From contig NKIB01014547.1 in assembly GCA_002256025.1 (NCBI GenBank), forward strand, positions 1 to 42,684: a stretch of DNA of 42,684 nt. Direction: 5' to 3'. A program made the position numbers and the translations under genes. The notes under the pieces were generated by a model. That model had not been told where the DNA came from and ran no database searches. It saw only the letters and a list, made by a program, of their open reading frames with translations. Origin of the DNA: Asterionella formosa (taxonomy: Eukaryota). This document shows positions 1-42,684 of this stretch, piece after piece (positions within the stretch are counted from its first letter, which is position 1; the number at the start of each line of letters is the position of its first letter).

Positions 1-448
1 TACTAGTGCCTACGAGGACAAAAAGAATTATAGCACGTTACTTTGTCTATGACAAGAAAATTATTGGGTGTTTGGTTCCACCTCGAGAAAAATGTACAGG
101 GGGGTCCAGCAACCATAGGGGGGGTCCAGGACAATGAAGTATACGGGTAGGTACCAGGTCCCGTACATTGAACAAAAAGCATCAACCAGCCATCAGTGAA
201 AAAAATGCACCAAGTCCGCGCTTTTGCTTGACGTACTACCGGAATATATGCACCGCCTAGAGGCATACGTAGATGTTGTTGTTCGTTGTTGCCTGTCAGC
301 CTCAAGAAAATAAATCATCATTACAAAAAAAAATAAAAGCATGGGATGGGACAGTTACTACTAATATAGACTGTCATCCCTTAGTTGCATTAATAGCTTT
401 TACAAACTATATTTGACCTTCAACTTGGATCACGCACACACAAATACG

Positions 449-1528
449 ATGAGATTTTCCCTTGCTGTTGTGACTGCAGCACTCGCTGTCACTGTCCAAA
501 GAATGGGCGCTTGCAGTGCCTTTAGCCCTTCCATTGCCTTTACTCCTCGTACTACTGGCACTCCATACCACACTGAAACTTCACTTTTCGCGATTGGAGT
601 CCTGGCTCGCAAGGCCAAGGAAGCCGACATTCGAAAAGCCATTCAGGCCGGCGTTCCGGACGACGTTATGGAATACTACAAACGAATTCAAGCTGCCAAC
701 GACAACGACTCGTCGTACGTTCCTGCACCTCCTGGACCACTCCAGCAAGTACTGACGAGACGAAAGGGAACTATTACCATTATTGCTGAATACAAACGCA
801 AACTCGACGGGCAGTCGGGCTTTGTCAGTGACGTCTTTGATCCGGAGATTCTTTCGCCCACCTTTCGGGAATTCGGGGCCGCTGCCATTGCAGTCATGGC
901 AGATGAGCGCATGGGAGGTTGCACCTACAACGATTTGGAGAGATTTGTGGAAGAGCAGCGTCGCGCGCGGAATGAAGTGCCAGGGAGTGTCTTGGTTGTC
1001 AACAACGATTTGATTGTTGATGAATTGCAAGTGGCGCAAACTGCCGCCATTGGTGTCAGTGCCATTGTCATTACGCTCGCCGTGGTGGGACCGCAAAAAT
1101 GTTTAGATTTGCTCAAGGCGTCACAAGCGGTCGGGGTGGAAGCAATTGTTGCCATATCCTCCAAGGAAGAAGCTCAGACAGCAGTGAATATGGGGGCCAG
1201 AATAGTTTCTGTGGTCAATGTCCAAGGCGCTGAAGAGAAAGCTGCATGTGTGGAAGGTCTCGATGACAGCGTCACTACGATTGCGAATATTTTGTGTCAG
1301 GACAATGCGCAAATGATGGAAATTGAAGAAGCATGGATTTGCAGAGACAAGGGTTTTAATTGTGCGTGGGTCAGTGATGCCTTGTACAAGGGTACTGATT
1401 CCACGGAACATCCAGGTGCGATTATTAAAAGCATGGCAGCCAAGAGTTCTGTCAAGTGGGCGAGCGTAAAGGCGAGAAATGGCAAGGGTGAAGGAGCCAG
1501 AGAGTATCTTGGTGATATTCTCATGTAG
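449..1528 (+). CDS. Plastid-targeted indole-3-glycerol-phosphate synthase (IGPS/TrpC)-like TIM-barrel protein, apparently catalytically degenerate
   Basis: Intronless ORF from ATG 449. Signal peptide MRFSLAVVTAALAV..CSA-FSP (ASAFAP-type) followed by an S/T-rich transit peptide. IGPS-like motifs IIAEYKR, GAAAIAVMADE, DLIVDELQV, SSKEEAQTA..GA, WVSDALYK. Confidence 0.8.
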   Translation: MRFSLAVVTAALAVTVQRMGACSAFSPSIAFTPRTTGTPYHTETSLFAIGVLARKAKEADIRKAIQAGVPDDVMEYYKRIQAANDNDSSYVPAPPGPLQQVLTRRKGTITIIAEYKRKLDGQSGFVSDVFDPEILSPTFREFGAAAIAVMADERMGGCTYNDLERFVEEQRRARNEVPGSVLVVNNDLIVDELQVAQTAAIGVSAIVITLAVVGPQKCLDLLKASQAVGVEAIVAISSKEEAQTAVNMGARIVSVVNVQGAEEKAACVEGLDDSVTTIANILCQDNAQMMEIEEAWICRDKGFNCAWVSDALYKGTDSTEHPGAIIKSMAAKSSVKWASVKARNGKGEGAREYLGDILM

Positions 1529-1852
1529 AGGATTACGGCGCTGTATGCAACATGTGACTCAAGACTCAAGCCAACATCTAGTAGTACTGGTGCGAAGTGG
1601 AATAGTTCCTAGTTGAAATTTAGTTACAAAAGTTTAAGTTTGCGCTTCGTTAGGGGAAATGTACATTTTCACCTATATTGTGCTCTGACTTGGTCTAGCC
1701 AAGTCTTCCCTCTGTATGACATTGCCGTTATCTGACTCTACGCTTATACCCCGACGAGTTGCAAGTTAAGAATTAACGAACGAGTTGTAGCGACGTAAAG
1801 CAACTCTAATGCTTTCTGCCTATGAACCTTTGAAAACATTGGAGCAATTCCC

Positions 1853-4821
1853 TCACAAGTCGACATTTGGATGGACCATTAATTTTGCATGTTGCTCCTG
1901 GTCCTTGTTTGTGGGGTGATCACCAATGATCATCAAGGACCGATCTCTATTGACCATGCTTCGAACTACCAAATTCGTAACTTTCTTGATACGATCCATC
2001 TCCGCGACGGAATCACCAATTTCAGATTCACACTGTTCCAAGTACCAACCCACCACCTCAGACCAAGTCAAGTAGGACGATTCTTCCTTGTCGCTTTCAT
2101 CCCGTTCAAGGGATCGAAGGTGAACAGCAATGGCAGTCGACATTGCTTGGTATTCCTCATTGCTAATTTGAACCTTCTTGGATTTCTTTTCCTTCTTCTT
2201 GGGCCGTTCCGTAACATCTGGAGTAGGCACTTCGTCACGAGCCCGTATACGTGTAGCCTTACCAACCAATAGTGGATCACCCCGGGGACCTTCGCTCGTA
2301 TACTCTCCAATGTGCTGTACCACATGCTGCACCTGGTCAGTGTTCTGACCTTCTCCGTCGTCGTCGTCGCTGTCAAAAGTAACATCTTCTGTTTCGACGT
2401 GAATAATGGATTTTCGAAGCAGCCGGAAAGCCTCACGAACGTAGGCTGGTTTGACAAAATCATCCATGTGCAATCGAGCTAAAGCTTCCGACAGGCGTAT
2501 CATGGACTCCAACTGACGTACTGTAATTCTGTAGGCCGACCGAGATTGGCCAAGTGTATCGCCTTGACGAAGTTTCTGGTAACAGTCCACCAGGATTTTT
2601 TGGCTCTCATCTGTCATTTTTGGATTAAGAGATCGCGCCAGGCGGATGTAACGTTGCATCTGCTCCTTTGTGAAGGGGACAGTAACAGCTTCGTCTTCGC
2701 AGCGGTGAACCTTGAGAATATGTTCTGCAACGGCTCGATCAGCGTCTTCATTGCAATCGTCCAAGACAACAAAGAACAAATCAAATCGACTCAAAATCGG
2801 AGCAGACAAGGCGACGTTTGATTTCAAAGTCTTGGTTCGGTCATAGCGACCGTAAATTGGATTGGCAGCAGCTAAAATGGATGCACGAGCATTCAAAGTT
2901 GCTTGGATACCAGCTTTTGTGATACTAATTGTCTGTTGTTCCATTGCTTCGTGAATGGCGACTTGATCGTTAGGATCCATCTTGTCAAATTCATCAATAC
3001 AACAAATTCCATTATCCGCCAGCATAAGGGCCCCGGCTTCAATACAGTACTCTCCGGTATCTTGATCACGCTGAACAGCAGCAGTCAAACCTGCTGCTGA
3101 CGACGCCTTGCCGGAAGTGTAGACAGCTCGAGAAGGAAGGAAGGCATGCACGTATTTGAGAAATTGCGACTTGGCCGTCGACGGGTCGCCAACAATGCAA
3201 ACGTTTATATCACCTCGTAGCCTAATACCTTCTGCTGTCGTCTTGTGAATGCCACCCAAAAGCATCAACAAAATCCCCCGCTTGACCTCTCGATGTCCAA
3301 ACGTGTTGGGGCATATGGATTCGACCATCTGAAGCAAGTAGAGTAGTGTTAACGAGTGAAGCAAGAGTTGAAATAGATCAATTCGCAGAATTCAATGCCA
3401 CGCACCCGATCATATAGCTTGGAAGACTCCTTCATTCCCATTATTTCATTCTTCTGTGCCTCGGTAAATTCCATAGCTACTTCTTGCGCATCGGGCTCAT
3501 GGTCAGTAACTTGCTTGGCGCCAAAAACAAGATTGGCCAGACCTGCCAAACTCCCCGCCCTCGCCATTGCTTCCATAGGAATGACACTCGAAGCTACAAA
3601 GCAAGTGCGATAAGTCAACTCCCGTACTCCTAATGCCTTGAGTCCCCTTACCCCCCCTCCGCCACCAGTGGCTGCATCAGATCCCCGAATCCGGCCACTT
3701 GCACCCTGGGCAGCTTCACCGGCTCTGGCCAATGCCGATCCATCTGGGATAACCACCAATGATCCACTAAATATACACTTGTCTCCGGCTTTGGCTTTCT
3801 CGACCATTTCGTTTCTGACAATCACATCCATCGACCGTGGCATGGAGCCAGGAGGAATCTCGTCACTATTTTCTTGTACGCGGAGCTTTTGCCAATCACA
3901 AAAGTTAGATTCTTTAATTTCCAACATGAATTCATTAGCACTTCTATTTTGGCACCGTGGGTTCCGACAAAGCGTGGGTCGAGTGTAGTGATATTGTTGC
4001 GCGATGCCATTGGCAAGCAATCCGCATTTGTTGCATCGAAAAGTCCCCACCAAGAGTTCTGGCCGAACGTCACTGGTGCGAGTGACCGTGCCCGTTACAG
4101 CCGTGAGTCTTCCAATGCGGTCTGTCTTGAGCATGCGCACTGGCAACGTATGGGGCAAATTGTGCAGGGCGCAGAAGTAGTGTTGGTCCGAAAGGTCGGG
4201 AAATCGGTCTCGCATAAAGACGGCAATGGCAGATCGTAAAAACGATTCAAATCGTGTAAAGTCATTTTGAATGGCTTCTGCAAGTTCCAAGTCATGGTTC
4301 ATTAGATTAGCAAAATCAAGAAACATTGTGGTGGAAAATGGAGCTGTGGCTGATGTGTCGTTCGAGTTGTCTTGGCGTTGGGCCAAGAGCGCGGCTTGGT
4401 CTTCGTATGGGTATATGATGTTGGCCTCGTCTTGGACATGTCCTTCTTCGCTATCACTGTCTGGCGTGCGAGTCGGTTTGTCTGATTTCACCCGCTCCGT
4501 GCTACATATGTTTGGGGCATGCCACAAAGGCAGGAATTCAATTGTTAGGCTAGTTTCAGGAAGGAGAGAACAATTCTGATTGTGGCATTGGTATGATTTC
4601 TTGACTCACTAGTTCATCAGAAAGGAGAGGAAGCGACTCTTGACCAGTTCTCCAGACTCATCAATGAGTTCAAAGTCTCCGTTCATTTGCTCTGCAACTT
4701 GGCCTCTGGCATCCGCCAATCCCATCGCAGCCACTTCGGCAGCTGCTTCCGCTCCTCCATTGTCATCAGGAGTGGCCGGGACTGGAGCCTGATTTTCTGC
4801 TTCTTGTGATGGCGTTGACAT
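1853..4821 (-). CDS. MCM6: DNA replication licensing factor MCM6; 3 exons (4821-4610, 4501-3406, 3328-1853)
   Basis: MCM AAA+ motifs GDPSTAKSQ, IDEFDKM, SRFDL and ITVRQLESMIRLSEA; zinc finger CNKC..CRNPRC; MCM6-type VRELTYR and YTSGKASSAAGLTAAV. Introns 4609-4502 (GTGAGT..TAG) and 3405-3329 (GTGCGT..CAG) join the three ORF pieces in frame. Confidence 0.93.
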
Positions 4822-5327
4822 GTGTGCTGGTAATTCTATGCAGGTCTGTAGTCCACTGCCGGATATGTTGTGTTCAATGCCCTCTTTGATGGCTTGCACA
4901 CAAGTATTATACATACAGTGTCAGGAGGCATGTATTGTCACATTTTTCAGTATGGATATAATTTTCGTTCTCATTGAATTTTTAAATTATAAACATACAC
5001 TAATATAAAATAATAGCAAACATGACGAGCGCGCCAAATATAGAAACCAGAAGGAGTTTCCACCAGACTTTTTAGAATGATATTTTTACGCAGCACCAAC
5101 ACATCATCTCATTAATTATTTATATTAATAATGCTGTTATAAACTCATAGATCAGTTCTGTATAATACTGGTAGATAGGTTGAAACAGACTAATAGCAAA
5201 GGGACAAAGGATACAAATATTGTAACAAAACAAACTTCAAGAATGATGAGAAACAAGAAAAGTAAAATTATGTTTGCCAATAAAAAGCTCAAAGCAAAAA
5301 CGACTAAGAATATTTTCTATTGTAATG

Positions 5328-8300
5328 TCAACTGGAAGTCCCTACTTCAATATTCTCAGCAAGTGGAGCCCACCATGTTTCTTCGGCGCCTCCATCCCTT
5401 GATATCTTGACACACGCACTAACCACAAAAGCTCCATCTTCCAAAAAGCAAATGCGAGCACGATGTTCCTTTTTCTTTGACTTCCAAGGTACTGTTCGCC
5501 TAATAAGACCAATCCAAATATAATCCCGCTTGTCAGGGTTCCCTGTGGAGTTCTTGCGAGCACAGCAAAACTCAAGGACCAACGTGCATGCTTCGATCAG
5601 CTCCTGTTGTACCCACTCAGCAGTCTCAATGTCGACGAAGGTGTCAACTGGTGTACATTTCCTGATTTGCAACGCTGCTTCATTGTCAGAGCGGCCGATG
5701 CTAACCTTGATCGTGACAGGGGACTTGCAAATACGGGCGGCGAACGAAGGGTGCTCCGCAATAATTTCACGTAAACACTTTGAAGGGATCCGCACACGGC
5801 CTTGTCGAGGCTTGCGGTTTGCGGCATCGTTGCATGTAGCGCGTTCCAACACACTACCGGTAGTGCGTTTCTTTGTGTTGTTACCCGAAGCGGAGACATC
5901 TAAATCGTCGTCAACCGTGTCTTCCAACACCGTCTCCCACTGCAACGCCGTGTTTGCCACCAACTCAGCCGCAATATCAGTAACAATGCCTTCACCATCA
6001 CTACTGATTCTGCTAATACGAGGAATAACAACAGGAATTTTGACACTGACACCCGAAGTTACTCTCACTGTAGGCATTGGAGCTCCTTGGAAACCACCGA
6101 CAAGACCCTTTCGGTTTGATAAAATAACCGTTGAATTGGTTTCGTTGGCAACTGCCATCAAGACAACGACATCGTCCGATGCAACGTGAACACATTGATC
6201 CATTCCGACTCGAGTTAGGATGGAATCATCCAGATCTGCGGAATAGCGCTGCAGATCAGCGTGTCTTCGGGAACGCAATGATTCCCATTTTTTTTTCATT
6301 GCTTCATGCTGAATCTTTTGCTGGGCCAAAGACTCACACAACTCGTAGTAAGAGCTACCCCAACTCAAGTCAGAGCGAAACGTGAGTGATGAAATCCGAG
6401 GTCCTTTGACTCGAACAATCCTCAAACTCACTTCTCGTTTTCGCCAGATTTCTGTGGCTGGATTGGGCGATAGACCACGATAACGGAATCGAATTCGAAC
6501 ATTTCCGCCGTTTGCAAGTTGATTTCCCATGTCGTGAGTTGCAGCAATTTGAAAATTAACAATGCTTCCCTCACTTTGAGATTTTGCCTTGTCGTTGATC
6601 GATTTGAGGGAAAGTTTCTCGCAGATGGCTTTCATTTTTAGTGGTGGCAACCCGTCTTCTTCCATCAAAGCGTCAAAGTCCTGATCGTCGACATCGGAGT
6701 TTTCAGACAGCTCCTCTTCTTCACGCGCAGCAGCTATTGCATCGGTATCAAAGAGAACTTCATCAGGTAAACCGGGCAAACCGACACCAACGATCTGCAA
6801 ACGTTCCATGATACCAAGTCCACTAGGACCAAAGTTGTTATGAAGACGGAATGATGGAGTGGTAAAGATCTCGCCATCCGAGAGATGCACAGGAACAGTC
6901 GTGCCATCGTCGATTGCAGCCTGTGATGTAGTGAAGGAGACGTGGAGATTAGGCTGAGCTGGAACTGTCTCAATACGAGGTTTCCAATCGTCTTTGTTCT
7001 TTTTGGGACGGTTGTGCTTGCTACGTTGATACACTGACGCAGGATCTGGTACTAGCTTGTCAGACTCTACGAATTCATCATCGTCAGGAATTTGCTCGTC
7101 CTCTTCAACCTCGCCAATTGAAAGGAAAAAGGAGCGACTCATGCAGGTGACACGAACTCCAGTAACTTCAAAAAAGTCAACTCCTTTTTGTAAGGGAGGG
7201 ATCTCATTTGCGTCTTCTGTGTTGTCCAGAAGCGACTGACGGGTTTGAGCTGTTACAATAAACGGGAATTGCACTTTAAAATTCTTTGCCTTGGCTGGAA
7301 CAACAAATGACAAGGCTGTAGCCTTGATACGATCGCTACCCTTGACGTCAAATACCAACTGGCAACTCGGAATTTCAAGAGGAACAGAAAGATGGTTGCT
7401 AAATTCAATCAAGACTTCACGCTCTTCTCCCTCCGCGACCAAAGTTGCAGCCAATTTCTTCTCTGCTTGCTTCTTTTCTTTGTCAAATGGGTTGAAAAAA
7501 GTTTGCATAGCCCCCATGTTGGACTTTCCAGAGAATCCGTGTGCCTTGGAGCGCTCCAAGAGCAGGTGAGACTCAGAAGTTAAAATGCTTGCAGTTGCAA
7601 TGGTCAAAGGTACCTGGATGCATGGCTTTGTGCCATAAATGATAAATTGGTTGGGATTGTCATGATGCGACGAAAACATTGACATGCTTCGACGTAAGTC
7701 TGAAATGTGAGAAACAGCCTTTCGCTGGGCCAAGGCACAAGCAAGAGGCTGAATTTTAGGCAAAACAGCATTCAACGCTATGATAGATTCACCCTCGTCA
7801 ACCAAAGGAAACTGACGAAGGGATAAAGGCTCATCTTCTGCCCACTTTGCTTGTGCGACAGTCAACAAGGGAGATGAGATGTGGGCAGGGTTAAAAAAGC
7901 CTTGCCTGCTGCTCTGATGCTGAAGCAACTTGGTATTTTTGGGGAAGGTACTATAACGAGATGCAGCAGACGCGGCAACTGACGAATCGTCAGAATACCG
8001 GACCTCCTCCTCGTGATACTTGTTGAGCCCATCAATTAGTTTTTGGTAGTCGCCGCTGTGAGGAGAAATATCGCTCAACAGAGTCAATAAAACTTCTGCA
8101 GCAGCCTCGCTCACGATAGGATCGTCTTGCTGAGAAAGTGCGTGCAGGGTCGCAGCACGAATTGTTGCCCAACCATAGTTGCTTCCCTCTTTGAAAGTAT
8201 TTGGTTCCTTCGAATACAATTGAGCCGCGGCTAGCCAGAGGCTCGAAGATTCCGCTGACTCAGACGCTGCAAGAACGTCCGCCGCAATAGTCGTGAATAG

Positions 8301-10205
8301 GGCCGCTTTTCTTGGCAACGTCAAACGATAGCCATCATAGTGTTTCCACTTTGTAGACTGCATCCCAATTAGAGCCATTCTAGCACAGTTCGCAGCAACA
8401 TCGGCTCTGGTCAGCGGGTCTAGTCCACCACAGCTCACGGCCCGATGTAAGAGTTCAGTCCACCTCTGAAGCCTTGCAAAGCTATTGAGATCAATCAAGT
8501 CATCTCCATCCTTAGTTCTCAAATCTGTAGGAAACGTAAGTTGTGCGACAGATGTCTTGTCCCCTCGACGGGGTTCACCCGGGTCGCCCCCATAACAGCC
8601 CTCGCCTTCACCCCACCGGCACCTAAGATGTGATTCTTCAACGTGCGCTGCATAGTAGGAAAGCTTCAATAGTAGCTCCGCTTGAAATGGCGCCAACATG
8701 ACGTGCCGATTTGTAATTTGAAGCGCTTCTTCGCATAACGCATACACGACAGCAGGTAATGTCTGTTTGTGTTGCTTACTTTTCTCCGAAAATGGATTGT
8801 GCGCCAGTTGCATAATTTCTTCAGGCAATTGAAAGTTGTTTTCTAGATAAGAGTCAACATTATACCCACCCGCTTCGGCCATGGCGATGTGAGCTGCCGC
8901 GCATCCTTCCAATGCTGATGCGTACCAGAGTGGATCCGGTGATGTCTTGCACAATTCTGCAGCCCGACTATATCTCTCGTAAGCGTCCATAGGGGATCCT
9001 GCCAAGAGTGACAAGTCTGCGGCCAACTTTTCCCTCCTGCCAAGCTCTCGTTTTTGAAAGGCATCCGCGTCTTTGGGCGATAGCTCGCTATATTCCCATG
9101 TGGTATCCATTGGTGTGAGTAGCTGAGGTGCTCCATTTGGTTGTCGAAGCATGGCGCGGGTGGCATCCAATGCCATATTGAGCATTGCTCGCGCTGGCCC
9201 TTTTTCTGAACTCAACGATGTTCCCTCCGAGGATCCGAGATTACTGGTTCCGATTGGTTGATTCGGCTGCATTTTGCGCATGCCAAGAATTCCTTTTTCC
9301 TTGGACCACATGTCGTTTTCTCTAATCTTTATCTCAAGCTGTCTAAAAATGGCGACGGCCAAGTCATTTACAACGACATGTAAGTGCAAGTCCATCATAT
9401 GTTGATCCTCATGCGGTGGGAACGCCACAAGGTTCGAACCCAACTTGGATGTGGTCAAGTCCACCTTGATGAGAGTGTCCTGGAAACTGTCAAATACAAA
9501 CAATCGCTGGACTACCCCATCTCTGGCAAAGGAGCGCCCATGAGCTGTGACTTCGTATGGAGGCGTTGAATAACGCTCAGCCCATTGCGTCAATTCGTGT
9601 TCGGCTTTCAGCAAGTCCTCTTGTGTCTTCAAGTCCCGTAAATTTAAAACGCCAACAACAGCGGCTGTTCTCCTATTTGGTACCAGATCGATCCAATCTC
9701 TCGAGACGCCATGATTTAAGAGTCGGTCAAGAGCCATTCTAGATTTGAGAGGCCGACCATCAAAGCAGAATAGTCGCTGGCAGCCATGTGCCCAGTGAAA
9801 GTTTTTGAGCGGCGTCTTTTCGTACCTCCAATCGCCAGGCCGAGTGAGCTGCGCGTTGGGAACAACCAGCAGTACCTGCGAGGTGGAAGTGTTGTTGGGT
9901 TCGTCGTCGGTGAGCACTTCTTCTCTGGAATTGGCCTGTGAGGGCGAGTCGGGCTGCTTCGCCGACAACCGCGTCGTCTTGTGCGAGTCTCGTTCGCTGT
10001 AACGAGTCAAGGCAGCGAAGCACCTGTAGAAGGACTCCATGGACGAAGACTCCATAGGGTTACCATGCGAGTCCGTCGATAGGAGCGGCACCATGGCGAC
10101 AGCATTGACACCGGCTGCTCGGAACGAGGGTGTTCCAGGGATTTGGGAAAACAATTGTGGAAGGCTGCTCATGTCGCCGCTGCTGACGAGGTGCCGTTCT
10201 TCCAT
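5328..10205 (-). CDS. TRAPPC9: TRAPP II subunit TRAPPC9/Trs120-like protein
   Basis: 1625-aa ORF with the Trs120 hallmark segment GRREKLAADLSLLAGSPMDAYERYSRAAEL..DPLWYASALEG, an N-terminal NRRTAAVVGV motif, and FFNPF..LVAEGE followed by Ig-like beta regions. Confidence 0.82.
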   Translation of the reverse strand: MEERHLVSSGDMSSLPQLFSQIPGTPSFRAAGVNAVAMVPLLSTDSHGNPMESSSMESFYRCFAALTRYSERDSHKTTRLSAKQPDSPSQANSREEVLTDDEPNNTSTSQVLLVVPNAQLTRPGDWRYEKTPLKNFHWAHGCQRLFCFDGRPLKSRMALDRLLNHGVSRDWIDLVPNRRTAAVVGVLNLRDLKTQEDLLKAEHELTQWAERYSTPPYEVTAHGRSFARDGVVQRLFVFDSFQDTLIKVDLTTSKLGSNLVAFPPHEDQHMMDLHLHVVVNDLAVAIFRQLEIKIRENDMWSKEKGILGMRKMQPNQPIGTSNLGSSEGTSLSSEKGPARAMLNMALDATRAMLRQPNGAPQLLTPMDTTWEYSELSPKDADAFQKRELGRREKLAADLSLLAGSPMDAYERYSRAAELCKTSPDPLWYASALEGCAAAHIAMAEAGGYNVDSYLENNFQLPEEIMQLAHNPFSEKSKQHKQTLPAVVYALCEEALQITNRHVMLAPFQAELLLKLSYYAAHVEESHLRCRWGEGEGCYGGDPGEPRRGDKTSVAQLTFPTDLRTKDGDDLIDLNSFARLQRWTELLHRAVSCGGLDPLTRADVAANCARMALIGMQSTKWKHYDGYRLTLPRKAALFTTIAADVLAASESAESSSLWLAAAQLYSKEPNTFKEGSNYGWATIRAATLHALSQQDDPIVSEAAAEVLLTLLSDISPHSGDYQKLIDGLNKYHEEEVRYSDDSSVAASAASRYSTFPKNTKLLQHQSSRQGFFNPAHISSPLLTVAQAKWAEDEPLSLRQFPLVDEGESIIALNAVLPKIQPLACALAQRKAVSHISDLRRSMSMFSSHHDNPNQFIIYGTKPCIQVPLTIATASILTSESHLLLERSKAHGFSGKSNMGAMQTFFNPFDKEKKQAEKKLAATLVAEGEEREVLIEFSNHLSVPLEIPSCQLVFDVKGSDRIKATALSFVVPAKAKNFKVQFPFIVTAQTRQSLLDNTEDANEIPPLQKGVDFFEVTGVRVTCMSRSFFLSIGEVEEDEQIPDDDEFVESDKLVPDPASVYQRSKHNRPKKNKDDWKPRIETVPAQPNLHVSFTTSQAAIDDGTTVPVHLSDGEIFTTPSFRLHNNFGPSGLGIMERLQIVGVGLPGLPDEVLFDTDAIAAAREEEELSENSDVDDQDFDALMEEDGLPPLKMKAICEKLSLKSINDKAKSQSEGSIVNFQIAATHDMGNQLANGGNVRIRFRYRGLSPNPATEIWRKREVSLRIVRVKGPRISSLTFRSDLSWGSSYYELCESLAQQKIQHEAMKKKWESLRSRRHADLQRYSADLDDSILTRVGMDQCVHVASDDVVVLMAVANETNSTVILSNRKGLVGGFQGAPMPTVRVTSGVSVKIPVVIPRISRISSDGEGIVTDIAAELVANTALQWETVLEDTVDDDLDVSASGNNTKKRTTGSVLERATCNDAANRKPRQGRVRIPSKCLREIIAEHPSFAARICKSPVTIKVSIGRSDNEAALQIRKCTPVDTFVDIETAEWVQQELIEACTLVLEFCCARKNSTGNPDKRDYIWIGLIRRTVPWKSKKKEHRARICFLEDGAFVVSACVKISRDGGAEETWWAPLAENIEVGTSS

Positions 10206-11965
10206 TCTCGATTACCGGACTTTTGTTTGCTTAAATTGACCAGATTGAGTACCTGGTACCGAACAGATCGAGGATGCAGCCCCACTCTGGCTAACATGTA
10301 GAAGCTCAGAAGCTTGAACAGACCTGATGTCACCAGTATTGTTATAAAATATTTAATAGCCGACCGCAGCAATGATGGTTCGCGGAATATTACGTATATG
10401 TGCATCGCTATGTATCAACAATGATCACCCTTTAGACTACCAGTATTTCCAGGATTTTTAACATTTCTATTTCAATGGGTGTAGTAAAATAATATGTGTA
10501 TTTTAAACTATCAAAATACTATACCTGTCATAGTTAGCACTAATACAGTACAGTACCAGTAGTCTCCCACCATGTATTATTATTTTCGTCAAGTGTACGG
10601 TACCTGGTTCAGTATATACTTTTGTATCCTCAACTACCTCAGACGAGCATTTCATGAAAAATGTCCAGCAATACAAACCGGTAAACAAAGTAGAGCATAC
10701 TACCAGTACCTGGTACCAGGTACCAGAGTAGGTTGGTATACATAGTATTACAGCATACCAAGGTTGGAACTCCCTTTACATCTTTTATTCCATGTAGTAA
10801 GTAATAAGTTGGATAGGGTGGTGGTATACTGTGGGATATTTAAATAGCTGGCAGGAACATCTTCCTCATCAGCCAGCATCATGACCGTGACCACATTGAT
10901 AAAGAGAAAATTGTCAACATCGAAATGTGGCTGCCCCAGAGAAATATTACGAATCATCACTGCAACTATTTTTGCCCACCTGGTACCAGTACCAGGTACA
11001 AGTTGATAGTGATGTGTACTTCATGAATCCATACTGCATAGCACTTCTAGTATCATGAGTACATGAATCTGCAAGTACTAATGCATCTACAGCACCATCA
11101 GATTGATGAATCTGCTTGCACTTTAATGGAAGAATCATACTGAATCCATTTGCAATTCAAAGAAAGATTCATGATGGATCGACCAGCACTTTAATGGCTT
11201 GTCTAGCTACTTTAAGTGGAAAGTTACAGAGTGTAGTAGGCTTGATAACTTCCAGCATCATTCTTGCAAAAACAATGGAAACTAGCAAAAAATAACATAA
11301 TTTAAGCAAAACCATACTTGTGAAAGCCCTCTTTCAACTGCCAAACCAGTTGCTACACCTAGCTTTCCAAGAATTGGCTGCAATTGCAGCACTTGCTACC
11401 AGGCACTCCACCTACTGCCTGGCTAGCTTGGTGGACTGCCAGCTTCCTACACCTTGGGAAGGAATAACAAGGCTGTACGACTGCCTTCCTTGTATTGCTT
11501 ATATTGGACACTTCACTCCTGTACATCTCTAACTAATATGTAATGAAGAAATGTTCTAGATACATACTATCATACTGGTATCGGTTACCTTGTGAGCATA
11601 ATATCGGTGCAGACAGTCCTTTCATTTTCGTCCGTTGTGTCGACACATTAATTATATGCTGTGCTGCCACTACATACAATGGTGCATAATCATTCTATTT
11701 TATGTATTCCATCATCGACTACCGTTATTACATGGTGAATACCGGTAACGGTTTCCGGGTACCTGGTCCTATACATATTTCGTAGACTAGACTTAAAATT
11801 GAATGCATTCTTCGCATTGCGCCTACTGTACTGTATCTTTGTTGCCTTCCACCGCTTATTGTTGTGTGCTGATCATTCACTTTTAAAACAAATCCCTTCC
11901 CTTGCATGTTCTGACAGCGTAGTACGTCGTGACCAATAGGTTATAGAGCAAACAAAGTAAGCGCC

Positions 11966-14900
11966 ATGCTCTCCAACTTTTGGGGCTTTGTCGCCCAAGA
12001 CTCGACAACGACGGCAATTAAATCAGACGAAGACACCTTGTCGACGTCGACGACCAACGAGGACGAGACAGCCTTGCGCTTGTTTACCCAATTTCCAACG
12101 TATGGTACCAATGTGTCTCGGGCGGAAATGCTACAGGAGGAGGAAGAAACCACAGATATACCCGCTACCAGTCCGCAGCGAACACCATCGAGGATGGAGC
12201 CGTGGGATAGCAATGAACAGGGACTTTGGAAAGGTGCTGTTGTCACAGCTGGGACGGCTGTAACGCCAATATCATCGCATTTGGAAAGCACCAAGATTCA
12301 AACGATATCGCTACTACCGAGAAGGGACCAGGATTCGAATCCTCTTGATGTCGATGCTGCTGAGACACAGCCTAACAAAACATTTAATGGGACGACCAGT
12401 ATTGTGGCTTCCACAGGATCCAACCGCCCAACATCGTCAACGCTAAAACCAACTGCTGTCTTATCAATTCTGCGCAGAGAGAAACCCTCGTCGACCCTGG
12501 AAAACCGACAGGACTGGATGCCCGACCAATTATGCAAACTATGCCATGGATGTGAAGCACCATTTACGGTCTTCCGACGGCGCCATCACTGTCGCCTCTG
12601 TGGTCAAGTGTTTTGTAGTTCCTGTGCAGCAAATTTTGTGCAAGTTGAAGATTCCACCCTGAGAAGCTGTGCCAGATGCTTTGAGGAGTGGGAACAATCG
12701 CAAATTGGAGACAAGGCCATGCATGGCGGTAGCACAATTCAGCTACAACCCTCGCCAGCGCATGTCGATCACGACATTTTACCCTTGGAACAAACAGTTT
12801 CTGTATCTCGGCAATTGCAGCTTCCCAAAATTGATGCGGAAGAACTCGTCGCTGCACTACAACCAAGTCGTTCTGCCTCTCAACATTTGAATCCTGGTGT
12901 CATAGCGGCCTCGCATCTCGAACAACTCGGACAACAATTGCTCAAAACGGATGCCCCACTATTATGGTCATCTCTCAATCACGATAAACGGCAAGCATGG
13001 ACGTCAAAATTAATGTCACTCGCCACTCAGGCCTGCTCCACAGTGGACCCCGATGTCAAGCGAAATGGGGATTTATTAGACATTCGGCCATACTGCAAAT
13101 TGAAGGTCATTCCTGGTGGATCATTACAGGAATGCGCCTACTTGTCGGGGGTGGTATTTCGTAAGTCTGTGGCTCACAAGCACATGGCTCACATTGTGGA
13201 ACTTCCCCGAATCATGGTGAGTACAATAGGCTCATGGCATGTTTGCACTAATATAGGCTTTTACACTGTATTCATTTTCATTCTAACCAAGTCAGCACTC
13301 TCCTCTACTGGAAATCTGTAGCTGCTGAATGGAGGCATTGAATTTACTCGAAATAATGAACATCGTATTGCTTCCTTCGATACGTTGTTGGAACAAGAAG
13401 ACAAGTATACAGAAATTTTAGTAGGAAAGATTATCAAGGTCCAACCAACTGTACTGTTGGTGGGCAGGAGTGTTTCAAGGAAGGCACAGGAATTGTTGCT
13501 GAAAAATAAGATTGTCTTGTGTCAGCATGTCAAGACCAATCTTATGCAAAGAATTGCAAGGCAAACAGGGGCGACAATTTTATCATCACTGGACCATGTC
13601 GGACTGACCGAAGCGTATTTGGGCAAATGCTATCGTTTTCGACTAGTAACTTTTCGAGACAATGAAGCATGGGGACCCAACAAGAAGAATATACCAATAT
13701 TGCTACAGCAAGACGATTTACCAAATCATGAAAGGCAAGCCGCGTTGGCAGCAGATCAACTAGGAGAATCTGTGGCAGATGGATCGCTTGCGGTAAAGAG
13801 CGGGCTTGCCAAAAGGGGTGTTGCCAATACCTATGTGATGTTGGAGGGATGTCCCAAGCAATTGGGTTGTACCGTGGTGTTGCGGGGAGCGGACAAGGCA
13901 TCTTTAAAACAAGTCAAGAGGGTCTTTCGGTTCTTGATAAATGTTGCATACAACTTGAAATTGGAAACTTCGTATTTAAGAGAGCGGTGCGCAAGGCTAC
14001 CTGCAGGTTTTGAAGTTCATCCAAAGAACTTATTTTCTTCCTCTATATGCGTGGATTATGGAAGTCCGCCGAGTGGACGAAAGGTGCGGCCATGGAACGG
14101 ACAAGACGTACAACAGCGAAGCATTTCTGGACAGACGACCTGTTTGGATCATCAGTCGATTTTGATAACCTCTGTTTGGATGACGGACAAGACGCAATGC
14201 TGTCCTGCCGAAGTTAAAGGAATTTGTTATTATTCATTGCAAGACGTTTCGTTGGGTCAATTTTTGCGAGATTCGTGTTTCAACCTTTCTTTGAAATGCC
14301 AAAACCCCAATTGCAAAAAGTCTGTTTTGGATCACTCGCTTTCATTTATACACAATGACGGGCTGATCAACATTACTGTGGAGCATATGGACAATCCCCT
14401 TCCTCCTGCACCATTGGATAGCAACGATAAGAATTCCGCCATCAAGAAAGGAAAGAGTCTTAATGAAAGTGATGACGAAGGCTTGGAAGAAGACAGTCCT
14501 ATTGCAACCTGGACTTACTGTGTGAGTTGCAACAAGGTAGTCACTCCACTGGTGTACATCAGCGAAGATACGTGGAAATTCTCTTTCGGCAAGTTTCTCG
14601 AAGTTTTTTTCTATAATCGCGATGTGATTTTGAGCTCGTCCGAGCATGGCTGCTCCTGTCAAATGCAAACGAATGCTATTCTTTACTTTGGGTGCGGTCG
14701 ACTAGCAGCGAGGTTTACCTATGAACGTGTGAAACCGTATGGCGTTTTTGTTCGTCGTTGCTTGCCAATCGACGAATCGTTCCATTGCAACGAAGCCATT
14801 CGAGAGTTGGAATTAATCTCTGTTGCGTCGTCCGAGCTTTTTGTTAAATTCGATAAACACATAGAAAAGGTGTCTCGAGAAGCACGTTCCTTGTTTGGGT

Positions 14901-17080
14901 CTGCTGCAAATCGACCGGAACACTTACAAACTGTTTTGTCTGAGCTTAACATGATTGGTTCAGAAGTCGACCATGCGGCCAAGACGTTGCAAGAAAAAAT
15001 TGCGTCTGTCTCTGACAAGTGCCGTGAAAGTGAACACGAAACTGGAGTCGTCAACGAGGCGCTCTTTCGCTTTCCATGGTATTCTCGACGATATTTATTT
15101 ATGCTTACATCGGCTTGGAACGAGAAATTGAGTGCAGCAGGCCAAGCTCTCGCGGCTATGAGAAAACTGGCACGAGTCACAGATGTGGGGGAAGGAACAG
15201 AAGATCTCATCGAAGGCATGCGCCGTCTTCAAAGGCTCAACGAAGTTTATTCCCAATATAATGTAACCGACATCACAACCGTAATGCCGACTTTGCCGGG
15301 AACAGACCGTGCTGAAGTCGACGATGACGACTTTGAAGACTCTGCAATCGATTTTCCAGAGGGAGTGGATGCTGATGTCATGGCCTCCAGGCAGCGAATG
15401 CAGAACGCTTATCCCATTGCCAGGCAATCTGAAAAGCCGAAACCAAAAAAATCACTTGGTACTCCAAGGCCAAACGATTCCTTTGCAGTTGAATCTCTGA
15501 AAAGTGGTCGTTCCTCCCAGGAGGTCATATCTCCCCCAAACGCAGTAAACATGCATATAAAGAATAAAACAGTTACTCCCGGTGGAGCTGTAAAATCTGC
15601 TTTGACAAGATTCTTTAATCGAGGAGGAAAGGAATTGGACCCTTATGTTGTTGATCTCGGAATTTTCAATGAAGGACGTCCTCGCTTGGAGCCGGGCGTT
15701 GGAGGGCTTGTGATTCCTGTTGTCGATGAAATGCCGAGCACAGTGATTGCTTATTCTTTGTCTTCAGCGGAGTACGAAAAAGAGTTCAAGCGATTCTCCA
15801 AGATGGAACCATTAGCTCTAGACGTGAAGTCTTCCAACGCTGATGATACGTACAATAGTGGTGAACCTGCGTCAGTCCAATCTCGGAACCGAATCGATTC
15901 AAAGGCAAATGACCCCTCGAAAAACCCCTCACAGAACTTTCCCCTTTCTCCTTTGGAAGAACGTAAGGGTATTGAACGTCGCATGCTTATGAGGAATAAA
16001 TCACATATCAAGCACACTTTTCGTGACTTTGATGAAAAGGGTCAACAGACGTGTAAATTCATTTGTACCACATATTGGGCAACTCAGTTCCATTCGGTTC
16101 GCCAAGCGTTTCTGACGTCGTCGTCATCGTCGAAGGATCAAGGACCCATGTCATCACCTTCTGTCCAAGATATTGAGAAATGCTACATTCAGAGTTTGTC
16201 GTCGGCTTATTCTTGGAATGCTAGTGGTGGAAAGAGTGGCGCCAGTTTTGCACGAACTGCTGACGATCGATTTGTAATCAAGTGCATTTCGCGAACCGAA
16301 TTGCAAATGTTTTTGGATTGTGCACCTGCCTACTTTGAGTATTTGAGCAAGGCGTTCTTCCATGGCTTGCCAACTGTCCTGTGTAAGATTGTGGGCGTCT
16401 ATCAAATTGGATACCATAACCGCGTGACGGGGAAGCGCACAATGGAACAAGTAGCTGTGATGCAAAACATTTTTTTTGGCAGAAAGATTTCGAAGACGTT
16501 TGATCTCAAGGGATCACTACGCGGACGTTTCGCGCGGCATATGCAGGCCAACCGTGATGGTACCCAGTCAGAGACGGTCCACTCTGAAAGTCTCCATAGT
16601 CGACGACGAAGCTCTGTAGACTCTGACGACGACTCGGTCGAAGAAACGTTTTCTTCGGATGGAATCAAGGACGAAATTTCTGGGTTAAATGCAGGGTTGG
16701 AGGGACTGAGTACCACGCTACTGGATGGAGATTTTTTGGAGTTTACCAATGGCCGGCCTCTGCCTTTAAGTGACCGTGCCAAGGCTGTTTTTCATATGAG
16801 CGTATTGAACGATACCCTCTTTCTGTCCATTATCAATGTTCTAGATTATTCTATTCTTGTTGGAATTGATGAAGAACGAATGGAGCTGGTGGTCGGCATT
16901 ATTGATTTCATGCGCCAGTACGATATATTGAAGCAAATGGAACGTGTTGGAAAGAGTCTTCCAATGGTAGTCGGGAGTGAAGCACCAACTATTATTCAAC
17001 CGCCACTCTACAAAGCTCGCTTTACAAATGCTATGGAGCGATACTTTACGACCGTGCCCAGTAAATGGACTGTGATATAA
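11966..17080 (+). CDS. FAB1: 1-phosphatidylinositol-3-phosphate 5-kinase FAB1/PIKfyve; 2 exons (11966-13216, 13322-17080)
   Basis: FYVE domain (WMPD..RRRHHCRLCG), CCT/TCP1-like domain (KVIPGG..GVVFRK, GCTVVLRG), Cys-rich CCR region, and PIPK domain (GGKSGASF, FDLKGS, LDYS, GIIDFMRQY). Intron 13217-13321 (GTGAGT..TAG) joins the two ORFs in frame. Confidence 0.93.
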
Positions 17081-17697
17081 GTTGGATTTATGCCATGTCG
17101 ATGGTCACATCAGCCAAGCGATTTTATTCTTGCATTCTATGGGGTCTAGTCTAGACTATTATCTAGCCCAGTATTAACTGTTCCCTTTCTTGAGTCAAAG
17201 TATTGGTAGATTAGACCATGATATACATCCCATTCCTACATGAGTATTTCATAACAAATAATTTTTTGACTTGATCAAAGAACCATGAATAAACGTAATT
17301 ACCGGGACTGTACCAATGTCTATATTGTCTATATATGTATAAACGGTTAGGTACCTGGCACTTGTTAGCCGTAGGCAAATAGAGTACCGGTCTGTTTCGT
17401 CTGTCACCGTCTTGCTTTCTTGCTTATTCGCTCCTTTCTTTCGGCTTTGATTTGGTTTCGTCCCCACGATTTGTCTTGCTGGTGTCCGTTTTCCCGCGCT
17501 TTTCATCGTCATCAATCAGCCATAGGATTTTGAGAAACCAAAGACAGAATTTGATATACGCACCGCGACAAACAAATCGACGCGAGAACAGCACTCTGGA
17601 TGAAAGGATAGGTGTTCCTAAACAAATCACTATTCTTGTTATCATCTGAGACTTCAAGATTCGATCTATCCTAAAACTGATACAGCTAGCGTTGGCG

Positions 17698-18783
17698 ATG
17701 TCGACTGGAGCGTTGGACGAAAACACGCGAGTCCTAGAGGCCTTGCAGCGCCTCTCTTCATCTCTTGTCGACCTCAACGACAAAGAATCTGCCCCAACAT
17801 TATCGCACTGGCGAACTCCTACATCTGATGTAGACACAGCATATGATATGATGTCGCAAGGGAGCCACCTGCTGAATGCGACGTCAACTAAGTTTACGCT
17901 GGTCGGCAAGATTGACATGGAAGAAGGCTCGAAACTTTCCAAAGACATTTTGAAGGGATGTGAATTAGTAGCGACTGGTGCACTGATTATATGCAACAAC
18001 GACATGGGCTGTTCTCGATCCACTCGACATTACGCAAAGCAGTCTGCTCGATCTGTCGTGAAAGTATGTGAGCAACTTATTGAATGTTTCGTGTCCGGCG
18101 ATTGGACCAAGGCTGACAATGCTGCAGCAATCAAGACAGGTGCTGTTTGGTCGTCCTGTGAACAGCTTGAAAAAGTACCAAAGGGCAACAGAAACAGCAT
18201 GCGACGAGACTTACTGACATGGGTGATGGAGTGCAACGAGACCATGGGAGAATTTCAAGAATTAATTGACATGGGAGTTGGTGAGGAAGGTGTAGATGAA
18301 TCTACTTGGGATGAATTCATGGATGGTGCGTCGGAGCAATATTCAGCTTTGGAACTGCCGATCGCTCAAGCGTGTCTGGCACTGATCAAGTGTAGTCGAG
18401 GGACGTTGAATGTATGTATTAAGGCTTGTGAGTGTATGGGTGGTAAGATTGGAGCTGATCAAGATGAGGAGTTACTAGCTTTCATCAACGGGCTACATGA
18501 TTCAGCCAGGGCGGTTGGGGAAGGCATGACGGATCTAGGTAGCATGATGTACCCACCATTGGAGTTGCATAATTTTGACCATGAAGGTGAACATCTCACC
18601 AAGCTAGTTATTTCACAATATTCTGCACTCGAGGCAGTACTAACACTGGTTTTGGATACCTGTCATGGTGAGCTCAATGATGAAGTAATGGTTTTGACAA
18701 CCAAATTGAAGATGGCTTCGGAAAATCGATATGGCGAAGCAATGTCTGCAATAAGTCAAAAATTGCAGGTGGACCTAAAATAA
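17698..18783 (+). CDS. GCIP / cyclin-D1-binding protein 1 (CCNDBP1)-family helical protein
   Basis: Intronless helical ORF with TGAVWSSCEQL..VPKGNR, an acidic central stretch, and the late motif TDLGSMMYPP, matching my recollection of the GCIP family. Confidence 0.65.
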   Translation: MSTGALDENTRVLEALQRLSSSLVDLNDKESAPTLSHWRTPTSDVDTAYDMMSQGSHLLNATSTKFTLVGKIDMEEGSKLSKDILKGCELVATGALIICNNDMGCSRSTRHYAKQSARSVVKVCEQLIECFVSGDWTKADNAAAIKTGAVWSSCEQLEKVPKGNRNSMRRDLLTWVMECNETMGEFQELIDMGVGEEGVDESTWDEFMDGASEQYSALELPIAQACLALIKCSRGTLNVCIKACECMGGKIGADQDEELLAFINGLHDSARAVGEGMTDLGSMMYPPLELHNFDHEGEHLTKLVISQYSALEAVLTLVLDTCHGELNDEVMVLTTKLKMASENRYGEAMSAISQKLQVDLK

Positions 18784-20393
18784 GATCGATTTTCTCGGTT
18801 TTTGATGAGGAAAGAGAACCCTGGTAACAATTCCCATTTTTGGATTATATTCCAACGAATGGATTCGAATTTGTGATGCCACTATTGGTTAGGTAAATGT
18901 GAGCTCAGGATGGCCCACAACAATGTATACATTTCCCTGTGGCCCTTGCTTCCCATTAGACGGTGAATTTATATGTAGAAACAAAACTAAATTCTCCGAT
19001 TTCTGAGGAACTGACACCCGAAATGTAATTTCTGAGACACAATGCTGATCCTTTTCATTCCAGAGAACCATTTTGGCTGCTGACAGATGACTATATTAAT
19101 AATGATGTGCACAATGTTTGCTTTGTTTGGACTGGTACCTCCTCTTCCCCTTTAGTTTCCATTTGGCAATTATGTTTAATTGTCCGCAATAAAACCAATT
19201 GAAATAACCACTCTATTCATAATTTAATTACTCTTAGAATAAGTAATTTTTGAATGAATGACTTGCCAATGTTATTCATTCGTTTTCCATGGTTGCATGC
19301 ATATTACATGTTCAGTAAACTCCTCTGTTCAGACCATGCACTCAAGTAATAGCCAACAAACATCCGTTCTTGTGGTTTACTAGTATTAATGAATTTATTA
19401 TCGCCTAATTTTTCAGGACAAGCGCTGCTACGCACTGGAAACAATGCTTTTTGCTTCCTCTATTATTAGTACTAACTATGGTCAACTGTTGCTTATTCCC
19501 TTGGCTGAGGCTGATATGGAGAAATAAATCCATGATCATGGTTTTTCTAATTTACTATGATTCGATATGATTTGTCTAATTCTTAAATGATCGTGCATAC
19601 TGCTTGTTTGATTCATCTGCAACTCTCAAAAGTCAAAAGTATGGAAGTCCTGGTAAACATTCCTTGAGCTTGTTCCCTGATATAATATTTTCGTCATCCC
19701 TGACTTTGTTTATCAGAAATTCCACTTGTTTTGGGGAGCGATATTTTGAAACAAAGGTTGTTAGGAATGGTTGTTGAGAAATACTAATCTGATGCCGCCC
19801 TTGTTATCAGATAGAGCTTTTCAACAGAGTGACATTTCTAATTTCAAATTCTTTATGGCTGGATGCAAATTCCAGAAACCCTAGGTAGCCTTGTGTAGGC
19901 TTGCTATACCAATATATCATATCCCTAAATATTATATATTTCACACCTTGTTTTTTTAGCAAATCGCCCATCACCATGGCGCTAACATGTTGTTGCTTTT
20001 CTGTTGTTGTTTTTGCACTCAGCCCCTTCCTGTCCTGGTTCTAGCATTTTGACTGTCCTGATGAGTAGAAACGTTACTGAGAAGGGGCTGCTGCACATTA
20101 CTAAGGCATGAGATTTGACATTCTTCACAATTGTCATTGCAAATACCTGCTTCCATGACAACAGAAATTGCCAATACCATGAGTCAATTCTAAGTCAATA
20201 TATATCTTGTTTCACATCTTTGGCTACAATTAATCATGTTTTTGTTTTGTGGTCATCATATTTTTTTGTTTTTCAGTTAGAAATTCAAAAATATATCATT
20301 TCCTTTGCAAAAAAATCCTTTGGATTCAGAAACTTACAATTTCGAATATTCAGCAGTTCCACAAGTCGAATCACGGGTACATTGATTAACAAC

Positions 20394-21728
20394 ATGACCC
20401 CGCCGTTTCTCTCATTGATACCGCAGCTTCAATATGCTCAACTACCCGCCTCTCGTTTGTGCGTTTCTCGGTGTAGCATTCGAAAATTACCCTTTAAAAA
20501 TGTTCGAAGGCTAACTTCGCCTGCTCAAAAAAGCTATTCTCCGGAACATACCATGTCATCCCTGCGTGATCTCTCATACAAATATGAGTTCTTGCATACG
20601 GTAAATAACAACGAATCAACCTACGGCTATGACCATCGCCCACATGGGGCTAGGCCAAAAGCCTTTTATGAGTTGTCAAATGTGAACGAAATGATGGAAG
20701 TGGCTGAGAAGGTGCATGCCCAATCGTTGGGACATATCTTGTCAGCGGAATCCCAACATTTTACTCCAATCATGTTTGAAGTAGCAGAGATTTTAAGTCA
20801 CGGATTGCAATTCAAAGAGGGAGACTTGATGAAATTCCTTTACAATGGCACGTACAACCTTCTCGTTGCGTTCACATTTGGGCGATCGGTTTTGACCATT
20901 GAAACTAGTGAACCTGATGTCCAGTCGGATCAATTCAAAGTTGAGAATTGTCTTGCTCAACTGTCAGTCCACTCGGACGAAGTGACGAGAAATTTAGCAG
21001 AAAAGGGTCTTCAAGAAATTGTATTTGCCCGCATCCATGACTTTTTGGAAATGAAAGGCATGCATCACCTTAGTGATTCGGAAAAGGACTCATATCTCAG
21101 TAAAAATGTCGACTCCAAACTGGAGCGGGAGTCTGGCATTTGTTTCGACGAGCTTGCTGAAGAATGCAGTGCAGCAATGTTGGCGTCTATAGACCTTGCA
21201 GCCAGTACCATTGGTTGGACTCTTATTCACCTTGCATTTAATTCCGAGAAACAGGAACGTCTTTTCTCCGAATTGTGTTCACACACAATTTTGGACGACG
21301 GTCATATTACGGAGGCGACCGTGAAATCGTTGCCTTACCTCTCAGCTGTTTTAAATGAGTGCCATAGACTGACTCCTACGGCCCTCGTTGACGAATTCAT
21401 TGACGAGGATGACCCAGACTCTTCCATCCTCCTTGGGACAAACGAAGAATTTAACCCAGAACAATGGCTCGATCCTGCCGTTGAAAATCGAAAAGGAACC
21501 GGAGAAGAAATCATGGACCATCCCCTCATGAAACCTTTTGCACACGGCACAGTTGGGTCCTTCATGGCAGAGCACCAAGTTAAAACTCTGCTCGCTCAAT
21601 TGATTTTTGATTGGAAGGTTTTCGCTCCGCCCAGTCTTACTTGCTATAAAGATGTCGAAACCAAGTCAGTGTCGAATCAAGTACACCCTGTCATGCCGAA
21701 ACTCAAGTTTGTTCGCCGATCATTTTAA
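20394..21728 (+). CDS. Cytochrome P450-fold protein lacking the heme-ligating cysteine
   Basis: I-helix-like MLASIDLAASTIGWTLIHLA, J-helix EKQERLFSEL, K-helix LPYLSAVLNECHR (ExxR), PERF-like EFNPEQW. The heme loop reads PFAHGTVGSF. First in-frame ATG is 20394; the N-terminus is Arg/Ser-rich and could be a mitochondrial presequence. Confidence 0.7.
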   Translation: MTPPFLSLIPQLQYAQLPASRLCVSRCSIRKLPFKNVRRLTSPAQKSYSPEHTMSSLRDLSYKYEFLHTVNNNESTYGYDHRPHGARPKAFYELSNVNEMMEVAEKVHAQSLGHILSAESQHFTPIMFEVAEILSHGLQFKEGDLMKFLYNGTYNLLVAFTFGRSVLTIETSEPDVQSDQFKVENCLAQLSVHSDEVTRNLAEKGLQEIVFARIHDFLEMKGMHHLSDSEKDSYLSKNVDSKLERESGICFDELAEECSAAMLASIDLAASTIGWTLIHLAFNSEKQERLFSELCSHTILDDGHITEATVKSLPYLSAVLNECHRLTPTALVDEFIDEDDPDSSILLGTNEEFNPEQWLDPAVENRKGTGEEIMDHPLMKPFAHGTVGSFMAEHQVKTLLAQLIFDWKVFAPPSLTCYKDVETKSVSNQVHPVMPKLKFVRRSF

Positions 21729-21790
21729 AAGCAAATACTACTCCATCAATCTGCTTATTTTATTAGCCAGCATAAAATCAAAGGAAGTAT

Positions 21791-22828
21791 TTATTCTCGA
21801 TCCTCTTTACGTTCCTGCGAGAATTTGGAAATTCGCTTCTTAGGTTTAGGGAGCGTCTGCATTTGATCAAAATCAGTTCTCTGAAGTGCAGTTCGTTCTT
21901 GAATTATTCCAGAGAAAATGTTAGACTCAAAGGGTTTTGGGCCTTCTTCTGGCGATTTGTCGTGTTTTGTTGCCTTCTTTAGTTGAGCAACAGATCGTTG
22001 GCCAATTCGGGGAATGTCATGAATTTTATCATCTGCGTTGAATGCAACCTTTTTGCTTGAAGATGAATTAGTGGAATCGGAGGCAATATGTTTTACCGGA
22101 GCATTTGTTCTGGATTGTTCTGTAGAGGTGTTCGTCTTTGCCTTCGTTGGCTTTGAATTTAGAAATCCTTTGGACCACCCGGACCCTTGAAGCTTCTTCG
22201 CTGAATTTTGATTCACCTTCATTTTATTCTTCGCTTCATCCTCAAGTCTAGCTAACTCTTCCAAACGATTCGAGAGCTTGTTGAATTCATCGTCGGTTAT
22301 GTTGGGATTGGGTTCATAATCGTCAGTAATATCCAAGCTACTAGAACCAACCTGTTCCGGTTTTCTACGGACGAAATCTATAATTTCATTTTCCTTCTTT
22401 TGAAGATATTCAAGTTCTTGTACGACATTAACAGCTTCTGCTTTGACTTCTTTTCCCTCGCTGTCGATTTCTTCTCGAATCTCAAACAAAGGGAGCACCG
22501 AAGGTGAGGACACCAATGATGACGATGCTGGTTTCTCAGTCGACGACGAAGAGGATTGCTTCCTCAAAGAAACTGATTTGCTGATGTTAAATCTTTTAGC
22601 CAGTAACTGTGACGCCTCCTTTCTATCCAACATTACAAGATGCTCCTGGCTCAGTTTTAGCAAGATTTGCTCCTCTCCAGAGTCAACCTCTGGATCAAGC
22701 TGCCCAGCAAAGAATGCTTTCGTCGTCAACGGAACCATTAGCTTTTTGCCAGACAGAGGTTCCTGGAGCATATCATGAACATAACGAAGTTGCTCTGGGG
22801 TGGCTCTGGCCATCGAGGAGGTTGTCAT
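21791..22828 (-). CDS. URI1: Unconventional prefoldin RPB5 interactor (URI1/Bud27)-like protein
   Basis: Alpha-prefoldin hairpin LMVPLTTKAFFAGQL..ILLKL..EASQLLAKR, the EIREE motif, and C-terminal FSGIIQER and KKRISKFSQER resembling the URI box. Confidence 0.72.
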   Translation of the reverse strand: MTTSSMARATPEQLRYVHDMLQEPLSGKKLMVPLTTKAFFAGQLDPEVDSGEEQILLKLSQEHLVMLDRKEASQLLAKRFNISKSVSLRKQSSSSSTEKPASSSLVSSPSVLPLFEIREEIDSEGKEVKAEAVNVVQELEYLQKKENEIIDFVRRKPEQVGSSSLDITDDYEPNPNITDDEFNKLSNRLEELARLEDEAKNKMKVNQNSAKKLQGSGWSKGFLNSKPTKAKTNTSTEQSRTNAPVKHIASDSTNSSSSKKVAFNADDKIHDIPRIGQRSVAQLKKATKHDKSPEEGPKPFESNIFSGIIQERTALQRTDFDQMQTLPKPKKRISKFSQERKEDRE

Positions 22829-23707
22829 GGTGCCGATCAACGAAGCTGAGGACAAAATGATGGTGTTTTATTTGATGCTTCAATCAAAATATATACCGGT
22901 ACGATCGACCTGTGGTGCTTAACCATCAGTGCGGAGGAACCCGAAAATTATCACAACGAAGAGTGGTGGTGGTTGTACCTGGTACCTGGTACCGAGAATC
23001 TACCCTAGTACCAGGTACTACCAGGACCACTATTCCGTCGGGATTGTTGCAACGCGCTCAGCGACTACCGGTATCCCAGCAAGATCCACGTCCTCGAAAG
23101 AAGTAAAATTTAATTTCTATGCGAGAGGATGGAAACTATGGGCAAGTCGGTTAGATTTCTCCGGGATACAGGTATACCGGTATACCGAATAGGGCTATTG
23201 CATTTTGTTGGCCAGCATACTGACCTTGACCTGAATCTGAATGTGTGTAATATTGGCAATTACTACCAAAGAGTTAGAGCTACATAAAGTATTTTTATAT
23301 CGAAGGCAGGCTATTAGCTGGAGAATTTTCGGAGCTTGCACTTCATGAGGGAAGGAAGTGACCTAAAGTCTGGTTCTTGCAACTATATGGGAGTATCTCA
23401 CTCACAGCAACTTACTCTTGTCCTGCTCTGGTTCCAGCAAACTGCTGTAAATTGGCCGAAATTACGATTTGGATGTAGTAGATCATAGTATTCATGCCTG
23501 CTGATTCAGTACTTAGATAAATACGCTGGCTAGCTCAGACAATGGTTATCATTCATTTGCTAAATGATCGTTTTGAATAAAATTATGATGCTAGAATTTG
23601 ATTTGGCAAGAACTATTTTAAGATGAAACTCATTCCTCCAATCGAAAAAATTGGTTGGCTTTCCCAGAGAGCTATATTCCGTCAGGGTCAGGGGTGCACC
23701 CAGAGCG

Positions 23708-24031
23708 ATCATAGAATATGTTTACCAACCCGCAATGAGTGTACATGATATTCATAGTATGTATTGCTATGCAATGACTGAAAATGTATGGGGATAAATA
23801 TAGTGGTATATCTATTTAGAAAATACATATTTACTTGTTTCATATGTAGTAGTGGTACTATACTGGTGAACTCATATAATATTCTTTATTAATATATATA
23901 TATATATATATATGTTTGATTTTTAATTGTTGATTGTTCTAAATGTATGCATGTATCTTCTTGGAACAAGATGTTTGCTAGTACTGGTTGTAGTGCTATC
24001 ATAGAATATGTTTACCAACCCGCAATGAGTG
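23708..24031 (+). repeat. Perfect 34-bp direct repeat (23708-23741 and 23998-24031) enclosing a (TA)n tract
   Basis: ATCATAGAATATGTTTACCAACCCGCAATGAGTG occurs twice, 290 bp apart; a (TA)n microsatellite lies at about 23893-23913. Confidence 0.9.
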
Positions 24032-24620
24032 AACATATTGCTGCCTGATCAACCGGTTCAGCAATCCATCTTATTGCTTCGGAATTCAAATAGGAATCAT
24101 TCTACGTTTAGAACTTGCTGACTACGGCTATAAACGCTACAGTGTAGTTGTTGTGATCGATTGGAGAATCCTGCATCATGCCATCTCCGCCTTGATCATA
24201 ACAAAAATTTCGAATTTCTCCATGGAAAATGAAAAAAACGCTATGATATGCTATTTGGTAAGTATATCTAGTAACACGACATAGATAATACAATTGTAAA
24301 AAATAATTGTAATGATATCGCTAATATTGGCAACGGAAATTGAAGTCGCTGATGGTGCATTTCTTCACGTAGTTTAGACAATGTACAATTCAAACAACGA
24401 AGTTGCAATGATGGCCAAGATTTAACACCAGCCACTTTCACAGCAATCATCAACAGGCTACGCACACTGCAGTGATCTGTAGGGTGAGCCAAATTTTGTT
24501 TGATTCTCTATTTAACTATATCAATATATAACTTAATTGATATTTTCAAAATGACTCTCTTGTTTACAGATACTGATCCGGTTATTGACTACAAATGACT
24601 AGCAGTAGAAAATTTTTTAA

Positions 24621-24688
24621 TACTACAAATAGAATTTGTTGACTGCGAATAGAATTTCAAACTATGAATAGAATTTTCTGACTACAGC
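24621..24688 (+). repeat. Degenerate ~20-bp tandem repeat (ACTRYRAATAGAATTT core)
   Basis: Units tactacaaatagaatttgtt / gactgcgaatagaatttcaa / actatgaatagaattttctg / actacagc. Confidence 0.7.
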
Positions 24689-25586
24689 TAAAAGTTACTG
24701 AGCAATTTGTGCTTATAACCAAAGCGTCTTGACAGTTCCTGAATACTATCACCTGTAGAAGTAGCTAGTTAAACACAATTTCGATGACCAGTAGACAACT
24801 TCTTGGATTTACTGAATGATTTTTAATATTAAAGAAAGATACTTAAGAGAGTTTGGAATGGAAAGCCAGCTTAACCCTTCTGGTAGGCAAGGGATAAATC
24901 ATTGGGAATGAGTCAAAACTGAAAAAGTGTGCACAAAACGTGCACTACCAGACCTTCCAGGAGACGAAGCAAAAAATATACCTCTTAGGAGTACAGGAAT
25001 CATATTAATTTGTTTTGGAGGAATCGTACTGATTAGTACTCGGAGTGCGTACTCAACAATGTCCCTACCGATAGGAGGATGACAGGGACCACGCAGAGGA
25101 GATTATGACTGTGTCGTGAGTACCGGGAGCCAACGACTGAAACTTCCTCCGTAAGGTCAAGGATAGTAAGTACGTACAGTATGATTGGTTGTAGCAGAAG
25201 CATAAAAATGCTGGCTATCTTGCTGGGCCTCGACTTATTTAACCATTCAATATCATAGAGTCTTTCGTGTTTCAGAACCATTATTTTTGTAATTGCACCA
25301 TTTATCAGGTACATACGTTATTCGTTCGTCACTGTCGTCGTCGGCTTTTGCTTCAAACGGGCAGGACATTATTTGCACCCCACTCATAACTTAGGAACTT
25401 TCGAGGAAGATTTTTCGCTTTTGTCCTTTGCTGCTGTCCTTATTTCACCATTTGCTCCCAGAACCTAGACAAGGCTCATCTTCAACGCGAATTCGACTAC
25501 AATAAATCAGTGTGTCTGCCTGACAGTACTTGCTAATCGTACTTGCTAATCGACGATACAATCTCGCCAATACACGAACATACACA

Positions 25587-26534
25587 ATGAATCTCCCGCA
25601 ACCTTCTCGTCGGTGGACCCTCAGATCACTTAGCTTTGTTGCAATGACAATTTTGACTATGACCACAGGGGTAACCGCTTTTGCTCCGTCACTTTATCAA
25701 CGACATGGAACATCTGAGTCAGGAATCCCAGAGTCTCCCCGGTTTCCAACTTCTACGGTGCAATCGACAAATTCAGTTTTGAATTTGAGTTCAGCCTCGC
25801 TAATGGAAAGTCAGCCCAAGTCGTTCGAAGAACGCATGAGAGAGATGGTGAATGGTGGACGAAAGAAGTCTACTGGTAGCACCACTGTGGACAATGAATC
25901 CAAGCTGCCTACAAATGTGAAAATTGTCAAGACATTGGAAGAATACAGAAGAGTGGTTGGAGGTGAACGAGATCGTATTGTAGTGGTCCGATTCTTCGCT
26001 CCATGGTGTAAGGTGCGTTGCTTGTATTCGCAAAAACCGAGAGATCGTCGTCGTCGTTTCCTCGTGGAAGTCTGCATATTGCAAAACCGGGTTCTTTCCA
26101 GTAAATCCAAGGTGAACTCAACACTGATTCTCCGACTCGTTCGATTGGTTTTTCTCTTACGAGGTTCCCCCTTCTCTTACCTTTACTTTCAGGCATGTAA
26201 AGCGGTTGCTCCACTCTTTTATCGCATGGCCAATAGCCGCCCCGAGGTCCTCTTTATTGAAGTACCAGTATCAGATACCAATGCGAACTTGCACCAAGGA
26301 TTACAAGTCCCATCCTTACCATATGGGCACATCTACCACCCATCAGGGGGTTTGGTTGAAGAGGATCGAATTGCCCGTAAGTTCTTTCCCCAGTTTGCTC
26401 ATAAGGTCCAATCATATGTCAACGGAAGTTGCGACTTGGTTGATGGAGAGTGCCATAGTCCCTATGTTGATGTGCCAGATGCAGCCGAGGAAAAAGATCA
26501 GCCAATGGGACGAAGGGCATCTGTGGAACTCTAG
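25587..26534 (+). CDS. Plastid-targeted atypical thioredoxin (WCKAC); 2 exons (25587-26012, 26193-26534)
   Basis: Presequence ..MTILTMTTGVTA-FAP (ASAFAP-type). Trx fold VVVRFFAPWCK|ACKAV..FIEV..VPSLP. Intron 26013-26192 (GTGCGT..pyrimidine tract..CAG). Confidence 0.85.
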   Translation: MNLPQPSRRWTLRSLSFVAMTILTMTTGVTAFAPSLYQRHGTSESGIPESPRFPTSTVQSTNSVLNLSSASLMESQPKSFEERMREMVNGGRKKSTGSTTVDNESKLPTNVKIVKTLEEYRRVVGGERDRIVVVRFFAPWCKVRCLYSQKPRDRRRRFLVEVCILQNRVLSSKSKVNSTLILRLVRLVFLLRGSPFSYLYFQACKAVAPLFYRMANSRPEVLFIEVPVSDTNANLHQGLQVPSLPYGHIYHPSGGLVEEDRIARKFFPQFAHKVQSYVNGSCDLVDGECHSPYVDVPDAAEEKDQPMGRRASVEL

Positions 26535-27479
26535 TGCTCGCATTGTGATGCTGGTCCAACTTTTGTAAAAAATATTCAAATGCTAAGTGAAAACACTAAT
26601 ATAGATTACATATCAAATGTTTTTGAACTCAAAAGTATCAATAATAGTGTTCGAGCAATATGGCCATTGGAACTGGGATCCATTTCCCAACTGCTAATTT
26701 AAGTATACAAGAAGTAGAAGTGTAATGATCGCATAGATGAATTGTTGCTCTTGCTTGGACAGTGGTGCTGATGTTGTAGGTTTGGTTTAGAGGTTGATTA
26801 TTTCTCAAAAATGTTGTTTACCCCTTAAGCAGAAAGTGAAAATTGTACAGTAGTTTCGGGAGAAGTATTACCTGCAGTTTGAATTGGTACCGTATTGTTC
26901 CAAATTGGGGAGTCTCCCTACCTGGTAATATAATAGTAGTACACCCGGTAATTTCAAACCAGTGATTGACTTTTTCTTGGAATGCAACGGTAGCTACCAG
27001 TACCTGGTACCTGGTACCGGTACTGGTACCGAAATTCTCCTCCAAGAAGTGTGCGTACGGACCTGGTATGTATGTGTAGCACATTCTGGAAGTCAGCTTG
27101 TACATGTGTCGTTTCACATGACCATACGCCCCCCATACGTAATAACACTACATAGAGATACATATGGTGTAGACACAATGACGAAGCATCCAGCAGAACA
27201 TTCGATTCAAATACTGGGTTCCGGTACTCCCGGAACCTTGTTTGCACCCACAATCATTAAAAAAGAGCTAATTTTCCAATTTAAAGATTCGCCGACCACC
27301 AACCGACGAGCGAGGAAGATCGTGTTCGCCGTCGTCAGCCTCTGCCTGCTCCTCTCGTCTTCTATAATTCTCAGCACAAGCCAAGTAACTGATTGTAATT
27401 GTGGGTACAGCCGTTCAATTGACAAGTGGTATAACTCGAATATACGAAAGGGTATTGCCTTGCCGTGAAGAAACGCACC

Positions 27480-28379
27480 ATGTGCACCCAAACAGATGTC
27501 AAAATCGCCCCATTCGGCCCCAACGTCCATGCGAGCTCGCATCCTGTCTTGTCACACAAAATCACCATCCTGCGCTCATCCTCCACGCTTCCAGGCGCCT
27601 TTCGATCCGTCATGAGAGAGGTGACTTACCATCTTGGTTACGAAGCAACGGCGGGACTCAAGACTCGGCCTGTGCAAATCTCTGTTCCAGTCGGCAAGGG
27701 CGACATGGATCACATCGACATGGAAGGGACAAAGCTCGCCGATAGAGTGGCCTTGATCCCCATCCTGCGATCTGGTTTGGGCATGACGGACAGTATGCTA
27801 GAGCTACTTCCCAACGCTGGTGTCCATCACATTGGCATGTACAAGAATAGTCTCAGTATGCCGGTCCAGTACTACAATCGACTTCCTCGCCATTGTCAAG
27901 CCGATGTAGCCTACGTCTTGGATCCAGTAATTGCGAGTGGTGGTACAACCATGAGTGTGATATCGATTTTGAAAAAGGTTAGTGATCGGATCTGCTATCA
28001 TGTGCTCGTTGCTTAAGTTTTGAGTTTTTTGGGATGATTTCGATTCCACTTGCATCGCTTGTCCAGTATTCAAATTTCCTTCTTTTGAAAAATTTACTTA
28101 CTCAATCCACTTTCGTGTCACTAACTGCTCAAGTGGGGAGTTCCAAAGGTTCATTTGGTGTGCGTCATTGCCTCACGCGAAGGGTTGACCAAGGTCACAG
28201 AAGCCCACCCCGATGTCCATATCACTGTCGGGATGGTGGATGACGAGCTTAAAGAGGGTACAGTTTTACCTGGACTAGGTGATTCGGGTGACCGCCTCTT
28301 TGGTACTTATCAATTGGACGATGACGAAGCGATGCTTCACCCTAGCAAAAGAAAGAGGTCCGAGAGTATTATCGAATGA
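27480..28379 (+). CDS. UPRT: Uracil phosphoribosyltransferase; 2 exons (27480-27977, 28134-28379)
   Basis: HKITILR..FR, IPILRSGLGM, PRPP loop VLDPVIASGGT, C-terminal LPGLGDSGDRLFGT. Intron 27978-28133 (GTTAGT..CTAAC..AAG) joins the two ORFs in frame. Confidence 0.9.
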
Positions 28380-28805
28380 CCTGTGTGGTAAAGGGTGTAA
28401 AAAGCCGTCTAATGGGAGGAATGGGATTCTTTAATTCATTATTTTTCCACATGATGTTGTTATGATGAGGGGTTGGTGACTGATTTTAATGGCATAGGTG
28501 GATCAAACCTGTTATGCTCTAGTCAATAAGCAAGGACATGCATTACGACCAACGATTCTGTGGGGCAATAGTGGACAGTATTACTATAGAGCATATTTTC
28601 ATACTCAATCTTGTCTAGCTGGCAACTCTTTGGAGCATAACTATTAAGCACACCCAAAATGCTCAAAAATCCAGAATTCAGACAACTATCGTCCCTGCTG
28701 GAGGGAAGGTTCACTTGCCAGAGTTGCGTTCATTGAGACGTCATTTTTCTTAATGTAAGCGTTTATAATTCTTCATACATAGAACTTTTTTTTTGGAAGA
28801 AGCTC

Positions 28806-29732
28806 TCACTTGGTATCAAAATCAGCCTTCGAATGACGCTCCTTGATAGCATTGTCACCCCAACCGAGAACACGGACTCCACGCTGCACAGCAGGACGAG
28901 CACCAATGCGCTCCACCCATGCCTTCAAGTTTGTATACGAACTGCCATTCAAATATTCTTGTTCTACCAAGCGCTTGTTCCATGCATAATGCATAATGTC
29001 GGCAATGGTAAGACTATCACCAACAAAATAGTCCTTTCCTTCAAGATGCTTGTCCATGACATCCATAATACGTTTTGATTCGATCGTGTATCGGTCGATT
29101 GCGTACTCCCATTTCATTGGAGCAGCACCGTTGAAATGAGAAAGGCCACCACCGCCATAGTAAGGACCTGCGCCAGTCTGGTAAAATACCCAGCTTATAC
29201 ATTCTGCTTTCTGCACTGGATCCTTGGGTAGAAATGCGTCGTACTTTTCAGCAAGGTACAGGAGGATAGCACCGCTCTCAAAGACACGGGCGCCGTTGGA
29301 TTGATCAAGAATTGCTGGAATCTTGGAGTTGGGGTTGATGGCAACGAAACCAGAAGTAAACTGATCGCCACTGCCAATGTTGATCAGCCAAGCATCATAC
29401 TCAATCTCTTTCAATTCGTTCAACTCTTCGAGCAGAATCGAGGCCTTCACTCCGTTCGGAGTGCCCAAACCATATAATTGAATGTCGTGCGAGCCCTTGG
29501 GAAGCTCCTTTTCGGTCTGAGCTCCACTTGTAGGAACATTGGACCCATGGATGGGTTTCATTGTGGTGGCATCGTATTTCCATACCGTAGGAACTTGATA
29601 GTCGTCGGGGATCGAGGGTTTTGTTGGCGTTGTAGACGACATGGCGAGGGCAGATGGGGTGCGAAGGAAGGAACGTCGGAGAGCAGAAGTGTGCACGAGA
29701 GTGGAACACAAGAACGACGTTTGAATGCGCAT
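28806..29732 (-). CDS. yghU: YghU-type (Nu-class/Ure2-related) glutathione transferase / disulfide-bond oxidoreductase with an N-terminal targeting extension
   Basis: Collinear with bacterial YghU as I recall it: YQVPTVW..PTSGAQTEKELPKG.HDIQLYGLGTPNG, EYDAWLINIGSGDQFTSGFVAINPNSKIPA, VFESGAILLYLAEKY, EYAIDRYT.E.KR, RPAVQRG, ERHSKADF. Confidence 0.88.
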   Translation of the reverse strand: MRIQTSFLCSTLVHTSALRRSFLRTPSALAMSSTTPTKPSIPDDYQVPTVWKYDATTMKPIHGSNVPTSGAQTEKELPKGSHDIQLYGLGTPNGVKASILLEELNELKEIEYDAWLINIGSGDQFTSGFVAINPNSKIPAILDQSNGARVFESGAILLYLAEKYDAFLPKDPVQKAECISWVFYQTGAGPYYGGGGLSHFNGAAPMKWEYAIDRYTIESKRIMDVMDKHLEGKDYFVGDSLTIADIMHYAWNKRLVEQEYLNGSSYTNLKAWVERIGARPAVQRGVRVLGWGDNAIKERHSKADFDTK

Positions 29733-30461
29733 TCAAAAGATTTTTTATGAGCGAAGGCTGTTTCGATGGAAATTTATGTTTCGTTGCCGGTACGAGTACT
29801 TTGTACGGCGATAAATCAGGATATTGAAATGATAATATTCCACCCAAAAATACCGCGTACATACACGAAGATTCTGGAACACACATGTACACATACACTG
29901 GAACTGCCTGCTCAAGAAAAATCTTCGAACTCAATGTTGTTCCAATACCGTGGTACATGAGAAGGATAATAAGAAATATCGCAATGCAAATAAACAAGCA
30001 ACACGCCACATGATGTCGCTCGGGGATTATTATCTCGTAGCTATTTATATAGTGAAAGAAATTACAGAAATGAAGAAGCTTCAACGCGGTTCCAAGATTT
30101 TCGAAGAACCCCCCACCCCCCCACCCCGGAATGTATATTTTTTATTCCTGCAATGTGCAATGCAGAAATTATCATAGCATACCAGTATAAGAATCCATTT
30201 AGCGGTACATACGCTGGGCAAAGTATTTTCCATTTCAATTGGCTTCTTTCATTTGTAGGCTCCCACGCCGCTCGAGAGGAACTTTATGATACGAAAACGG
30301 TCGACTAATTTCGATTTTATCTGCTTCTTCCCATTTTATGTAGGCTACACATTGTGTAGTTACTAAAGCAAGCAAATTATACAAAGTGACAATTGGGCAT
30401 TCATGCTCAAGCAATCTATACTCTAAAGTCTTGAAAACAAAACTTCCAAATGCATACATCA

Positions 30462-31551
30462 TTATAGGCAAGAAAAGTCTGACAGGCAAGCTGCACCCTG
30501 ATAAGTAGTGTTGTAAAGCCCAGCTCGTTGACGCGATAAGTCAAAGATATCCTGTCGGCGAGTTGTGGTCATCGACTGCCTCATCATCGCCCGACGTTCT
30601 TCAATGATTCTTTTCCGTTCCGCCATACATTTCTCGTCACACTGCAACTGGGGAACCCCTATTTCCGCGTTAGCAAGTTGAGGCATGAGCGATGGTGTAG
30701 TCATAACGAAGGTTACAAGGGACAATAGAGTAGTTCGCCTTGATGAATGTATCGACGGCGTTGTTTCTTGCATCCACGCATCAACATGCCCGTTGCTTGA
30801 GTTGTTCTTCTCGTCATGGTCATGGTTCCCCTGAATATCTTCCGCTTTTATTTTCATCGTCCCTCGGTCACTCCAGAATGGCATTTCTTGCACACCCTCA
30901 ACTAACTTAAGATTAATTCCCGAGGGCAATCCCCTCCCTGATAAAGTGTCAATCTCGTCGAACTCCTTCATCCACGAATTTTCAAAGAAGAATATGGTCT
31001 GCGTGTTAAGACCAAATCCCTCGCATTCGCTGACCAACGTCTTGAGCATCGTCAGCTTTCCAGCAACACCCTGTTTCCGACCAACAGCTTTGGCCTCTTG
31101 ATCGCCAATTGCGTTTCGAACGGCCTTCGATTTGTCACCATGCTGCCAGGCCCATTCAAACTGCAGGGCTGTGCGCTGGTCTGTAAAATCATTTATAATC
31201 GCGACAAACTCCCATGGTCTACCGGATCGTTGAGTCCTCTTGGCTCCTCCTGCTTTTAGATCACCATTGTGTTGACGAAGCCGTCGATGTGGATCGGTCT
31301 GATTTGAAAAAAAATCAGATGATAGCTCTCCATAACCAACACCAAGTTGCAATTTCATTACATGAACTTACTGTAAAGCCAACATAGGTCTTGCGAGGGT
31401 GACTAGGATCAAGAGAACGAAGCAGATAACAGTGGAAACTAGTTGATTTACAAATTGTTCGTTTCCCCGTTGCTTGTGTCAAGGCACAAGTCACTTTCTG
31501 AAAACAAAAGAAAAGTAGCATGACTGTGACTATTCGTAGGGATGATTGCAT
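30462..31551 (-). CDS. SLX1-type GIY-YIG endonuclease fused to a putative thylakoid-lumen precursor; exons 31551-31372 and 31298-30462 (start uncertain)
   Basis: FHCYLLRS..TYVGFT|TDPHRRLRQHNG..GGAKRT..GRPWE..ALQFEWAWQH is the SLX1 nuclease signature. Intron 31371-31299 (GTAAGT..CAG) restores the motif in frame. No C-terminal SLX1 zinc finger is visible. Confidence 0.8.
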
Positions 31552-32743
31552 CGTCCTCGTGATCACACAACAACGAAGGCTATGAATCCTTTTGCAACGA
31601 TTGACAGGCAGAATGATGACAGCTGTCGCAACAATTTCAACATCTCGACATGTATTATCGCAAAGAAGGGGTACTGGGATCATATTCTCAGTTCCGCCTC
31701 ATCCTGCTGATCATGATTGTGATTCCCTGGTACCGGTAAAATACGGTTTTTGCTTAATAAAAGGTAAAGCTAAATATCTAGATTATCAGACCTTCCTTGA
31801 CCAGGTACTTGGTACCTGGTCCCAGGTAGTACCAGTACCGGCATACATACGGCTGATCATGATCAATTTTTGCGATCGAAAATAGTCCGTACCGGTACTG
31901 TAAAACTGCCTGGCAACCTGTACTCCGCCAGGGTACTGGTAGAATCATCACGTTAACAGTAAGGACGATACTGGAACCATCATAATTTACCCATTGTTCA
32001 GCTACCATGTGTTGAATCATAAATAGGTACACGTAAAGTGGGGTTTTAAATAAATACACCGGAGTACATCACATGTTGCTTGCATGCCTCCTTATCGACG
32101 TTACAGGCATCACGAATAAATTATCATTTTCAAACAGCTGAACAAAACAGCTCGCTAGCTGTCATTTCGAGAAAGCCACCGGCAAGAGGTAGTTGTCATA
32201 TTCATAACTTGGAAGATATAAGCACAACAACAATAATAATAAAATCTGCAGGTAAACTCATGTCTTGGTCGATGATTGGCTATGGTGGTGATGATGACAG
32301 CAATGTTAGTTCTGCCGTGTGATGTGATCACATACAAGATGAACCACATTTGTGATTAGTAAATAAGCATATAGTATATTCCGAAGAAAAAAGTACATCA
32401 TCGTATTATTCATATAAGTTAACTCATGATTTGAATAGATCAATACCAATTTTGTCTTTTGCCCATAATAGTTCGAAACTGATATGGTGGATGCATGATT
32501 CTCCTGATGAATTCTACATCTATGATGCCGCCCACATTTTTTGGTATCCTATGATGGAATGCTGTTCATCTTGCTCCGAGATGATGACCAACCAGTAACA
32601 TGGATACGGAAGAATAAGGATGGTACAGAATGGTAGTGATGTCTGCCCCTCCTCTCAATATTTCAAGTACAAGATCACGGCCAGAGAACGGCAAGCAGGT
32701 ACTCCTAAACTTTTCCAGCTTATAACGTATCACCTCTCTTCTA

Positions 32744-33625
32744 CTATATCTTTGGTTGTACAGTACCATGGCTCGCTTCTAGGGTCTCACCTTGAGACAA
32801 AATCTTCAACATTCCCAGCATGTGTGTTTGGTAGTACTGATACCGTGGTCGCAATATCAGTGCCCATGCCACTTTTCGCAGTAGGACAGGGACTTGTTGA
32901 GTCTTCATGATGTCAAAGACTCGATCCTTTCCAGCATAATGAACAATGGCTCCAGTCTCCACCCTCGGTCCAGTTCGTGCGAGCTTATGAGCCATATGGT
33001 GAACTCGGGACATTGTAAAATAGGCTCGCATGAGAGGAATACAAATGTCTTCTTCTGCTTTTAAATGAGGAAACAAATCCGCCTTGTATGCCTTCCATGA
33101 GACGCTTAATTTCGAAAGAATGGATTGACTAGTGTCGTCATTCACAGTGGGAACACTACTGAAATTGCCAATAAGTTCACCAACCTGGGTGTCAATGGCC
33201 CTCAAATGAGCTTCAATCTTCAAATGATCCTTCTCCATAAATTCCGGATACTTGAATCTTCGACAGGCGAACTTCTTGACAATCTTGTCTTCGTTTCTGT
33301 GATGAGATTCCATATGAGTCCTGTGCAGGCTCCACCATTGTTGGACTGCTCTTGCTTGTGAGGTGTTCAAATTTGTCGTCGTCAGCAGCGTCTCCAAGGC
33401 CTTGTCAAAATCATTCACTTCACCACGCAAAGCGTCATGAGCCATCATCCAACCATCTAATTCAATCCCATAGTTCCATGTTGACAACTTATCTGGAGCA
33501 TACTTGGAACTAACTTGATAAGTAGGATTTATCGGGTCAAAGGATAAACAACTATCTGTTCTTGCTTGTTGAGTATTGTTATAAGTCAGCATGGCTACTG
33601 ATAGTAGATGGGGTAAGTACATCAT
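32744..33625 (-). CDS. Hemerythrin-like (HHE cation-binding) domain protein
   Basis: Two H...HxxxE modules: MAHDALRGE..HHRNED and EKDH..PHLKAEED. First in-frame ATG is 33625. Confidence 0.75.
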   Translation of the reverse strand: MMYLPHLLSVAMLTYNNTQQARTDSCLSFDPINPTYQVSSKYAPDKLSTWNYGIELDGWMMAHDALRGEVNDFDKALETLLTTTNLNTSQARAVQQWWSLHRTHMESHHRNEDKIVKKFACRRFKYPEFMEKDHLKIEAHLRAIDTQVGELIGNFSSVPTVNDDTSQSILSKLSVSWKAYKADLFPHLKAEEDICIPLMRAYFTMSRVHHMAHKLARTGPRVETGAIVHYAGKDRVFDIMKTQQVPVLLRKVAWALILRPRYQYYQTHMLGMLKILSQGETLEASHGTVQPKI

Positions 33626-33797
33626 GAAATAGGACAGCGCCGGTTGATAAACAGGGAAAGCTGAACAGATGTTAACGGTGATTTCCTCAAAACGAGCATA
33701 CCAGTTGAATCCACAAGTGTGACTTGATTTCAGTTGTGTCAATAAGACAGCAACGTCCAGAATACAAGTATGCAGGGGAGGCTTTATCGATATAAAC

Positions 33798-33955
33798 TGT
33801 TGGAGAAATTATTTAGGAAAGAAAATCCCGGTATAAATTACCTAATATATATTGAATCGAATGAATCAAAAAAAACATGGTACCAGAGAAAACTCAGAAT
33901 TCGAAAACAATCTACCTGTATGTACATCACCAGTAAAACCCATAATTCTACTAAA
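33798..33955 (+). mobile_element. 3'-truncated, diverged copy of the LTR at 35320-35471
   Basis: Starts TGTTGGAGAAATTATT and aligns in blocks with 35320-35440 (ATATTGAATCGAATGAATCAAAAAA, ATGGTACCAGAGAA, TTCGAAAACAATCTAC, ACCCATAATTCTA), but lacks the CAACA end. Confidence 0.7.
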
Positions 33956-34121
33956 GGAAGATGCATTTATTTTTCATTTGCCAGACAAACCAGTTCGATT
34001 CGAAAGAATCAAAATGAATCTATATGCTGTATTCAGGCCTCCTAAATTCTGTGAAGGCTGAAATTGCAATTAAACTACTCACTCCTTTCTTCAGTGCATG
34101 ATGCAAAGAATAGTTCATTGT

Positions 34122-35156
34122 CTATAAAATTACTGTTGTGGATGTGTCAGGTGAGCCACCTTCCTCATGGTTGTTGTCCTCCTCCTCCTCAAGAATGACT
34201 CTTGTGGCCAAAAATCGAGCCCCATTTCCAACAAATTTACAATACCTTGGAAACAAGGTTAGTTTCCAGATTATGTTGAATACTGTCAGCTGAATAAGTA
34301 TGAGTATATTTCGTCCATAACAGGCACCAGGGTTTGTTTTCTCTGCATAGTGAATGAATGCAATAATCACTGCATAATGCAGCAAGGAACTGGTAATTGT
34401 CCACAAAAGCCAAAGAAGCACACCTCATTGTGGCTTCCACTCGATTTCTTTCATTTCCTTTTCCAACAGAACCTTCGGATACCCTGAAGATTTCTCAGTT
34501 GGTGTGCATACAAGGTCAACGTGTCGCCCAATAATGGCATTCCTCTCATCACCATTGCGCATGATGCAAGGTGCTGTCTCAAACACTTCTCCGCAAGTAG
34601 TTGAATACTTGATAACTAAATGGTATGCATCCTTCGAAAATCCAAATGCAGTCAATTGCTTGGATACAGTGCCGTGAATGACCTCACCCTCTTGCTCCAA
34701 GCGAAGGTAGTTGCGTTGGAGTGAGCCCTGTTCGAGAGTAGCGGTGAGAAGCGTTGGCCAGACTAGTCGGATCGGATCGACAATGGTGATAAGAATGAGA
34801 AAATAGAGGCACACTGCAAAGTGAATCGTTTGCCAGAATAGATGGATCGGATCGACAATGGGGATAAGAATGAGAAAATAGAGGCACGCTGCAAAAAGAA
34901 TCAGGGGTGTTGAAAGGCACAGATAGAGAGGCAAGGCGATGACATGCTTGACAGGTCCTACCGGTACTTTTTGGAGGTAGCCCGGAACAAGACATCGAAA
35001 GTAAAGAACAGCAGAACACATGAAAAACTTATTGAAGCAAGGCGACCAGTTCTCAAACAACAATGGACTTTCTTTATCTTGTTTTGCGGCTCTTCCAAAT
35101 TCCATATTAGAAGTGTAGGATGCATTTAGTTGCTCACTCCAAGCACGGAAAGCCAT
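34122..35156 (-). pseudogene. Multi-pass membrane protein gene interrupted by a single in-frame TGA at 34427-34425
   Basis: ORFs 35156-34425 and 34421-34122 are in the same frame (..AAG CCA CAA TGA GGT GTG CTT CTT TGG..), with hydrophobic helices on both sides of the stop. Confidence 0.6.
34757..34895 (+). repeat. 75-bp-period in-frame tandem duplication inside the membrane-protein gene
   Basis: Encodes AACLYFLILIPIVDPIHLFW and AVCLYFLILITIVDPIRLVW; DNA core GGATCGGATCGACAATGG.GATAAGAATGAGAAAATAGAGGCAC occurs twice. Confidence 0.9.
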
Positions 35157-35319
35157 TGCATTGATTTGCGAGACAACCTATGTGTATGGATCGTCTTTCA
35201 TATTTTGGATCAGTAACAACACCGCGTATTTTGTCCGTTCTCTTTAGTCGTGGGAGGAGGACTGATGATATGAACATACATTTTAGTGTTAGAAATACAT
35301 ACCGGTACCGGTACCCCGG

Positions 35320-35785
35320 TGTTGGAGAAATTATTTTAGGAAAGAAAATACATATTGAATCGAATGAATCAAAAAAGAATATGGTACCAGAGAATTCGAA
35401 AACAATCTACGCCAACAGTAATACCCATAATTCTATCAAAACTCTTAGGAATGATACCACAATCAACAACAGGTGGACCGTTGAGAGTCCGGAGACAAGA
35501 TCTGAGGGTACCAGACCATCCAGAGTCTGAAGAAGTCGCACAAGGCGCATCATGAGTGGCAAAGGAAAGTTCACCAAGAAGGCTCAAGCCAAGGGCAAGT
35601 TTCAAGCCAAGGGAGGGCGGAGCAATATGCATTGCTTCTCACTCCATCAAGAAGTCAGTCAATGACTATAACTACTACCTCGGATCATCGAAGCAGGCAT
35701 CTGATTATGAGACTACTACTGAGTACCTCATCAATCATATCAAGAAAGTTTTCGACCATGGCAATGACATAGGAACCGCGCAGGT
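35320..35785 (+). mobile_element. 5' fragment of an LTR retrotransposon: LTR (35320-35471), putative PBS, frameshifted gag start
   Basis: 152-bp unit bounded by TGTTG...CAACA, followed directly by GGTGGACCGTTGAGAG (PBS position). ATG 35552 gives a basic N-terminus MSGKGKFTKKAQAKG; a frameshift leads to KKSVNDYNYYLGSSKQASDYETTTEYLINHIKK, which I recall resembling diatom Copia gag N-termini. Confidence 0.65.
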
Positions 35786-36106
35786 GGTAATACCATATTT
35801 TATTCATACTTAAGTGCAATACATAGCCTACATGTTCGAAAATCATTCTTGTATTATCGACAATGTATATAGGAAGCGAGTGATGATTCTTGTATGCAAA
35901 CATTTTTCGTCGTTACGTCCACTCCCAATATTGGAATCCGCCCGTAGGTTAATATTCTTGATGATATGAGAAAGTTTTCTTTCTAAGTACAGTTTCTCTT
36001 GTTATTATGTAGACTACAAAGTTTCCTAAATAGTAACCCTGTTGTTTTGTAACGTTTCTGCAAACAACGCATTCCCACATCACAAATCGTGGTGGTTTTA
36101 ATTTCA

Positions 36107-37383
36107 TCACACCATTGAAGGAGCATTGGATGGCAATCCAGTTTCAGTGCAGCAGGTTGAATTGTATGTATCATAATCTGCCGTATGACGTAGAATCTGA
36201 GCAATAGCAAGATGTGTGCAACACAAGGCCACACCGAAATCTTCACAGCCTGTAGGACAAGCTTCATGTTCAGGAATAGCATACTTCTTTCGGACGTGAG
36301 CTCTGGTGACACATTATGGGCAACATATGTAATGTAATGTAATGTAATGGTAGGTATTCATCAGGTGGATATCAAGGATGACATGAGCAAAATGAGAATG
36401 TCAACAATATCTATAATCAAAATCACACACATCATACAGCATGAAACAAGAAACAGGAAGGGCAGTGGAAGACAAAGATAAAATAACATACCTGACATTC
36501 CAGACAATATATACACAAAAAGCCGAATATGTGTACACTGCGCAGAGCCGAACGAGCATCAATAGCACCACAAACTCTGATGCACCTGGGAGACGAGCAT
36601 CCCAATCTCCGATTCGACATGTCAACATAATATAAACCAACCAGAATGCAATGGTAGGGTACAGAATGGACTCAAAAACACCAGTAGTTTCCTCTATTGT
36701 CCCAGGCTTGCCTTTCCAATTCAACTTGAGTCTAGAAATGGCTTGACCAGTGGCGACTGATAGTGGTACATGGGTAGTACAAACACATTATTTGGATGAG
36801 TTTGAAGACTCCAAAAAAGTAACAACATCATGTCTGATTCATGTCATGACAAAATGCACTTACTCGGAACGCACCAGCACGAGAGACACAAATGGTTATG
36901 ACACGGTCCATACGCGAAACAATTGAATATGCTATCTTTCCAAGCACCAACAGGTACGTTCATCGTTCTAGTGGACACGATGTTACCTCCGTAGGGGACT
37001 GAGAATTTCTGGCCTTGCTCAATCCCACCTGGGGGCACAATGACCTTGAAGGCCTGTCCTTTGATCTGAGCGTCAAATTCATAGCCCTCTCTGAGGTTGG
37101 CCGGGGCGACGACTTCAACCATGGGCTGTAGATATTAAGTGTCCACGAGTGAGTGAGTGAAGTGAGCGGGTTAAAGTTGCACAGCTTGACAGAGGCGGCC
37201 AATCCAATCAGAACACAAGGACCCCTCCGAGAGAAGATTAGACGTTTGTTTCACTGTCACTACATCTATCGCTTGACTGTTTCAGCATGACACCACACGC
37301 CATGCTGAGCCAGTTCCAGCAACTGAACATACGTGCGACTCGAAATCTCTGAGCAAGTGTTGTTCTTTCGTCCTCGAGATCAT
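36107..37383 (-). CDS. PLAC8-family Cys-rich membrane protein; 4 exons (37383-37333, 37125-36864, 36756-36492, 36302-36107)
   Basis: Spliced product contains GAWKDSIFNCF..CLSCWCVPIATGQ and VRAHVRKKYAIP..GCEDF..ALCCTHLAIAQILRH. Introns GTATGT..CAG, GTAAGT..CAG and GTATGT..CAG all keep frame. Exon 1 is the least certain. Confidence 0.82.
36326..36349 (+). repeat. (AATGT)n microsatellite in PLAC8 intron 3
   Basis: tatgt aatgt aatgt aatgt aatg. Confidence 0.8.
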
Positions 37384-38964
37384 GGTGTGGATCTGAATGG
37401 ATCTGAAACTGAAACTGAATCCGTCCTCTACAGGAACCCATCTACCGGTTCAGTCCTACGCGGTTGCGGTACGTACCGTGGCCACGGCAGTGCGCAGGAC
37501 TTGATCCGAGGCAGGACCCACGAGGTTCTGCTGCAACGACTCATAGGCTCCCTTGTCGTCCTCCGAGGACATTCCCATTAAGCCCATCATTTTAAGGGAT
37601 GAGGACGATGGCTGCGATAAGATATGAGTACCTGTACCGGTAGACTACTCAGGAGTACTTGTAATGTACCTGTAGTTTGCCTGCGAGAGCGAGAGATGGA
37701 GTAAATGATGATACCTATGTAGTACTTGGACTGTACCGGCAGTTATACCTTCAAGTTCTGGAAATTTTGCTGAATCAAAGATTTATCTGTTTTATCCCAG
37801 ATTAGATTGTTTATTTAAGCAAAATGACCGCAACGAGATAGGAATCATGTACCCATATTAATGGCTGTACCGGTAGTCAGGAATGTACCAGTAGTTCAGG
37901 AGACACACTGGGGAGTTGACGGAAACTTCGAAGTAAGAAAATTCACGTACAAAAACTGTGTTTTGTCTAAAATCAACCTCGCACCAGATCGCGAAGTTCA
38001 TAAAAGACAGCAGAAAAAGTCGTATACCCGCCGGATCTTCCCGTTCTTCCGGTACCGGTACCAGGTATGTGCACATGAAGCGATCTAGAATCTAAATTTA
38101 TAATTATATGCTGATTTGAATGTGTCGAACGGATTCATTGTTAGCACATAAAATTCTCAGTCGGAACATAGAGTGTCTATGCATATGTGTTGATCGCATT
38201 TTAGGTATATATACAATCACCGATGTTGAATGTTTATGTATATATTTAGCAATTTCAACAAGGAATCCATGTACGTAATCGCAAATTTCCACTCATTTAA
38301 ATATTTCAAATGGAAAATCACGTCATTTAAAAATAGCTATTTGAATTCTTAGTTCCAGGGAAATTTGGCAACCCTAGGCAATATTTTAATTTTTGCCTAG
38401 GGTTTCAAATGCAGCAACCTTAAACATAATTCCGTGCTACATATTCATAGGATGTATAATTTTCTATTTACACAAAATCGAGCAACTTACCAGGTAATGG
38501 GGGAGGATCCTGATAAAAGATCCTGAAAAAATGTCATCATCTACATCAGTAGCAAGGTCTGGGGGAGAGATAGTCTAAGATTCCTTTCAGATAGATTCCT
38601 CTTTTCCATGATGACATGTTTTCAGCACCTTCTATCAGGACTCCTCATACCGGTATGTGAAGTGACATCAAGGTGCCAATATGTTATGTCATATCTGATG
38701 AAATCAAAATCAATAGAATTTATCAGCACAATCTGCTGAATCAGCGCTATTTATTAGTTGTCTGGGTTCTTTTATTCATCAGATTTGAAGTGATTAGTCG
38801 CAGTATCTATATCATACGAGCGCTTGTTTTGTGAATACACTCCACTGTCACGACCATCTTTTTGGAGTCGTGGATAAAAATTTCAGGCGATTCGGAGACA
38901 ATTTAACTTTAATTAAATGTTTTCTAAGCCAAGAAAATCACCATCCTGACCCCCGGTATGGAGT

Positions 38965-39334
38965 TGAAACAAGAGAAGTCGTAGATTAACCTGAAAGGAA
39001 TCCGACTTATTGAAGAATAGTATATATATCTCGATACATATGCTCAGCAATGTAGGTGCTAGGCAGTGGATCGAAGGATCACGGTGAATTTAGGAGAGTG
39101 TTGTAGGATAGATCTGACTCTATTGGTATTTCCAAATAAAGTGAGCTTATAGAATTAACTTTTTTGCAAACCAAGCTAAGTCATATATGAGTAAATCGCT
39201 TCATGCTCATGACAACATTCAAAGATTGATTCATGTATGAGTAAAGATTGACTCATGTTCATGACTAGACCAAAAAGGTCATGACTGGACTAATTTGGAG
39301 ACACAAACAAGATTCATTTGACTTGTCTGTTTCA
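38965..39334 (-). mobile_element. 3' LTR of the Ty1/copia element (370 bp)
   Basis: Bounded by TGAAACA...TGTTTCA. Preceded on the minus strand by a purine-rich tract GAGGGGGGCGAGAG just after the pol stop. Contains short internal repeats (AAAGATTGAYTCATGT twice). Confidence 0.72.
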
Positions 39335-39363
39335 ACTCTCGCCCCCCTCGGCAGAGCAAACAG

Positions 39364-41484
39364 TCACCAACCACATAACTGCTTGCGTATAGCTGTGAAT
39401 TTGTCAGCCACAAGACCTTTTGTAAAGATATCAGCAAGGTTGGCTGCAGCATCCACCTTGACAATTTGAAGAACTCCGGAAAGGACATATTCACGAAACC
39501 AATGATAAGCTACAGCAATGTGCTTAGTACAAGGAGTCATCTTTGGCATAGTAGTAGCTTGGGACAGCCATGCACTATTATCTTTATAGACCTTTGAAAA
39601 AGATCGAACAGCTGAACCTTTACCAATGTGTAGGGCTGTAGATGCTTCTTGAATGATATGACGGAGAGGAATGAGGTCCCGACAACTGGCAGAAAGAGCC
39701 TGATATTCTGCTTCCCTTGTAGATAGTGCAGTGGTAGTTTGTAATTTGGACACCCAGAGGAGGGGACATCCAGCAAGGGTTACGACATAGCCAGTTCGAG
39801 AGCGAGAACAGACTGGATCAGTAGGGTCTTCTGAGCGAAAGAGCCCAACAAAGTCACTGTCACAAAAACATTCAATGTCAAAGGCATCAAGAGTAGGAGT
39901 GAAAATAATTCCTTGATCAAAACTGCCTTTAAGATACCGACAAATTTTCTTTACTGCTATTTCATGAGTAGCACGAGGACAACGAGAAAAGCGAGCACAC
40001 TGATGAACAGCAAAAGCGATGTCAGGACGAGAATTAGAGGCCAAGTAAAGTAGCATCCCCACCACAGACCGGTAGTTCCATGTTTCAGTTGTAGGCGGAC
40101 CATCCTTATCTGTTCCTAGAGTCTCCTTATTGGCTGGAGTAGAGCTAGCCCGACAGTCTTCGAGGCCAGTAGCTTGCAGAACACGCTTAATCAGACCCTC
40201 GTCTTGCGTAAGTTTAAGTGAACCGTTTTCAGTTGATTTGTTAATTTGGATGCCCAGAAAAGCAGCTAGATCTCCCTCTCGAGTCAATTCTAGTTCAATA
40301 GCCAAATTTTCAATCATAGCATCAATCTTGGTTCTATCACGACCAATAAGAATCGAATCATCCACATATACCAGGTAGACCATGATGTCAGCGTGAATAA
40401 AAAGGCATGGGTCTAACAATGGCTGTGTGAAACCCCGTTGCTCAAGACATTCCTTCAATTTTAGGAACCAAGTCCTAGGTGCCTGTTTTGTTCCATACAC
40501 TGATTTATTTAACCGAAGTACCATGTCTCTCCCCCTGGGATCACCAAAATCTTTGGGCATTTCAACATATACCTCTTCATCAATGTCCGCTTGACAGAAG
40601 GCATTACTGAAATCGATTTGCTGAGTCGCAAGGTTTAACACAATGGACATCACCAGTAAAGCACGAACAGTGGACAATTGGAAAAACGGAGCATATGTCT
40701 CAAAGAAGTCCACTCCTTCAACTTTAAGATCTCAGCGTACACAAAACCGAGCCTTGCATTTACGTAAGCTGCCATCTGGAAACAACTTGCGTTTGAAAGC
40801 CCAAATGCCAGGTAAGATATTTTTACCCTGAACTGATTGACGTGTCACTAAAGTCCAGGTTTTCTTTGATGTAAGAGCAACAATCTCGGTGCCCATCGCA
40901 GCTTTAAAAGATTCATGATCAATGCTAGCCATGGCTTCATGGTATCTAGGATTATCTGGGTCATTTCGACGTGCCATTGCAGCATAGACAAGTGGGTTAG
41001 GACACTCCAAGAGACCTGTTGTTGGATCTGTCATAACAGCAGCCAGGTAGGCCAAATCAGAGTCAAAGCCATGGGTGTCACTTTCTTCAACCAATCGGGA
41101 GAAGAAAGCATGGGCAAGGTGGCCTTCAGGGACATAACGAGTACCAAACACACCGAAGTTTGTCCTGGTACTACGGCGAGGTGTAGAAATTGCAGTTGGT
41201 TTCAAGCTAATAGAAGTTGTGTGAACAGGTGGAGTTGGAGGTACCTGTAAATTTGAGGTAGAAATAGTGGGCAGATCATGGCCAGGAATTGCTGGTTCAG
41301 TAGAAAGAGCAGCCATAGGAATATCCTGAACATCAACTGGGTGGATATAGGTAGGAGGGGGAGGGCTCTGAACAACCACAGCAGAGCCAAAGGTAGATGA
41401 ACTAACAGCAGGCTCTTTATGGGCTGAAGAAGCCACCGCAATAGGCAGGGGAACCAGAGGAAACTCCCTCTTATTTGTTGGCAA
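39364..41484 (-). mobile_element. 5'-truncated Ty1/copia retrotransposon pol remnant (RT + RNase H) with a nonsense mutation
   Basis: Copia RT motifs KARFCVR, DFFETYAP, IDFSNAF, KSVYGTKQAPRTW, VYVDD; RNase H motifs CDSDF, ALST.EAEY, KHI, NLADIFTKGL. The two ORFs share a frame and are separated by a TGA at 40734-40732 where the family has Gly. No gag, protease or integrase is visible upstream. Confidence 0.92.
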
Positions 41485-42209
41485 TTCATCCTTACATCTA
41501 CAACGCCGATTACTGGTACAGCCGCCACAAAAAAACGCTAGTCAAATATGATCACCCAAATTAATTATTTGGGTGGCCCAATATGACGAATTTAGCTACG
41601 TCCATAATTTAAGGGTATGACATCACAAAAAAATATGATGCATCATACAATATATATGGACGGAGTGAACTAAAATAGTTTCGACAACTTCCATAATTAT
41701 TTTAGAAACCCACATAATTTTTGGGGCCAACTGACAATATTTTCTTGCGACACGAAGAAAAATTTGTTCAGTAATAATCTCTATAATACGGTACTTTTCT
41801 CGACAATTCGCAACATTTCCGTTCACAAATATTCTTCACTCTGACTACCATTAATTCTGTTAGTTTGCTCCCATTTTATCTTTACTTTGATCACATTAAT
41901 ACCTCAAGATTAAACAAATATATATGCTAGTCAAACAAATAATTTTGTGTAACCAATTCACTTTTTCAATTTCATTCTAGAATCGCAAAATCAATCGAAT
42001 TAATCGCTTCGCTATATAGTTTATATTGATACTTTCTATAGAACGTGATTCTCAAACCAATACGACAAGCAATGGATGTTCATTCTTGCAGCTGGATGCT
42101 GTAACTTAACGCAAGATTGCTTGGCTACTCATAGTACTTGCAGGAATCCATGTTTACTACCGGTAGATCAATTCATAGCAAATGAGCCGGCTGCTCATTC
42201 TCATTGCTC

Positions 42210-42535
42210 GGATTGATTGTCTTTTGTAGAAAGAGGGAAACATTTGCAGAGTGAGTTGATGAGAAAAAAAGTTACGAAGCCATGATTTCGTTTCTGCTGT
42301 GCTCCTTACCATGTTCCCCAATGGCCAACCCAGCCCTGATCATATGATTGTCTGCAATCAGTGAACAACAATCGTAGAGTGAGTTCATGAACAAACAATC
42401 GTTACAAAGGCATCATTTTCGTTGTGCTTAGCTACCATGCCGCAGCCTGATTCCCAACAAATCTCTCGCTCAACAGATTGATTGTCTGTAGACAAAGAAC
42501 AGCGTTTGCAGAGTAAGTTCGTGATCAACAAGCAA
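42210..42535 (+). repeat. Degenerate ~132-bp tandem repeat (about 3 units)
   Basis: TGATTGTC anchors at 42214, 42345 and 42479, each followed roughly 30-40 bp later by GYAGAGTRAGTT. Units 1 and 2 also share TTTCGTT..TGTGCT..TACCATG..AGCC(C)TGAT. Confidence 0.6.
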
Positions 42536-42684
42536 GTAACAAGCACACAATCAAGCCCTTTTTATAATTCATTACAAATAGCAATTCATGCGCTAACAAT
42601 TCCGAACAAAGACGAAGGAGAATAGGAGAGGAGATCCGCCCACAACAAGCAACAGCAAACAGTATCAAGCAACAAAAGGCAAGA

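Follow-up and report, generated by a model that had tools for sequence, protein, structure and literature searches.

What does a diatom gene encode in which an SLX1-type nuclease runs on, in frame, into what looks like the precursor of a thylakoid-lumen protein? The question arises from the minus strand of the Asterionella formosa sequence analysed here (the whole stretch of 42 684 nt, hereafter the window), for which a preliminary description had offered two readings, a plastid-imported polyprotein or a recent gene chimera. The gene is a real nuclear diatom gene and is expressed; on sequence comparison it is an old SLX1 paralogue, with an architecture far beyond chance.

Gene structure and transcripts

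The gene consists of two exons on the minus strand, 31551..31372 and 31298..30462, running from an ATG at 31551 to a TAA stop at 30464-30462 and separated by a phase 0 intron of 73 nt (31299..31371, minus strand; GTAAGT..CAG), with an exon joint reading ...TYVGFT|TDPHRRLRQHNG.... The product is made up, in order, of an SLX1-type GIY-YIG nuclease domain, an acidic linker, an SRR motif followed by a hydrophobic stretch and ANA, and a 67-aa tail with four cysteines. The uninterrupted open reading frame described initially needs amending: the frame is indeed open through the junction of the two parts, but the coding sequence is divided by the GT..AG intron at 31371-31299. The landmarks reported around the junction, namely HVDAW, SSRRTTLLSLVTFVMTTPSLMPQLANA|EIG and a 67-aa end (30665-30465) with CDEKC and CLSDFSC, were all recovered at their positions.

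RNA contigs from four runs (X1, X3, X5 and X7; three studies) were aligned to the locus. The exact joint 31298/31372 is carried by contigs of three of these runs (X1, X3 and X5), and intron-retaining contigs are present as well (X1 record 4, X3 record 9 and X7 record 15). Record 12 of X5, a contig of 1187 nt from a poly-A library, spans 30291-31298 and 31372-31550, the intron alone being absent, and record 8 of X3 is continuous over 30218-31298; altogether the whole reading frame is covered by poly-A RNA contigs from separate studies with nothing but the intron removed. No other joint occurs in the RNA contigs of the four runs, from which rare isoforms could escape. Separate transcripts for the two halves, splicing that removes the junction and an assembly break near 30800 had each been raised as grounds for doubting the fusion; none was found in these contigs, which near the junction break only at a polymorphic site (30843) in a single run. 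The 3' untranslated region extends over 30157..30461 (minus strand), with contig ends at 30291 (X5), 30218 (X3) and 30157 (X1).

The identical frame was recovered in independent DNA and RNA assemblies (P0003, on three contigs, P0001, P0138, P0139 and P0140), and gene calling on independent contigs gave spliced products of 328 aa (P0004, P0135 and P0137). An artefact of assembly or gene calling, or a very recent chimera of neighbouring genes, is accordingly extremely improbable: nothing was found in its favour, the assemblies agree on the frame, RNA contigs bridge the junction and the architecture is common to lineages that are only 50–58% identical.

The nuclease domain and the missing zinc finger

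The first part of the GIY-YIG domain (FHCYLLRSL...TYVGFT; 31372..31437, minus strand), from which point the SLX1 chains in PDB match, ends exon 1, and the remainder of the SLX1-type domain (TDPHRRLRQHNG ... ALQFEWAWQH ... QEMPFWSDRG) occupies 30861..31298 on the same strand. Pfam GIY-YIG (PF01541) matched residues 30-104 of the spliced product P0004 (E 5.7e-12), and phmmer matched five distinct SLX1 chain sequences in PDB (E 7.9e-27 to 3e-13), among them 7wme (E 7.9e-27) and 4xlg (E 1.7e-22). The motifs CYLL, TYVGFT, RRLRQHNG and FEWAW are present, and comparison with 7wme and 4xlg located the Tyr of CY, the Tyr of Y[IV]G, the Arg of RRLRQHNG and the Glu of FEW, which we take to be the active-site residues of SLX1. 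In the available parts of the fused orthologs, P0005 has RRLRQHNG and FEWAW and P0145 has FEWAW, while P0007 begins beyond both; the nuclease domain is 61–68% identical to these orthologs. From its sequence, the nuclease looks active.

The domain resembles that of known SLX1 proteins (PDB 7wme, 4xlg, 7cq2 and 6seh) through the block ending MPFW.DRG, which is also common to the zinc-finger-bearing diatom SLX1s. Beyond it the proteins differ: SLX1 combines GIY-YIG with a C-terminal RING/PHD-type finger, whereas the fusion has no finger, a hydrophobic N-terminus, and a Tat-type signal and tail at its C-terminus. No Pfam match to a C-terminal zinc finger (SLX1_C PF21202 or PHD) was obtained at E<=1 in the window product, P0004 or P0005. 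GIY-YIG was the only Pfam domain in P0004 and P0005, compared with weak PHD/RING matches in P0008, P0010 and P0016, and the related zinc-finger-bearing diatom SLX1s have a visible Cys-rich block. Nor does the tail align with ordinary SLX1 C-termini (the PHD/RING-like finger), a comparison that the preliminary description had called for. SLX1 is otherwise a nuclear enzyme, and its C-terminal finger is the part that binds SLX4; because this part is absent, dependence of the encoded nuclease on SLX4 appears unlikely.

The linker and the internal twin-arginine-type signal

The position of the ordinary SLX1 zinc finger is occupied by an acidic, weakly conserved linker (TMKIKAEDIQGNHDHDEKNNSSNGHVDAWMQETTPSIHS; 30744..30860, minus strand), which is 15–34% identical to the orthologs, yet is an open frame in all of them. 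VDA|W, proposed as a diatom plastid cleavage site, is not kept in the fused orthologs and would be a relic at best. An internal Met (WMQETT...) was considered as a separate start and rejected, as it is not conserved and its product would be without a leader.

The linker is followed by the internal twin-arginine-type signal SRRTTLLSLVTFVMTTPSLMPQLANA (30666..30743, minus strand; RR codons 30740-30735). SRR is invariant in all four aligned fused proteins, and a further fragment (P0043) also has it. Overall, the signal is only 23–27% identical to the orthologs, with hydrophobicity and small residues at -3 and -1 retained. The pattern of a Tat signal, RR followed by a moderately hydrophobic run and small residues at -3/-1, is seen in SRRTTLLSLVTFVMTTPSLMPQLANA, which also passes an RR heuristic of our own, and cleavage is possible because an AxA-type site comes after the hydrophobic run. 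Thylakoid Tat substrates have their signal at the N-terminus of the stromal intermediate; this one departs from that placement in sitting about 245 residues from the N-terminus, behind a folded domain. As described in section 6 of Bruser and Sanders (2026, PMC13673990), an internal Tat signal behind a folded cis-side domain characterizes Class V Tat substrates, for example bacterial FecR; the position of SRRTTLLSLVTFVMTTPSLMPQLANA would fit only this internal type.

The tail domain and its family

The conserved tail (CxxxC ... ERRAMM.QS ... LSRQRA.LYNTTYQGA.C.....C; 30465..30665, minus strand) directly precedes the stop codon and is 63–69% identical to the tails of fused orthologs. A tail profile search gave 165 matches at E<=1e-3, including the window product P0003 (E 5.4e-41), and the domain was always at the extreme C-terminus; the core ...ERRA.M.QS...RQ...LSRQRA.LYNTT....C.....C stands at the very protein end, with 30 invariant columns in alignment A1. 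Stand-alone members were found in diatoms and haptophytes (for example, P0051, P0123-P0131 and P0257). The tail is 45–53% identical to the stand-alone rows, and keeps its four Cys and the ERRAMM.QS...LSRQRA.LYNTT core. The gene does join an SLX1-type nuclease domain, in frame, to a part resembling a thylakoid-lumen precursor.

The stand-alone layout consists of a hydrophobic N-terminus, a short spacer, RR, a hydrophobic run and AxA, and in several members the hydrophobic leader stops just before W, F or L. All nine stand-alone matches (97-173 aa) have RR and a hydrophobic run ahead of the domain, RR is invariant in the 12 rows of alignment A1, and an RR leader was seen by eye in 19 of 26 further family members. 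Five have R-[QKH]-x or TT-R in place of RR (P0219, P0262, P0275, P0281 and P0236) and P0209 is without RR, while P0216 turned out to be a peptide deformylase (PDF) fusion, with RR near its own N-terminus, rather than a stand-alone protein. The fusion differs from the stand-alone family in what comes before RR: about 245 residues (leader, nuclease and linker) as against a protein's own hydrophobic leader. Judged by these layouts, the tail belongs to an unnamed family whose small members resemble thylakoid-lumen precursors in build.

The tail had no match in Pfam, and its profile none among PDB sequences at E<=10. AlphaFold2 modelling of the tail reached pLDDT 59 with 12 sequences and pLDDT 75 with 113, the latter giving a two-helix hairpin; Foldseek against PDB returned no match at E<=0.001 and three at E<=10. 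In the ESM Atlas only 'hypothetical' clusters were retrieved, together with weak feature matches (0.82-0.90) to phycoerythrin-alpha and PsaN clusters, read here as likeness of the leader instead of homology; the mature tail had no usable named match there.

Fused orthologs and phylogeny

Orthologs with both halves, whose existence had been posed as a test of the fusion, were found as P0005 and in the P0006 and P0007 clusters. The same architecture occurs in four other lineages, represented by P0005 (58% identity, 100% of the query covered), the P0006 cluster (50%; P0145 and P0141), the P0007 cluster (52%; P0151) and the fragment P0043, which shares it up to ESRR. In the SLX1 tree (a quick search with SH-aLRT support, without bootstrap), the fused rows and P0043 form one clade (SH-aLRT 92), to which the zinc-finger-bearing P0008-P0012 are sister (91); the fused clade is nested among diatom SLX1s, inside a stramenopile-type clade of 47 rows. 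The recent chimera of the preliminary description is rejected, because the fusion is common to lineages 50–58% identical and forms a single clade.

The N-terminus

The N-terminal hydrophobic segment MQSSLRIVTVMLLFFCFQKVTCA (31483..31551, minus strand) noted previously is present in the translation and, judged by eye, is a candidate ER-type signal peptide, with T at -3, A at -1 and L at +1 (TCA|L) and a hydropathy window peak of 2.96 at IVTVMLLFFCF. The caveat that its DNA resembles a splice acceptor fails, because the CTTTTCTTTTGTTTTCAG DNA is exonic in RNA contigs, which are collinear with the genome there and have no joint. After TCA|L comes a 15-residue stretch rich in S/T/K/R and without acidic residues (by eye; the start codon is ambiguous), and the presumed cleavage site lies only about 15 residues ahead of the nuclease fold, a small distance for a transit peptide. 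The zinc-finger-bearing diatom SLX1s P0008 and P0010-12 lack an N-terminal hydrophobic stretch.

A 5' leader (31552..31709, minus strand) is present in at least some mRNAs, record 6 of X1 matching 31372-31709 with zero differences. It includes an in-frame ATG at 31683 with no stop between 31683 and 31551, and P0133 is open at its 5' end across this region. Three start codons, 31683, 31551 and 31521, are possible; a start at 31683 would place 44 extra residues, including a second hydrophobic run, before the presumed signal peptide. Out-of-frame ATGs lie within the leader at 31702, 31651 and 31643, and another (31714) just 5' of it. Searches for ortholog N-termini returned no SLX1 fusion: a scan of metagenome contigs with alignment A2 gave 206 pattern matches and no relatives, a scan of them with P0141 gave a single locus (L001), a deformylase-tail fusion, and a word search with the exon 1 product gave no candidate.

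Proposed topology

In this old SLX1 paralogue a whole module, made of a twin-arginine signal and a small four-Cys domain, has taken the place of the C-terminal zinc finger, and the N-terminus has acquired a hydrophobic, signal-peptide-like stretch. We see roughly an even chance that the protein enters the plastid with its nuclease on the stromal face and that the tail reaches the lumen by way of the internal Tat signal, in the manner of bacterial FecR. The N-terminal leader would bring the protein into the complex plastid, where the intact GIY-YIG domain would fold and remain at the stromal face; the internal SRR, hydrophobic stretch and ANA would form a hairpin that engages the Tat machinery of the thylakoid and delivers the 67-aa tail to the lumen, where disulfides could form between its cysteines. 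Left uncut at ANA|E, the product would be a thylakoid protein spanning the membrane once, similar to FecR and other bacterial Class V Tat substrates; cut there by the lumenal processing peptidase, it would give a nuclease held in the membrane and a free peptide in the lumen. Either outcome would put a structure-specific DNA nuclease at the membrane, independent of the SLX4-binding finger.

The ER and nuclear envelope of diatoms are continuous with the outermost plastid membrane, and a fusion that is real might have nothing to do with the plastid: the RR-hydrophobic stretch would be a transmembrane anchor there, with the nuclease on the nuclear or cytosolic face and the tail in the ER lumen. 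We consider this unlikely. It would suit the nuclear role of SLX1 and the place of the fused clade inside diatom SLX1s, the short spacer between presumed cleavage site and fold, and the uncertain start, mRNAs to 31709 including the ATG at 31683, a start at which would leave the presumed signal peptide buried. The tail's stand-alone relatives, however, have a lumen-type leader with RR and AxA and no plain anchor, and RR is invariant; the tail is otherwise joined to organellar-type enzymes (such as peptide deformylase, RF-1 and tRNA m5U methyltransferase), and the zinc-finger-bearing paralogues of the sister clade could cover the nuclear role.

The plastid topology has partial counterparts. Plant MSH1, a MutS homologue of organelles that ends in a GIY-YIG domain, is reported to be membrane-associated (thylakoid) in plastids. 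It is alike in having a GIY-YIG nuclease domain that acts on organellar DNA and in its membrane association, but belongs to an unrelated GIY-YIG lineage with another architecture and without a Tat signal; an open-access search on MSH1/PPD3 found nothing. FecR shares with the fusion an internal twin-arginine signal between a folded cis-side domain and a small transported domain, but is bacterial and keeps its signal uncleaved, whereas the fusion is proposed for the thylakoid of a complex plastid and has an AxA-type site. In the open-access literature searched, nothing was found on SLX1 in diatom plastids, peptide deformylase in the diatom thylakoid lumen or twin-arginine plastid polyproteins of diatoms. 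Should the protein be arranged as proposed, a nuclease of nuclear DNA repair would have been redirected to the plastid and fixed at the thylakoid, as a candidate for processing branched diatom plastid DNA; a previously undescribed small lumen-type family would behave as a mobile fusion module; and thylakoids would also use internal twin-arginine signals, until now described for bacterial proteins, FecR being an example (PMC13673990, section 6).

Other enzymes carrying the tail

The tail module also ends peptide deformylases, methyltransferases (among them tRNA m5U methyltransferase) and RF-1 proteins. Peptide deformylase fusions (for example, P0154, P0167, P0056 and locus L001) resemble the SLX1 fusion in having the tail at the enzyme's extreme C-terminus, but their RR signal is ahead of the enzyme, near the N-terminus, and only a PANA-like relic is kept before the tail. 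With our own RR heuristic, an RR site was found near the N-terminus in 12 of 14 deformylase fusions and beside the tail in none, the whole passenger thus being predicted to be lumenal. By the same heuristic, RR directly precedes the tail in seven of the 12 long or fused forms that are not deformylases, both SLX1 representatives included, and the remaining five fail it. The internal RR appears to be retained only where it would be needed.

Since the same tail occurs on many unrelated enzymes, an interchangeable partner is suggested, and the gene might be mainly a delivery vehicle or a dual-product gene, its two halves unrelated in function and split by processing or by minor transcripts or splice forms absent from the contigs; the nuclease half may matter little in the plastid. 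The PANA-like relic hints at cleavage, and the intron-retaining RNA contigs imply that isoforms exist; nevertheless we assign this a low probability, given that the nuclease motifs and 61–68% identity are retained across lineages, that the 73-nt intron is the only joint in the four runs, and that the Met before RR is neither conserved nor followed by a leader.

Set beside the plastid topology, these fusions allow a wider proposal, offered tentatively and with more doubt than confidence: diatoms and haptophytes may use the four-Cys lumenal protein as a portable C-terminal module, threaded from the ends of stromal enzymes by an internal Tat signal, which would have turned a duplicated SLX1 into a thylakoid-tethered, SLX4-independent, structure-specific plastid-DNA nuclease. 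If true, eukaryotic organelles would gain their first natural Class V Tat substrates, which the lumenal processing peptidase might then split as true polyproteins, and the gene product would be a candidate resolvase for junctions or flaps in red-lineage plastids. A mobile tail module would also open the testable question of how stroma and lumen functions of the plastid are linked. The tail-domain tree (63 columns) is too poorly resolved to count fusion events, its 'alone' and 'PDF' labels being blurred by fragments; in this weakly resolved tree, the tails nearest to that of the fusion include the stand-alone P0051.

Gene structure and transcript evidence

The gene lies on the minus strand (30462-31551) and has two exons. 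Exon 1 (31551-31372) starts with the ATG at 31551 and ends ...FHCYLLRSLDPSHPRKTYVGFT; it is followed by a 73-nt phase 0 intron (31371-31299, GTAAGT...CAG) and by exon 2 (31298-30462), which begins TDPHRRLRQHNG and is stop-free until the TAA at 30464-30462. The encoded product comprises a hydrophobic N-terminus, MQSSLRIVTVMLLFFCFQKVTCA, 15 residues without acidic residues and rich in S, T, K and R, a GIY-YIG domain extending to QEMPFWSDRG, an acidic linker, the stretch SRRTTLLSLVTFVMTTPSLMPQLANA, and a 67-aa tail (30665-30465, minus strand) with CDEKC and CLSDFSC. The sequence strings and coordinates of the preliminary description were all correct on re-reading of the window; the continuous frame that it proposed holds for exon 2, from the nuclease into the tail, but the gene as a whole is split by the intron.

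Among 15 sequencing runs listed for 30300-31800, the stretch was present wholly or partly in 13, 12 of which were recorded as RNA, from 10 studies. Contigs of four runs from three studies (X1, X3, X5 and X7) were compared with the window. A 1187-nt contig from a poly-A library (X5 record 12) matched 30291-31298 and 31372-31550, the intron being the sole part missing, and X3 record 8 ran unbroken across 30218-31298. The splice joint 31298/31372 was seen in X1, X3 and X5, and no other joint was listed in the contigs of the four runs. Two X1 contigs meet at 30842/30844, where position 30843 is polymorphic (C>T in X3 and X7) and no splice joint is involved. As the RNA contigs are collinear with the window except for the intron, the junction near 30800 is neither misassembled nor spliced away in those assemblies; the suspicion that the fusion might be an artefact of either kind is contradicted by RNA contigs that bridge the junction. 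Minor isoforms may exist, since contigs drop rare variants. Independent contigs had earlier yielded spliced products of 328 aa (P0004, P0135 and P0137), and a further protein record, P0133, is 376 aa long with an open 5' end.

The intron (31299-31371) was also retained, alongside the spliced form, in X1 record 4, X3 record 9 and X7 record 15, which would terminate the frame after ...VGFTVSSCNEIATWCWLWRAII. At 30661, 30679, 31038 and 31184, RNA or protein records depart from the window by residue-changing variants: I>T and Q>R beside ANA (P0139), Q>H (P0003 and P0004) and T>P (P0135). They indicate several strains in the sampled waters.

An SLX1-type nuclease lacking the zinc finger

The nuclease half matched the GIY-YIG family (Pfam, E 5.7e-12), and phmmer against PDB returned five distinct SLX1 chain sequences in eight entries, 7wme (7.9e-27), 4xlg (1.7e-22), 7cq2, 7cq4 and 6seh. 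The motifs CY, Y-V-G, RRLRQHNG and FEWAW, which we take to hold the putative catalytic residues, were present and aligned with these chains. In related diatom SLX1s (P0008, P0010-12 and P0016; 413-483 aa) the shared domain extends to MPFW.D[RK]G; unlike the fused protein, these go on into a Cys-rich block that weakly matches PHD/RING, and they lack the hydrophobic stretch at the N-terminus. A Pfam scan found no PHD/RING-type finger in the gene's protein or in its fused relative P0005. This finger is the SLX4-binding part of SLX1, so its loss implies SLX4-independent action.

Age and conservation of the fusion

A search with the exon-2 product (120 proteins listed of 141 matches among 468 candidates) gave five listed proteins covering 79-100% of the query, two of them the gene's own products (P0003 and P0004). 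The others, P0005 (58% identity), P0006 (50%) and P0007 (52%), all carry the nuclease, SRR, a hydrophobic run and the tail, an architecture confirmed by their cluster members P0145, P0141 and P0151, which answers the question of whether any relative has both halves. The fragment P0043 extends to ESRRTALT and then goes out of frame, probably on entering an intron. A tree of 55 nuclease domains, obtained by a quick search without bootstrap and with P0007 and P0043 occupying under half of the columns, placed the four fused rows and P0043 in one clade (SH-aLRT 92), sister (91) to the zinc-finger-bearing P0008-P0012 and nested among diatom-type SLX1s. The fusion common to P0005, P0006, P0007 and P0043 is therefore old, and not the recent gene chimera considered in the preliminary description.

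Identities of P0004 to P0005, P0145 and P0007 were 68, 64 and 61% in the nuclease, 34, 34 and 15% in the linker, 23, 27 and 25% from RR to AxA, and 69, 64 and 63% in the mature tail. Both domains are constrained, while the segment between them drifts in the manner of signal peptides; in the aligned fused proteins the part before the tail keeps an invariant SRR, hydrophobicity and small residues at -3/-1 (ANA, TYA, VEA).

The tail family

A search with the last 104 residues identified nine proteins of 97-173 aa (11 candidates), all nine with RR and a hydrophobic run shortly upstream of the conserved domain, and several opening with a hydrophobic leader followed by W, F or L (...SVLP|WTLQSRR, ...LVWS|WMPC..NRR). 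RR and 28 other columns were invariant in all 12 rows of an alignment, whose profile, searched against 1.84 billion representatives, gave 165 matches at E<=1e-3 and 150 at E<=1e-10; the tail domain was at the extreme C-terminus in every match. Named members came from diatom-type data and haptophytes (a Prymnesium MAG protein; MMETSP transcripts). Searches for relatives of the family gave no Pfam match, no PDB sequence relative and no fold match; AF2 with 113 sequences predicted a two-helix hairpin followed by a Cys loop (pLDDT 75).

A second subfamily (P0217-P0282, for example P0257, P0247 and P0252) is without the CxxxC pair and keeps the C-terminal C-x5-C, with the core ...RRQLM.ASRS..NRQSYLDLSRQRA.LYNTT..A.SCPPN.PC. 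Of 26 members printed, 19 combine leader, RR, hydrophobic run and AxA. In P0219, P0262, P0275, P0281 and P0236 the RR position holds one R only (R-[QKH]-x or TT-R), P0209 is without RR, and P0216 is a PDF fusion; in the tail tree no fused protein of the second subfamily turned up. Thylakoid-lumen Tat passengers of complex-plastid algae are expected to have this layout of leader, RR, hydrophobic run and AxA, and judged from their sequences the members of the tail family are predicted passengers of this kind.

Fusion of the tail to other enzymes

A Pfam scan covered 48 of the 150 listed profile matches, chosen at about 190 aa or more. Upstream of the tail, 31 of the 48 had a peptide deformylase, including P0192 just below the Pfam threshold. 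Partners found once each were a UbiE-type methyltransferase (P0184), S1 with RF-1 (P0214), a weak RF-1 match (P0237), the end of a tRNA m5U methyltransferase (P0218, whose cluster includes the complete 730-aa MMETSP transcript P0302), an alpha/beta hydrolase (P0223) and DUF2358 (P0207); 11 of the 48 had no Pfam family there. Read-through ORFs could account for some of the singleton fusions in GC-rich organisms. A complete deformylase-tail ORF was present on a single 1560-nt metagenome contig (L001, 124-1335).

This ORF and the deformylases P0154, P0167, P0173, P0208 and P0056, from diatom- or haptophyte-type data, end in the same four-Cys tail, with hydrophobic leader, RR, hydrophobic run and AxA all upstream of the enzyme. 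Such a layout predicts that a deformylase is located in the thylakoid lumen, a surprising place for an enzyme acting on nascent chains.

RR sites were scored by a heuristic of our own (RR followed within <=8 residues by a 12-residue window without D/E/K/R and of mean hydropathy >=0.9) in 26 matches with a tail start beyond residue 150. An RR site at residues 28-86 was found in 12 of 14 deformylase fusions and beside the tail in none of the 14, where only a PANA-like relic is left; among the other forms, 7 of 12 had one that immediately precedes the tail (both SLX1 representatives, P0156, P0171, P0184, P0218 and P0237). The remaining five (P0161, P0174, P0207, P0214 and P0223) failed the heuristic, P0161 and P0214 showing by eye an RR and then a hydrophobic run broken by one charge. 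The internal RR is thus kept where an upstream RR is absent, a pattern that a working internal signal would predict.

Predicted topology and start codons

In the most economical reading, the protein would enter the plastid through its N-terminal leader, the nuclease would remain stromal, the internal RR signal would be inserted via Tat as a hairpin, and the tail would reach the lumen. An internal twin-arginine signal after a folded cis-side domain characterises 'Class V' Tat substrates such as FecR, as described in section 6 of PMC13673990. The persistence of an AxA-type site, together with the PANA relic of the deformylase fusions, hints at a cut at ANA|E; a rival reading makes the fusion a mere delivery vehicle with separable halves. 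With the nuclease held as in the Tat hairpin reading, membrane-located action on branched plastid DNA may be inferred from the SLX1 family. SLX1 and internal-signal Tat substrates are known kinds, joined here to an undescribed partner family; among the open-access papers searched, none dealt with fused SLX1, with deformylases directed to the lumen or with Tat-signal plastid polyproteins in diatoms.

Several candidate starts are the main weakness of any targeting claim, and anchoring in the ER or nuclear envelope is a rival to plastid entry. X1 record 6 matches the window as far as 31709, and within this leader ATG 31683 shares the frame, with no stop before 31551; a start there would add 44 residues including a second hydrophobic run (IVATAVIILPV). 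ATG 31521 is an additional in-frame candidate, four out-of-frame ATGs (31714, 31702, 31651 and 31643) have short ORFs, and several RNA contigs end near 31550. Alternative starts in 31552-31714 could yield differing N-termini and possibly differing targeting. The first six residues of the 5'-open P0133 are VCSSDL, whereas the window frame reads CDNTC just upstream of RDVEIV (31648-31683), reflecting either an error at the end of the contig or the use of another upstream exon.

Genomic surroundings

The window is eukaryotic nuclear DNA, as MCM6, TRAPPC9, PIP5K, FYVE, P450 and copia-type reverse transcriptase surround the gene. The neighbouring gene (28806-29732, minus strand) codes for a GST-like protein (GST_N and GST_C) whose N-terminus is extended by ~80 residues (MRIQTSFLCSTLVHTSALRRSFLRTPSALA...), and a very deeply covered RNA contig abuts at 29900-29956. 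An ORF at 39364-40650 (minus strand) contains the reverse transcriptase domain of copia-type elements (RVT_2, E 1.3e-29), and thus a retrotransposon remnant or copy lies inside the window. At 1853-4326 (minus strand) an MCM6-type helicase extends across two adjacent ORFs, one with MCM_OB and the next with MCM P-loop, lid and MCM6_C; an intron presumably separates them.
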